A DNA stretch of 64,000 bases from an uncultured Chloroflexia bacterium (GTDB lineage: Bacteria; Chloroflexota; Limnocylindria; Limnocylindrales; CSP1-4), in NCBI GenBank assembly GCA_963778025.1, contig CAVZTA010000011.1, forward strand, positions 80,452 to 144,451, read 5' to 3'. Positions 1 to 64,000 of this stretch are shown piece by piece. Position 1 is the first letter of the stretch. Every line of letters begins with the position of its first letter. The translations under genes and the position numbers were made by a program. Under the pieces are notes generated by a model. The model saw only the letters and a program-made list of their open reading frames with translations, had not been told where the DNA came from and searched no databases.

Positions 1-183
1 ACACCGCGGCCGGTCGCCCTCGTCGGTCTCGGTGCGCGTCGGGTGCTTCGTCTCGGCGATGCTGTCGCCGATCCCGCTCCTGATCGGCTTGGGCATCATG
101 CTCGATCGGCTGGATCTGGCTGGGGATGGACGCGATCCGGCGCGATCGGGTGGTCCTCGCCCCGTCGTCCTGAGACGCGATCG

Positions 184-723
184 ATGACCCGTGGGGTGCG
201 GCTCTCGCCGTTCGCTCGCGGCGCGTGGATCGCCGCGGGCTCGATGTGGGCCCTCCGCTCAGCGATGGTCTTCGCTCACCCGACGTACACGGACCCGGTG
301 ACGCCGTTCGACTGGTTCGCGGTGTGGGGGTTCAGCCTGGCATTCCTCTTGTCAGCCCTGGCGATCGCGGCCTCGCCAGCGTTGACCCCGACACGCGCCA
401 GCCGACTCACCGCGCTGGTCGTCGCGGGCGCGGCCGTGGTCGCCGGGATCGCGAACGCGCTCGAGGACGGCTTCGGCGTCGAGGCGATGTTCGCCGTGTT
501 CGCGGTCAGTGCCCTCGTCGCCTTGTATGGACCATTCGTCGTCGCCGTGACGCTCGCGATCGGAACGCACGCCCGGCTCGCAGGCTGGTGGGCGGGCGTC
601 GGGCTCGGCTTCTTCACGTTCCCGATCGGCGGCAGCGTCATCGTGCTCGCGATGGCGCTCGTGCTGGCCGTGCGCGGCGACTGGCTCCTTGCGAGGCCTG
701 CCGCGCGCGACGTCCTCGCCTAG
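184..723 (+). CDS. hypothetical integral membrane protein
   Basis: ORF 43..723. From ATG 184 (MTRGVRLSPF...) the product is a string of hydrophobic helices (FSLAFLLSALAIAA, LTALVVAGAAVVAGIA, FAVFAVSALVALYGPFVVAV, FPIGGSVIVLAMALVLAV). No family recognised; start uncertain. Confidence 0.45.
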   Translation: MTRGVRLSPFARGAWIAAGSMWALRSAMVFAHPTYTDPVTPFDWFAVWGFSLAFLLSALAIAASPALTPTRASRLTALVVAGAAVVAGIANALEDGFGVEAMFAVFAVSALVALYGPFVVAVTLAIGTHARLAGWWAGVGLGFFTFPIGGSVIVLAMALVLAVRGDWLLARPAARDVLA

Positions 724-833
724 GGGAACCCGCGCTTCGGACACCTCCCGACACAGCGCCATGAAGCGGTCGGTGAGACGATGCGACCGACCGCCGGCCC
801 GTCGCCCCGGTCCAGAGACTGGAGGGGCGCGCG

Positions 834-2190
834 ATGTCGTCTTTGGAGCGCCCGGAGCTGCTCGATGAGGTCCAGGCGCTCATCCGCGAGCGCGAGCAAC
901 AGGGCATCCGCGGCCTCGCCGACAAGCTGGGTCCCGCGGACTGGGCCCAGATCGTCCCGCGCCTCGACGCGGACGAGGTCTCCATCCTCCTCGAGGGATT
1001 GCCCGACGAGGAGCTACCGGAACTGCTCGAGGAGCTCTCGCCCGAGGAAGCGGCTGCCCTGCTGCGCACGCTGACCCGGCCGCAGGCGGCGGTCCTGCTG
1101 GAGCGGATGGACCCGGACGACGCGGCGGACGTGGTCGAGGAGCTGCCCGACGCCGAGGCCGAGGAGATCCTCGTGCGGATGCGTCCCGAAGAGGCGCAGG
1201 AGCTCCGCGAGCTTGCCGCGTACCCGCCCGACTCAGCGGGCGGCACGATGACCCCGGCGTTCGTGGCGGTCCCCGCGACCGCCACCGCGCGCGAGGCGAT
1301 CGCCGCCATCCAGCGACTCGTCGACACCGCCGAGACCGTGAACTACGTCTACGTCGTCGACGCCGACCGCCACCTGCTCGGCGTGCTGTCCCTGTACCGC
1401 CTGCTGCTCAGCGCGCCGACCACGCGGGTCCACGAGCTGATGGCGCCCACGACGATCCGGGTCCGCGCCGACCGCCGACCGCGAGGACGCCGCCCGCCTC
1501 CTCACCGACCACAACCTGCTCGCCGTGCCGGTCGTGGACGACGCGGAGCGGCTCATCGGGATCATCACCGAGGACGACGTCGCCGACGTCCTCGAGGAAG
1601 AGGTCACCGAGGACATCGAGCGCCTCGGCGGATCGCAGCCCCTCGAGCGGCCGTACCGGCTGTCGAGCGTGCCGCTCCTCGTGCGCAAGCGGATCGGCTG
1701 GCTGCTCCTGCTGTTCGTCGCGGAGGCGTACACCGGCACCGTCCTCCGGACGTTCCAGGACGAGCTCGAGGCGGCCGTCGCCTTGAGCTTCTTCATCCCG
1801 CTGCTCATCGGGACCGGCGGCAACATCGGCAGCCAGACGGTGACGCTCATCGTCCGTGCGATGGCCATCGGCGAGGTCGGGTTGCGCGACGTCCTGTGGG
1901 TCATCTGGAAAGAGCTGCGGGTCGGGCTGATCCTGGGCGCGGTGATGGCCGTGGTGGCCTACGGCCGCGCGTGGCTGCTGGGCGTCGACTCCCGGGTCGG
2001 GATGACCGTCGCCATCACGATCCTCGCGATCTGCCTGTGGTCGGCGACGGTCGCGGCCGCGCTGCCGCTGGTGCTTCGTCGGCTGCGCATCGACCCCGCG
2101 GTCGTGTCCGCCCCGCTGATCACGACGCTCGTCGACGGGACCGGCCTGATCATCTACTTCCAGATCGCGAAGCTCGTCCTCCGCGTCTGA
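834..2190 (+). pseudogene. mgtE: Mg2+ transporter MgtE, interrupted by one +1 frame switch (~1473)
   Basis: MgtE N-domain and first CBS lie in the frame of ORF 834..2207 (PEEAAALLRTL, VYVVDADRHLLGVLSLYRLL). Second CBS plus channel domain lie in ORF 1525..2190 (PVVDDAERLIGIITEDDV, FIPLLIGTGGNIGSQT, APLITTLVDGTGLIIYF). The switch sits in an exact 7-bp tandem duplication GCCGACC GCCGACC (1467-1480). Confidence 0.85.
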
Positions 2191-2203
2191 GCCCGGTCTC
2201 GGA

Positions 2204-3205
2204 CTAGAGCAACCCGCGCCTCCGGAAGAAGTAGAGGACGCCGCCCAGCGTCCCGACCATGACGGCCAGGATCAGCCAGAACTCGATCGCGCTGCCCGGC
2301 TGGCCCGGCAGCGGGACGTTCATCCCGAAGACACTGGCCAGGAGCGTGAGCGGCAGCAGCGCCACGCTGAACGCGGTGAGGACCCGGAGGCTCGCGTTCA
2401 GCTGGTGAGACAGGACGGACTCGTTCGAGTCCTCGAGCCCTTCGACGACCTCCTTGTAATTCTCAAGCAGGTCCCAGATGCGCTCCGCGGCGTCGGTGAT
2501 GTCGTCGAAGTAGATGTCCAGCTCTTCGTTGAGATACCGCTGCTTCGTCCGCTCGAGGTCGCGCAGCACCGCGCGCATCGGCCGCACGATCCGCCGGAAG
2601 TTGATGATCTCCTGCTTCGCGTTCGAGATGTCCCGGACGATCTCGGCGGAGCGGCCTTCGAAGATGTCGTCCTCGAGCCGGTCGAGCTTCTCGCCCATCC
2701 GCCGAAGCTGCGGGAACGACGCGTCGACCGCGGTGTCGACGATCTTGTAGAGCAGGTAGCCCGGGCCCTTCGAGAACACCGACTCCCGGAGCTCGTCATT
2801 GAGCCGGTAGCGCTCGAACATCGCCGCGATGGGCGGCAGCGGGCCGTCGGGCAGCGTGATGACGAAGTCGGGCCCGACGAACACATCGAGCTCGACCGTC
2901 AGCAGCCGGCCGGCGACCTTGTCGAAGACGCCGAAGTGCAGGACGAGGAACAGGTAGTCGTCGTACGCATCCAGCTTGGGACGCTGGTTGCGGGACGCGA
3001 CGTCCTCGATGGCCAGGGGATGGAAGCCGAACTCCCGCTCCAGCCACTCCCGGTCCGCCTCGCGCGGACGCTCGAGGTCGAGCCACCGGATCCCGGACGA
3101 ATCGATGATGTCCGGGGTCGTGGGATCAGCGCTGGCAGCTCCCGTCCCGGAGCGCGCCGAACCCGCCCGCAGCGGCCGCAGCCGGGGACGGAGCAACGTC
3201 GGCAC
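2204..3205 (-). CDS. corA: CorA-family Mg2+/Co2+ transporter
   Basis: ORF 2204..3250. GMN signature (SVFGMNVP), two C-terminal TM helices, CorA cytoplasmic domain. Start placed at GTG 3205 behind GGAG; ORF is open to 3250. Confidence 0.85.
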   Translation of the reverse strand: MPTLLRPRLRPLRAGSARSGTGAASADPTTPDIIDSSGIRWLDLERPREADREWLEREFGFHPLAIEDVASRNQRPKLDAYDDYLFLVLHFGVFDKVAGRLLTVELDVFVGPDFVITLPDGPLPPIAAMFERYRLNDELRESVFSKGPGYLLYKIVDTAVDASFPQLRRMGEKLDRLEDDIFEGRSAEIVRDISNAKQEIINFRRIVRPMRAVLRDLERTKQRYLNEELDIYFDDITDAAERIWDLLENYKEVVEGLEDSNESVLSHQLNASLRVLTAFSVALLPLTLLASVFGMNVPLPGQPGSAIEFWLILAVMVGTLGGVLYFFRRRGLL

Positions 3206-3386
3206 TTGGGGGGACTCCGGTGCGCATCGGCGGCATCGTACTCCACGCACTCGGCGCCGGACCTCCCACGGATGGCGTATCTACCCCAGGACCAGGGCGC
3301 TCCGGCGAACCCGGCGAACCCGGCGGAGGCGGTACGGCGTACCGTGTGCGAAGGCGTGCGGAACGGGACAGCCATCGGAGGTCGCC

Positions 3387-4251
3387 GTGCTGGGTCGGCT
3401 GCTCACGCGTCTCATGGATGCCCAATCGGGGTGGGCGCGGCCGTTCGGCGACTTCAACCACCGCTGGCTGTCGGCGCTGTTCCGGCCGATGCGCCCCGTC
3501 CAGGACCTGCTTCACGGGACGTGGCTGGGCCATCCGCTCCACGCCGCGGTCACGGATATCCCGATCGGCGTCCTGACCGCCTCGCTGCTGCTCGACATCC
3601 TGGGCCAGCCCACGGCGGCGGACATCGCGCTGGTCCTGGGCATCCTGGCGATGCTCGCCGCGGCCGCGACCGGGCTGGCCGACTACACCGACACCGACGG
3701 CTCGGCGCGGGTCCGAGCGACGGTCCATGGCTCCGGTGATGGTCGTCGCGCTCGTCGTGTACGTCGTGTCGATGCTGCTGCGCTGGGGCGGCTCCCACGG
3801 CGCAGCGCCCATCGCGCTCTCCGTCGTGGGGTATCTGCTCCTCACGCTCGGCGCGTTCGTCGGCGGCGACGTGGTCTATGCCCTGGGCAACATGGTCTCG
3901 CGGCACGCATTCCGTGGCGCCGGGACGAAGTGGATCCGCCTCGAGGTCGACGGCGGCGTCGAGCCGGATGCTCTGCCCGAGGCGACCCCGACGAAGGCGA
4001 AGCTGGGCATCAACACCCTGGTGCTGGTCCGGGTCGGTTCGACGATCCACGCCCTGCACGACACGTGCGCCCATGCGGGTGGCCCGCTGTCCGGTGGCAC
4101 CGTGGTCGACGGGTGCATCGAGTGCCCGTGGCACGGGTCACGGTTCCGCCTCGACGACGGCCACCTGCGGCGAGGGCCGACGGTGTACGACCAGCCGGTG
4201 TACGAGGTGCGCCGCGGCGAGGCGGGCTGGGAGGCGCGTCGGGCCGGTTGA
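3387..4251 (+). pseudogene. DUF2231-like membrane domain fused to a Rieske 2Fe-2S domain, one +1 frame switch (~3730)
   Basis: GTG 3387 preceded by GGAG. The TM region (LHGTWLGHPLHAAVTDIPIGVL...) is in the frame of ORF 2976..4820, which has no nearby stop. The protein continues in ORF 3727..4251 (VMVVALVVYVVSMLLRW...) and ends with Rieske motifs CAHAGGPL and CPWHGSRF. Confidence 0.7.
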
Positions 4252-4341
4252 TCGTGCGGCGACCGCACCAGACCCCACCGGACCACCCCGGACCATCGTC
4301 CTCTTGCGCGCGGCGCCGTTCGCACCGCATCGTGCGCGCCG

Positions 4342-5982
4342 ATGTCGGGACCCGTCACCCCCGGCGCAGGGCGCCTCTTCCTCCTGTCCTCGATCATCCC
4401 CGGGCTCGGCCACGCCGCCGCCGGACGGCGGCGATGGGCGGCGCTGTTCGCGGGGCCGATCGCGCTCGCGCTGCTCGTCGGCATCGCGGTCGCGCTGACG
4501 ACCCCGTCCACCGTCCTCGCGGCCCGCCTGTTCGACCCCGCGGTCCTCGGCGGCCTGCTCGCGCTCCAGGCCGTGGTCCTCGGCTGGCGGCTCATCGCGG
4601 TCCTCGCCGTGGGGCGTGTCGCCGCGCTGACCACCACACCCACGACCGTGGTCGCGGTCATCCTCGCGTTCGCGATCGTCATCATCCCGCAGGGCTACGT
4701 CGGCTATCTCACGCTCGTCGCGCACGATGCGGCGACCGCGGTGTTCGAGCCGGCCGAGGCGGACGACGGCGAGGCGTGGGTCCCGCCGCCCGACGCGACG
4801 CCGCCGCCCGTGGCCGCTGACGACGACGACTTCGACCTGCTGCCGCGGAGCGTCGCGCCGCTGGTCACGCCGCCGCCGCCATCGACGTCGGCGGCCGCGC
4901 CGACCGTGCCGCGCGTCAACGTGCTCCTCATCGGCGTGGACTCCGGCGTCGGCCGCAACACCGCGCTCACCGACACGATGATCGTCGCGTCGCTCGACCC
5001 GGTCGGCAGGACCGTCTCACTGGTGTCGATCCCGCGCGACCTCGTCGACGTGCCACTGCCCGACGGGCGCCTGTTCAAGCCGAAGCTCAACGGCCTCGCC
5101 TCGTACGTGCGCTGGCACCCCGGCAAGTTCCCGGGCGCGAAGAGCGGCCAGTCGGTGCTCGCGGCGGCCATCGGCCAGCTGCTGGGCATCCGGATCTCGA
5201 GCTGGGCGCAGGTCGACCTCGGGGGGTTCGTCCGGCTGGTCGACTCGGTGGGCGGCATCGACATCACCGTGCGCAAGGGGTTCTGCGACCCGCGCTACGA
5301 CGAGTACGGCATCGATGGCTTCGGGATCTCTCCCGGCCGGTACCACATGAACGGCTTCCAGGCGCTCGCGTATGCGCGCGTGCGCAAGGCGGCGGGCGAG
5401 TCGGACTTCACGCGGGCCGCTCGTCAGCAGGAGGTCGCCGCGGCCCTCAAGGATCGCGTCGTCCGCGGTGGGCTCCTCGATGACCCGGCGGAGTTCTTCG
5501 CCTCGGTCGGGCAGACCGTGAAGACGAACGTGAAGCCCTCGCTCATCGCCGACTACATCGGCCTCGCGACCGAGATCGACCGGAAGGACGTGTACCGCGC
5601 GGTGATCACCTACCCGCTGATCCGCAGCGGATCGGATGTGCGCGGCTCGATCCTGCTGCCCGACCGGAACGCGATCCGCAGGTTCGCCGATCGGATCTTC
5701 ACCGATCCGGGCAAGCGCCCGAAGGGCTTCGACACGCTGCCCGCGGAGTCCGGCGGACCGAAGAAGCAGGTGTCCTCGTCATCCTCGTGTGGTGTCCAGG
5801 CGACGCCGCGCCCGACCGCGAAGCCGACGCCGAGGCCGACGAAGAAGCCGACCCCCAAGCCGACCGCCGGCGCGACGGCCACGCCGGCGCCGACCCCGGA
5901 GATCACGCCGGAGCCAACGCCCGCGACGACGCCGGAGCCCACGCCCACGCCCGCACCCACGCCGGAGCCGTCGCCGTCCTGA
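4342..5982 (+). CDS. LCP (LytR-CpsA-Psr) family cell-envelope phosphotransferase with Pro/Thr-rich tail
   Basis: N-terminal TM helices. LCP core (VNVLLIGVDSG, TDTMIVASLDP, SIPRDL, GGFVRLVDSVGGIDI, YARVRK). C-terminal PT(K)-rich low-complexity region encoded at ~5800-5980. Confidence 0.8.
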   Translation: MSGPVTPGAGRLFLLSSIIPGLGHAAAGRRRWAALFAGPIALALLVGIAVALTTPSTVLAARLFDPAVLGGLLALQAVVLGWRLIAVLAVGRVAALTTTPTTVVAVILAFAIVIIPQGYVGYLTLVAHDAATAVFEPAEADDGEAWVPPPDATPPPVAADDDDFDLLPRSVAPLVTPPPPSTSAAAPTVPRVNVLLIGVDSGVGRNTALTDTMIVASLDPVGRTVSLVSIPRDLVDVPLPDGRLFKPKLNGLASYVRWHPGKFPGAKSGQSVLAAAIGQLLGIRISSWAQVDLGGFVRLVDSVGGIDITVRKGFCDPRYDEYGIDGFGISPGRYHMNGFQALAYARVRKAAGESDFTRAARQQEVAAALKDRVVRGGLLDDPAEFFASVGQTVKTNVKPSLIADYIGLATEIDRKDVYRAVITYPLIRSGSDVRGSILLPDRNAIRRFADRIFTDPGKRPKGFDTLPAESGGPKKQVSSSSSCGVQATPRPTAKPTPRPTKKPTPKPTAGATATPAPTPEITPEPTPATTPEPTPTPAPTPEPSPS

Positions 5983-6007
5983 TCGCGGACCCTTCGCTCG
6001 GCCGGGG

Positions 6008-7426
6008 CTAGGTCCTGACCGACGCGAATGCGGCAAGCGCACGCTCACGCGCGGCGGCGTGGTCGACGATCGGGGCGGGATAGTCGATGCCGATGCGGCA
6101 GTGCGTCTGTGCCTGGAGCTCGGGCGACATCGTCCACGGCTCGTGGATATGCGTCGTCGGCACCTCGTGGAGCTCCGGGAGCCAGGCGCGGACGAAGGTG
6201 CCGTCCGGGTCGGCGCGGCGCGCCTGGAGCACCGGGTTGAAGATCCGGAAGTACGGCTGCGGATCGGTGCCGGTCGAGGCGGTCCACTGCCAGCCGCCAT
6301 CGTTCGAGGCGACGTCGCCGTCGACCAGGTGCTCCATGAAGTGCCGTTCGCCGATGCGCCAGTCGACGAGCAGGTCCTTGCTGAGGAACGAGGCCACGAC
6401 CATCCGGGCGCGGTTCGGCATGAACCCCGTGGCGCGGAGCTGCCGCATCGCCGCATCCACGATCGGGTAGCCGGTCCGGCCGTCTTTCCAGGCCTCGACC
6501 GCCTGCTCGTCGTCACGCCAGGGCAGGCGCTCGAACTCGCGGCGGAAGGGACGCTCGAGGACGTCCGGGTGGTGCCACAGGACGTGCGCGTAGAAGTCGC
6601 GCCAGACCAGCTCCTGGGTGAAGATCCGTCGGCCCTCGCCGGCGCCGCTCGCGCGTTCCACGACCTCCAGGGGCGAGAGCAGGCCCCAGCGGAGGTCCTG
6701 CGAGAGACGGGACGTCGACCCGTCGATGAGCTGGTCTCGGGTCTGCGCGTAGTCCGCGATGCCGTCGTCGAGCCATCGCTGCAGGCGTCGCCGGGCGGCG
6801 GGCTCGCCGGGTTCGAGGAGGTAGCGGCGGTCGGCGGTCGGACCGTCGACGCCGAGATCCTCGAGGGTCGGGAGGTCGGTCGTGGAGTGCTCGGCCGCGA
6901 GGCGGTCCGGCGTCGGGATGCGGGTCGGGGCGTCGATGACGGGCCGGCGCGGGCGTGCCTGCCACGCGCGGCGGTACGGCGAGTAGACGGTGAACGGCGC
7001 GCCGTCCTGGGTGCACAGGTCGTCGGGCTCGTGGATGTACAGGCCGCGCTTCGCGTGGATGTCGACGTTCGCATCCGCGAGGGCCCGCCCGACGGCCTGG
7101 TCGCGGCGACGGCCGTACGGCGAGGCGTCGCGGGTCATGTAGACGGCGTCGGCGCGGAGCTCGTGGGCGAGCCGCGGGAGGACCTCGGCGGGCCGGCCCC
7201 GGGCGAACCGGAGACGACCGCCGCGCTCGCGGATCGACGCGGCGAGGCTCGCCAGCGATCCGTGCATGAACCAGAGGCGGTTCGGGGCGGGCCATCGGCC
7301 GCGCAGGAGCGCGTCATCGAACACGAACAGCGGGATGACCTCGTCGGCCTCGGCGATGGCGGCGGTGAGCGCCGGATGATCGTGGAGGCGGAGGTCGCGG
7401 CGGAACCAGACGATCGCTCGGGTCAT
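6008..7426 (-). CDS. deoxyribodipyrimidine photolyase / cryptochrome family protein
   Basis: ORF 6008..7432, start taken at ATG 7426 (MTRAIVWFRRDLRLHDHPAL). FAD-binding domain motifs present: WRDFY, TGYPIVDAAMRQLRATGFMPNRARM, GDVASNDGGWQW, PYFRIFNP. Confidence 0.85.
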   Translation of the reverse strand: MTRAIVWFRRDLRLHDHPALTAAIAEADEVIPLFVFDDALLRGRWPAPNRLWFMHGSLASLAASIRERGGRLRFARGRPAEVLPRLAHELRADAVYMTRDASPYGRRRDQAVGRALADANVDIHAKRGLYIHEPDDLCTQDGAPFTVYSPYRRAWQARPRRPVIDAPTRIPTPDRLAAEHSTTDLPTLEDLGVDGPTADRRYLLEPGEPAARRRLQRWLDDGIADYAQTRDQLIDGSTSRLSQDLRWGLLSPLEVVERASGAGEGRRIFTQELVWRDFYAHVLWHHPDVLERPFRREFERLPWRDDEQAVEAWKDGRTGYPIVDAAMRQLRATGFMPNRARMVVASFLSKDLLVDWRIGERHFMEHLVDGDVASNDGGWQWTASTGTDPQPYFRIFNPVLQARRADPDGTFVRAWLPELHEVPTTHIHEPWTMSPELQAQTHCRIGIDYPAPIVDHAAARERALAAFASVRT

Positions 7427-7479
7427 ACCCACCCTTCGGGCGCGGCGGAGTCACGGACGGGTCCGGCATCATCCGGGCG

Positions 7480-8049
7480 ATGCCTGCACCGCTCGTCGTC
7501 GAGGTCCCGGACCCGTCATTGATCGTGCTGGTCGGGGCGGCGGGGGCCGGCAAGTCCACCTTCGCCGAGCGCTGGTTCGAACCGGGCGAGATCCTGTCCT
7601 CGGACGCATTCCGCGCGCACATCGCCGGCGACGCGGCGAACCAGTCGGTCACGAAGACGGCCTTCGGGGTCCTCCACAAGGCGCTCGATCGGCGCCTCGC
7701 CCAAGCGCGGCTCACCGTGGTCGACGCGACCAACGTCGACGGCCAGGCACGCCGGGCACTCACGCGACGCGCACAGGCGGCCGGCGTGCCGGCGATCGCC
7801 ATCGTCCTCGCCCTGCCGTCGGGGATCGTCCTTGCGCGCAACGCGCTGCGGCCCGGCCGCATCGTGCCCCTCGACGTGGTCCGGGCTCAGCTCGACGTCC
7901 TGGAGCGAGGGCTGGCCCGCGACCGGTTCGCGAACGACGGGTTCACGCGGATCGAGCTGATCCTCGACGCGCCGACGCTGGACGGCCTGCGGATCGAGCG
8001 ACGCCCGTCGCCGCCCCGTGTCAGCTCGCCGGCACCTCCCCCGCCCTGA
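7480..8049 (+). CDS. P-loop kinase (AAA_33 / polynucleotide-kinase-like)
   Basis: Walker A GAAGAGKST, then SSDAFR...VVDATN pattern typical of the kinase domain of bacterial polynucleotide kinases. Substrate unknown. Confidence 0.6.
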   Translation: MPAPLVVEVPDPSLIVLVGAAGAGKSTFAERWFEPGEILSSDAFRAHIAGDAANQSVTKTAFGVLHKALDRRLAQARLTVVDATNVDGQARRALTRRAQAAGVPAIAIVLALPSGIVLARNALRPGRIVPLDVVRAQLDVLERGLARDRFANDGFTRIELILDAPTLDGLRIERRPSPPRVSSPAPPPP

Positions 8050-8082
8050 CGACGCCGACGGCGTTCAGCGGCACGGCGTGGG

Positions 8083-8541
8083 TCATGGCTGGCGATCCCG
8101 TTCGGCGTACTCGATGTGCTCGAACGGCCAGTCGCGGGCGAGCCACGCGGCGACGGCGTCGTGCAGCGGGCGGTCCAGGTGCGCGTGGCTCGCGCGGACC
8201 CACGAGCGGACACTGGTCACGTCCGGTCGGTCGGCATCCGGGTAGATGTAGACGCAGCCGATGACGTCGTCGCCGTCGGGCTCGAGCACCGTGAAGGTGA
8301 AGCCGGTGCGCGCCTCGAAGTCCGCGGCATGGCCCTCGAGGTCGCGGCGGTTCTCCTCGAGCGACATGTCGTGCGGCCACGATCGGCCGGCGAACCCCGG
8401 CGTGGCTCGGATGTGGTCCATGCTCGAGGTCCACGCCGCGAAGTCACGCTCGTTGTGCTCCGGGCCGAGCGGCTCGAGACGGAACGCCGGCGTTCGGAGC
8501 TCGCGCGGCACCGCGAAGGTCGGCGGGACGAACGTGGTCAC
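8083..8541 (-). CDS. GNAT-like acetyltransferase family protein
   Basis: ORF 8083..8541. GTG start overlaps the stop of the upstream (5'-flanking) DMT transporter gene (GTGA). Core FTFTVLEPDGDDVIGCVYIYP resembles the GNAT beta4-alpha3 region. Family call made from memory. Confidence 0.5.
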   Translation of the reverse strand: MTTFVPPTFAVPRELRTPAFRLEPLGPEHNERDFAAWTSSMDHIRATPGFAGRSWPHDMSLEENRRDLEGHAADFEARTGFTFTVLEPDGDDVIGCVYIYPDADRPDVTSVRSWVRASHAHLDRPLHDAVAAWLARDWPFEHIEYAERDRQP

Positions 8542-9465
8542 CCGGCGACACCCACGGCATCGGCCAGCTGCGGCCCGGCCGCGATGAGCACGATGGCGAC
8601 CAGCGCGAGCACGATGCCGACGGCATGCGTGGCGGTCACGCGCTCGCGGAGGACGGTGGCGGCGAGGATGATCGTCGTGACAGGGTAGAGCGACGACACC
8701 ACCGAGGCCACGGCGAGTGCGCCCAGCTGCGCCGCGACGATGAACCCGGCGTTGCCGACGAGGTCGAGCAATCCGACCGCGGCGACCGCGGGCACGAGCC
8801 GGACCGGGACACGGGCGGGGCGGCGAAGCGCGAGGACGACGAGCGCGACCAGCGTGAGCTCGACCGCCTTGATGATCGTGAGCTGGCCGTAGAACCCGGT
8901 CTCGGACAGCTGGCCCGCGAGGACGTTGAACGCGCCGAGCCCGATGCCGCCGAGGATCCCGAAGCGCAGGCCGCTGTCGCCGCTCCCCGCCTCATCCGTG
9001 ACGCGCGACACGAGGATGACCGCGACGAGCGCGCAGCCGATGCCGATCGCGACGGGCAGGCGCGGCAGGCCCTCCAGGACGATGCCGGCGAACACGGGGA
9101 TCGTCGCGGCGAGGACGCCCGTGACGGGCGCGACGACGCTCATCCGCCCGACGGCAAGGCCGTGATAGAGGCACAGGATCCCGAGCGCGGCCGCGGCACC
9201 GGCGCCCGCGGCCCAGGCGATGTCGGGCAGCACCGGCACGGGCTCGCCGAGCACGCGGGACAGCAACGCCGTGACCAACAGGGGTGCGGCGAGGCTGACC
9301 AGGACGACCCCGAAGACCGGGCGCACGCCGCGACATGAGCCCGCCGCCGAAGTCGGCGGTGCCCCACCCGAGCGCCGAGAGCAGCCCGAACGCGACGCTG
9401 CCGCCCGCCGGACCCAGCAGGTCAGCCGTGGACGCCTGCCTCGACCGGCGAAGCCCGTGCGTCAT
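8538..9465 (-). pseudogene. EamA/DMT-family transporter, one +1 frame switch (~9330)
   Basis: N-terminus (AFGLLSALGWGTADFGGGLMSRRAP) is in ORF 8992..9465. The remaining ~9 TM helices are in ORF 8538..9326 (PVFGVVLVSLAAPLL...SLYPVTTIILA). Confidence 0.75.
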
Positions 9466-11593
9466 CGACGGCGGCCGGTCCCGGCAGCTCGATGACGCGG
9501 TCCGCGAGGTGGTCGTAGCGGGAGCTGGTCGTCAGGACGATGACCTGGAGATCCGCCGCGATGGACCGGAGCAGCTCCAGCGCGCGCACGGCCCGCGGGT
9601 CGTCAAGCGTCACGAACGGATCGTCGAGGACGAGCGGCGGTCGGCGGTCACCGGTGACCAGCCGGACCAGGCCGAGCCGCGCCGCGAGGTACACGATGTC
9701 GAGCGTCCCCTGCGACAGCTCGCTGACCGGGACCCAGCCGTCGCGCTCCGGCGCCCAGAGCTCGATCCCGAGGGTCGCGTCGTCGACGCGGACGCGCTGA
9801 TAGCGACCGCCCGTGATCCGCCCCAGGTCGCCGACCATGTGCCGCTCCAGGTAGCGCGTGGCGGTCTCCATCGTCGCCTTCTCGGCGGTCTCGATGGCAT
9901 CACGCGTCAGTCGGTAGACCCGAGCTCGCCGTCGCAGCTCGGACAGGCGCTCCTGCTGGCCCGCGGCCTCCTCGGCCAGCGCTGCGACCTCCTCCGCGTC
10001 GACCGCGTTCTGCTCGACCCGCGCTCGTGCCGCCGCCTCGTCGTCCCGTGCCCGCTCCATCGCCCGCTCTGCCTCGGCGACCTCGACCTCGAGGCGCTCC
10101 CGGGCTCGCGGGTCCTTGGTGATCGGCCCCAGCGCGTCCATCGCGGACGTCTTCTGCTCGACCTCGAGCGCCGCCGCGTCCCGCCGGCCGGCGAGGTCGT
10201 CCGGCGCCTCACCGCCGAGCAGGCCATCGAGTCGCGCGGCGGCGTGGTCGATCGCCGCGACGTGGTCCTGCTCACGTCGCAGCAACGTCTCGGCCGCGGC
10301 GAGATCATCCAGTCCGAGGCCCGCGAGCTGCCGCTCGATGTCGGCGCGTGTTTCGCGCAGCTCGGCCTCCATCTCCGCGCGGCCTCGAACGCGCTGCGCG
10401 ACCTGCTCCTCGCGACGCTGGGCGTCGAGCTCGTCGGAGCGGCGGAGCCACGCGCCGACAAGCACGAGGACGGCGCCCAGCGCCGCAAGCACACCGCCCA
10501 GCGCGACCGATGCGAACCCGGTGGCGGATCCGACGGCCACGACGATGGCGCCGAGGGCGAGCAGGCCGGCCCCCGACCGGATCAGCGGGCGCCATCGCGC
10601 CGGGGCGGCGACCTCAGACCCGCTGTGAACCTGGTCGCTCAGCAGCGACGTCAGCTCGAGGATCCGGCGATCCAGGATGCGCAGCCGCTCGACCGACTGA
10701 CGAAGCACCGGCAAGGCAACCGTCGACGAGCGGTCGGCCTCGAGCCGATCGATCTCCCCGCTGACGTCGACCGCCTGGCGGAACCGCTCGTACCGGTCCT
10801 GCGCACGCCCGCGCTCGGACTCCAGCCGCTCGGCGATGCGCGCCTTGTCGAGCATCGCCCGTGCCTCGGCCAGGCTCGCATCCACACCCGCCCGGTGCTC
10901 GCGCGCGAGCGCGAGCGCATCGCGATCCCGCTCCAGGCTGTCCAGCGCCGCCTCGCCGCGCGCCAGCCGCTCACCCGTGTCGGCCAGGCGCGCCTCCGTG
11001 GACTTCAACAGGCCGGGGTGCTTCTGGCCCTGCCGCTCGAGCTCGAGGAGCGCCCGCTCGAGCCGCCGCTTCGCCAGGGAGGTGCCGCGATCGGCGCCGC
11101 TGATCGACGCCTGGAGCCGATCGCGCAGCGCCGCCTCGTCCTTCGCGATCGCCGCCAGCTCGTGGTGGCGGACGGAGGCCGTGGCCCGGAAGAACGCCTC
11201 GGACGGGATGCCGGTGAGCTCGGCGAGCCGTTCGTCGGCAGCGGCCGGATCGGTCAGGGGCTCCTCGCCGTCGATCTCCAGGCGCACCGTCCCTCGGGCC
11301 CCGCGGAACGTCTTCTCGAGCCGGCCGGTCCGCACGGCGTCCTCGTCCTCGAGCACGAAGTCGAGCGCGACCTCCGGACGCCGATCCTCCGGCGCGCCCC
11401 AGGTGCGCAGCCCGTCGAGGTCCGTGGCGGTGCTCGTGACGCGGCGCGTCAGCGCGAGCTCCAGGGCGCGCAGGATCGTGGACTTGCCGGCCTCGTTCGG
11501 CCCGCGGATGACCGTCAGCCCGCGCGCAAGGTCCAGCTCGCGGGTCCCGCGATGCGCCCGGATGTCCCGAAGGGTGAGCCGCGTGATCCTCAC
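9422..11593 (-). CDS. SbcC/Rad50-like (YhaN-type) AAA ATPase with hydrophobic apex
   Basis: Walker A GPNEAGKST, signature SQGT, Walker B/D-loop PPLVLDDPFVTLD, long Ala/Arg/Glu coiled coil. Two hydrophobic helices sit mid-protein (GLLALGAIVVAVGSATGFASVALGGVLAALGAVLVLVGAWL). No Cys in the whole protein. 4-nt overlap with the upstream nuclease gene. Confidence 0.8.
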   Translation of the reverse strand: MRITRLTLRDIRAHRGTRELDLARGLTVIRGPNEAGKSTILRALELALTRRVTSTATDLDGLRTWGAPEDRRPEVALDFVLEDEDAVRTGRLEKTFRGARGTVRLEIDGEEPLTDPAAADERLAELTGIPSEAFFRATASVRHHELAAIAKDEAALRDRLQASISGADRGTSLAKRRLERALLELERQGQKHPGLLKSTEARLADTGERLARGEAALDSLERDRDALALAREHRAGVDASLAEARAMLDKARIAERLESERGRAQDRYERFRQAVDVSGEIDRLEADRSSTVALPVLRQSVERLRILDRRILELTSLLSDQVHSGSEVAAPARWRPLIRSGAGLLALGAIVVAVGSATGFASVALGGVLAALGAVLVLVGAWLRRSDELDAQRREEQVAQRVRGRAEMEAELRETRADIERQLAGLGLDDLAAAETLLRREQDHVAAIDHAAARLDGLLGGEAPDDLAGRRDAAALEVEQKTSAMDALGPITKDPRARERLEVEVAEAERAMERARDDEAAARARVEQNAVDAEEVAALAEEAAGQQERLSELRRRARVYRLTRDAIETAEKATMETATRYLERHMVGDLGRITGGRYQRVRVDDATLGIELWAPERDGWVPVSELSQGTLDIVYLAARLGLVRLVTGDRRPPLVLDDPFVTLDDPRAVRALELLRSIAADLQVIVLTTSSRYDHLADRVIELPGPAAVDDARASPVEAGVHG

Positions 11594-12762
11594 AGCGTCA
11601 CCTCGTGACCTGCGAGCAGCAGGCGACCGAGGCGCAGCGCGTCGCGCAGCTCCGCGGCCTCGTCGCCGGCCCCGGGTCCGACGGTGGTCTCGAGCTTCGC
11701 GATCCGCCCCTCGAGGTCGCGGATGAACGCCCCGGCGATGGTGTCGGGCCCGGGCAGCATGCCGTCCGTGAGTGGTGGGCGCGACGCATCCCGCACGCGC
11801 ACCCGCAGGAACGACGGACGCAACGCCGCCTCGACCTCATCGGGATGCACATCGAGCTCGTCGGGCCGCACGCCGATGAGCCGGACGTCCAGCACGACAT
11901 CCGCGTCGGCCCGCGCTTGGAGCCGCTCGATGACCGCAGGCTGACTCTCGATCACCGACGCATCGAGGTCGATGCGCTCGAACCGCGTCCGACCGACCCG
12001 CCGCTCCTCGATGTCGACCGTGCGCCGCCCATCCGCCTCGTCGAGCGTCACGAGCAGCACGTTGCCGGCGCGGTCCTGGTCGACGGCGACCGGCTCCGGG
12101 GCGCCGCTGTACGCCCACGTGACGCCGCCGGCGCGCGCCGTCTGCGCCGCGTGCCAGTGCCCAAGCGCGACGTAATCGAGGCCGCTCGCGGCGATCTCCT
12201 GGGTGGTGATCACGACGTCATCGCCGTCGGTCCGGCCCGGGATGGCGACGGCGGCATGGAACAGCCCGACCTTCCAGCGGCCCGGCAGTCCATCGGCCAT
12301 GCCGGCGTCGCGCAACGGCCCGAACGGCGCCCGTTTCGTCGGGAACGGCCGGCCCACGATCGAGACGTCGCATGTCGCGATGAACGTGCTCGGCTGCTCC
12401 GGTGTCAGGACCACCACCATGCCGGCGTCCCGCGGCGCCGCCATCGACGGCAGGTCGTACGCGCGATAGACCGAGGCCCGGTCGTAGACATCGTGCGTGC
12501 CCGGCGTGATCACCGTGCGGATGCGGCGCTCGACGAGCCGGCGCAGCTCGGCGGCCACCCGCTCCACCGAACGCCGGGGCTGGACGTTCGAGTCGAACAG
12601 GTCGCCCGCGATCAGGACGACGTCGACCAATTCGGCGAGCGCGACGTCGATGGTCCGGACGAACGCGGCGAACTGCCGCTCCCGCTGCGCGATGGCCGCC
12701 TCGCCCAGATCCGCGTGACGCGCGCCCAGGTGGACGTCTGCCGTATGGAGCAATCGAAGCAT
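11590..12762 (-). CDS. SbcD/Mre11-like (YhaO-type) metallophosphoesterase nuclease
   Basis: Start ATG 12762 (MLRLLHTADVHLG). Phosphoesterase motifs DVHLG, GDLFD, GTHD, GHWH. The track ORF runs to 13254 but that extension is not protein-like. Confidence 0.8.
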   Translation of the reverse strand: MLRLLHTADVHLGARHADLGEAAIAQRERQFAAFVRTIDVALAELVDVVLIAGDLFDSNVQPRRSVERVAAELRRLVERRIRTVITPGTHDVYDRASVYRAYDLPSMAAPRDAGMVVVLTPEQPSTFIATCDVSIVGRPFPTKRAPFGPLRDAGMADGLPGRWKVGLFHAAVAIPGRTDGDDVVITTQEIAASGLDYVALGHWHAAQTARAGGVTWAYSGAPEPVAVDQDRAGNVLLVTLDEADGRRTVDIEERRVGRTRFERIDLDASVIESQPAVIERLQARADADVVLDVRLIGVRPDELDVHPDEVEAALRPSFLRVRVRDASRPPLTDGMLPGPDTIAGAFIRDLEGRIAKLETTVGPGAGDEAAELRDALRLGRLLLAGHEVTL

Positions 12763-12979
12763 CCGGTGCGGCGTGGCCTCCTCTGACGCGATGAGCTGAC
12801 GACACGTGCCCGAGCGCGGGTGGCCTCGGGACCCCGAGGCGACCGTCCGCCCATCACGCGCCACCGGCCGCCGCCGCGGATCGCGTGCCTGGGCGGGGCG
12901 TGGCCGCCCCGGGACCCGGGTCGCACGATCGAGGCGCCCCCATCGCTCCCCGATCGCCTCACCAGTCTCGGCGGGCGTC

Positions 12980-13068
12980 GTGACACCTAGAGTGTCACAG
13001 CCGAAGGGGGGCTCGGGCGGCGACTCGTGGTAGGCGACTCGCGGTAGCGGCTCGTGGCGAGGTGTCAC
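12980..13068. promoter_or_regulatory. palindrome plus 14-bp tandem repeats in the divergent spacer (function unknown)
   Basis: Perfect palindrome GTGACAC-CTAGA-GTGTCAC (12980-12998). Three tandem 14-mers GGCGACTCGTGGTA / GGCGACTCGCGGTA / GCGGCTCGTGGCGA (13019-13060), followed by another GTGTCAC half-site (13062-13068). Confidence 0.5.
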
Positions 13069-13289
13069 GCACCTGTCAGAAGGTCGGCGGACCGTTGCAA
13101 GGCCCACTTCCGCGGACCCGGTGTATGGTCCCGCAGCCATCGAAGCACGGTGCGCCCCAGCTCGGGACTCCGAGAACGGCACCTGGGTCTGGCGGCCCCG
13201 GCTGACTCCCCGCCGACACGTCACCCACGTCGCTCCCCGGTTGGGCCACGCCAACGACTGAGCCGAGCCACGCGCCCGGGAGGAGCAAG

Positions 13290-13628
13290 GTGACCTACGT
13301 CGATCGGACGTTGAACTGCGTCGACTGCGGAGTGGAGTTCGTCCATTCGGCCGCCGACCAGGAGTACTACGCAGCCAAGGGGTTCGCGTCCGACCCGAAG
13401 CGCTGCGCCAGCTGCCGAGCCTATCGGCGGGCGACGAAGGACTCGGGCTCGGACCCGCGCTCCCTCGGCGGCCCCCGGGGCTACGAGCGAGGGGACGACC
13501 GGCTGTCGCGCGAGTACTTCGCCGCGATCTGCACGTCCTGCGGGAACCAGGCCCAAGTCCCGTTCAAGCCGCGCATGGACAAGCCCGTCTACTGCTCGGA
13601 CTGCTACCGGACGATCAAGCCCGACTGA
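13290..13628 (+). CDS. CxxC-x17-CxxC zinc-ribbon protein
   Basis: GTG 13290 behind GGGAGGAG. Two zinc-ribbon units; the second is exactly CTSC-x17-CSDC. Confidence 0.7.
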   Translation: MTYVDRTLNCVDCGVEFVHSAADQEYYAAKGFASDPKRCASCRAYRRATKDSGSDPRSLGGPRGYERGDDRLSREYFAAICTSCGNQAQVPFKPRMDKPVYCSDCYRTIKPD

Positions 13629-13799
13629 GCCCAGACCCCCAGCTGGGTGCCCCGAGCGACCACGTCGCTCGACCTGAGCCGGAGCGCGGTCCGACCCCCG
13701 CCGCGCCCCAGCCGTCCATCGCCGCGGCCTGCGCGCCGCCTGACTTCCCCGATCCGTTCCCGCGTTCGTGCGCGCCCGGGCGGCCCTCTCCCGCGCCGC

Positions 13800-13971
13800 G
13801 ATGCATCGGATGCACGCTACGACGAACCACCCGCGCGGTGCCCGGCCCCGGACCCGCGGCAGGCCTCTTCCGACGTCGTTCCATGCATCGGGCGCGTCAT
13901 CCGGCGGCGGAGACCGCCGGACCTAGCCGCACCCTGGCCGCCTCCTTCGACGCAAGCGGCACCCGATGCAC
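13800..13971 (-). repeat. ~170-bp TIR-bounded intergenic element, copy 1 (reverse orientation)
   Basis: The reverse complement starts GTGCATCGGGTGCCGCTTGCGTCGAAGGAGGCGG and ends TTCGTCGTAGCGTGCATCCGATGCAT. Same ends and length as the copies at 41075 and 53435. Confidence 0.8.
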
Positions 13972-14010
13972 GCCGGTCGCGAGCCGCGCGCGCGCCGCGG
14001 CGGAGCGAGC

Positions 14011-14736
14011 TCAGATCCGGAACGCGTCGCCCTTGCGATAGCGCTCCCGGCGCCGACCCCGCCACACGGTGACGCGCCCACGGCCCTGGACCTGCCACGC
14101 GCCGTTGCAGCCGATCGCCGCCGTCTCCTCGTCGATGCCCAGCACCGCATCGCCGCGCGGCGCCTGCAGGGCGATGAGGGCGACGAGCGCCTCCGGCCAC
14201 GCGTCGTAGTGCGGCAGCACGGCCGCTGACTCGACCAGTCCCAGCGCCGACCGCCACCTGATCGGGAACGGCACCTTCTGGCGCGGCATCTCGGCCTGGC
14301 AGCCGGCCAGCACCATCGCCCCAGCGGAGCAGCCCGCGATGACCGCGCCGCGTGCATGGGCGGCACGCAGCGCCTCTCCCAGCGGCGACCCCTGCAGCAC
14401 ACCCAGCAGATGCGATGGCTTGCCGCCCGACAGGTAGATCAGGTCCGCCTCGCCGACCGCCTGGAGGTTCGCGGCGTCATGGCCATCGTCGGCCGTGCGG
14501 ACCATGACCGGCTCCACCTCGGCGCCAAGCGCCGTGAAATGCTCGACGCCCATCGCCGCCCAACGCTGGAACGTGGCGGCGCCGTCGGGCCACGACGCCG
14601 TCGGCAGGATGGCCACACGTGGCCGCGCAACGCCGGTCGCATCGAGCAGGCCGCGGTCGACCGTGTCCCATCGCAGCAAGGAACTCGCCGGCGCCCACCA
14701 GCGCGACCGATCCGGGCACGGCCGAAGTCTATGCAT
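14011..14736 (-). CDS. peptidase S51 / class I glutamine-amidotransferase-like protein
   Basis: ORF 14011..14775. Motifs RVAILPTAS, LIYLSGGKPSHLL, GAVIAGCSAGAMVL. Start uncertain (ATG 14736 or TTG 14679). Confidence 0.6.
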   Translation of the reverse strand: MHRLRPCPDRSRWWAPASSLLRWDTVDRGLLDATGVARPRVAILPTASWPDGAATFQRWAAMGVEHFTALGAEVEPVMVRTADDGHDAANLQAVGEADLIYLSGGKPSHLLGVLQGSPLGEALRAAHARGAVIAGCSAGAMVLAGCQAEMPRQKVPFPIRWRSALGLVESAAVLPHYDAWPEALVALIALQAPRGDAVLGIDEETAAIGCNGAWQVQGRGRVTVWRGRRRERYRKGDAFRI

Positions 14737-14795
14737 CCGGCGCATCGATGCCGTGCCGGACGACCGCGACGACATGCGACACTCGCCTGCTCCCG

Positions 14796-16403
14796 ATGCC
14801 GAGCCAGCCGATGACCACGACCCAGCGCTGGACGATGTTGGCCGTCGTCCTGGGCTCGGCGATCGTGTTCCTCGACGGGACGATCGTGAACGTCGCCCTC
14901 GCCACCATCGGCCGCGAGCTGCCGGGCGCGGTGCTGGGCACGCTCGAGGGGCTGACGTACGTCACCAGCGGCTACTTCGCGACGCTGGCCGCGCTCCTCG
15001 TCCTGTCGGGTGCCCTCGCCGACTACTACGGCCGGCGGCGGGTCTTCGTCATCGGTCTCGCCGGGTTCGGTGCCACGTCGGCCCTGTGCGGGCTTGCGCC
15101 CAGCCTCGAGCTGCTGGTGGTCGCGCGGATCTTCCAGGGCGCGGCGGGGGCGCTGCTCGTCCCGGGCGCGATCGCGATCATCACGGCGGTGTTCGAGGGA
15201 CCGGGCCGAGCCCGCGCGTTCGGCATCTGGGCGGCGGCGACGGCGGCGGTGGGCCCGCTGGGACTGCTCATCGGCGGGACGCTCGTCGACACCATCGGCT
15301 GGCGCGTGGCCTTCCTGATCAACGTGCCGCTGGTGCTCCTCGCGCTGTACGCGGCGATCCGGCACATGCCCGAGACGAAGAACGAGGAGGCGACCGGCGA
15401 CTTCGACTGGCTCGGCTCGCTCGTGGCGATCCTCGCCATCGGCGGCCTCGCGTTCGGCGTGATCCGCGGTCAGCAGCAGCACTGGGCCGACCCCGCGGCG
15501 TGGATCGCGCTCGGCATCGGGATCGTCGCCCTCATCGCCTTCCCGATCCTCATGGCGCGGCGGCCGAACCCGCTCGTCCCGCTGGCGTTGTTTCGGAACC
15601 GCGGGTTCGCCGTCATCAACCTGTCCACGCTGCTGATCTATTCCGCGCTCTACGTGAACTTCGCGTTCCAGTCGCTCGTGCTCCAGTCGGCGCTGGGGTA
15701 CACGGCGCTGGGCGCCGGCGCGGTCGGCCTGCCGAACGGGATCATCCTGGCCTTGCTGTCGACCCGGATCGGGACACTGGCGGGGCGGATGGGGGCGCGT
15801 CCGTTCCTCGTCGCCGGACCGCTGCTCATGGCGACGGGCCTCCTGTGGTACACGCGGCTGCCGGCCACGTCGACGGCGTGGCAGGCGACGATCACGAACC
15901 CGTCGACGCTCGTCCCGCCCGCGGCCACCTTCATCGACGTGCTGCCGGCGATCGTGCTGTTCGGCGTCGGGATCTCGATGGTGGTCGCGCCGCTCACGTC
16001 GACGCTGATGTCGAGCGTCCCGACCGGCAACGCGGGCGTGGCCTCGGCCATCAACAACGCGATCAGCCGCGTCGGGCAGCCGATCCTCGCGGCGCTGATC
16101 TTCGTGGTCGTGTCGGGCACGTTCTACGCGACGCTCGGCGCGATCGCCGGGGTCGACCCGAACGATCCGACCCTTCGCCAGCTCCAGCCCCTGACCGCGC
16201 CACCGCCCGGGACGCCACCGGAGATCGCGGCGGCTGCGCGCGCGGCCTCGGTCGATGCGTTCCACGTGGCCGCGTTCGTGTCGGCGTCGCTGTTGCTGGG
16301 CGGCGCGGCGACGAACTTCTTCGGTCTGCGCGGGCTTCGGTCAGCCGCGCCCGCGATGGGCGCGCGCGGTGAGGCGATCGAACCGGCAGGCGGCGCGGGC
16401 TGA
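14796..16403 (+). CDS. MFS transporter, DHA2 (EmrB/QacA-like, 14 TMS)
   Basis: ORF 14619..16403, start ATG 14796 or 14811. Motifs LDGTIVNVALATI and GALADYYGRRRVF, with continuous TM helices throughout. Confidence 0.8.
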   Translation: MPSQPMTTTQRWTMLAVVLGSAIVFLDGTIVNVALATIGRELPGAVLGTLEGLTYVTSGYFATLAALLVLSGALADYYGRRRVFVIGLAGFGATSALCGLAPSLELLVVARIFQGAAGALLVPGAIAIITAVFEGPGRARAFGIWAAATAAVGPLGLLIGGTLVDTIGWRVAFLINVPLVLLALYAAIRHMPETKNEEATGDFDWLGSLVAILAIGGLAFGVIRGQQQHWADPAAWIALGIGIVALIAFPILMARRPNPLVPLALFRNRGFAVINLSTLLIYSALYVNFAFQSLVLQSALGYTALGAGAVGLPNGIILALLSTRIGTLAGRMGARPFLVAGPLLMATGLLWYTRLPATSTAWQATITNPSTLVPPAATFIDVLPAIVLFGVGISMVVAPLTSTLMSSVPTGNAGVASAINNAISRVGQPILAALIFVVVSGTFYATLGAIAGVDPNDPTLRQLQPLTAPPPGTPPEIAAAARAASVDAFHVAAFVSASLLLGGAATNFFGLRGLRSAAPAMGARGEAIEPAGGAG

Positions 16404-16405
16404 CG

Positions 16406-17143
16406 ATGACCCGCGAGTGGGACGCTCGGACGTACGACCGCGTCGCCGACCCGATGACGCGCTGGGGCGCCGCGGTGCTCGATCGGCTGCCGCTGCGCGG
16501 CGACGAGCGGGTGCTGGATGCGGGCTGCGGCAGCGGGCGGGTGACGGAGCTGCTGGCCGAGCGACTGCCTCGGGGCGAGGTCGTGGCGCTCGATGGGTCG
16601 AGCCGGATGGTCGATGCCGCGCGCGAGCGGCTGGCGCCATTCGGCGATCGCGTCGAGTTCGTGGTCGCGGATCTCCTGCAGCCGCTGCCGATCGCGCCAG
16701 TCGACGCCATCCTCTCGACGGCGACCTTCCACTGGGTGCTGGATCACGCGACGTTGTTCCGGAATCTCGCCGCGGTCCTGCGGCCTGGAGGCCGGCTGGT
16801 CGCGCAGTGCGGTGGGCGCGGCAACATCACGCGCTTGAACGAGATCGTCGACTCGCTGGGCTACGCGAGCCACGAGGTCCATCACTTCGCCGATCCGGAC
16901 GAAGACGCCGAGCTCCTCCGCGCCGCGGGCTTCACGGATGTGCGGTGCTGGCTCCACGACGAGCCGACGGTCATCGAGCCGCCGGAGGCGATGGCCTCGT
17001 TCCTGCGGACGGTGTGTCTGAGTCCGTATCTCGAGCACTTGCCGACGGCCGAGCACGACGCGTTCATCGCCGAGGTCCAGCGCCGGATGCCGAAACCCGA
17101 GCTCGACTACGTCCGGCTCAACATCGACGCGACCCGCGCATGA
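16406..17143 (+). CDS. class I SAM-dependent methyltransferase (Tam-like)
   Basis: SAM motif VLDAGCGSGRV plus ALDGSSRMV. Stop overlaps the next start (ATGA at 17140-17143). Confidence 0.8.
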   Translation: MTREWDARTYDRVADPMTRWGAAVLDRLPLRGDERVLDAGCGSGRVTELLAERLPRGEVVALDGSSRMVDAARERLAPFGDRVEFVVADLLQPLPIAPVDAILSTATFHWVLDHATLFRNLAAVLRPGGRLVAQCGGRGNITRLNEIVDSLGYASHEVHHFADPDEDAELLRAAGFTDVRCWLHDEPTVIEPPEAMASFLRTVCLSPYLEHLPTAEHDAFIAEVQRRMPKPELDYVRLNIDATRA

Positions 17144-17931
17144 GCGACGTCATCCTGCTCCCGTACCACCAGGACGAGCGCCTCGACGACGCGGCGATCG
17201 TGCTGCCTTCCGAGCGTCGAGGCGACGCTGGTCGACCCGCCGCTGCCGGTCGCCGACTCGCAGTGGCCGCGGCTCGTCGCGTTGTATGCGGAGCTGGCCT
17301 CGGCGGTGGCGGCAGGGCTCCGCGGCGGCGGGCTGCGCGCGGTCGTGGTCGGCGACTGCCTGGCGTCGCTCGGGACACTTGGCCGGGCTGCAGCGGGCGG
17401 GCCACGACCCATCGATCGTCTGGTTCGACGCGCACGGCGACATCCACACGATCGCGTCGTCGACCTCGCAGTACCTGGGCGGGATGCCGCTGCGGATGAT
17501 GATCGGGGGCGACCCGGACAGGCTCACCGGGCCCGCTCGGGATCCGGACGCTGGCCGAGGATCGGGCTGTCCTGGTCGATGCGCGGGACCTCGACCCCGG
17601 CGAGGTCGAGTTCCTGGCGACGAGTCGCGTCCGGCGATCGTCCGTGGACGAGCTCACCGCCGCCGATCTGCCGCCCGGCCCGGTGCTCATCCACATCGAC
17701 CTCGACGTCATCGACGCAGCCGAGGTCCCGGGGATGCGCTTCCCGGTCGGCCACGGCCCCAGCTCCGACGCGGTCCTCGCGGCGGTCGCCCGCCTCTACG
17801 CCACCGGCCGGGTCGTGTTGCTCAGCCTCTCCTGCCCGTGGTACCGAACCGACGACGAGCAGCTGGCTCGCCAGCGGACGGCCCTGATCGAGCGGTTCCT
17901 GGCCGTCGCATCGGTGTCGTTGCGCGCCTGA
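17140..17931 (+). pseudogene. arginase/agmatinase/formiminoglutamase-family gene with three +1 frame switches (~17200, ~17380, ~17525)
   Basis: Four collinear pieces in successive frames: MSDVILLPYHQDERL...; VEATLVDPPLPVADSQWPRLVALYAELA...VVVGDCLASLGTL; AGLQRAGHDPSIVWFDAHGDIHT...GGMPLRMMIGGDP; LGIRTLAEDRAVLVDARDLD...VLIHIDLDVIDAAEVPG. The Mn-binding motifs DAHGD and DLDVID are present. Confidence 0.75.
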
Positions 17932-18125
17932 AGGTCAGCCACGGTGCTGACGACGTCGCTGTTCGCCGCAATCGAACAGATTCGGTCCGGATCAGCCCGT
18001 TCGAGGCCTCGAGAGGCGCTTCACGACCTTCTGTTAGTCCCGCACGACGAATTCGCGGCTGAACACGCCCTCACCTCAGCCCAAACGGCTGAAATCCGTT
18101 CGCGACAACCGACCATCCCGCGCAC
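17841..18125 (+). repeat. diverged direct repeat, copy 1 (3' end of the arginase-like gene plus ~195 bp downstream)
   Basis: Aligns with 18791-19074, roughly three quarters identical by eye, with small indels (+2, -3, -1). Near-identical blocks: GTTCGCCGCAATCGAACAGATTCG, GCTTCACGACCTYCTGTTAGTC, CCGTTCGCGACA. Confidence 0.8.
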
Positions 18126-18138
18126 CCGGAGCTCGGCG

Positions 18139-18600
18139 TCAGGACGATGGCGCGAGCCTGCTGCACGCCAGCTCATCGATGTACCCGACCCCACGACCGA
18201 CCCTCGACACTTCGTTGGTTTCGGTGTTGAGCTCCCAGTGACCGATCCAACCGGTGCCGTCCGGCCCCACGTTGGTCGACCGGCCTGACAACGATCCGTA
18301 CAGCACGCCATCGCGCTCGAAGAACCGGATGAGCCCCGTGTCGATGTATGTCCAGCTATCCCCGTCGGCGTTCGAGTACACCCAGGTCAGGTGGTAGAAC
18401 GTGGGATGGCTGGCGTCGAACGCGCCCCTCGCCCAGCCAGTCGTATGGAACGTCAGCGACGCCCCATCGCAATCGACGTCTCCGCTGAAGTCGATGATCG
18501 AGACCCGGTCTCCCGGCGGCGCAGCGCTCGCCGTCGGAACGGCTCCGAGGAGTCCGACGAGGACGACGACACCAACCACCAGCACTCTGAACCGACGCAT
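18139..18600 (-). CDS. secreted hypothetical protein
   Basis: Signal peptide MRRFRVLVVGVVVLVGLLGAVPTASA. No recognised domain. Visibly lower GC than the flanks. Lies between the two direct-repeat copies. Confidence 0.6.
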   Translation of the reverse strand: MRRFRVLVVGVVVLVGLLGAVPTASAAPPGDRVSIIDFSGDVDCDGASLTFHTTGWARGAFDASHPTFYHLTWVYSNADGDSWTYIDTGLIRFFERDGVLYGSLSGRSTNVGPDGTGWIGHWELNTETNEVSRVGRGVGYIDELACSRLAPSS

Positions 18601-18790
18601 GGCCTCACCTCTCGGACGATCGCGCGGGACGGTCTCGCCAGTGGCTCGCCGCGGTCCGGGCGGCCGGCATGTGGGCCGCGGGTCAACGCCTCGCGCCGAT
18701 ACGCAGCCGTCAGGCTACTTCAGCTGCGTCAGGACCACGTCTCGGCCCTGGGGGACACGGCAGGTGTACCAACCCGATCGTCCGCCGGAG

Positions 18791-19074
18791 GTATCGAACT
18801 GACGACGCCTGCACCGTGGTCGCGAGCGGACGATCCTGATCGAGCGGTTCTTGACGGTCGCCTCGGCGTCGCTGCGCGCCCGAGGCTAACCACGGTCCAC
18901 GACGTCGCCGTTCGCCGCAATCGAACAGATTCGATGGGAATCAGCCCGTCAGTTGCCTTTCGAGGTGCTTCACGACCTCCTGTTAGTCGCCCACGACGAA
19001 TCCGCGGCTCATCGCGCGCTCACTACCGGTCAGACGGCTGGATCCGTTCGCGACATCCAACCATTCCGGTCGCG
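18791..19074 (+). repeat. diverged direct repeat, copy 2 (includes a relic of an arginase-family C-terminus)
   Basis: Encodes the relic ...RTILIERFLTVASASLRARG* matching ...RTALIERFLAVASVSLRA* of copy 1, followed by the same conserved downstream blocks. Confidence 0.8.
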
Positions 19075-19309
19075 TACTTCGACGAGAGAACGCGCGGCTC
19101 AGCGAGTGTTCGCGAATGTCACCTGAGCCGACGCAGGCCGGCAATGGGTGCCACCCGGTCCCAGCGTCCGACGTCGGTGGCGTTCGACATGTACGAGCAG
19201 TACGTCGCAATCCGCCGCTGTCAGCAAGGACTACGTTTCATCGGCGCTGTGACAGCCCGCGCCGCCAGCACGGTCAGAGTTCTAGGACCGCGCCTGGCGC
19301 TGAACGCGG

Positions 19310-19782
19310 CTAGAGCGCGTGCGACTCCATCATCGCCCTGAGGTTCTCGAGGTCTCGCTGGAAGAGCCGCTGGAACATGACCATGAACGGCCGATCGAAC
19401 GGCGTGAGGAGTCCGCCCGGCTGCATCTCCCACATCCAATCGATCCTCGTCGCCTCGCCCTCGGTCGTGAGCGTGTACCTGGTTCGACCGCTTCCGCCCC
19501 AGGACGCGCTGATGAGGCGCAGACCGAGCGCCCGGTCGGGCTCGAACTCGGTCACCTCCATGACGCTCTCCATCGTCCGCCCAGGACGCCCTTGACCACC
19601 GCCTTCCGCCGACTCCCGATGCCGACCGGTCCGTCCGTGAGCAGCTCACCCCTGATCGCGTTCGCCGCCCACCGGGGCGCAAGCGTCGGGTCGGTCAGGA
19701 CGCGGAAGACGTCCTCCACAGGTCGTGCGATGACCACGCTCATGATCGCCTTCGCCACCGGGCGGACCTCCCAAGTCGTCAT
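19310..19782 (-). pseudogene. SRPBCC (polyketide cyclase/START-like) protein, one -1 frame switch (~19582)
   Basis: N-terminal half is in ORF 19552..19782 (MSVVIARPVEDVFRVLTDPTLAPRWA...). C-terminal half is in ORF 19310..19573 (MESVMEVTEFEPDRALGL...DWMWEMQPGG...). The real start may be ATG 19743. Confidence 0.65.
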
Positions 19783-19960
19783 GATCCGGCCGGCGGCCCG
19801 CGCGGCATCGGACCTTCAGTGTTGTGAGTTCGAGGTCGCTGACCGGGATGGTTGCCACGACCATCGTTGCGCCAAGCATGCGTCGACCTCCTGGCCCGCC
19901 GCCTCATCGAACGCGGCGATCGGTAGCCAGCGCATCATGAACCTGGCTCGACTTCGCGGC

Positions 19961-20395
19961 TCAGCCGGGCGAGATCCCGGCCGACTTGAACGCGTCGATG
20001 AGGGCATCGCTCAGCTCGGAGGCGACCGCGCGGTCGTCGATGAGCACCAGCGGGCGACGACACCCGGGACACGTGACTCCGGGCATGTCGACGTCGACCG
20101 CGATCGGCGGGACTCGCTTCAGCACGACCTCGGTCGTGACCATCACCTGCTCGTGCTGGAGGCCCTCGAGCCTGGTGTCGCACGAAGGGCAGACGAGCGT
20201 CGAGCGGAGGAGCCCCCGCCGTCGAGGGCCGACCAGCGCCTTGTGCAGCGCCTCGATGAGATCCGACCCGAAGTCCGGATACGCGAAGCGCCGGCCGCCG
20301 TCCGACGCCCGGAACGTCAGGTCCGTGAGGGTGACCGTCACCGAGCCCGCGCGACCGCTGATCGGACCGAGTCGCTGGCCCGCAGCGTCAGCCAT
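19961..20395 (-). CDS. hypothetical protein with CxxC...CxxC zinc-ribbon
   Basis: ORF 19961..20395. CPSC and CPGC pairs about 45 residues apart. No family recognised. Confidence 0.45.
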   Translation of the reverse strand: MADAAGQRLGPISGRAGSVTVTLTDLTFRASDGGRRFAYPDFGSDLIEALHKALVGPRRRGLLRSTLVCPSCDTRLEGLQHEQVMVTTEVVLKRVPPIAVDVDMPGVTCPGCRRPLVLIDDRAVASELSDALIDAFKSAGISPG

Positions 20396-20433
20396 GCCGA
20401 AGCATCGTCAGGATCAGCGTGGACTCCAAAGGG

Positions 20434-20979
20434 TCATCGCACGCGGAACGCGCCCCCGTGGCCCGGGATGACGATCGTCGCGACGTCGAGGATGCGCTTC
20501 CGATTGACCTCGATCGAGGCCTGGTCGTCGGCCAGCGGATCGACGACAGGTTCGCGGTCCGGCGTCCACCACAGGTGCGTCATCGCGTAGGTCTCGCCCT
20601 CCGCCTCCACGATCAGGGACGCGTCCTCGTTCGTGTGGCCCGGCGTCAGCCACAAGGTCGCATTCGGCGACAGCCGGTACCCGTCGCCCTCATGGTCGAG
20701 CCACTCATCGTTCCGATACCGCGCCCAGAAGTCGACGACCTCCGCGTTCGGGAACAAGGCGATGTTCACCGTGTGATCCGGATGGTGGTGCGACAGGAAC
20801 ACGTGGGTGACCGACTCCGGCGCGACATCCAGGGCAGCCAGCGGATCCAGGATCTTCGAGCGCGACGACACCATCCCGGGGTCGCACACGATCCGCGCGT
20901 CGCCGTCCCGGACGAGCACGATGGACGAGCCGACGCGGTCGGAGGCGTAGCCGGCATGGAGGAGGTCGACGGTGGTCAT
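20434..20979 (-). CDS. MBL-fold metallo-hydrolase
   Basis: Start ATG 20979 (MTTVDLLHAGY). Metal motif LSHHHPDH, then TPGHT and PGHG. The upstream part of track ORF 20434..21312 is not protein-like. Confidence 0.75.
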   Translation of the reverse strand: MTTVDLLHAGYASDRVGSSIVLVRDGDARIVCDPGMVSSRSKILDPLAALDVAPESVTHVFLSHHHPDHTVNIALFPNAEVVDFWARYRNDEWLDHEGDGYRLSPNATLWLTPGHTNEDASLIVEAEGETYAMTHLWWTPDREPVVDPLADDQASIEVNRKRILDVATIVIPGHGGAFRVR

Positions 20980-21100
20980 GCGCGCACCGTACGCTGCGGC
21001 GCGGGACGCGCGAGACCGTCGCGCGCGACGCATCGGCGGCTGACCCCGTACGCGCGGGTGGCATCCTCGTCGTAGCGCGCCGCTCGCCAGGAGCCTCCCG

Positions 21101-22833
21101 ATGACCGTCGCCGCCCAGACCCTCCATCCCGGTCTCGATCCGGCCACCCGCCGTGCCCGCGCGGCCGCCCGAGCCGCGGCCATCGCCGACGACGCCCCCG
21201 CCGACGTCGTCCTGACCGGCGGCGCGATCACGACCGTGGACGCCGCCCGCAGCACCGCCGAGGCGATCGCCATCCGATATGGCCGGATCGCCGCCGTCGG
21301 GACGGCCGGCACGGTTCGGCAGCTCGTCGGCCCCAGGACCCGCGTGATCGATCTCCACGGCCGGACCGTCGTCCCGGGCTTCGGCGATTCGCATATCCAC
21401 GCGGTGATGGCCGGCGTGGGGATGCGCCAGTGCGACCTCCGCGAGGCGCGCGGCCAAGCGGGATACGCCGACGTCGTCCGCCGCTACGCCGAGTCCCACC
21501 CCGACCTGCCGTGGATCGTCGGCGACGGCTGGTACATGGCCGACTTCCCGGGCGGCAATCCGCCGCGCCAGCTGCTCGACGCCGTCGTCCCCGATCGCCC
21601 CGTCTTCCTGAGCAGCCGTGACGGCCACAGCGTGTGGGTGAACTCGAAGGCGCTCGAGCTCGCGGGCGTCACGAAAGACACGAGCGACCCGCGCGACGGC
21701 GTGATCATCCGCGAGGCCGATGGCTCGCCGGCCGGGACCCTCCACGAAGGTGCCGGCAACCTCGTGGAGCGCATCGTCCCCGAGGACACGCCCGAGGACC
21801 TCATCGCCGGGCTCGGCGAGGCGCAGCGCTACCTCCATTCGCTCGGCCTGACGCAGTGGCAGGAGGCGATCGTCAGCGACGACGGCGAGCACGCCTACCG
21901 GACGTTCGCGGCGAGAGGCGAGCTCACCGGTCGGGTCACCGGCGCCATGTGGTGGGAGCGGCGACCAGGACGCCTCGCAGATCGACCGGCTCGTCGAGCG
22001 GCGCGCGGCCGGGCCCATCGGCCGCTACCAGAGCACGAGCGTGAAGATCATGCAGGACGGGGTCCTCGAGAACTTCACGGGCGCGATGATCGACGACTAC
22101 CTCGGTCCGGACGGCCGCCCGACGGGCAACAAGGGCATCTCGCATGGTCGACCCGGAGGCGCTGAAGGGCCACGTCACGCGGCTCGACGCGCTCGGCTTC
22201 CAGGTGCATTTCCACTGCATCGGGGACCGGGCGACGCGCGAGGCGCTCGATGCGTTCGAGGCGGCGCGCGACGCGAACGGCGCGTCGGGCGGGCGCCACC
22301 ACATCAGCCACATCCAGGTCATCCACCCCGACGACATCCCGCGCTTCCGGGAGCTCGGCGTCGCGGCGAACATGCAGCCGCTGTGGGCGTGCCACGAAGG
22401 CCAGATGGACGAGCTGACCCTCCCCTTCCTGGGCGAGGAACGCGGCACCTGGCAATACCCGTTCCAGTCGCTCCGCCGGGCGGGCGCGGTGCTCGTCGCG
22501 GGCTCCGACTGGTCGGTGTCGACGCCCGATCCGCTGCTCGAGATGGAGCTCGCCGTCAACCGCGTCTGGTACGAGTCGCGCGGGACGACGCCGCCCTTCC
22601 TGCCCGACCAGCGGCTGCCCCTGATCGACGCGCTCGCCGCGTTCACCGCGGGGACGGCCTATGTCAACCACCTCGAAGACGACACCGGCACGCTCGAGCC
22701 GGGCAAGCTCGCCGACCTCGTCGTGCTCGACCGCGACCTGTTCGACCGGGGCGCGGGCGAGATCGGCGACGCGCGCGTGGTCGCGACGTTCGTCGAGGGC
22801 GACGCCGTGTATGAGACACCCGGTCTCGGCTGA
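21101..22833 (+). pseudogene. amidohydrolase-3 (YtcJ-like) metal-dependent hydrolase, two +1 frame switches (~21960, ~22142)
   Basis: Collinear pieces in three frames: VVPGFGDSHIHAV...GAMWWE; DQDASQIDRLVERR...SVKIMQDGVLENFTG; VDPEALKGHVTRLDALGFQVHFHCIGDRA...HISHIQ...GSDWSVS...VATFVEGDAVY. Confidence 0.8.
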
Positions 22834-22932
22834 CCGACTGCCACGTCGCTGACATCGGGCGGCGCATCCTGCGCACGTGACGGTGGCTTCGGTGGCGAGA
22901 CCCTGTCCGGACGACCCGACGGAGGCTGCACG

Positions 22933-23613
22933 ATGGACGACCTGAAGATGGCCACGACGCCCTGGACCGGCACGGAGCGACGCGGCGGCGAGCGGCGGAT
23001 GAGCGGCTACGAATTCGGCGGCACGGAGCGGCGCGCCGGCAGCGATCGGCGCTCCTTCATCGACATCTCCGCGCCGGCCGACCCCACGCTTGCGCTATCG
23101 GACACGGCCACCCTGGGCGCGCGGGACAGTTCCCATCCCCGCGGCGGCCACGAGCACGACGCCATCCCGAGCGTCGCCGCGCTCGGCGGGCATCCCATCC
23201 ATCCCTTGCTCGTGCCCTTGCCGATCGGCGCGTTCGTCCTCACGGTCGCCGCCGATGCCGCGTATGCCCTGACCCAGGATCGCTTCTTCGCACGCGCGGC
23301 GACCGCCCTGACCGCCGTCGGCATCGGAAGCGGACTGCTCGCCGCGAGCGCCGGTGCCGCCGACTTCCTGGGACGCGAACGCATCCGGGATCACCCGGCG
23401 GCGTGGCTCCATGCCGCCGGGAACGTGGGTGCCGTGGCGCTCTCCCTGGCAGGCCTCGCGATGCGTCTCCGGGAGCCGGAGAAGGTGCCGCCGGCCGCCA
23501 TGGCCGCGAGCGCCGCGGTGGGCGGGCTGCTCCTCGTGACCGGCTGGCTCGGCGGCGAGCTTGCGTACCGCCATCGGGTCGGCGTGACCAAGGACCGCAG
23601 CTTCGAGGTGTGA
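22933..23613 (+). CDS. DUF2231-domain membrane protein
   Basis: GGHPIHPLLVPLPIGAFVL plus three further TM helices. Paralogous to the N-terminal part of the 3387..4251 gene. Gly/Arg-rich N-terminus with repeated GxERR. Confidence 0.65.
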   Translation: MDDLKMATTPWTGTERRGGERRMSGYEFGGTERRAGSDRRSFIDISAPADPTLALSDTATLGARDSSHPRGGHEHDAIPSVAALGGHPIHPLLVPLPIGAFVLTVAADAAYALTQDRFFARAATALTAVGIGSGLLAASAGAADFLGRERIRDHPAAWLHAAGNVGAVALSLAGLAMRLREPEKVPPAAMAASAAVGGLLLVTGWLGGELAYRHRVGVTKDRSFEV

Positions 23614-23760
23614 CCGAGCGTCGACCGCGAACGATCCTTCGCCACGACGGATGACGTAGCGCGTTCGAGCATCGCGGTCCATCCTCCCGCGAGCCTCGAT
23701 GGTCGAGACTCCGTTCCAGCGAACCCGAACCGACGGGTCGCGGAAAGGAGGACCCACGAC

Positions 23761-23952
23761 ATGCACGAGGCCACCGAGTTCTTCGTCGCCGTCCGGCTGC
23801 AGGAGCTGCACCGCGAAGCGAAGCGGAACCAGTTCGCCGCTGCCGATCGCCCGAGCCCGTTCCGGAAGCTCGTCGAGAGCGTCATCGAGACGCTGCGACC
23901 GTCCTCCGCGCCCGCGACGCCGGCGCTGACCGCCTACCCGTACGCCCGATAG
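23761..23952 (+). CDS. small hypothetical protein (63 aa)
   Basis: ATG 23761 with a strong SD (GAAAGGAGG, 7 nt spacing). Followed by the hairpin at 24035. No family recognised. Confidence 0.45.
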   Translation: MHEATEFFVAVRLQELHREAKRNQFAAADRPSPFRKLVESVIETLRPSSAPATPALTAYPYAR

Positions 23953-24034
23953 CGGCTGACGCCGCGAGGCGACCCGGCACGAACTCCCGGGCCGCTGACG
24001 ACCCGAGGCCCCGGCCTCGAACCCACCACGCAGG

Positions 24035-24064
24035 AAGCCCGTCCCGCACTGGACGGGCTTCTTC
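24035..24064. terminator. GC hairpin between convergent genes (candidate bidirectional terminator)
   Basis: AAGCCCGTCC-cgcact-GGACGGGCTT, a perfect 10-bp stem, then CTTC. Sits between the 23761..23952 (+) ORF and the mobA (-) stop at 24069. T-tract is weak. Confidence 0.5.
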
Positions 24065-24068
24065 GCGT

Positions 24069-24707
24069 CTAGCGAAGATCGGCGAGATCCTGCGGGGAGT
24101 CGATGTCGACGAGGCTGTCCGCCGGCGGGTCGAGCGGCCGCCATTCGTCCTCCTCGAGGATCCGCGTGCGGAGCGCCTCCAGCCACGCGGTCAGGCTCCT
24201 CGCCCCGTGGCGCAGGGCGCCTTGCGCGGCGGTGGTCCCGGCGCCGGTGCGCACGGCGATCGGCAGCGGCTGGACACGGCCACGGCCCTGGAGAACGACG
24301 GCGTCGATGTCGCTTGCGTCGCCGGCGGTGAGCGTGCGGATGAGCAGCTCCAGGACGTCGGGCGAGAGCCGCGGCATGTCGCCGCCGACGACGAGCGCGA
24401 TGGGCTCCCTGGCCGCCTCGAGTCCGGCGAGCACGCCGATGAGCGGCCCACCGAACGGCTCCGGGTCGTGGACCACGCGCACGCCGGCCAGGTCATCGCC
24501 GACGTCCGGCGGCCGGACCACGACCACATCGGCGGCGATGCGCCGAACGCGTTCGAGGACGTGCTCGAGGACCGGTCGACCGTCGAGGTCATGGGCGAGC
24601 TTGTCCCCGCCGAAGCGCGCCGAGCGGCCGCCCGCCAGCACGATCGCCGTGACCGCGACCCGGCCTCCCGGCCCGTGATCCGCCGGGCGGCTCAACGGAC
24701 GGTCCAC
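24069..24707 (-). CDS. mobA: molybdenum cofactor guanylyltransferase MobA
   Basis: Within ORF 24069..25094. Motifs IVLAGGRSARFGGDK, VHDPEPFGGPLIGVLAGL, LVVGGDMP. Start GTG 24707 or TTG 24695. Confidence 0.75.
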   Translation of the reverse strand: MDRPLSRPADHGPGGRVAVTAIVLAGGRSARFGGDKLAHDLDGRPVLEHVLERVRRIAADVVVVRPPDVGDDLAGVRVVHDPEPFGGPLIGVLAGLEAAREPIALVVGGDMPRLSPDVLELLIRTLTAGDASDIDAVVLQGRGRVQPLPIAVRTGAGTTAAQGALRHGARSLTAWLEALRTRILEEDEWRPLDPPADSLVDIDSPQDLADLR

Positions 24708-24859
24708 GTCGGCGGTTGCGCCGCTGGACGGCTCGACCGACCGCCGACCGGGCACTGCGACGCCGTCCGAGCCGGGGAGCGGCTCACCTGGCGGCCGGGG
24801 ATGGACGCGGCGAGGCCGCCGAGCGCCCGTTGCGCCGCTGGGCGACTCGCCGGCGCGCG

Positions 24860-26761
<1,902 letters not shown>

Positions 26762-26770
26762 GATCGATCG

Positions 26771-28130
26771 CTACCGAGACGCGGCGATGGCCGCCGCGAG
26801 CGCCTCGTCGTCCGCTGGCTCGACGGTCCGGAGATCCAGCACCACGCGCCCGTCTTCGATCCGCCCGACGACCGGCGGCGTCCCGGTCCGCAGGCGCCGA
26901 AGCCGGGCGTCCGCCGACCCCGCTCCGCCGAGCGCGAGCCCGACCGACGGCAACGTCTCGCCCGGCAGCGATCCGCCACCCACCGTCGCCCGGGTGTCGA
27001 CCACGTCGATGGCCTCGCCGGCGCCGACGCGTGTCCCGAGCGCGACGGCCCGCGCGCGGAGCACATCGACCGGCGTCGACAGCTGCCGCCACACCGGGAT
27101 CTCCCGTGCCGCGACGCCCGCCCGGTACAGCCCCAGGGTCGCCGCGATCGCCGCGAGCATCGCCTTGTCCGGCCGCATCGCCCGCGCCAGCGGGTCCTTG
27201 CGAAGCCGCGCGACCAGCTCGCCGCGGCCGACGATGAACCCGGCCTGCGGACCTCCGACCAGCTTGTCGCCGCTGAACGTCACGAGGTCCGCGCCGTCGG
27301 CGAGGCGCTCCGCGGGCGTCGGCTCGTGCGCCAGGCCGAACGCGGCAGTGTCCAGCAGCGCCCCGCTGCCCAGGTCGTCGACCACCAGCGCGCCGTGCTC
27401 ATGCGCCAGCCGCGCGAGCGACGGCGGATCCGGCGCCTCCACGAACCCATCGAGCCGGAAGTTCGACGGGTGGACCCGCAGCACCAGTCGAGCCCGCCCA
27501 TCGGCCAGCGGCTCCGCGAAGTCGGCGACGCGCGTCCGGTTCGTCGTCCCGACCTCGATCAGCTTCGCGCCGGCGCGGCGGACGATCTCGGGGATCCGCA
27601 CACCCGCCGCCGATCTCGACCAGCTCCCCGCGGCTGACCGCGATCCCGCCGCGACCCGCCAGCCCGCAGGCGAGCGCCACGGCCGCCGCGTTGTTCGTCA
27701 CGATGAGCGCGTCCTCGGCCCCGGTCAGCGCGATGAGGTGCTCCTCCGCGAGGCGGAAGCGGCGGCCTCGCCGTCCCGTGGCCGGGTCCAGCTCGAGGAA
27801 CGACGTCCCGGCCGCGGCCGCGGCGGCCGCCTCGATCGCCGCCCGGGGCCACGCGGCTCGGCCGAGATTCGTGTGGATCAGGACGCCGGTGGCGTTGATC
27901 ACGCGCGTCAGACCGGCTGCCGACTCGAACGCGCCCAGCCGTGCGACGACGAGCGCGCCAACGCTTCGACCGACGACGCGGGCGCGCCCGCGGCGAGTCG
28001 CGGCACGCTCCTCGTCGACGACGGCCCGGGCCACGGCCAGCACCGCGCCGGGATCCCGCTCGCCGAGGGACGGCCGCGCGGCCGCCAGCACCCGTTCGAC
28101 GGACGGCGGCCGCGACGCCAGCGTGGTCAT
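26771..28130 (-). pseudogene. selA: L-seryl-tRNA(Sec) selenium transferase SelA, one +1 frame switch (27602)
   Basis: N-part is in ORF 27399..28277 from ATG 28130 (MTTLASRPPSVERVL...VINATGVLIHTNLGRA...VSRGELVEIGGG). C-part is in ORF 26771..27601 (RIPEIVRRAGAKLIEVGTTNRT...FSGDKLVGGPQAG). One extra base lies between GGG and GTG CGG ATC. Confidence 0.9.
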
Positions 28131-28145
28131 CGATCCTCCGTGGAC

Positions 28146-28242
28146 TGGCGGGAGCGCATGGGAGTCGAACCCACCGCGCGACGCCGAGCGCCGCGCCACC
28201 GGTGTTGAAGACCGGGGAGCCCACCGGGACCCCTCCGCTCCC
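28146..28242 (-). tRNA. selC: tRNA-Sec (anticodon UCA), CCA encoded
   Basis: 97 nt: GGGAGCGG...CGCTCCCGCCA. Anticodon arm CCGGT-CUUCAAC-ACCGG gives U33-UCA-A37. 6-bp D-stem, long variable arm (GCGCG...CGCGC), T-loop GGGTTCGACTCCC. Acceptor has 7 Watson-Crick pairs plus a mismatched 8th. Confidence 0.9.
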
Positions 28243-28249
28243 ACGGCCG

Positions 28250-29495
28250 ATGGTACGGCGGCGACGACTCCAGCCACCCGATCCGGTCCGCGCAGGCGAC
28301 GCCCCGTACCCTTGCTGGGTGAATCTCACGTTCGCGCTGGCGGTCGTCGCCTTCGCGATCGGCGTCGACAACTACATCGTCGCGGCGATCCTGCCGGCCG
28401 TCGCTGCGGATCTCAACGAGCCTGTCTCGAGCGTCGGGCTCCTCGCCAGCGCGTATGCCCTGCCGACCGCGATCCTGGCGCCGGTCTTCGGCCCGCTTTC
28501 GGATCGGCGCGGCCGGCGGTTCTCGATGCTGCTCGGCCTGACCATCTTCACCGCGGCGGCGGCCGCGTGCGTCGTCGCCCCGACGCTGCCGCTCCTCATC
28601 GGTGCGCGCATCGCCAACGGGCTGGGCGCGGCGATCGCGATCCCGGCGGTGTTCGCGACCGTTGGCGACCTGCCGACGCTCGGCGCACGGGCTCGCTCGA
28701 TGAGCCTCGTGGCTGGGATGTTCCCGCTGTCGACGCTGCTCGGGCTGCCCATCGGGGCGTTCGCCGCGATCGTCGGCGGCTGGCGGATGTCGTTCGTGTT
28801 CATCGTGATCGTCGCCGTCGTCGCCCTGGCGCTGGTGTTCCGGTTCACCCCGGAGACGCACGGCCGCCCGACGGTCGGGAGCTACCTCGGGGCCTACCGG
28901 ACGATCCTCGAGCGGCCGCGGATGCTCCGGGTGATCGCCGTGATGTTCGTGTGGTTCATGGGCACGTTCGGGCTGTTCATCTACGTCGGCGAGTTCATCC
29001 ACGAGTCGTTCGGCGTCCCGACCGACCAGGCTGGGCTCATCTACATCGCCGTCGGCGTGTCGGGCGTCATCGCGACACGCGTCAGCGGCCGGCTCATCAC
29101 CGGCGTCGGGGCGCGTCGCGCGGTGCTGCTGGCCATCTCGGGCTTCGTCGATCTCGGCGTTCCTCCTCCCCCGGACCGCGGTCGCGCTGCCGCTGACGGT
29201 CGTGCTGTTCCTCTTCTGGGCGTTCTCGACGTGGATCGGCGTGCCGGCCATCCAGACGATCGTGGCCGGGCTGTCGGAGGACGCCCGCGGGACGATGCTG
29301 GCTCTGAACACGAGCGCGCAGAGCCTGGGCCAGGTCGTCGGCCCGATCGTCACCGGCCAGATGCTCGTCCTGGGTGGGTTCGCGCTGGCCGGCCCGTACG
29401 CGGCGCTCGTCGGGCTGGTCGCGCTGGCCATCGCGTACGCCGTCCTGCCTCGTCGGGCGAGCACGCCGGCGGTCATCGCACCGGCCGAAGGCTGA
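28250..29495 (+). pseudogene. MFS transporter (12-TMS type), one +1 frame switch (~29145)
   Basis: TM1-10 are in the frame of ORF 27941..29824 (AFAIGVDNYIVAAILPAVAADL, GPLSDRRGRR...). The last helices are in ORF 29202..29495 (ISAFLLPRTAVALPLTVVLFLFWAFSTW...). Start ATG 28250 or GTG 28319. Confidence 0.7.
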
Positions 29496-29628
29496 CCAGC
29501 GGTCCGCGCCATCATGAGGATCGTCCGCAGTCGACGCGCGGCGCACAGAGGAGCATCGATCGTGGCGCGAGATCCGGACCGGTTCCGCCTGCCGATCCGC
29601 CACCGACCCCCGATCGAGCGGCACCCAC

Positions 29629-30909
<1,281 letters not shown>

Positions 30910-30940
30910 CCTTCGCCCGGCCGCGCCTATCATCGGCGTC

Positions 30941-31993
30941 GTGACCCAGCTCGAGTCCCCGATCCGTCTCACGGAGCTGACCGACTGCGGCGGCTGCGCG
31001 GCGAAGCTCGGGGCGGACGTGCTCGCCGAGGCGCTGGCCGGGCTGGGTGCGGGAACGGGCGCGCCGGACCCGGCGCTCATCGCCGGGCTGGACCCGCCCG
31101 ACGACGCCGCCGCGTACCGGATCTCCGACGACCTCGCGATCCTCGGCACGCTCGACTTCTTCCCGCCCCTGGTCGACGACCCGGCGACATACGGCGAGAT
31201 CGCCGCGGCGAACGCCCTGTCCGACGTGTTCGCGATGGGCGGCCGGGTGCTGTTCGCGCTGTCGATCGCGGCGTTCCCGGAGGACTTCCCGCGTGAGGCG
31301 CTCTCGACGGTCTTCGAGGCGGCGGCCGGCAAGGTGCGCGAAGCGGGCGGGATGCTCGCCGGCGGCCACACGATCCGCGACGCCGAGCCGAAGTACGGCC
31401 TGGCGGTGATCGGGGCGGCGCATCCCGGATCGGCTGTTCCGGAAGGGCGGCGCACGGTCCGGCGATGTCCTGATCCTGACCAAGCGGCTGGGGACGGGCC
31501 TGCTGGTGAGCGGCCGGCGCCAGGGCCGTGTGGATGACGCCGCGCTCGGGCCGGCCATCGAGCAGATGCGGACGCTGAACCGTGCTGCGTCGGAAGTGTT
31601 CGTCGCACACGGGATCCGCGGCGCGACGGATGTCACGGGCTTCGGTCTGCTCGGCCACGGCCTCGAGATGGCCAGGGCGTCCCGGCGCACGGCTGGTGTT
31701 CGACGCGGCGGCGCTGCCCGCGCTCGATGGAGCGCTGGAGGCCGCGAGCGCGGGCATCGAGACGGGCGGAGCGGGCCACAACCGTCGCTTCACCGCGCCA
31801 TCCCTGACCGTCGCGGACGGCGTCCCGCCCGAGCTCGTCGCGCTGGCGCACGATCCGCAGACCTCGGGTGGCCTGCTGGCGGCGGTGCCGGCCGCGGACG
31901 CTGAGGCGATCCAGCGGGCGCTGGCCGACGCGGGCGTCGACGAGCTGGCGGGTGGGCTACGTCGAGGACGGTGAGGGCGTGGCGATCGCCTGA
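30941..31993 (+). pseudogene. selD: selenide, water dikinase SelD (Cys form), three +1 frame switches (~31425, ~31680, ~31950)
   Basis: GTG 30941. Active-site loop LTELTDCGGCAAKLG. Collinear pieces: ...DFFPPLVDDPATYGEIAAANALSDVFAMGG...GGHTIRDAEPKYGLAVIG; PDRLFRKGGARSGDVLILTKRLGTG...TDVTGFGLLGHGLEMA; GARLVFDAAALP...DPQTSGGLLAAV; VGYVEDGEGVAIA*. Confidence 0.85.
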
Positions 31994-33283
31994 CGGACCT
32001 GGTCGAGGGTCTCGGCCGGCAGCACGTCGAACTGGTAGATGTCGCCGCCGCCCGGCAGCACCTCCACGTCCTGGCCGCCATCGGCCGGGACGGCCCACAG
32101 CCGCGAGTGGTCGTCGGCGACCCGCGAGAACAGGACCCACTGGCCGTCGGGCGAGTAGCGCGGCTGCCAGGCGATCGCGTTCCCGAGGTCCGTGAGCTGC
32201 TCCAGACCCGTCCCGTCCGGGTGGATGCGCCAGACGTCCGTCTTGTAGCCGCGGTCGGCGTAGCGCCACCACTCCTTGGTGAAGGCGATCCATCGGCCGT
32301 CCGGCGACCAGTCGAGCGAGGTCGCGTGGACGGACCAGTCGGTGACCTGTTGCTCCTCGCCCGTCGCGAGGTCCCGGACGAAGATCGCCGCGTCGTCGAC
32401 CGCCTGCGACGGCCCCTGCACCGCGTGCCGGCTACGCCAGAACGCGACCGACGAGCCGTCGGGCGAGATCCGGGGCTCGCGATCCTCTTCGATGCCACAG
32501 GCGAACCGGTGGATGGGCTCGCTCGTCTGGGTCACTCGGTCGTAGAGGTAGATCCCGCAATCGGGCGGGATCCCGCCGACCGCCGTTCCTCGGGCCTCGA
32601 AGAAGACGATCTTCGTGCCGTCGGGCGAGTACGACGCTTCGTTCCGCGAACCGCACGGCGTGATGCACGGCAGCACGACCTGGCTCGGCGCGACACCGTT
32701 CGGGTCGATCTCCCACTGCTGCTCGGTGTCGACCTGCTGATCCAGGACGAGGATCCGCTTGCCGTCGGGCGCCCATGCGGGCTGGACATCCGCGGTCGCG
32801 ATGTCGGGTGGGATCCGCTCGCGCGGCGTGCCATCGGTCCAGTCGAGATACAGGTTCCCGTCCTGACCACCGTCCACGATCACGAGGCGAGGGCTCGCGA
32901 GCGGGTAGACCTGCGCCGAGGGCGCCGACGGCGCCACGATCGCGCTCGGTCCGGCGACCGACGTGGGCCCCGGCGGCACGACGGTCGTCTGCGGCCGGAC
33001 GAACAGCGCCGCCCGACAGCGTCGCGCCGACGAAGAGCGCCGTGATGAGGGCGGCGGCGATGAGGACGGCCCACCGCCGCGCCCGGGTCTGGCGATCGAC
33101 GGGCCGCAGGACCTCGACGGCCGCATCCCACGGCCAGCGGCGGACCTGACGGATATCGGCGAGGGTCTCGAACACCGCATCGAGCACCGGAGCCGCATCG
33201 ACGACCTCGTGTTCCTGGAGCCAGTCCAGGACGACCCCATCGCGTGGATCCGGCACCGCCCGGAGGTAGCGCGGCCCGCTCAT
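31957..33283 (-). pseudogene. anti-sigma-like TM protein fused to a TolB-like (PD40/WD40) beta-propeller, one +1 frame switch (~33010)
   Basis: N-terminus plus TM helix are in ORF 32432..33283 (MSGPRYLR...WAVLIAAALITALFVG). The periplasmic propeller is in ORF 31957..33240, with repeats WAPDGKRIL, YSPDGTKIVF, ISPDGSSVAF, WSPDGRWIAF, YSPDGQWVLF. Start overlaps the sigma gene stop (ATGA). Confidence 0.7.
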
Positions 33284-34002
33284 CGGGACAGCTCCTCGAT
33301 CACCGGGCGGTCCTGCGCTTCGAGGGCCGCACGCAGCGCGCGCAGCGCGTAGTGGAGCCGGGTGCGCGCCGTCGCGGGCCCCACCCCGACGATCCGCGCG
33401 ACCTCCGTCAGCGGCAGGTCGGCGTAGTGGTGGAGGACGACGACGGCACGATGGGCGGGCGTGAGGGCCCGGAAGGCCTGATCGAGCGCCTCGCGATCGT
33501 CGAAGCCATCGACCCGCTCAGGCGCCTCCGGCTCGTTGGGCACCTGCCGGACCTGGGCGCGGAACCGCCGCGTGCGGTTCGCCTCGCCGTAGCAGGCGTT
33601 GACGACGAGCCGGGTCAGCCACGTGTCGAACGCCCCTGGATCTCGCAGGCGGGGCAACGTCCGCCAGGCCGCGACCACGGCCTGTTGCAGGGCGTCGTCG
33701 GCCGCATCCTGGTCGCGAAGGATCTTGCGCGCGAGACCCAGGAGCCGTTCCCCGCGTGCACGGATGAGGGTCTCGAACGCTTGCGGATCGCCCGACCGGG
33801 CTCGCTCCACGAGCTCGAGGCGGGCGTCGCCCGGCGAACCCGCGAGCGCACCGTCGCGGGCGATGAGCCACGCGATCCAGGCGTCCCTGCGAGGCGCGAC
33901 GAGCACGACCGCATGGTCGCGGACGCCCGTCACGGGCGCATGGATCGCGAGCATCGATCGGACCGGCGCATCGACGGTTCTCCCTCGACGCCGCCGGGCC
34001 AT
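33280..34002 (-). CDS. ECF (sigma-70 family) RNA polymerase sigma factor
   Basis: Region 2 (DAADDALQQAVVAAWRTL, FDTWLTRLVVNAC) and region 4 (VVVLHHYADLPLTEVARIVGVGPATARTRLHYA). Start ATG 34002 with GAGG 8 nt upstream, downstream of the promoter at 34032-34063. Confidence 0.8.
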   Translation of the reverse strand: MARRRRGRTVDAPVRSMLAIHAPVTGVRDHAVVLVAPRRDAWIAWLIARDGALAGSPGDARLELVERARSGDPQAFETLIRARGERLLGLARKILRDQDAADDALQQAVVAAWRTLPRLRDPGAFDTWLTRLVVNACYGEANRTRRFRAQVRQVPNEPEAPERVDGFDDREALDQAFRALTPAHRAVVVLHHYADLPLTEVARIVGVGPATARTRLHYALRALRAALEAQDRPVIEELSR

Positions 34003-34031
34003 CGGTCGGCCTCGGTGGGGCGGCGTCACTG

Positions 34032-34063
34032 CAGGGATTCAGCGAGGCGCTCCAGCGTTCAAC
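34032..34063 (-). promoter_or_regulatory. ECF-type promoter of the sigma/anti-sigma operon
   Basis: Transcribed-strand sequence: GTTGAACGCT-N11-CTGAATCCCTG. The same two blocks with the same spacing occur at 35530-35561. Confidence 0.6.
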
Positions 34064-34367
34064 GTTCGCCCGCGAGGCGGTCGATCGTGCGGGCGAGCTC
34101 CACGTCCCAGCCGGTGATGCCACCCGCGTCGTGGGTGGTGAGGCGCACCTCGAGCCGCCGGTAGCGGCGCAGGCACAGATCCGGGTGGTGGTCGGCGGCC
34201 TCGGCCGCGTCGGCGATCCGGTCGATCAGGGCCACGGCCGCCCGGAAGTCCGTGCACACGACCGTGCGCGTCAGGGCATCGTCGTCCACGGCCCAGCCGG
34301 ACAGGGCCCCGAGCGCCTCGCTCAGAGCCCTGTCGTCGAGTCGGTCACGGCTCGGGTGATCAGGCAT
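34059..34367 (-). CDS. pterin-4-alpha-carbinolamine dehydratase
   Basis: ATG 34367 (MPDHPSRDRLDDRALSEAL). Motifs LSGW, DHHPDL, RLEVRLTTHDAGGIT. Confidence 0.8.
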   Translation of the reverse strand: MPDHPSRDRLDDRALSEALGALSGWAVDDDALTRTVVCTDFRAAVALIDRIADAAEAADHHPDLCLRRYRRLEVRLTTHDAGGITGWDVELARTIDRLAGER

Positions 34368-34390
34368 CGCCCGAGGGTACGACGCCGCGG

Positions 34391-35479
34391 TCAGCGGGTC
34401 GGGCGGATCCGTGGATGCAGCCCCTCCACCCAAAGCTTGCCGGTCGCCGATCGAAGGTCGGTGCCGTCGATGCCCACGGTCGCCAATGTCCAGGGCGCAT
34501 CCGCGTTCGCGCCGTAGGCGAACACGATGCGGTCGCCATCGGGGGTGAACGTCGGATGGACGGCGGTGCCACCGTCGGCCGCGCTCCGCGTGACCCGTGT
34601 GAGCTCCTTGCCGTCCGGGTGGATCGTCCACAGGTCACTCAGCCCGCCGCCCGCCTCGCCGCCCTTGTCCGGCATGGAGAACAGGATCAGCTTGCCGTCC
34701 GGGCTCCAGTCCGGGTTGTTCGCCCGGCGCTCGAACGGCAGCAGCGGATGGACCTTGTCGGGGTGGTCGAGATCGATGAGGCCGACGGTCCCGCCGACGA
34801 GGTCGGACGTCGGTGTGGCGTTCTCGAGCTCGATGTCCTCGATGACGAGCTGGTGCATGTCCGCGGACCACCGCGGCGCAAGACCCACGAACGGCTTCGG
34901 GAGCGTCAGGACCACGTCGTCTTCGCCGGTCGCGAGGTCCAGGATCTCGATGGTCGAGACGAGCTTCCCATCCCGCAGCGCACCACGCTGGAAGGCGATC
35001 TTCGTCCCGTCGGGCGACCACGCCGGTTCGTCGGCCCAGAGGCATGGGCTGACGCACTCGACGACCTTGTCAGCCTTGCCCGTCGCCGGGTCCGCGATCC
35101 AGAGCTCGCCCGATGTGTCGTCGTGCTTGATGGTGAACACGAATCGGCGTCCGTCGGGCGCCCAGTCGGGATGCTCCTGATAGCCGCCCAGGCCGGCGAC
35201 CGTGCCCGAACGACCGTGTCCACCGTCGAGCGGCAGGAGCTGCACGCCGTACCCGTTGGCGCCGTCGGCCTGGTAGGCGATCCACGGTCCGTCCCCGAAC
35301 GGCGTCGGGGTCGCCTGGGCGATCACCGCGGTGGGCTGGGGCGTCGAGGCGTGGGTCGCGGCGCTCGGCACGGTGGACGGCGTCCCCGGCGTCCCCGGAG
35401 CCGGCGACGCGGTCGAGCCCGCGCAGGCGGCGACCACGACCGCGATGGTGGCCGCGAGCGATGCGGCATGACGGGTCAT
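34391..35479 (-). CDS. TolB-like (PD40) beta-propeller lipoprotein
   Basis: ATG 35479 behind GGGAG. Lipobox-like signal ATIAVVVAAC. Repeats WAPDGRRFVF, WSPDGTKIAF, WSPDGKLILF, FTPDGDRIVF. Confidence 0.75.
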   Translation of the reverse strand: MTRHAASLAATIAVVVAACAGSTASPAPGTPGTPSTVPSAATHASTPQPTAVIAQATPTPFGDGPWIAYQADGANGYGVQLLPLDGGHGRSGTVAGLGGYQEHPDWAPDGRRFVFTIKHDDTSGELWIADPATGKADKVVECVSPCLWADEPAWSPDGTKIAFQRGALRDGKLVSTIEILDLATGEDDVVLTLPKPFVGLAPRWSADMHQLVIEDIELENATPTSDLVGGTVGLIDLDHPDKVHPLLPFERRANNPDWSPDGKLILFSMPDKGGEAGGGLSDLWTIHPDGKELTRVTRSAADGGTAVHPTFTPDGDRIVFAYGANADAPWTLATVGIDGTDLRSATGKLWVEGLHPRIRPTR

Positions 35480-35529
35480 GACTGGCTCCCTCGAAGCCGC
35501 CCGCGAATGCGGGCACATCGGCTTCCGGT

Positions 35530-35561
35530 CAGGGATTCAGGCCGCGCCAGGAGCGTTCAAA
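35530..35561 (-). promoter_or_regulatory. second copy of the ECF-type promoter, upstream of the TolB-like lipoprotein gene
   Basis: Transcribed strand: TTTGAACGCT-N11-CTGAATCCCTG. 20 of 32 positions are identical to 34032-34063, in two blocks. Confidence 0.6.
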
Positions 35562-35586
35562 CATCGCTCCGCCGGGGCGATCCATA

Positions 35587-35638
35587 TTGACAGCATCCTG
35601 TCAATCTGCTAGTCTTCGAGATGACAGCATCCTGTCGA
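35587..35638 (+). promoter_or_regulatory. sigma-70-like promoter overlapped by two copies of a palindromic operator
   Basis: -35 TTGACA (35587), 17-nt spacer, -10 TAGTCT (35610). Operator TGACAG-CATC-CTGTC occurs twice (35587-35604 and 35621-35638), one over the -35 and one near the predicted transcription start. Confidence 0.6.
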
Positions 35639-35662
35639 ACCGAACAGCGAAGGAGCCCTCGG

Positions 35663-36040
35663 ATGGACTACAAGCTGGAGCTCGTGACCCTCCCCGTGAG
35701 CGACGTCGACCGCGCCAAGTCGTTCTACGTCGACCAGCTCGGCTTCAACGCCGACTACGACCATCGCGTGAGCCCGGAGCTGCGATTCGTGCAGCTCACC
35801 CCGCCCGGATCGGGCTGCTCGATCGCCATCGGCGTGGGCCTGACGCCGGCCGAGCCCGGCTCGGTGCGCGGCATGCAGCTCGTGGTCAAGGACATCGAGA
35901 TCGCGCAGCGCGAGCTCACGGAGCGCGGCACCGACGTCGGCGAGATCGAGGATCTGCCGTGGGGCCGCTTCCTGTTCCTCAAGGACCCCGACGGCAACGA
36001 CTGGGCGATCCAGGAGATCCAGTCACCGCGGACGAACTGA
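35663..36040 (+). CDS. VOC-family (glyoxalase/bleomycin-resistance fold) protein
   Basis: ATG 35663 behind AAGGAG. Motifs VSDVDRAKSFYVDQLGF and FLKDPDGNDWAIQE. Confidence 0.8.
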   Translation: MDYKLELVTLPVSDVDRAKSFYVDQLGFNADYDHRVSPELRFVQLTPPGSGCSIAIGVGLTPAEPGSVRGMQLVVKDIEIAQRELTERGTDVGEIEDLPWGRFLFLKDPDGNDWAIQEIQSPRTN

Positions 36041-36056
36041 GCCCCGCCCTCCAGGC

Positions 36057-37589
36057 TCAGGGAAGGTCGAACAGGCAGACCGTCTGCCGTGCGTTGGTCC
36101 AGTCCAGACACGCGAGCGGGGATCGCGCGTCCCACGCAGCTGGGTGCGCCGCGGCCCACCGGGGTGTCGCGGCGTCCGCCCAGTAGCGCGTCCCCGCCGT
36201 CAGATACAGATCGCCGGCGTTCACGTACGGCAGATGGCAGCACGCGATGACGGTCTTCGCACCGGAGGTCATGGCCAGTGTCGGCGCGAAACCACCGGAG
36301 ACGACCGCACCCGGTCGGAGCCGGCTCGCGACCTCGGCCTGGACGGCGACCAGATCGCGAGTGGCGCCGCGCATCCACGAGGCGTGCAGCCAGATGCCCT
36401 GCGCCGCGACGATGACGGCCAGTCCGATCCCCACCGCCCACCGGCGTCGGCGACGGGCAAGCTCCTCGCCGGACGCGGCTCGCCTGACGACACGCCGCAG
36501 GATCGCGCCGACGAGCGGCGCCGAAAGGATCGCGAGCCACGGGATCGCGAACACCAGATACCGGTTCGCGCCGCCGACCCTGAGGATGACCGAGCCGGCG
36601 CTCACGACGTACCCGACGAAGCTCGCCACAAGGAGGAGACGCGTGCCGGGCGTGTACCGCCGGATCGCCTGGAGGGACACGATCGAGCCACCGGCCGCCG
36701 CGATCAGGAGCGGTGTCGTGTACCAGATGGTGCGCTCGTTGCTGAGCGGATCGCGGAGGACGCGCCCCAACAACGAACGGAGTGTCAGGCTCTGGGCCGT
36801 CGGGTAGATCTTGTCGACGACGTTCGCGACGGCGTCGCGGTTCGGGATCCCGACACCCACGATCCACGCCACGATGGCGACGGCGAGCGTCGTCCCGGCG
36901 GCGGTCACCCAGCGTCGCGCGGCGGGCGACCAGATCGCCCCAGCGAGCGCGACGACCAGGACCGCGATCGTCCCGGGCAACACGGTCAGCTTCGTCCCCG
37001 CCGCCAACGCCAGGGCGATCCCACCGATCAGCCCCCAGCGACCGGGCCGCGACCCATCCACGGCGAGGAGGCTCAGGGTGCCGATCGCGAGGAACATCCC
37101 CGCCATCGGCTCGAGATAGGCCATCCGGCCGTAGTACAAGACGAGCGAGGACGTTCCGTAGGCGATCGCGGCCACGAACGCTGGCACGTCGCCGAAGGGG
37201 CGCCGAAGCCCAGCCCCGAGCGCGCCGACCGTGACGGCGACACACCCGATGTCGACCAGCCGCGCCTGCACGATCCCGACGCCGAACAAGCGGAAGATGA
37301 CGGCGTCGATGACCGTGAACGGGAGGGTCACGAGCCACAGGGTCCATTCGTCGGTCGCGGGCGTCCCGAACAATGCCCAATTCCGGGCGTTCTGGACGGT
37401 CCACGCTTCGTCCGTGAACGGGCTGTTGCTGGTGGTGACGCCGCCGACCGGATCGACGTCCGCGAACGGGACGAGCAGCACCAGGACGACCAGGACCGGG
37501 ATCGCAACGGCGACCACGGCCGGAAGATCGATCGCCGCGACGCGGCGCTGGAGAGACGCGCGCCATCCTCCGACCGCCGCAGCCGGCAA
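36057..37589 (-). CDS. GT-C fold membrane glycosyltransferase (ArnT/PMT_2-like)
   Basis: 510-aa ORF, intact. About 12 TM helices with an N-terminal loop SPFTDEAWTVQNARNW typical of the GT39/83-like family. Family call moderate. Confidence 0.6.
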   Translation of the reverse strand: MPAAAVGGWRASLQRRVAAIDLPAVVAVAIPVLVVLVLLVPFADVDPVGGVTTSNSPFTDEAWTVQNARNWALFGTPATDEWTLWLVTLPFTVIDAVIFRLFGVGIVQARLVDIGCVAVTVGALGAGLRRPFGDVPAFVAAIAYGTSSLVLYYGRMAYLEPMAGMFLAIGTLSLLAVDGSRPGRWGLIGGIALALAAGTKLTVLPGTIAVLVVALAGAIWSPAARRWVTAAGTTLAVAIVAWIVGVGIPNRDAVANVVDKIYPTAQSLTLRSLLGRVLRDPLSNERTIWYTTPLLIAAAGGSIVSLQAIRRYTPGTRLLLVASFVGYVVSAGSVILRVGGANRYLVFAIPWLAILSAPLVGAILRRVVRRAASGEELARRRRRWAVGIGLAVIVAAQGIWLHASWMRGATRDLVAVQAEVASRLRPGAVVSGGFAPTLAMTSGAKTVIACCHLPYVNAGDLYLTAGTRYWADAATPRWAAAHPAAWDARSPLACLDWTNARQTVCLFDLP

Positions 37590-37612
37590 GCGGCGTCCCC
37601 GAGCGGGAGTGG

Positions 37613-38170
37613 TCAGCGGATCCGCGTCCAGGCGCCCGCGAGCGTCGCGCCGACCCAGATGAGCAACCAGGTGCCGCTCGTCGCGAGGAAGGTCGTGAAC
37701 GGGAAGAGCTCGTCCTGGCCCAGCGTGCTGCTCAGCATCTGGTAGTCGATGAGCGCCGCCAGGACGGCGCCCACGATGATCCCGCCGAAGACGATCGACT
37801 GCATCACGGGACCGCGCTTGTAGCCGGTCACGCGCATCACCGTCTCGCCGATGAGCCCGCCGGCGAACGGGCCGATGAAGATCGCCAGGATCCCCAGCTG
37901 CAGCCCGACCAGGCCGCCGATCGTCCCCGCGCCGATGGACGCGCCGAGGCCCAGCACGAGCTGGGTCGGCGTGAACGATGTGAGCGGGTCGTTACGCAGC
38001 CGGCCGCAGTCCTTGCAGCGCATGCCGACCGGGCCCATCAGCCCGCACTTCACGCAGATGGGCTTGTCGCAGCGCCCGCAGCGGATCCACGTCTCGCGCT
38101 CCGGATGCCGGAAGCAGAAGAGGCGCTCCTCTTCGTCGGCGGCGGGCGTGAGCGTGATGTCGGTGGTCAT
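37613..38170 (-). CDS. zinc-ribbon/B-box N-terminal domain membrane protein
   Basis: CFRHPERETWIRCGRCDKPICVKCGLMGPVGMRCKDCG, followed by four TM helices. Confidence 0.55.
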   Translation of the reverse strand: MTTDITLTPAADEEERLFCFRHPERETWIRCGRCDKPICVKCGLMGPVGMRCKDCGRLRNDPLTSFTPTQLVLGLGASIGAGTIGGLVGLQLGILAIFIGPFAGGLIGETVMRVTGYKRGPVMQSIVFGGIIVGAVLAALIDYQMLSSTLGQDELFPFTTFLATSGTWLLIWVGATLAGAWTRIR

Positions 38171-38277
38171 GGGCCCCTCGGCGTGGGATCGCCGGGGAGC
38201 GTAGGCGCGAACGGGTCCAGGCGTCGATAGGCCGGCTGGGGGACGCCGTTACGGGACCCCAGCGGCGGGGCGACGCC

Positions 38278-38514
38278 TCAGGCGCCGGCCATCGCGGGCG
38301 GCTTCATCGCGTCGAGGATCTGGCGCGCCTGCTGCTGGTCCTTCTCGTTGGGGTGGTCGTGATCCGCGGTGATCCCGCAGAAGACCTCATGGATCGCCCG
38401 GCTCATCGAGTCCTGATCGGCGACCACGAGCCCGTTCTCGCCCAGCGTCTGCCAGATGCCGTCGTCATCGGTTCGGTGCATCGCCTTCTCGAGGGACTCG
38501 CGCATCGTCGACAT
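38278..38514 (-). CDS. small hypothetical protein (78 aa)
   Basis: ATG 38514 with GGAGG 6 nt upstream (MSTMRESLEK...). The longer track ORF (to 38646) has no better start support. Confidence 0.45.
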   Translation of the reverse strand: MSTMRESLEKAMHRTDDDGIWQTLGENGLVVADQDSMSRAIHEVFCGITADHDHPNEKDQQQARQILDAMKPPAMAGA

Positions 38515-38685
38515 CGTCCGCCTCCTGCCAACACCACGATCTCGGGGAGTGCAGAGCCTACGCCGCTCGGCGCTGCCGCTCAACGCCAGCGACGTGAGAA
38601 CGACCCGTCCCGTCGACCCGGCATCTTGTGCGGTTGACGCGAACAAGCGTTTCTGAGCGCGTTCGATCTTCGATGCGACGTGCCG

Positions 38686-38696
38686 CGCTAGACTCG
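38686..38696 (+). promoter_or_regulatory. candidate extended -10 (CGCTAGACTCG) upstream of the FDH catalytic subunit gene
   Basis: TAGACT fits TANNNT. An identical 11-mer occurs at 41309-41319 in front of the NuoEF-like gene. Confidence 0.45.
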
Positions 38697-38726
38697 CGCG
38701 GTCGGACCTCGAAGCAGGAGGACCCG

Positions 38727-40703
38727 ATGCCGAAGGAATATCTCCGGCTGACCACGCCGCTCGTCCGCGACGGCGACCGCCGCACCGGTGTCCTGCGCCC
38801 AGCCAGCTGGGACGAGGCGCTGGATCGCGCGGCGGACGGCTTGCGGGCGGCGGGTGTGCAGCACGGAGCCCGGACGTACGGGGTCTTCAGCTGTTCGAAG
38901 GCGACGAACGAGGTGAACTTCGCCGCACAGAAGTTCAGTCGCGTCGTCCTCGGCAGCAACAACATCGACAGCTGCAACCGCACCTGACACGCCCCCTCTG
39001 TCGCCGGTCTGGCGACCGTGTTCGGCGCTGGCGGCGGGACCAGCTCATATCGAGAGGCTGAGGAGACGGATCTCGTCCTCCTGTGGGGCAGCAATGCCCG
39101 GGAGACGCACCCGATCTTCTTCCACCACCTCCTGAAGGGGGTGCGTCGGGGTGCCCGGCTGGTGGCCATCGATCCCCGGCGGACCAGCAGCGCCGAGTGG
39201 GCCGACCTGTGGCTCGGCCTCGACGTGGGCTCCGACATCGCCATGGCCAACGCGATGGGCCGCGAGATCATCCACGCCGGCCTCGCGAACGAGGACTTCA
39301 TCGCCCGGGCGACGACGGACTTCGAGAAGTACCGCCAGACCGTCGAGCCGTACACGCTCGAGTACGCCGAGCGCGAGACCGGCGTGCCGGCCGACGCGAT
39401 CCGCGAGGCTGCGCACGCGTACGCGAACGCCGACCGGGCGATGATCTGCTGGACCCTCGGCATCACCGAGCACCACAACGCCGTCGACAACGTCCTCGCG
39501 CTGATCTCGCTGGCCCTGTTGACCGGGCACGTCGGCAAGTACGGCTCCGGCATCAACCCGCTGCGCGGCCAGAACAACGTCCAGGGCGGCGGCGACATGG
39601 GCGCCCTGCCCGACCGCCTGCCGGGCTTCCAGCACGTGGAGAACGACGCCCTCCGCGAGCGCTGCGAGCAGCTCTGGCGGTGCGTGGTCCCGCCCAAGAA
39701 GGGCTGGCACCTGTCGGGCATGTTCGAGGCGATGGACCGCGGCGAGCTGACCGCGCTCTACGTCATCGGTGAGAACCCGCTGCAGTCCGAGGCCGACCGT
39801 CACTTGACGGAGCGACGCCTTCGCAGCCTCGACGTGCTCATCGTCCAGGACCTGTTCCTCACCGCCACCGCCGAGATCGCCGACGTCGTGTTCCCGGCCT
39901 CGGCCGCGTGGGCCGAGGCGGAAGGGACCGTCACCAACTCCGAGCGGCGGGTCCAGCGGGTGCGCAAGGCGCTGGAGCCGCCCGGCGAGGCGCGCGACGA
40001 CCTGTGGATCATCTTCGAGCTCGCGAAGCGCCTGGGTCACGATTGGGGCGAGGCCGACGCCGAACGGGTGTGGGACGAGGTGCGCGCCGTCTCCCCGGTC
40101 CATCGCGGCATGAGCTATCAGCGTCTCGAGGCCCTGGGCGGCCTCCAGTGGCCGTGCTATGACGAGGACCACCCGGGCGAGCTGTTCCTCCACAGCCGTC
40201 TGTACGAGGACCCGATGCCCGGCAACCGGGTCCCGTTCGTGCCCGTGGAGCACGATCCGCCGGTGGACAAGCTCACCCCGGACTTCCCGATCCGGCTGAC
40301 CACCGGGCGCCGCCTGGACTCGTACAACACGGGCGTGCAGTCGGGGAGCTATCGCTCACCCATGCGCCGTGGCGAGTCGCTGGACCTCTCCCCCGAGGAC
40401 ATGGCGTCGATGGGTCTCGCCGAGGGCGAACGGGTGTGCGTCATCTCGCGCCGGGGACAGGTGGAGGTCCCGGTGCGCACCGACGAGAGCCTGCGACCCG
40501 GCCTCGCGTTCATGACGCTCCACTTCCAGGACGACGTCGCGACCAACATCCTCACCATCGACGCGACGGATCCCAAGTCGGGCACGGCGGAGTTCAAGGC
40601 GACGGCGATCCGGGTCGAGCGGCTGCCGAACGAGCGCGACGAGCCGGCACGTCTCGTCGCCGCGGCCGCCGAGGGCGCCGAAGCGGTGGGTCCCGCCGGG
40701 TGA
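38727..40703 (+). CDS. fdhA: formate dehydrogenase catalytic (Mo/W-bisPGD) subunit, selenocysteine-containing (UGA at 38985-38987)
   Basis: ATG 38727 behind AGGAGGA. Track ORFs 38628..38987 and 39018..40703 are in the same frame, separated only by one TGA. Context NIDSCNRT-U-HAPSVAGL matches the FDH Sec/Cys active-site loop. A SECIS hairpin follows. MopB and C-terminal beta-barrel domains are present. The N-terminal Fe-S modules are absent here. Confidence 0.9.
38985..39020 (+). promoter_or_regulatory. UGA(Sec) codon plus bacterial SECIS stem-loop
   Basis: UGA CACG-ccccctct-GUCGCC-GGUCU-GGCGAC-CGUG. Perfect 6-bp upper stem (39000-39005 / 39011-39016) with a GGUCU apical loop and a 4-bp lower stem. 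As recalled, the same position and loop type as the E. coli fdhF SECIS. Confidence 0.8.
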
Positions 40704-40708
40704 CGTTC

Positions 40709-41056
40709 ATGCGCCGGCTGTTCGGGGACAGCTGGGGCGAGGACGGGTCCGCCGCCGACGATCGCGCGCTGGCGGAGCTCGTCGCGTCCGGCGTGGACGT
40801 CAGCGTGCCGGTCCCCGTCGACTTCAAGCTCACGTTCCGCGACGAGCGCGCGGCCCGCCAGACCGTCGCGCAGCTCGCGGGTCTGGGCGGCGACCTCCGC
40901 ATCGGCGCGACCGGCGGCTTCGAGCCGCGCTGGCTCGTGCGGTTGACGCTACCGATGGCCATCACGCCCGAACGCCTGGCGGCGATGCGCTCGCGGCTCG
41001 AGGAGCTCGCCTCGGAGCGAGACGGTCGCTACGAGGGCTGGGACGCGTCGGGCTGA
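40709..41056 (+). CDS. RraB-like (regulator of ribonuclease activity B family) protein
   Basis: Frame of ORF 40436..41056. ATG 40709, or GTG 40700 overlapping the fdhA stop (GTGA). C-terminus ...ERDGRYEGWDASG resembles the family GG-YDGW ending. Confidence 0.5.
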   Translation: MRRLFGDSWGEDGSAADDRALAELVASGVDVSVPVPVDFKLTFRDERAARQTVAQLAGLGGDLRIGATGGFEPRWLVRLTLPMAITPERLAAMRSRLEELASERDGRYEGWDASG

Positions 41057-41074
41057 GCGAGTTCGTCTGCGCCG

Positions 41075-41244
41075 GATGCACCGGGTGCGCCTAACGACGA
41101 AGGGAGCCTCCTGCAGCGGCCCCGATCCAGTCGCGCGGTGCCGGGTCGTGCATCCGGTGCGCCGATCGGCGCTGCAATGGTCGTCCGGGCGCCCAGGTGG
41201 CGTGATCGGCGCGGCTCGTTCGTCGTAGCGCGCATCGGGTGCAC
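41075..41244 (+). repeat. ~170-bp TIR-bounded intergenic element, copy 2
   Basis: Starts GATGCACCGGGTGCGCCTAACGACGAAGGGAG and ends TTCGTCGTAGCGCGCATCGGGTGCAC. Lies inside the FDH gene cluster. Confidence 0.8.
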
Positions 41245-41308
41245 GTCGGCCGCGCTCCGAGGCGCCGCTCCGCGCGACGCGACCACGCAGGCCCCTCCCC
41301 CTTCGCCT

Positions 41309-41319
41309 CGCTAGACTCG
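41309..41319 (+). promoter_or_regulatory. candidate extended -10 (CGCTAGACTCG) 9 nt upstream of the NuoEF-like ATG (leaderless-type)
   Basis: Identical 11-mer to 38686-38696. TAGACT ends 9 nt before ATG 41327, and no SD is present. Confidence 0.45.
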
Positions 41320-41326
41320 GTGGCGA

Positions 41327-43225
<1,899 letters not shown>

Positions 43226-43229
<4 letters not shown>

Positions 43230-44302
43230 GCCTCGACGTCATCTTCACGACGCCCCCCGCGCGGCCGACGAAGCCACCCGAGCCGCCGCCCCCGCCGGAG
43301 GTGCCGCAGGTCGAGCTCAGCATCGACGGCGTCACCGTCTCGGTGCCCCAGGGAACGACGATCCTGCAGGCCGCGCGCGCCCAGGGCATCGACACCCCGA
43401 CGCTCTGCTACCTCGAGAACCTCACGCCGGTCAACGTCTGCCGCGTGTGCGTCGTCGAGGTCACCGGCTCGCGCGTGCTCGTGCCCGCGTGCTCACGCAG
43501 GGTCGAGCCCGGGATGGAGGTCAAGACCGACTCGGAGCGGGTCCGGACATCGCGCAAGGTCGTGCTGGAGCTCCTGGGCTCGTCGGTCGACCTGTCGCTC
43601 GCCGGGCCGGCGCAGCCGAACGGCGACCTCGAGCGCTATCAGCAGCACTACGGCGCCGACGCCGCCCGGTTCGGGCAGCCGGGCGAGGTCCACGCGAGCG
43701 GCGAGCGCGATGCGCGCGTCGCCGGCCATCACCACGCGGCCGAGGGCGCGCCCGTCGCCGAGACCGTCGCCCAGCCCGTGAAGGTCGACAACGAGCTCTA
43801 CGTCCGGGACTACGCGCGCTGCATCCTCTGCTACAAGTGCGTCGAGGCATGCGGCGAAGACGCCCAGAACACCTTCGCCATCGCGGTCGCGGGCCGTGGC
43901 TTCGACGCCCGCATCTCGACCGAGTTCGATGTCGGCCTGCCCGAGAGCGCGTGCGTGTACTGCGGCAACTGCATCGGTGCCTGCCCCACGGGCGCGCTGA
44001 TGTTCAAGTCGGAGCACGACATGCGCGACGCGGGGACCTGGGATGAGACCCGCCAGGACCGCACGGACACCATCTGCCCGTACTGCGGCGTCGGCTGCGT
44101 GCTGGAGTTGCACACGCAGGACGACCGGATCGTGAAGGTGACCTCGCCGCTGGACTCGTCGGTCACGCACGGACACCTGTGCGTGAAGGGCCGGTTCGGC
44201 TTCGAGTTCGTCCAGCTCCGCCCGAAGGGCGACGCCACGTTCCGGGAGAGCCAGCATCGCGATCCCGGGGATGCACCTGCGATGCCGGGCGCGACTGGCT
44301 GA
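43226..44302 (+). CDS. NuoG-like Fe-S subunit: the N-terminal module of FDH alpha (2Fe-2S, 4Fe-4S x3, MopB 4Fe-4S domain) as a separate polypeptide
   Basis: GTG 43226 overlaps the upstream stop (GTGA). Motifs [46 protein letters not shown]...[14 protein letters not shown]. The ORF stops about 25 residues after the last motif. Confidence 0.85.
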
Positions 44303-44506
44303 GGCGCATCCGCCGCTGAGGCGGCATGATGTGCTCGGCACGGCGGCGCCGATGCCACGTCCGGATCATCCACGCGTCCTCGCCCAGCGCGACCGGCGGC
44401 CCGCCTTGCACCCGGGTCTTCCCGGAACCGCATCGCGGTGACCGACGGGTGACGACCGGCCCGCGGGAGCGGCCACCATACGGACCGACCCGCCCGAAGG
44501 AGGGGG

Positions 44507-45451
44507 ATGGCCAGCATCGCCCGCGACGGCACGCCCCATGACTTCGCGCCCACACGGCTCGGCCGGGTGGGCGCCTTCGTGGAGCATGCGATCGCGGCAG
44601 TCCCCCCGTCGCTGGGCATCGCGCTGGCGGCGGTGGCGTGGTCGCTGATCGTGGCGTTCTCGACGCCCGGCCATCCGTGGAGCACCTTCCAGGAGGCCCG
44701 CTGCTACTGGCTGCCGACCCTCGAGGACCCGTACTACTTCTCGACCTGGACGAGCCCGGTCGCGTACGTCTATTCGCCGGCGTTCCTCCAGCTCCTGGCA
44801 CCCATCACCTGGTTGCCGTGGCCGCTGTTCGTCGGCGGCTGGGCGGCGCTGCTGATCGGCGTCGTCCGCTGGATGACCGGGCCGCGCTGGCTGTGGCTGG
44901 GGATCATCGTCGCGGCGATGGAGCTCTCCGGCGGGAACATCTCGCTGCTGCTGGCGCTGGCGATCGTGGCCGGCTTCCGGTGGCCCGCCGCCTGGGCGTT
45001 CGTGCTGCTGACGAAGATCACGCCCGGGATCGGGCTGTTGTGGTTCGCGGCCCGGCGCGAGTGGCGGCAGCTGGGCCTGGCGCTCGCCGCGACGGCGATC
45101 GTCGTCGTCGTCTCGGCCGCGGTGCTGCCGGGTGCGTGGCGGGAGTGGCTCGACGTGCTCGCCCGGAACGCCGACGCGGGGCGCACGGGGACGTGGGCGG
45201 CAGTGCCGATCCCGCTCTGGGTGCGCATGCCGGCGGCCGCCGCGCTCATCGTGTGGGGCGCCCGCACGGATCGGCGCTGGACGGTGCTCGTGGCGTCGAT
45301 GATCGCGCTGCCGGCGCTGTGGTACGGCGGCTTCTCGATGCTCATCGGGCTGTTCGCGATCCGCCGGATCGAGGCGAGCGGGGCCTACGACGAGCCGGAT
45401 GACCCGCAGCCGATGCGCGGCTCGCCGCTCCAGGGCGTCGCCGCCGGCTGA
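44507..45451 (+). CDS. GT87/DUF2029-family membrane glycosyltransferase-like protein
   Basis: ATG 44507 behind GAAGGAGGGGG. Polytopic membrane protein with YVYSPAFLQLLAP and LLTKITPGIGLLW. Family call moderate. Confidence 0.6.
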   Translation: MASIARDGTPHDFAPTRLGRVGAFVEHAIAAVPPSLGIALAAVAWSLIVAFSTPGHPWSTFQEARCYWLPTLEDPYYFSTWTSPVAYVYSPAFLQLLAPITWLPWPLFVGGWAALLIGVVRWMTGPRWLWLGIIVAAMELSGGNISLLLALAIVAGFRWPAAWAFVLLTKITPGIGLLWFAARREWRQLGLALAATAIVVVVSAAVLPGAWREWLDVLARNADAGRTGTWAAVPIPLWVRMPAAAALIVWGARTDRRWTVLVASMIALPALWYGGFSMLIGLFAIRRIEASGAYDEPDDPQPMRGSPLQGVAAG

Positions 45452-45529
45452 CCGCCGTCGCGCTCGCCCGCCAGCGCCGCCGCCACTGCCTAGCCACCCC
45501 AGGTGGTGGACCTGACGGCGGAGGGGCCC

Positions 45530-46369
45530 TCAGAGGGCGAGGCGCTCCGCGTGGGCATACACGTTGAAGCCGTCGCCGCGCAGGAAGCCGACGAGGGTCT
45601 GACCCAGGCGCTCGGCCGCCTCGACGGCGAGATCGCTCGGCGCGGAGACCGCGCACAGGATGGGCACGCCGGCCACCGCAGCCTTCTGGACCAGCTCGAA
45701 GGACACGCGGCCCGAGACGAGCACGATCCGGTCGTGGAGGGGCAGCCGCCCCGCCAGCACCTGGCTGCCGATGAGCTTGTCGAGCGCGTTGTGGCGGCCG
45801 ACATCCTCGCGCAGCTCGAGGAGCTCGCCGTCGGCGGAGAACAGCCCGGACGCGTGCAGCCCCCCGGTCGTCTCGAACATCGCCTGGGCCGCGCGCAGAC
45901 GGTCCGGCAGCGACAGGATCACCTCGCGCGACACCACCGGCCCGGGAGGCAGCGCATCACAGCGGACCGCGATCTCGTCGAGCGATGCCTTGCCGCAGAT
46001 CCCGCACGACGCCGTCGCGACGAAGTGCCGCTCCGCGACGAGCGACGCGTCGAACGGGCGCGCCAGGCGCACCAGCACCTCGTCATCGGGCTGGGAGGAG
46101 CCCGACGGGTCCCCGAACGCGACATCCACCACCTCGGAGCCGTCGATCAGCCCTTCCGTGCGCAGGAACCCGACCGCCAGCTCCGCCTCGTGGCCGGGCG
46201 TGCGCATCGTGACCGCGACCTCGATGGGCTCCTGCCCCGGACCGGCCGCGCGGATCGCCATGGGCTCCTCGCCCACCAGCCGGTCCGCGCGTCGCTCGAC
46301 GGTCGACCCCCGAACCGCCACGATCTCGACACCCGAGGTGCGTCGCTCGGGACCGTCGTCGACACGCAT
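45530..46369 (-). CDS. fdhD: formate dehydrogenase accessory sulfurtransferase FdhD
   Basis: ATG 46369 (MRVDDGPE...). Motifs TPGHEAELAVGFL, ASCGICGK, GGLHA, GRHNALDK. Confidence 0.85.
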   Translation of the reverse strand: MRVDDGPERRTSGVEIVAVRGSTVERRADRLVGEEPMAIRAAGPGQEPIEVAVTMRTPGHEAELAVGFLRTEGLIDGSEVVDVAFGDPSGSSQPDDEVLVRLARPFDASLVAERHFVATASCGICGKASLDEIAVRCDALPPGPVVSREVILSLPDRLRAAQAMFETTGGLHASGLFSADGELLELREDVGRHNALDKLIGSQVLAGRLPLHDRIVLVSGRVSFELVQKAAVAGVPILCAVSAPSDLAVEAAERLGQTLVGFLRGDGFNVYAHAERLAL

Positions 46370-46404
46370 GGCGCCGCAGTCTATCCCGGCATCATGAGCG
46401 GACC

Positions 46405-46896
46405 ATGGACCGAACGACCCTGACCGACGCCGAGCTGGCGTTCCTCCGCCCATCCCGCACCGCCGTGCTCGCGACGCAGGACCCCGGCGGTCGGCCGCGA
46501 CTCGTGCCCATCTGCTTCGTCGTCGCGCCCGAGCTCGACGCGCGCGGCCGGCTCGTGCTCCACACGCCGATCGACGAGAAACCCAAGCAGTCCGACGACC
46601 CGCGTCAGCTCCAGCGCGTCCAGGACCTGCTGATCCTCCCCGAGGTCACGCTGCTCGTCGACCGCTGGGCGGAGGACTGGTCGAAGCTCGCCTGGCTGCG
46701 CCTCTACGGCCGCGGGGAGATCCTGGAGCCGGAGCCGCGCGAGGTCGAGGAGCACGCCGCGGCGATCGCCGCCCTCCGCGAGAAGTACGAGCAGTACCGG
46801 ACGCATCGCCTCGAGGAGCGGCCGATCATCCGGCTGACGATCGAGCGTGTGCGCTCGTGGGGCGCGATCGAGGACCCGGCGCCGGCGACGTCCTAG
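46405..46896 (+). CDS. PPOX-class (pyridoxamine 5'-phosphate oxidase-like), probably F420-dependent oxidoreductase
   Basis: AFLRPSRTAVLATQDPGGRPRLVPICF...TLLVDRWAEDWSKLAWLRLYG. The cofactor assignment is an inference from family resemblance. Confidence 0.6.
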   Translation: MDRTTLTDAELAFLRPSRTAVLATQDPGGRPRLVPICFVVAPELDARGRLVLHTPIDEKPKQSDDPRQLQRVQDLLILPEVTLLVDRWAEDWSKLAWLRLYGRGEILEPEPREVEEHAAAIAALREKYEQYRTHRLEERPIIRLTIERVRSWGAIEDPAPATS

Positions 46897-48173
46897 GCAC
46901 CGGCTCGCACGGTCGTCCCGCCGTCGACGTCGACGAACGCCACGCCGGCCAGCGGGCGGAGGCAATGGGTCGACGACTGGCCCTGGTGGTAGCCACCGGC
47001 ATTGAGGATCGCGACGAGCTCACCTTCCTCGATCGAGGGGAACGGGTAGTCCTCGGCGAACACGTCGCCCGCCTCGTTGATGTGACCCGCGATCGTCACG
47101 CGCTCCGTCCGCGGGCGGAACGGTGACCGCAGGGGCACGATCTCCTGCGCGAAGCGGTAGCTGAAGTACGACGGGTTCACGTTGTAGCCCAGGTCCAGCC
47201 CGACGAACGTCGTCCCGGCCCGTCGCTCGACGGTGACGACCTCGCCCAGCAGCACCGCGGCGTCCTTCATCACGTAGTCGCCCGGCTCGCACGCGATGGT
47301 CACGCCATACGGCGTAAGGTGACGAGCGAGGACGGCGGCATACGCCGTAAGGTCGATCGGCCGCTCGTCCTGGCGGGCCACCCGTCCCAGCCCGCCACCG
47401 ACGTTCACCTCGCGGATCGGACAGCCGGCCGCGAGGAGTCGGTCGAGCAACGGCAGGGCGGCGACGAGGGCGCCCTCGAACCGCGCCAGCCCATCGCCCA
47501 GCCAGCCGGACCCGGCGTGGAAGTGGAGCGTGTCCACGACGAGCCGGTGGCGACGCGCGGCCGCGATCGCGTCGTCCAGCCGGTCCGCCGTCACGCCGAA
47601 CTTCGTCGGCCGGTCACCGCTGTACTCGAGGCCCTCGTGATAGCCCGCGCCGGCGCCCGGGTCCACGCGGATGCCGACCGTCCTCCCGGGCGCGCGCCGC
47701 CCCACGCGCTCGAGCTGACTCACGGCGTCGAGATTCAGGTGGACGTCGTGCGCGAGGATGACATCGAGGTCGCGCTCGGAGAGGTTGGTCGCCGTGACGC
47801 TGATCTCGTCCGCGCGCCACCCATTCGCCAGGGCGTGGAGCACCTCGCCGGGTGAGCAGGCGTCGATCCCGACCGAGCCGACGGCGCGGAGCGTCGCGAG
47901 GACCTCCGGCTCGCGGTTCGCCTTGAGGGCGAAGCGGAGCGTCGTCGGCGCGCCCGTCCCGGCAAGCGCCGCCAGCAGCGCTCGGGCGGTCTCGGGTGGT
48001 CGCGCGAGGTCGTAGACGAACAGCGGCGTGGCGTATGCGCGCCCCAGGGACTCGAGATCGACGCCGCCGAGCTGCAGGCGGTCGTCCACGACGTCGAGCC
48101 GCGGCCTGCGCCACCAGTCGGGCGCGGTGGTGTCCGCCGTTCGCGCGGGCGGCGGATCGACGAGGTCCGTCAT
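46893..48173 (-). CDS. PLP-dependent Orn/DAP/Arg decarboxylase family protein (LysA-like)
   Basis: Motifs FALKANREPEV (PLP Lys), HFHAGSG, NVGGGLG, CEPGDYV, ILNAGGY. Substrate not assignable from sequence. Confidence 0.75.
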   Translation of the reverse strand: MTDLVDPPPARTADTTAPDWWRRPRLDVVDDRLQLGGVDLESLGRAYATPLFVYDLARPPETARALLAALAGTGAPTTLRFALKANREPEVLATLRAVGSVGIDACSPGEVLHALANGWRADEISVTATNLSERDLDVILAHDVHLNLDAVSQLERVGRRAPGRTVGIRVDPGAGAGYHEGLEYSGDRPTKFGVTADRLDDAIAAARRHRLVVDTLHFHAGSGWLGDGLARFEGALVAALPLLDRLLAAGCPIREVNVGGGLGRVARQDERPIDLTAYAAVLARHLTPYGVTIACEPGDYVMKDAAVLLGEVVTVERRAGTTFVGLDLGYNVNPSYFSYRFAQEIVPLRSPFRPRTERVTIAGHINEAGDVFAEDYPFPSIEEGELVAILNAGGYHQGQSSTHCLRPLAGVAFVDVDGGTTVRAGA

Positions 48174-48218
48174 CTGGCGGCGCTCGCGCGCTCGTGAGCT
48201 CGGGCGCTCGTCGGAGCG

Positions 48219-48515
48219 TCAGCCGGCGACGACGGGGCGGTCGCGGCGGGGCGGTCGGCTGGCGAGGATCATCCGGCGGTAGGCCGGGTCGGCCCACGGG
48301 TCGGGCCCGTCCTCGACCGGCGTGCCGATCGCCTGGAGCAGTCGCTCGGTCGCTTCGGCGACCTCGGCGACCGCGGCCTCGAACGCCGCCTGGTTGCGGG
48401 CGGCGGGCGCGCGATAGCCCGAGATCTTGCGGACGTACTGGAGGGCGGCGGCCTCGGCCTCGCCGGTGGTGGCGGCGCCCTCGGGACGCCGGAGGTTGCG
48501 GATGCTGCGGCACAT
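48219..48515 (-). CDS. DUF2277-family protein
   Basis: ATG 48515. The MCRSIRNLR... N-terminus and YVRKISGY are characteristic of this family. The upstream part of the track ORF is rejected. Confidence 0.6.
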   Translation of the reverse strand: MCRSIRNLRRPEGAATTGEAEAAALQYVRKISGYRAPAARNQAAFEAAVAEVAEATERLLQAIGTPVEDGPDPWADPAYRRMILASRPPRRDRPVVAG

Positions 48516-48533
48516 GCCGGTACCGTACCCGGG

Positions 48534-49448
48534 ATGCCTCGCCCGCACCATCCGCGCCGCTTCGCGCTCGAGGCGGTCCTTGCGCTGCTCGCGGGGGTCG
48601 GGCTGGCGCTTGTCATCGACGTCGCCCGGACCGGATCGCTCGAGCTCTGGCTGACCCGCCGAGGTTGGGCGCCGCCGTACGTCGCGCAAGGGCACCTCGT
48701 CGACATCGGCGGGCGCTCGCTCTACCTCGACTGCCGCGGCTCAGGCAGTCCGACCGTGATCCTCGAGAACGGGCTCGGCGCCGACGCCGGCGGCTGGGGC
48801 TTCGTCCTGCCCAAGGTCGCCGAGCGGACCCGTGTGTGCGCGTACGACCGAGCCGGCCTCGGACGAAGCGATCCGGAGACGGCCATGCACTCGGTCGGCG
48901 AGGCGGTCGCGGACCTCCGGCGGGCGCTGGACGCCGCCGGCGAGCGCGGGCCGTTCGTCCTCGTCGGCCATTCGCTCGGGGGTGTCCACGTGCGGGTGTT
49001 CGCGGACCAGGCCCGCGAGGCGGTTCGCGGCGTGGTCCTTGTCGACGCGTTCTTCCCCGACGCCTCGTGGCTCGAGGACGTCACCGTCGACCCCGGCGTC
49101 CTGCTGGATCACCGCGCCGCGATGGACTCGACGGGTGCGCTCATCGCCTCGACCGAGCACCTCGACTGGCCGGCGAGTCTCGCCGAGCTGGCGGATTCAC
49201 CGCTCCAGGGGATCCCGACGGAGGTCCTCGCGGTCGACCAGCACCTCCGGTACGACGATCCGCGCCTGCCGCCGAAGACCGAGGAGGCGGTCATCGACGC
49301 ATGGCGTGCGTGGTGCCTCGCGCTCTCGCCCGGCGCGACGCGCGTGACGATCGCGGACGGCAGCGGCCATTCGATCCAGCTCGACCGTCCGGACCTCGTG
49401 CTGGCGGCCATCGACCGCCTCATCGACGGGGCGCGTGAAGGCGGCTGA
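48534..49448 (+). CDS. alpha/beta hydrolase
   Basis: N-terminal TM/signal helix. Oxyanion TVILENGLG, nucleophile elbow GHSLGG, C-terminal GSGHSIQLD. Confidence 0.75.
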   Translation: MPRPHHPRRFALEAVLALLAGVGLALVIDVARTGSLELWLTRRGWAPPYVAQGHLVDIGGRSLYLDCRGSGSPTVILENGLGADAGGWGFVLPKVAERTRVCAYDRAGLGRSDPETAMHSVGEAVADLRRALDAAGERGPFVLVGHSLGGVHVRVFADQAREAVRGVVLVDAFFPDASWLEDVTVDPGVLLDHRAAMDSTGALIASTEHLDWPASLAELADSPLQGIPTEVLAVDQHLRYDDPRLPPKTEEAVIDAWRAWCLALSPGATRVTIADGSGHSIQLDRPDLVLAAIDRLIDGAREGG

Positions 49449-49464
49449 CGCCTACGCTGCGAGC

Positions 49465-49894
49465 GTGACCGCCGACGACGTCATCGCTGCCCTTGGCCTG
49501 GAGCCGCATCGGGAAGGCGGCTGGTTCGCCGAGACATGGCGCGAGCCGGCGGCCGACGGCGAGCGCCCGGCCTCCAGCGCGATCCACTACCTCCTTCGCG
49601 CCGGCGAACGCTCGCACTGGCACCGGGTCGACGCGACCGAGATCTGGCATCACTACGCCGGCGGCCCGCTCGTGCTTCGGGTGTCGGTCGACGGTCGCGA
49701 CGGTCGCCACGCACGTCCTGGGCATGGCCGTCGACGCCGGCGAGCGGCCGCAGGTCGTCGTGCCGGCCGGCGCGTGGCAGGCGGCGCACCCGCTGGGCGA
49801 CTGGACGCTGGTCGGGTGCACGGTCGCGCCGGCGTTCACGTTCGACGGGTTCGAGCTGGCGCCGCCTGACTGGGAGCCCGGCCGTTCGGGCTAG
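49465..49894 (+). pseudogene. cupin (DUF985) protein, one +1 frame switch (~49695)
   Basis: GLEPHREGGWFAETW...SHWHRVDATEIWHHYAGGPLVLRVSVDGR is in frame 1. VATHVLGMAVDAGERPQVVVPAGAWQAA...GCTVAPAFTFDGFEL is in frame 2 (ORF 49493..49894). Start GTG 49465 or 49435. Confidence 0.7.
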
Positions 49895-49916
49895 CTCGGG
49901 CTCAGGCGAGCGCGGA

Positions 49917-50516
49917 TCAACCGCCCGCGAACTGCCATTCGATCGGCCCGGTGTAGCAGTGGTCGAGCTTCAGACACAGCCCCCCGCTCAGGTCCCACGT
50001 GCGGCCCGCGACATACGGCCCGCGATCGATGACCTGGGTCGTCACCACGCGACCGTTCGCGGGATTGCGGAACGAGACGCGGGTGCCACACGGAAGGGTG
50101 CGGTGAGCGACGCCGACGAGCTGCTTCGTGTAGACGTGGCCGCACGCCGTCTTGCCGCCGTACAGGCCCGGACCGTAGAAGCTGGTCTCGGGATCCCAGC
50201 GCCAGACGCGCTTCGTCACCGACCGGGCCGGTGCCGCGGGCTGGTCGACGCTCGGGCGCGTGACGGGATAGGCGATCGAGCCCGGTTCCGCGAGGACCGA
50301 ATCGGGTTCGAGACCGCTGTCCGAATGCCATGCTGCGTCGAGACCGGACGCACCGCCAAGGTCCCGATCCAGGACCTGCGGCGCCAGCGGCGCGAAGGCC
50401 AGATCGTCGAACGTGCCGGTCGATGAGGGTGTTCGCGAGCCGACCGGGCCGGGCAGCGCGACCAGGGTCGCTGCGGCGATGAGCGCCGCGAACGCGACCG
50501 TGATCCTGGTTCGCAC
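49917..50516 (-). CDS. RlpA-like double-psi beta-barrel (DPBB) secreted protein
   Basis: Signal peptide MRTRITVAFAALIAAATLVA. C-terminal DPBB: SFYGPGLYGGKTACG...AHRTLPCGTRV...VIDRGPY. Confidence 0.7.
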   Translation of the reverse strand: MRTRITVAFAALIAAATLVALPGPVGSRTPSSTGTFDDLAFAPLAPQVLDRDLGGASGLDAAWHSDSGLEPDSVLAEPGSIAYPVTRPSVDQPAAPARSVTKRVWRWDPETSFYGPGLYGGKTACGHVYTKQLVGVAHRTLPCGTRVSFRNPANGRVVTTQVIDRGPYVAGRTWDLSGGLCLKLDHCYTGPIEWQFAGG

Positions 50517-50601
50517 GAGTCGCCTCGGACGCTAGCCTTCGGCACATGGCAGCAGGCTCGTGGTCGGTCCGGTGCGGTGGTGTCAGGTGCGTGACAGTCT
50601 G

Positions 50602-51531
50602 ATGCTCGCCGAACGGGAGGCCGTGCTGGACGAGATCCGCCTGCCGGCCGCCATCGACGTCGCGACCGCGCTCCGCCCGCTCCTGCGCGGGAGCGGCGAC
50701 CCGACGATGCGCTTCGAGCCCGGAGCGGTGATCCGGCGCGCGACGCGGACGCCGGATGGACTCGCGACCGTCGCGCTGGAGCTGCGGCGGGATGTCGTCC
50801 GGGTCACGGCCTGGGGACCAGGCGCTGCGCGGGCCATCGAGGGGGTGCCGGCGCTCATCGGCCTGCTCGACGATCCGAGCGCGTTCGTGCCCCACCACCC
50901 GCTCGTCGCCGAGCTTGCGCGACGGATGCCCGGGGTGCGGCTGGGACGGACCGGCGCCGTCTGGGAGGTGCTCCTGCCGGCGATCCTCGAACAGAAGGTC
51001 ACGGGTACCGAGGCGTGGCGCGGGTATCGCGGCCTGGTCCGCACGCACGGCGAGGCGGCGCCCGGTCCGGGCGGGCTGCGGGTCGCCCCGTCGGCGGCGG
51101 TGGTCGCGGGGCTGCCGTACCACGTGTTCCACCCGTTCGGCGTGGAGCGGCGACGCGCCGACACCGTCCGGCGCGCGGCCGCGATGGATCCGCGGCTGGA
51201 AGCCGCGGTCGACGCCGCGACGTCAGGCGACCCGGCACCCGCCTATCGGCTGCTCCGTGCCATCCCGGGCGTCGGGGCGTGGACGGCGGCGGAGGTCGGG
51301 CTGCGAGCGTTCGGCGATCCCGACGCAGTGAGCGTGGGCGACTTCCACCTCAAGCACGTCGTGAGCTGGGCGCTGGCCGGCGAGGCGCGCGGCACCGACG
51401 AGCGGATGCTCGAGCTTCTGGAGCCCTATCGCGGCCAGCGCGGGCGCGCCGTCCGCCTCCTCGAGCTGAGCGGCATCACGCCGCCCCGCTACGGTCCGCG
51501 GCTCGCGCCGAAACGGATCGAGGGCCTGTAG
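50602..51531 (+). CDS. DNA-3-methyladenine glycosylase II (AlkA/HhH-GPD family)
   Basis: ORF 50560..51531. HhH-GPD region LRAIPGVGAWTAAEVGLRAFGDPDAVSVGDFHL. Start ATG 50602 or GTG 50560. Confidence 0.7.
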   Translation: MLAEREAVLDEIRLPAAIDVATALRPLLRGSGDPTMRFEPGAVIRRATRTPDGLATVALELRRDVVRVTAWGPGAARAIEGVPALIGLLDDPSAFVPHHPLVAELARRMPGVRLGRTGAVWEVLLPAILEQKVTGTEAWRGYRGLVRTHGEAAPGPGGLRVAPSAAVVAGLPYHVFHPFGVERRRADTVRRAAAMDPRLEAAVDAATSGDPAPAYRLLRAIPGVGAWTAAEVGLRAFGDPDAVSVGDFHLKHVVSWALAGEARGTDERMLELLEPYRGQRGRAVRLLELSGITPPRYGPRLAPKRIEGL

Positions 51532-51547
51532 CCCGGGCCTTGCGCCG

Positions 51548-52177
51548 TCAGGCGGGTCGGTAGAAGTCGACCACGAGCCGGATGTGGCTGCCGTAGCGGT
51601 AGATGCCGACGCCCACGAACTGGAACTGGCTGTTCTTGATGTTCCGCCAGTGGCCGCCGTTGCTCGGCTTCTCGGCCTGGAACGCGCGGTGGGACGCGAG
51701 GATCGACGTGTACACGTTCGATCCGTCCCGGCAGCCGATGTTCTCGCCCCACCACGACGGGTGGTAGCCCGCTCGCCGCATGCGGTCGCCCGGATCGCCG
51801 GCGAGGAAGTGGTCGCACTGCCCCTTCGTCGCGAGGAGCTTCGCGTAGGGGCGCGCGACGTTCGTCGTCAGGCCCCAGTTGAACGTGATGGGGCGCACGT
51901 ACGACGAGTAGCGGCCCGAGCCATAGCCCGCGCAGCTCCCGTCGGCATTGACGTAGCCACCGGTGCGACTGCAGTTCAGCAGCCGCAGGTAGAAGGCCTC
52001 CGGCGAGACCTGGTCCGCGCCGAAGGTCGTGGCGCTGCCCGAGGTCGCGACCGTCGGATCGGCGGCGAACGTGCTCGGCGCGACGGCCAGCAGGGCGACG
52101 GCCCCAAGGGCGAGGGCGATGGCGCGATGGCGACGGCGGCGGGGAGCCCGCTGGGCGATCGGGTCGGTCGACGGCAA
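51548..52177 (-). CDS. secreted CAP/SCP (PR-1-like) domain protein
   Basis: TTG 52177 with GGAGG 8 nt upstream. Signal AIALALGAVALLAVAPSTFA. CAP motifs YHPSWWGENIG, GHWRNIKN, VGVGIY. The rest of track ORF 51548..53344 is rejected. Confidence 0.7.
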   Translation of the reverse strand: MPSTDPIAQRAPRRRRHRAIALALGAVALLAVAPSTFAADPTVATSGSATTFGADQVSPEAFYLRLLNCSRTGGYVNADGSCAGYGSGRYSSYVRPITFNWGLTTNVARPYAKLLATKGQCDHFLAGDPGDRMRRAGYHPSWWGENIGCRDGSNVYTSILASHRAFQAEKPSNGGHWRNIKNSQFQFVGVGIYRYGSHIRLVVDFYRPA

Positions 52178-52585
52178 CGAACGTGCCTCCTGTCTGCCTG
52201 GACGCCGCGTCGGGACGCGACGAACGAGGTCGGGATCCGGGTCGCGGATCGCGGGCTTGGCCGCTCGAGACACGGGACGGGGAGGCGGCGACGGTCGCGA
52301 CGAACGCGACGAGCATCGACGGCAGCGAGGATGGGAGACGGGCCGATGGGGCCGACGGCGTGTCAGTGGGCGCTGATGCGCAGCGTGCCGGGGAGCGGCG
52401 GTCTTCGGTTGGGCCTTGCTGCGGATGACGGGCGACGCGCCGAGGATGACACGCGCGGCGACGCGCTCGCATCCCGCTAATGGACCACCGGCGAGGTGAC
52501 CGGATAGGCCGGTGCAGGCACGCACCCCCACTCGCCGAAGGGCGCCTCGGAACCGTTGGCTCCACGATGGCCGTATCCTCGGGAG

Positions 52586-53372
52586 ATGGGTCGTCTCCGC
52601 GTCGCGCTGCTCCTCGCCGGCGCCCTCGCGCTGCTGCCGGTGCCCGCGGCCGCGGCGGCCACGCCCGGGTCCGGCACCTCCGGCACGGAGTCGACGGACG
52701 TCGTCCGCCCGTTCTCGCTGGTGCTCGGCCAGCGCGCCGACTTCGTGCCGCAGGCGAACTTCGTCCAGTGCGTCGGGGCGAGCATGCAGATGATGATCAA
52801 CATGATCGAGCCGGGACGCGACCGGTCGTCGGGTACCCAGCGGCGGCTCCAGAACCTCGCCCGCTCGTGGAGCGGCCCTCGGCCCGCCGGCTTCCAGCGC
52901 AAGGGCGCGAGCGTGGACGGCTGGGCGACGGGGCTCACGCTCATGGGCGTCGGGCCGTACAAGCTGGTCGGGACCACCTCGCTCCAGGGGGCGCTTCGCA
53001 CGGCCGCCAAGGCGATCCGTGAGACCGGCAAGCCGGTCGGGCTGTTGGTGTGGCGCGGACGGCACGCGTGGGTCATGAGCGGCTTCACCGCGACCGCCGA
53101 CCCGCTCACCGCTTCGTCGTTCACGGTCACCGGCGTGAACGTGCACGACCCGCTGTACCCGTACGGCTCGTCGGTGTGGGGACGCGAGCCCGAGCCCGGG
53201 GGAGCGGCTCACGCCGTCCGAGGTGGGCCGGCAGTTCAAGCCACGCCGGTCCAACGGCTCGGCGGCGATCTTCGCGCGGCTGGACCCGTGGTCGACCCTG
53301 CGCGGCAAGTACGTGCTGGTCCTGCCGTACGAGCCGCGACCCATCGGCGACTGGGCGGCCCGCTACCGCTGA
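52586..53372 (+). pseudogene. secreted hypothetical protein, one +1 frame switch (~53182)
   Basis: Signal MGRLRVALLLAGALALLPVPAAAAA. The body is in ORF 52556..53524 up to ...YPYGSSVWG. A protein-like continuation ASPSPGERLTPSEVGRQFKPRRSNGSAAIFARLDPWSTLRGKYVLVLPYEP...* is in frame 0, ending at TGA 53370-53372. Start ATG 52586 or TTG 52556. Confidence 0.55.
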
Positions 53373-53434
53373 TCCGCCGTCCATCCCCGCGGCCCGTCGC
53401 TCCAGCCGTGCCGCTCCGAGCCACGCCGCCCTTC

Positions 53435-53603
53435 GTGCATCGGGTGCGGCTTGCGACGAAGGAGGCGCCCGAGCTGATGCCTCGAGGCCTCCATGGCGGG
53501 CCCACCGCCACCTTCGGACGCTGAACGATGCACGGGATGCCACATCCGTCGTCGGCGAGGCGATCGCGCAGGTCCGCTTCGTCGCAGCGCGCATCGGGTG
53601 CAC
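53435..53603 (+). repeat. ~170-bp TIR-bounded intergenic element, copy 3
   Basis: Starts GTGCATCGGGTGCGGCTTGCGACGAAGGAGGCGCC and ends TTCGTCGCAGCGCGCATCGGGTGCAC. The termini can pair over about 27 nt. Confidence 0.8.
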
Positions 53604-53611
53604 ACCGGCCG

Positions 53612-53633
53612 GGCGAGGCGAGGCGAGGCGAGG
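53612..53633. repeat. pentanucleotide microsatellite (GGCGA)x4
   Basis: ggcga ggcga ggcga ggcga gg, directly 3' of repeat copy 3 and about 60 nt upstream of the TfoX-like gene. Confidence 0.9.
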
Positions 53634-53690
53634 ACGTCATGACGGCGACCTGGTTGCGGCACGATAGGCGCCACCACGAGGAGGTCCGCC

Positions 53691-54035
53691 ATGGCCTGGG
53701 AGAAGTCGCCGCCCCAGCTGGTCGAGGCGTTCGACGCCGTCCTCGCGCGCTTCCCCGACGCGACGCGACGGCAGATGTTCGGCTACCCGGCCGCGTTCGT
53801 CGGCGGCAACCTCGTCACGAGCCTGTTCCGGGATCGCTGGACCGTGCGGCTGCCCGATGACGAGCGCGCCAAGCTCCTCGAGCTCGACGGTGCCGACCCG
53901 TTCGAGCCGATGGACGGCAAGCCGATGAAGGGCTACGCCCTCCTGCCGAAGGCCACGGCCGACGACGCCGACGGCGCCGCCGCGTGGGTCGAGCGGGCGG
54001 TCGCGTTCGGCCGGACGCTCCCGCCGAAGCGGTGA
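53691..54035 (+). CDS. TfoX/Sxy N-terminal domain family protein
   Basis: ATG 53691 behind GAGGAGG. Motifs RRQMFGYPAAFVGGNLVTSL and MKGYALLP. Confidence 0.65.
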   Translation: MAWEKSPPQLVEAFDAVLARFPDATRRQMFGYPAAFVGGNLVTSLFRDRWTVRLPDDERAKLLELDGADPFEPMDGKPMKGYALLPKATADDADGAAAWVERAVAFGRTLPPKR

Positions 54036-54736
54036 CCTCCGGCGACGCGTTTCGGGAGGCGCGCGCGGCGCGCATCGATGCCGCCCTCGCGCTCACCGCC
54101 CGGGGGCTGATCACGTACGGCGCCATCAGCATCGTCGTCGCTGCCGTGGCGCTGGCGGCGACGCTCGTCGTCGCGATCCGACTCGATGCATCGTCCCATC
54201 GCCTGCTCGACCGGGTCGCCCAGGTCTCGTCCACGCTGGACCGCACCGCCGACGCGATCGACCAGAGCGTCGCCGGCATCCAGCGGATCGGGACGACGCT
54301 GGACACGCTGGGGCCGACCCTGGAGCGGACGACGACCTCGCTCCGATCGGGCTCGGCGACGCTCTCGCAGCTCGCCGCGACCGCCGACCGGGTGTCGCTC
54401 CTCGGCTCGCGCCCGTTCGAGAGCCTCGCGGCCTCGCTCACGTCCACCGCGACCGAGCTGGAAGGCCTCGCGACGTCGGTCGAGGGGAATGCGGCGACGC
54501 TCGATGGGTCGAAGGCGGCGATCGACCGGGTCGCGACGGCGCTGCCACCCGTGGCCACCAGCTTGCGAGCGCTTCGCACGAACCTCGAGCCCGACGTCCG
54601 AGACCTGATCGAGGATGTGTCGCGCCTCGTGCCGCTCGCGGGCATCGCGTTCACGCTGTGGCTCGGCCTGCCAGGCGTGGGTGCGCTCTTCCTGGGCCGG
54701 CGGCTGCGGCAGGCACTGGGCGCCGGTCGGGTGTGA
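54032..54736 (+). CDS. hypothetical membrane-anchored helical-repeat protein
   Basis: GTG 54032 overlaps the upstream stop (GTGA). N- and C-terminal TM helices flank Ser/Thr/Ala/Leu-rich helical repeats (STLDRTADAIDQSVAGIQRIGTTLDTLGPTLERTTTSL...). Confidence 0.5.
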   Translation: MTSGDAFREARAARIDAALALTARGLITYGAISIVVAAVALAATLVVAIRLDASSHRLLDRVAQVSSTLDRTADAIDQSVAGIQRIGTTLDTLGPTLERTTTSLRSGSATLSQLAATADRVSLLGSRPFESLAASLTSTATELEGLATSVEGNAATLDGSKAAIDRVATALPPVATSLRALRTNLEPDVRDLIEDVSRLVPLAGIAFTLWLGLPGVGALFLGRRLRQALGAGRV

Positions 54737-54809
54737 CGACGCCCCGCCCGGCGGACCGGACGGGGCGTCGTGGGGATGGCGGATCCGCGGACCTCGCGGC
54801 CCGCCGCGC

Positions 54810-56207
54810 TCAGCCGGCCGTCGCCAGAGGCCGGATGTTCTGGTTCCGATGGAACACGTTGGTCGGGTCCCAGCGGCGCTTGATCGCGGCGAGGCGCTCA
54901 TAGGTGGAGCCCGGGTAGGCCTGCCGGATGCGCGCCTCGCCCTCGTCGTGGAGGAAGTTCGAGTACACGCCCGTCCGCTTGTCGCCGAACGCCTTGGCGA
55001 GGTAGTCGGCGACCCAGCCGATGACCGGCATCGGGTTCCCGTCGTGCGCGGCGAGGACCATGATCATCAGCTTCGCGTCGCGATGCGCCGAACGCCGTGG
55101 CGTCGGCGGGGACACGGGCCATCGCGCCGCCCAGCGGCCGGATCTGGGTGAACACGAACGGGATCGAGGGGTCGGCGTGCCGCGCGAGGAGCTCGTCGAT
55201 CGCCGCGTCGTCGAACTCGTTGATGAACGTCGACTGGCCGGCCAGCGGCGGCATCCCGTCTTCGCTGCCGCCGGTCAGCTCGTAGATCGCCGGGTACGGC
55301 ATCGGGCCCACCATGTCGACGATGGGCTCCGCCAGCGCGCGGAACGGGCGCGAGGGCCTCCGCGCCCGACTCGGCGTCGCCGGCATGGACCAGGGTGAGC
55401 ATCAGCGACGGCGTGCCGACCGCCTCCGGCGGCACGACGGGCAGCGGCGGCAGGGGCATCGCGAACGCGATGATCGTCAGCTCCTCGGGCGCCTGCGGCG
55501 CCGAGGTCGACGAGCCCGCGCACGGTCTCCTTCGTCAGCGGCAGGACGAGCGCGCCGCCGTAGACCATGCCGACATCGTGGAGCCGGTAGCGGAACCGGG
55601 TGACGACCCCGAAGTTGCCGCCGCCGCCGCGGACGGCCCAGAAGAGGTCCTGGTTCTCGTCGGCGCTCGCGTTGACGATCCGGCCGTCGGCCGTGACGAG
55701 CTCCACCGCGAGCAGGCTGTCGATCGCCAGGCCGTGCTTGCGCACGAGGTAGCCGATGCCGCCGCCGAGCGTGAGGCCGGCGATGCCCACCGACGGCGAG
55801 TCGCCGAACGGCGTCGCGAGGCCGAACTCGGCCGCCGCCTTCGTGTACTCGCCCGCCGTCAGGCCGGCACCGGCCCACGCGACCTTGGCCGCGGGATCGA
55901 TGTGGAGGCTCTTGAGCTCGGTGGTGTCGATGACCACGCCGTCGTCGACCATCGAGTGGCCGGGGATGCTGTGCCCGCCGCTGCGGACCGCGAGCTCGAG
56001 GCCGCTCGCCCGGGCGAACCGGATCGTCCGCGCCACGTCCTGCGCGTCGGCGACCCGGACGATGGCCGCGGGACGGCGATCGATGGTCGGGTCGTGGAGC
56101 TTGCGCGCGTCGTCGTACGCGGCGTCGCCCGGCAGGATGACGTGTCCGCGCAGGGTCGAGCCGAAGGCGGCGAAGTCGGGAGAGGCGGGCGGCAGCAGGG
56201 CTTCCAT
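54810..56207 (-). pseudogene. FAD-binding (PCMH/FAD_binding_4, BBE-type C-terminus) oxidoreductase, three +1 frame switches (~55493, ~55347, ~55087)
   Basis: Four collinear pieces: RPAAIVRVADAQDVARTIRFA...VRSGGHS...GGIGYLVRKHG...WAVRGGGGNFGVVT; APEELTIIAFAMPLPPLP...LVHAGDAESGAEALAP; FRALAEPIVDMVGPMPYPAIYEL...IRPLGGAMARVPADATAFG; HRDAKLMIMVLAAH...YSNFLHDEG...LAAIKRRWDPTNVFHRNQNI. Confidence 0.8.
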
Positions 56208-56470
56208 GGGGGGCGGCTCCTAGGGTCGTGCGATGGGGAGTGGTGGGGCGCGAGGAGCGCGGGGCGGCGAGTGAGCCCATGCTCGCCGCGCGCCCGGGCC
56301 GGGTCAGCCGTCGTGCGCCACCACGCCCGGCCGACGTCCGTGCGCAGCCGGGATGGACATCCGTCCATGGTTCGAGCCCGCGTCCGGGCCGTGTCGATTC
56401 CGGGCCGGGTGGTTCGTCGAGGGGATGACGGCGGCCGAAGGTCGCTGACGGATCAGCGAGGAGGCCCCAG

Positions 56471-56806
56471 ATGGGCACCAAGATCATCCACGTCGAGGTC
56501 ATCGGGAACGACGGCGGCGCGCTGCAGGACTTCTACTCGAAGGTCTTCGGCTGGTCGCTCGACACGAACAACCCGGGCGGCTACGGCCTGTACCGCGAGG
56601 GCGACCTGACCGCGGGCGTCGGCGCGGCCCAGAACGGGCAGCCCGGCCACGTGACCTTCTACGTCCACAGCGACGATCCCAAGGGCACGCTCGACCAGGT
56701 CGAGGCGAACGGCGGCCGCGTGATCATGCCGCTCACCGAGGTCGCCCCGGAGACGACCGTCGCGCTGTTCAGCGACCCGGAGGGCCACGTCGTCGGCCTC
56801 ATGTAG
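56471..56806 (+). CDS. VOC-family (glyoxalase-like) protein
   Basis: ATG 56471 behind GAGGAGG. Motifs HVEVIGNDGGALQDFYSKVFGW and LFSDPEGHVVGLM. Confidence 0.75.
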   Translation: MGTKIIHVEVIGNDGGALQDFYSKVFGWSLDTNNPGGYGLYREGDLTAGVGAAQNGQPGHVTFYVHSDDPKGTLDQVEANGGRVIMPLTEVAPETTVALFSDPEGHVVGLM

Positions 56807-56827
56807 GCGCTTCTGCAGATCTCAACC

Positions 56828-56869
56828 GGGCCGGCTCGCGGAGGGGGCGGGCCGGCCCTTTCTGTGTCT
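56828..56869 (+). terminator. intrinsic terminator candidate
   Basis: GGGCCGGC-(15 nt)-GCCGGCCC, followed by TTTCTGTGTCT, starting 22 nt after the VOC stop. Confidence 0.6.
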
Positions 56870-57141
56870 CGGTCGTTCGGCGCATCGCGGCCGCGGCCCC
56901 GGACCAGCCGATCGCTCGATGTCCACGACGAGCGCGCTGGTCACGCTGCCGGTGGCGCACCCCTGGGCGACGTGACGAGCGCGGAGCCGCTGGGAGCTGA
57001 GCAGCCGGATCGCTCAGGGGCGGCCGGGCGACTGGCTTCGGGCCGGTCTCGATGGGTGACACCCATGGCCGGCGACGACGCATCCGCGTCAGACCACCCA
57101 TTCGAGTGGTTCCCTACCCTGGATCCGTGCCGTGGCAACCG

Positions 57142-57624
57142 ATGTCGCTTGCCATCGAGACCGAGCGACTCACCCTCCGGCTCCGCGACGAGCGCGACGC
57201 AGCGTGGTACCGGGAGCTGATCGCCGAGCGTGGGCAGGACATGCCGTCGCTCGAAGAGGCGACCACTCGCCTCGCGCGATTCCGCGATCTCACGACCGAG
57301 ATCGGCATCGGTGCCCTCGCGATCTGTCGTCGCGCGGAAGGCGACGTGATCGGCTACTGCGCCCTCGTCGTGGGCCGTTGCAGCCTGGACGAACCGGAAC
57401 TCGCCTACGAGCTGCTTCGCCGATTCCACGGACGTGGCTATGCCACGGAAGCGGCACGAGCCCTCGTGGACGCCGCGGCCGCGACGGGTCGACATCGTCT
57501 GTGGTCGACTGTGCGGCCCTGGAACGCGGCGTCACTCCGCGTGCTCGAGAAGGTCGGGTTCCGGAGGGATCACATCGCCACCGACGATGACGGCGACGTG
57601 GTCTACCTCGTGCGCGACCTGTAA
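57142..57624 (+). CDS. GNAT N-acetyltransferase (RimJ/RimL-like)
   Basis: IETERLTLRL..., CALVVG..., ELAYELLRRFHGRGYATEAARALV, NAASLRVLEKVGF. Start ATG 57142 (GTG 57127 also possible). Confidence 0.7.
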   Translation: MSLAIETERLTLRLRDERDAAWYRELIAERGQDMPSLEEATTRLARFRDLTTEIGIGALAICRRAEGDVIGYCALVVGRCSLDEPELAYELLRRFHGRGYATEAARALVDAAAATGRHRLWSTVRPWNAASLRVLEKVGFRRDHIATDDDGDVVYLVRDL

Positions 57625-57774
57625 GTCGGTCGCGCAGGCTCCCAGGATCAGCATCGTCCGGTCGCAAAGCGTCATGTGTCCGGACCGGCCGGCCGCGAAG
57701 TCGCACACCATGAACGACGTCGCATGCGGTCCGCGGGTATCTCGCTGGATGCGCGCCGGCGTCCGAGCGTCAGC

Positions 57775-58275
57775 CTAATGTGGCAGACCCTGGACCTCGG
57801 CCTTGAGCGCATCGAGCTTGGCATTCAGGCCCGCTATCGCTTGCTGTTGTTCGGCCGCCAGCGTGTCGAGTCTGGATGCGAGGTCAGCCAAGTCGGCGCG
57901 GACCGTCGGCAGGAAGTCCATCACGTTCTTGAGCACAGCCTCGATGCGACCGAATGCCTGATCGTCGATCCCGCGGCTGTCGTTGACCGCGGTCTCGACC
58001 CGACCAGCGGTCTGCTTGATGTCGTTGATCTCCGTCTCGAGCCGGCCGAGCGTGACGTCGTTCACCGCATCGAGGAGCGTGGCCGTCTCCCTCAGCGTCG
58101 TCAGGGCCTGAGAAGACGCGTCGCGCGCCTGTTGCGCAACGTGATAGGTCCTCGGGACCAGACCCGGGAACGACCCCGCTTGGCCCATACCGTTGGTGAT
58201 CGCGTCCGGTGGCGTCCGGAAGAGCGCGTCGAGCAGCATCGACGTGTCACGGAAGACGTCGTCGGTCGAGGCCAT
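57775..58275 (-). CDS. orphan coiled-coil hypothetical protein
   Basis: ATG 58275 with GGAGGA 7 nt upstream. Heptad-like helical sequence (LETEINDIKQTAGRVETAVND...LADLASRLDTLAAEQQQAIAGLNAKLDALKAEVQGL). Visibly lower GC, and non-coding flanks of about 150 and 330 bp. Confidence 0.5.
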   Translation of the reverse strand: MASTDDVFRDTSMLLDALFRTPPDAITNGMGQAGSFPGLVPRTYHVAQQARDASSQALTTLRETATLLDAVNDVTLGRLETEINDIKQTAGRVETAVNDSRGIDDQAFGRIEAVLKNVMDFLPTVRADLADLASRLDTLAAEQQQAIAGLNAKLDALKAEVQGLPH

Positions 58276-58604
58276 CGCCAATTCCTCCATGAGCAGGGCT
58301 CGGCGCGATCGAAGGGCGGGTTCGGCGCACGCTACCACCGCTTCTTGACCGCCGGGGTGCGCCCGCCACCGATCGTGCTGCGCGAACGGATTCCGAAGCA
58401 GTGCGAGCGGCGCGGACCGTACGGTAAGTGCCCGGGTGAGCGCTCGTCACGGCCGACGGTACGCGTCGACGGTGATCACGCGTGGGCGGGCGACTGGATC
58501 GGGCCAGATGCTGTGCCGGGCGAGCAGGTGACGGGATCGGCGTGACGAGTGCTCGCCTGGGGCACGTCGGGCAGAAACGGGGCGACGGCCTCAAGCGACG
58601 GGTC

Positions 58605-60332
58605 TCAGCCGATCGGCGACGACGACGCCGTGGCCGGCTCCGGCTCCGCGCGACCCGCGGCCTCGGGCGGCTCCGTCACGCCGTGCCGGTAGAACGGGAT
58701 CGGCTCCGGCGGCAGGGGCGTGTCGCCGCGGATCAGGTCGGCCGCCTTTTCGGCGACCATCATCACCGGGGCGTAGATGTTGCCGTTGGTGATGCACGGG
58801 AAGACCGAGGCGTCGACGACCCGCAGCCCGTCGACCCCGTGGACCCGCATCGTCAGCGGATCGACGACGTCGCCCGCTCCCACGCCCATGCGCGTGGTGC
58901 ACGACGGGTGGAGTGCGGTCTCGGCGTCCCGTGCCACCCAGTCGAGGATCTCCTCGTCACTCGACACCGACGGCGCCCGGCGACAGCTCCCCGGTCGAAT
59001 ACGGCTCGAAGGCCGGCTGCCGCAGGATGCGCCGCGCGACGCGGATCGCCTCGACCCACTCGCGCTTGTCCTGGTCGGTCGACAGGTAGTTGAACCGCAG
59101 CGCGGGATGCACGGTCGGGTCGGCGGACACGATCCGCACCGAGCCTTCGGCGTCCGAGTACATCGGCCCCACGTGCACCTGGTAACCGTGGGCGCTGGGC
59201 GCCGGATGTGCCGTCGTAGCGGATCGCGAGCGGCAGGAAGTGGAACATCAGGTTGGGATATTCGACGTCGTCGTTGGAGCGCACGAACCCGCCCGCCTCG
59301 AAGTGGTTCGTCGCGCCCGGGCCGGATCGGCGGAACAGCCACTCGGCGCCGATGAACGGACGCCGCCACAGCTCGGTCGCGTGCGGCTGCATCGAGACCG
59401 GTTCTCGTGAGCCGTACTGGATGTAGACCTCGAGGTGGTCCTGGAGGTGCTCGCCGACGCCCGGCAGGTCCGCGACGACCCGGACACCGTGCTCCGCCAG
59501 GAGCGAGGACGGTCCCACCCCCGACAGCTGCAGCAGCTGCGGCGTGTTGAACGCCCCACCCGCAGCAGGATCTCGCCGCCCTCGATCCGCTCCGAGCCGC
59601 CACCCAGCGCCGGCACCTCCACGGCCACGGCGCGCCGACCTGAGAACACCACGCGCGTCACCAGCGTCGACGTCCGCAGCTTGAGGTTCCGGCGACGAAG
59701 CACCGGGTGGAGGTACGCCCGCGCCGCCGACAGCCGGCGCCCGTGCCGGATGTTCCGGTCGAATGCCGCGAACCCCTCCTGCCGATAGCCGTTCACGTCG
59801 TCGGTCAGGGAATAGCCGGCCTGGACCGCGGCCTCGAACCAGGCCTGGAACAGGGGTGAGTCGCCGGCCCCCGCTCCAGCCCGAGCGGCCCGCCGTGGCC
59901 GCGCCACGGGTCATCAGGCGCCGCTGCGGTGCAGTCCTCCATCCGCTTGAAGTACGGCAGGCAGTGCGCGTACGACCAGGTCTCCATCCCGGGCTCGGAC
60001 GCCCAGCGCTCGTAGTCCAGTGGGTTGCCGCGCTGGAAGATCATCCCGTTGATCGAGCTGGACCCGCCCAGGACCTTGCCGCGCGCGTGAAAGATGCGGC
60101 GTCCGCCCATGAACGGCTCGGGCTCGGACTCGTACTGCCAGTCGTAGAAGCGCGACCCGATGGGGAACGTCAGCGCCGCCGGCATGTGGATGAACGGGTC
60201 GATCCGCCAATCCGTGCGACCGGCCTCGATCACCAGCACCGACGTCGACGGATCGGCCGACAGGCGGTTCGCCAGCGCGCACCCCGCCGAGCCGCCGCCG
60301 ACGATGATCACGTCGTACCGCTGGTCCGCCAT
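58605..60332 (-). pseudogene. GMC-family oxidoreductase (choline dehydrogenase-like), four frame switches (~59866 -1, ~59563 -1, ~59202 +1, ~58972 +1)
   Basis: Five collinear pieces: [25 protein letters not shown]...[15 protein letters not shown]; [31 protein letters not shown]; [16 protein letters not shown]...[11 protein letters not shown]...[12 protein letters not shown]; [29 protein letters not shown]; [27 protein letters not shown]...VDASVFPCITNGNIYAPVMMVAEKAAD. Confidence 0.85.
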
Positions 60333-60563
60333 CCTCGCCTCGCGTGTCCGCCACACGGGCGCTTCGGCGGGCGATGCTAGCAGCGCAGAGCGACACCCGT
60401 CTCGCCGTGCCGGCACACCGAACGGCAACCTTGTCGCCGCCGCCGATGCCGACCTTGACCGGGTCGCCGCCTACGGTGGACTCGCCGCGCTCTCGCTACC
60501 GCTCATGGCGGGTCCTCCTCCGGGGACGCGGCTCCTCCCCCTGATCCCTCACCGAGGTCTCCC

Positions 60564-60824
60564 ATGCATCGGCACGCCCGCCTGGTCGATGCCATCGACC
60601 GCGCCCACACCCGCACCCCGATCTGTCACACGTGCGGCGAGCCCACGCGGATCGTCACGCGCGACCGCTCGCTGTGGCTTGTCTGCAGCAGCCGCGACCC
60701 GCTCCCGCGAGGCATCCTTGGGCTGCTCCGCCAGCTCATCCCTCACCACGACGAGCTCGTCGTCGAGTACCTCGAGCCCGAGCAGTCCTTCGTGGCCCGG
60801 CGTTCGGCGCTGCGTCTCGTGTGA
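60564..60824 (+). CDS. small hypothetical protein (86 aa)
   Basis: ORF with GC-rich third positions. Single CHTC motif. No family recognised and the SD (GAGG) is weak. Confidence 0.35.
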   Translation: MHRHARLVDAIDRAHTRTPICHTCGEPTRIVTRDRSLWLVCSSRDPLPRGILGLLRQLIPHHDELVVEYLEPEQSFVARRSALRLV

Positions 60825-60838
60825 GCGGACGTCGGCCC

Positions 60839-62149
60839 TCAGCGGCGGCGCGCCGGCGCCATCGCGCCACCCACCCGGCCGCTCGCAGCGCCCGTGGTCG
60901 CCGACCCGGCCGCCGCCTGGCGTCGCTCGATCGCGCGGAGCCAGGCGAGCGCGAACAGCCCGAACACGACCGCCGACACGCCGCTGGCGACCATCGTGAG
61001 CGCGGGGCCGATCGTCGACGCCAGCCAGCCGATGAGGAGGCCGCCGAACGGGGTCGAGCCGACGAACACCGTCGTGTAGACCGCGCTCACGCGGCCCCGG
61101 AGCACGTCCGGGACGTTGAGCTGGATGGTGGTGTTGGCGGACGTCGCCATGAGGATCGCCCCGAAGCCCGCGGTGAACATCAGCGCCAGGCACAGCGCGT
61201 ACAGCGTCGTGAACCCGAGCGCGATCTCCGCGAGACCCAGGACCACCGCGCCGAGGCACAGGATCAGCGGCTTCGCGCGCCCGCCGAACGCGAGCCACAA
61301 CGCCGCCGTGAGCGACCCGGCGCCGCTGGCCGCCATCAGGAAGCCGAAGCCATCCGCCCCGACCCGGAGCGTCGATGCGGCGAAGGGTGGGATGAGCACC
61401 TGGAAGTTCATGGCCACCGTCGACACGACCCCGACGGTCACGGTGGCCAGCAACACGATCGGCGTCGTGCGGACGTATGAGAGGCCCTCGCGCAGCGACT
61501 CGCGGACGGCCGCGAACGACGACGGCCGCTGTGGCCGGACGCCACTGCCGAGCAGGTCCTCCTCGCGCATGAGCAGGAGGCCGACGATGACGGCGAGGAA
61601 GCTCACCGCGTCGAACAGGAAGGCGGGGGCGATGCCGACGGTCGCGATGACGATGCCGCCGATGGCCGGGCCGATGACCCGCGCCCCGTTGAACATCGCG
61701 GAGTTCAGGGCGACAGCGTTCGCCATGTCCTCACGTCCGACCATCTCGATCCCGAATGACTGCCGGACGGGCATGTCGACGGCGTTCGCGATGCCCAGCG
61801 CGAGCGCCAGCAGCACAAGCATCCAGATCTGGATCGCGCCTGTCACGACCAGCAGGAAGACGATGAACGCGAGGACCATCTTCGTGATCTGCGTCGCGAG
61901 CAGGAGCCGGCGCTTCGGCCACGAGTCGGCGATGACGCCGGCGAAGATGCCGAACAGCAGGACCGGCAGGAACTGCGCGGCCACGATGACGCCCAGCCAG
62001 ATCGGGTCATGGGTCAGCGTCAGGACGAGCCACGACTGGGCGACCTGCTGCATCCATGTGCCGATGAGCGAGATCGCCTGGCCGCCGAAGAACAGCCGGT
62101 AGCTCCGGTGGCGGAACGCGCGCAGTCCGTCGATGGCGCCCAGCGTCAC
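60839..62149 (-). CDS. MFS transporter (MFS_3/EntS-like)
   Basis: 436-aa intact ORF with 12 TM helices (FRHRSYRLFFGGQAISLIGTWMQ...). Start overlaps the stop of the upstream MerR gene. Confidence 0.8.
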   Translation of the reverse strand: MTLGAIDGLRAFRHRSYRLFFGGQAISLIGTWMQQVAQSWLVLTLTHDPIWLGVIVAAQFLPVLLFGIFAGVIADSWPKRRLLLATQITKMVLAFIVFLLVVTGAIQIWMLVLLALALGIANAVDMPVRQSFGIEMVGREDMANAVALNSAMFNGARVIGPAIGGIVIATVGIAPAFLFDAVSFLAVIVGLLLMREEDLLGSGVRPQRPSSFAAVRESLREGLSYVRTTPIVLLATVTVGVVSTVAMNFQVLIPPFAASTLRVGADGFGFLMAASGAGSLTAALWLAFGGRAKPLILCLGAVVLGLAEIALGFTTLYALCLALMFTAGFGAILMATSANTTIQLNVPDVLRGRVSAVYTTVFVGSTPFGGLLIGWLASTIGPALTMVASGVSAVVFGLFALAWLRAIERRQAAAGSATTGAASGRVGGAMAPARRR

Positions 62150-62730
62150 TGGTCCGCCTCGCGGCCATGCGGGTGGGCCGGTCCAGCGGCGTGGGGCTCA
62201 GGGGCGCCGTGCGGACCCGGGCCGCCGTGCGGATCCGGGCCGCCGTCGAGCTCGGCAAGGTGCGCCTCGAGGTGGCGCCGCCGCTCGGTCGCCTCGTCGA
62301 TCATCGCGGCGAGACGCTCGGCCTTGTGACGAAGGGTGTCGATCTGGCGATCCGCGCGGGCGAGCGATTCGCCCAGCAGCCGGCGTTGCTCGGCGGGATC
62401 GTCGGTGGAGCGATAGCGGGCGCGGACGGCGCGGCGCGCCGCCTCGTCCTCGAGCAGCTGGCGGATCTCGGCGAGCGAGAACCCTGCGTCGTCGCGCAGT
62501 CCCTTGATGAACCGGAGCTGCTCGAGGTCGCCCGGGTCGTACAGCCGGTACGACCCCTCCGAGCGAGCCGCGGGCCGGAGCAGCCCGACCTCTTCGTAAT
62601 AGCGGATGGCCCGCGTCGTCAGGCCGATCTCGTCGGCGACCTCCTGGATGCGCAGGAAGCGGTCGGGTTCGGCGTGGTGATCCGGCTCCGGGGTGGTGAT
62701 CGTGGGCGCGGGGGCAAGTCGGGCGGGCAC
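62146..62730 (-). CDS. MerR-family transcriptional regulator with His/Pro/Gly-rich tail
   Basis: HTH: LRIQEVADEIGLTTRAIRYYEEVGLL. Coiled-coil dimerisation helix. C-terminal GPDPHGGPGPHGAPEPHAAGPAHPHG. GTG 62730 lies 7 nt after a TAGACT -10 (leaderless-type). Confidence 0.8.
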   Translation of the reverse strand: MPARLAPAPTITTPEPDHHAEPDRFLRIQEVADEIGLTTRAIRYYEEVGLLRPAARSEGSYRLYDPGDLEQLRFIKGLRDDAGFSLAEIRQLLEDEAARRAVRARYRSTDDPAEQRRLLGESLARADRQIDTLRHKAERLAAMIDEATERRRHLEAHLAELDGGPDPHGGPGPHGAPEPHAAGPAHPHGREADQ

Positions 62731-62736
62731 ATCAGC

Positions 62737-62769
62737 AGTCTATCGAACCTTAACGTTGACGTAAAGGTT
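62737..62769 (-). promoter_or_regulatory. promoter plus 24-bp dyad upstream of the merR-MFS operon
   Basis: Transcribed strand: AACCTTTACG-TCAA-CGTTAAGGTT (9 of 10 arm match, 62746-62769), then TAGACT (62737-62742) and GTG. The dyad spans the -35/spacer region as in MerR-type promoters. Confidence 0.55.
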
Positions 62770-63554
62770 ACAGACCGCTCTCGACCGCCCGCCGATAGTG
62801 CGGCAGGAGGCTGTCCCAGCCGCCGAAGTTCCGGTCGCGCCAATCGCGGCCGCGTTCGACACCCAGGCGCTCCCAGCCACGATGCTCGATCTCGACGCGG
62901 GTCGCCGCCGCCGGCCGGCACGAAGCGGATCTCGACGTCGGTCGCGTCCGCGCGGTCGATCCGGAGGTGCCACGTGTACGCGAAGCGGCCGGGTGGCTCC
63001 CAGACCGTGATCGACCCCCAGTCGTGCTCGTCGCCCCCGCGCGTCCGTTCGAAGATGCGGCCACCGACGCGCGGTTCCAGGACGACGTGGAGGTCGGCGT
63101 CGCCGGTGACCGTGTGATCGGCGGGCCACCAGGTCGCGATGCGCTCCGTCCAGGTGCTGAACGCGTGCTCGGGCGGGCACGCGACCTCGAACGAGAGCGG
63201 ATGGATCGGCTCGATGGCCTCGTGGGTCGTCATCGGTCGGGGCTCCGTGGTGTTCTCAGCCATGAGCCGGAAGCGGGCGGCGGCGTCCCCCCAGACCTGC
63301 TCGAGGTAGCGCCGGACCGCCTCGACGCCCGCGTCGTGCAGCCGGTAGATCCGGCGCGTGCCCTGAGGCTCCTCGACGACGAGGCCCGCGGCCTTCAGCA
63401 GGCGCAGGTGGCGCGACACCGCGGGGCGGCTGATGGGCAGGACGCTGGCGAGCTCGCCGACCGACCGGCCATCGCGCGCCAGGAGCTCGACGATCGCGCG
63501 CCGGTGCGGGTCGCCGAGGGCGTCGAACGGATCGCCGCGCAACGGATCGGCCAT
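62768..63554 (-). pseudogene. ArsR/SmtB-family HTH fused in one ORF to an SRPBCC/AHSA1-like domain, one +1 frame switch (~62905)
   Basis: ATG 63554. ArsR part: LGDPHRRAIVELLARDGRSVGELASVLPISRPAVSRHLRLLKAAGLV. With no stop, the SRPBCC part follows: FEVACPPEHAFSTWTERIATWWP...ITVWEPPGRFAYTW. The tail ATRVEIEHRGWERLG...GWDSLLPHYRRAVESGL* is in ORF 62768..63064. Confidence 0.7.
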
Positions 63555-63569
63555 CCCGAGACGGTAACA

Positions 63570-63622
63570 GGAAGGTGACCATGCGCCACGGCTGGTTGGA
63601 GACGCCAAGGTGGAAGGTGACC
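63570..63622. repeat. two exact 11-bp direct repeats GGAAGGTGACC in the divergent arsR/helicase spacer
   Basis: 63570-63580 and 63612-63622, 42 bp apart. Candidate regulator sites, function unknown. Confidence 0.6.
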
Positions 63623-63670
63623 CGGTCGACCGCGATGCGACTCGACGCATGCACCGTGCGACGATGACCC

Positions 63671-64000
63671 GATGCAAACGGTGGAACCGGTGGAACCGGT
63701 CGAGACGGAGGAGACGGCTAAGGCCGAGGTGGCCGAGGTGGCCGAGGCGGCCGCGCCCGCGCCTGCCGTCCCGCCGCGCCCAGACTGACGATGGCTTCGC
63801 CACGCTCGGTCTCGACGAGCGACTCCTCAAGACGGTCGCGGGCCTTGGCTATGAGGAGCCCACGCCGATCCAGCTGGCCGCCGTCCCGCCGCTGCTCGAG
63901 GGCCGCGACCTCCTCGCCGAGGCACCGACCGGCACCGGCAAGACGGCGGCGTTCGCGCTGCCGATGCTCCATCGCCTCGCCGGTGCGGTCGCGTCCGACC
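63671..64000 (+). pseudogene. DEAD-box RNA helicase, 5' part (runs off the window), one +1 frame switch at 63785
   Basis: ATG 63671 gives an acidic repeat N-terminus [38 protein letters not shown], then TGA. The next frame reads [56 protein letters not shown] (Q-motif and motif I). Removing T63785 joins the two pieces. Confidence 0.8.

Follow-up and report, generated by a model that had tools for sequence, protein, structure and literature searches.

The window, by which we mean the whole 64,000-nt stretch of DNA analysed here, has a G+C content of 72% and contains a family of three non-coding intergenic elements of about 170 bp whose ends can pair with each other. The elements are repeated, capable of forming hairpins, gained or lost and tandemly amplified among close relatives, and placed in the sense orientation after genes. 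Based on the three sites examined, we consider that they probably, on balance, represent a new and lineage-specific family of palindromic intergenic repeats that resembles REP dimers or REPINs. A preliminary description made from the sequence had given positions, orientations and sizes for the three copies (172, 170 and 169 bp), and these were recovered at 172, 169–170 and 169 nt (Table 1).

Table 1. Coordinates of the three elements, of the genes upstream of them and of the segments that distinguish occupied from empty alleles.
Feature	Position in window	Strand	Length	Details
Copy 1	13800..13971	-	172 nt	5' block 13941-13971; internal core 13885-13895; 3' block 13801-13826
Copy 2	41075..41244	+	169-170 nt	5' block 41076-41106; internal core 41150-41160; 3' block 41219-41244
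Copy 3	53435..53603	+	169 nt	5' block 53435-53465; internal core 53530-53540; 3' block 53578-53603
Peptidase_S51 gene	14011..14775	-		Upstream of copy 1, same orientation
RraB-like gene	40709..41056	+	115 aa	Immediately upstream of copy 2
Secreted-looking protein gene	52556..53372	+		Upstream of copy 3, same orientation
Segment missing from L014	13776..14009	-	234 nt	38 nt + copy 1 + 25 nt, from the alignment
Intergenic stretch with about 258 extra nt relative to L018/L019	53373..53653	+		Copy 3 plus about 89 nt of non-conserved flanks; borders ambiguous

What the copies share is confined to their ends, a 5' block of about 31 nt and a 3' block of about 26 nt, between which lies an interior of about 115 nt. 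The 3' block (TTCGTCGYAGCGYGCATCSGRTGCAY) is matched exactly three times in the window, against none expected from 100 dinucleotide-preserving shuffles, while the 31-nt 5' block is matched by copies 1 and 3 at no more than three mismatches (again with none expected). Copy 2 has the most diverged 5' block, with seven mismatches, in agreement with the earlier remark that this copy differs most at its start. The interiors are of similar length and nearly unalignable in sequence: similarity among the three copies gave alignment z-scores of 0.8–2.7 against shuffles, compared with 8–10 for the whole elements. That the interiors are not conserved, and that each holds a third core-like motif (the internal core in Table 1), had both been stated beforehand, and both observations held. 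In copies 1 and 3 the 5' block carries a perfect AAGGAGG at its inner edge; no conserved start codon follows it, and six-frame translations revealed no conserved peptide. We also considered a small open reading frame, since each of the three copies keeps an open frame, in the same register, between the internal RTGCAY and the 3'-block TAG; it was rejected as a coding gene because the peptides are unrelated and no conserved start follows AAGGAGG.

The ends had been portrayed as imperfect reverse complements. They do pair, but the core itself, the quasi-palindrome GCATCGGGTGC, occurs as a direct repeat at both element ends, and the genuine inverted repeat consists mainly of TGCGACGAAG and CTTCGTCGCA, together with GTGCA/TGCAC and TGCG/CGCA. 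In its degenerate form (GCAYCSGRTGC), the core was found eight times in the window against 0.5 expected, with seven of the eight occurrences inside the three elements and the eighth at 12759. Neither of the solo cores previously placed at ~14725 and ~22866 matches it. A consensus that is truly palindromic, concentrated inside the elements and present as three sites per element would suit a module that acts at the DNA level, as would the location of two copies upstream of genes. The sites (GTGCA-N5-TGCAC-like) would then be bound by a dimeric nucleoid protein or a regulator, or would be the invertase sites of an inverton with a promoter in its interior; known invertible promoter segments are similar to these elements in size and inverted-repeat length. 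However, the cores at the two ends are direct rather than inverted, with central bases that vary from end to end and from strain to strain; no gene downstream of copy 1 shares its orientation, and the window showed no solo site upstream of a gene. Inversion in particular is at odds with the three to five strain assemblies available per site, all of which are colinear with no inverted allele at the assembly level, and with the lack of a recombinase gene in the window and of promoter-like hexamers in the interior. We therefore regard a DNA-level module of either kind as highly improbable.

Each of the three copies begins 18–62 nt past a stop codon and is oriented like the gene upstream of it, and the gene pairs around the copies are unidirectional in two cases and convergent in one. 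Copy 1, the convergent case, starts 39 nt after the stop codon of the Peptidase_S51 gene and faces the end of a zf_Tbcl gene. Copy 2 starts 18 nt past the RraB-like stop codon, and 83 nt separate its end from the start of a nuoE-like gene (41327). It had been assigned to the gap between the two halves of a split formate dehydrogenase (FDH) alpha subunit, and the molybdopterin part (38727-40703) and the Fe-S part (42992-44302) do lie on either side of it, but its immediate neighbours differ from that account, being the RraB-like gene before it and the nuoE-like gene after it. Copy 3 starts 62 nt after the stop codon at 53372 and ends 88 nt before the start of a TfoX_N gene; the shift of reading frame within its upstream gene is probably an assembly error. 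The copies and their surroundings showed neither a sigma-70-like promoter nor an intrinsic terminator. Likewise, Pfam detected no transposase or recombinase domain among the scanned open reading frames of the window or among the genes precomputed for the orthologous contigs, which upholds, for the scanned frames, the earlier statement that the window holds no transposase.

The surroundings of copy 3 also show minor variation. A (GGCGA)4 microsatellite directly follows the copy (window 53612-53632), and strain L003 carries a 13-nt duplication polymorphism just 5' of it (L003 2720-2745). A gene call in the same strain (1885-2952, with a 355-aa product) reads through the element, showing that copy 3 causes spurious extension of open reading frames in this high-GC genome.

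We compared the three sites among related contigs, which were found by exact look-up of short conserved window proteins and by two homolog searches. In strain-level relatives, whose identity to the window is about 93–99%, the copies recur at their sites: L009 and L013 have copy 1; L016, L017, L022 and L023 have copy 2; and L003 and L004 have copy 3. Relatives of the contig_N type, L010, L012, L016 and L017 among them, show many indels relative to the window and fragmented gene calls and are probably error-prone long-read assemblies, in which single-base differences between strains are unreliable. Apparent frameshifts in nuoE/F (41327-43229), in the secreted-protein gene (52556-53372) and in mgtE (834-2207) are typical of residual long-read errors.

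The site of copy 1 presents an allelic series of zero, one or two tandem copies. Two copies with a period of 225 nt occur in L010 and L011, where the 170-nt element is repeated together with about 27 nt of DNA from either flank; the two copies of L012 are decayed. Between tandem copies, identity was 89–93% in the blocks, 72% in the interiors and about 70% in the flanks (the last estimated by eye), and the higher identity of the blocks suggests that they are constrained or homogenised. The single copy 1, both in the window and in L009, is a mosaic of the two tandem types. An empty allele is found in L014, with a spacer of 137 nt against 383 nt in the window, and the segment that it lacks (Table 1) is close in size to the tandem period of L010 and L011.

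Empty alleles at the site of copy 3 were found in L018 and L019, which have the same flanking genes and a spacer of 60 nt against 318 nt here; in both, the ortholog of the secreted-protein gene directly abuts TfoX_N. At the site of copy 2, contigs L006, L007 and L008 are without the segment 40669-41311, that is, without both the RraB-like gene and the element, with the FDH gene of L006 being 91% identical to that of the window; toxin-antitoxin or other genes occupy the FDH-nuoE slot in L007 and L008. The idea that copy 2 belongs to a gene cassette was set aside, as the RraB-like gene was seen solely in this one context. Between the FDH molybdopterin gene and nuoE lies a variable island, with homology resuming about 15 nt before the nuoE start codon and with PIN/PhdYeFM toxin-antitoxin, HTH_3, Na_Ca_ex or acetyltransferase genes as the cargo of relatives. 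The nearest outgroup contigs have no element at any of the three sites. The three outgroup contigs may all belong to a single lineage, in which case what reads as three independent gains could equally be losses within it. A scan with R1, a covariance model that we built from ten copies and alleles, found no further copies in about 70 kb of the more distant relatives (L006–L008 and L018–L021).

Insertion polymorphism, which the preliminary description had proposed to look for, is thus seen as presence and absence between relatives. The target-site duplications sought with it are not visible at the two sites where an empty allele exists, and no direct repeat flanks any copy. These results bear on whether the elements are classical MITEs, that is, internally deleted insertion sequences whose terminal inverted repeats (TIRs) of about 27 nt would be bound by a transposase encoded elsewhere, and which move by cut-and-paste with duplication of the target site. 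The MITE/Correia-like interpretation offered at the outset holds insofar as the elements are a non-coding repeat family with pairing termini; their TIRs, length of about 170 bp and lack of coding capacity fall within the usual MITE range (TIRs of 15–30 bp, total length of 70–300 bp). Presence/absence polymorphism at orthologous sites agrees with it as well, as do the differences between left and right ends, which are kept in all copies as in many IS ends. However, besides the missing duplication, the indels relative to the empty alleles measure 234–260 nt (234 nt at the first site and ~258 nt at the third), and not 170 nt plus a short duplication; they exceed the conserved part, and their borders miss the conserved blocks. 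The interiors are essentially unrelated, which is unexpected for copies of one master element since MITEs are similar over their whole length, and the extra copy at the first site is a tandem reiteration that includes the flanks. Neither a transposase nor an insertion sequence is present in the window, and the gene calls of the orthologous contigs contain no transposase.

Among bacterial MITEs, Correia/NEMIS, ERIC, RUP and YPAL elements are likewise 100–170 bp long and intergenic, with TIRs of about 26 nt, insertion polymorphism between strains, and co-transcription into long RNA hairpins (co-transcription of the present elements being our deduction from their placement). Those families are conserved over their whole length, and Correia and RUP have defined target duplications, whereas the elements described here have unrelated interiors, no duplication and an indel larger than the conserved part. 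The features of REP dimers and REPINs (PMC3733652) fit better than those of an IS-derived MITE, and we consider a classical MITE origin distinctly unlikely.

The folding of the elements was predicted on both strands. Free energies for the whole elements were -111.4, -109.9 and -97.0 kcal/mol, with z-scores of -3.7, -4.0 and -3.2 against shuffles; although hairpins are cheap in this window because of its 72% G+C, each element still folds better than its shuffled versions. The duplex of the 5' and 3' blocks alone accounted for -31 to -44 kcal/mol. In all three copies the sense strand folded better than the antisense strand (-111/-85, -110/-93 and -97/-93 kcal/mol) and had the better z-score. The R1 model separated the strands further, with sense/antisense scores of 178/25 bits for copy 1, 139/34 for copy 2 and 132/45 for copy 3, and with overall ranges of 110–178 bits on the sense strand and 19–48 bits on the antisense strand. 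Across the 14 copies or alleles aligned to the model, all of which keep the terminal helix, 93.8% of the cells in its 23 pairs are paired. Thirteen of these pairs are invariant, five vary on a single side and one on both; at two positions the series UA/UG/CG and GC/GU/AU are observed. Two stem positions hold an invariant G-U pair, and several G-U pairs form only on the strand of the upstream gene. The strand pattern would be compatible with selection on a single-stranded sense form, whether RNA or single-stranded DNA. The stem pattern mostly reflects conservation, with little covariation, in an alignment that was itself fitted to R1. Hairpins in the interior are not conserved, even from strain to strain. 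Two additional pairings were tried and dropped: a riboswitch-like pairing between the internal motif and the 3' block, which was no better than shuffled in four of five copies (copy 2 being the exception), and an extension of the stem into the flanks, which do pair, but with z-scores of only -0.7 to -1.9.

A structured RNA had been the second option in the preliminary description, with covariation as its check; the stem recurs in every copy, but covariation across it is thin. Under this explanation, the elements would be a functional RNA family that benefits the host as a stabiliser in 3' UTRs or between cistrons, as a processing signal or as a small RNA gene, and the closing stem and internal motif would be the selected features. 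Several observations speak for it, namely the strand asymmetry of both folding and R1 scores, the G-U pairs, the two stem positions with compatible changes, the sense placement of 3/3 copies just after a gene, the retention of the blocks in old tandem duplicates while the rest diverged, and the perfect AAGGAGG in the 5' block of copies 1 and 3. On the other hand, the elements are absent from all three orthologous sites in the nearest relatives, most of the stem pairs show no change with only a single pair altered on both sides, the structure of the interior is not conserved, and the internal motif pairs with the 3' block no better than shuffled sequence in nearly every copy. Promoter-like and terminator-like sites are also missing, and so is any Rfam match at E<=10. 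Rfam 15 at its gathering threshold returned solely tRNA-Sec and a c-di-GMP-II riboswitch for the whole window, and at E<=10 it gave noise matches alone for copies 2 and 3, so that the elements match no described Rfam family, a point that had been set as a check. A host-beneficial structured RNA is, in our assessment, an unlikely explanation of the family.

REP-dimer or REPIN-like repeats account for more of these features. REP units are described as palindromes of 20–40 bp with stems mostly of 6–13 bp and an unpaired GTAG or CGTC tag at one end, and REP dimers as pairs of oppositely oriented short units able to form a single large stem-loop (PMC3733652). REPINs are the same arrangement under a different name, two inverted REPs plus a spacer, and are thought to be mobilised by RAYT transposases (PMC3337134; Bertels & Rainey 2011, PMC3116915). 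The present elements are alike in having two short inverted units around a spacer, with 5' and 3' ends that pair into one long hairpin. CGTC/GTAG tags, here partly conserved, lie next to the body of the unit, and the spacers are similar in length and different in sequence, as in REP dimers with the tags inside (TT), whose spacers tend to vary in sequence and to be alike in length (PMC3733652). REP dimers and REPINs are dispersed between genes in many copies per genome, and the window has three in 64 kb. REPs are found mainly downstream of open reading frames, between unidirectional or convergent genes, and the frequent G-T pairs in their stems suggest a role in RNA (PMC3733652); the intergenic placement of the present copies and the G-T pairs of their stem conform to both. 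Further likenesses are tandem reiteration together with flanking DNA, the lack of a target-site duplication, and restriction of families to a species (PMC3733652). GTAG REPs also occur in Chloroflexi, where they are inserted in small GC-rich palindromes (PMC3733652).

The units deviate from this pattern in detail. Each is about 26 nt long, and its own palindrome (GTGCA/TGCAC-like) has a stem of 3–5 bp and a loop of 5 nt, compared with the 6–13 bp that prevail in REPs. CGTC is present in five of the six units and GTAG in two of the three 3' units, with GCAG or GCAA/GTTA in the others; the tags read TT-CGTC-GTAG-C in the 3' unit and, once the 5' unit is reverse-complemented, CGTC-GCAA there, and the CGTC tag is paired, not unpaired, in the long hairpin. 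Membership in the REP-dimer/REPIN group thus falls short of proof because the unit palindrome spans only 3–5 bp and the tags are partly conserved. The spacer is also slightly longer here (115 nt against the usual 20–100 nt) and carries a third degenerate unit, and the host is an uncultured soil bacterium with 72% GC; distant TfoX homologs bear the names Chloroflexota and Candidatus Limnocylindrales, a hint at the first of these as its phylum.

In a REP-dimer arrangement, each element would consist of two inverted units of about 27 nt with the form TTCGTCG-YAR-S-CGCA-YCSGR-TGCAC, their CGTC/GTAG-like tags facing inward, which would make it what Di Nocera et al. call a 'tail-to-tail' (TT) dimer. 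The units would flank the ~115-nt spacer, similar in length and free in sequence, with the third degenerate unit within it, and the end units are computed to pair into an imperfect stem of about 25 bp when single-stranded. The elements are probably not encoded functions of their neighbouring genes. Rather, they may have been gained in a species-level lineage downstream of stop codons, possibly by entering small GC-rich palindromes; tandem reiteration, unequal recombination and gene conversion would afterwards have raised or lowered their number locally. Spread to further sites would require a trans-acting enzyme encoded outside the window. The known precedent for such mobilisation is RAYT, a tyrosine transposase of the IS200-IS605 type, which is flanked by the same units, is usually single-copy and may lie elsewhere in the genome. 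As the elements sit in 3' UTRs or between cistrons in the sense orientation, they are probably co-transcribed, and stable hairpins in the RNA might protect or process the upstream mRNA.

The conserved AAGGAGG and the persistence of the blocks in old tandem duplicates hint at selection. We give a slim chance to a further possibility with two forms, either a modular, hairpin-forming mobile unit of ~230–260 nt or a new class of 3'-UTR RNA element that spread in the same way and was kept by selection. Such a modular unit might be recognised through three short blocks, capture or tolerate any spacer, and insert directly after stop codons by a mechanism other than RAYT.

Integron attC sites also resemble the elements at first sight: their conserved ends are imperfectly inverted, their centre is variable, their folding is strand-specific, and they lie immediately 3' of a gene whose orientation they share. 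The gene before copy 2, moreover, is small cargo in a variable slot. Unlike attC sites, the elements lack the RYYYAAC/GTTRRRY core, their ends being GTGCATCGGG... and ...GGGTGCAC. Moreover, there is no array and, from the Pfam scans, no integrase; the copies lie 12–27 kb apart among housekeeping genes, and relatives without the element still have the Peptidase_S51 and secreted-protein genes.

Outside the occupied sites, searches for additional copies returned background. In the window, R1 detected no fourth copy, with the next-best matches at <=21 bits and in coding sequence, leaving exactly three; weak matches in two relatives (L012:415-514 and L021:14383-14503) were dismissed as noise within coding sequence. 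Exact-pattern scans for the 3' block in GTDB species genomes and JGI metagenomes gave chance matches inside genes (L001, L002 and L005), two scans of IMG/VR gave no match, and blastn against plasmids gave short chance matches alone. A six-frame profile of the block peptides, meant to pick up spurious open reading frames across other copies, returned nothing at E<=10 among proteins, but with 142 columns it has too few bits per block to be informative. The lack of a true match in GTDB, JGI, IMG/VR and plasmids would indicate a narrow distribution of the kind typical for REP families.

To our knowledge, repeats of the REP/REPIN type are well known in Proteobacteria and barely described in high-GC uncultured soil lineages. 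The family is a known kind of bacterial "junk-or-regulatory" DNA and nothing unprecedented. With its allelic series of zero, one or two copies it would be useful as a strain marker, as a source of assembly breaks and false gene calls (gene callers read through copy 3 in related contigs), and as a test case for the spread of repeats in the absence of a known RAYT. Copy 2 leaves the interpretation of the selenocysteine formate dehydrogenase genes beside it unchanged and marks a variable cargo slot in that cluster.

Several features elsewhere in the window merit mention in their own right. The c-di-GMP-II-GAG riboswitch (65 bits, 18618-18702, minus strand) lies directly upstream of a gene for a 153-aa secreted-looking protein (18139-18600, minus strand). 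Beside it is a duplication of ~230 nt (17859-18091 and 18811-19040, 81% identity) that covers the 3' end of a gene and downstream sequence, and no second copy of the riboswitch was found. The window also encodes a complete selenocysteine set, with SelB at 24860-26761, SelA at 26771-27601 and tRNA-Sec at 28150-28242, all on the minus strand. The FDH molybdopterin subunit is read as two open reading frames split by an in-frame TGA (38985-38987), and the FDH of relatives is split in the same manner, into parts of 86 aa and ~541–561 aa.
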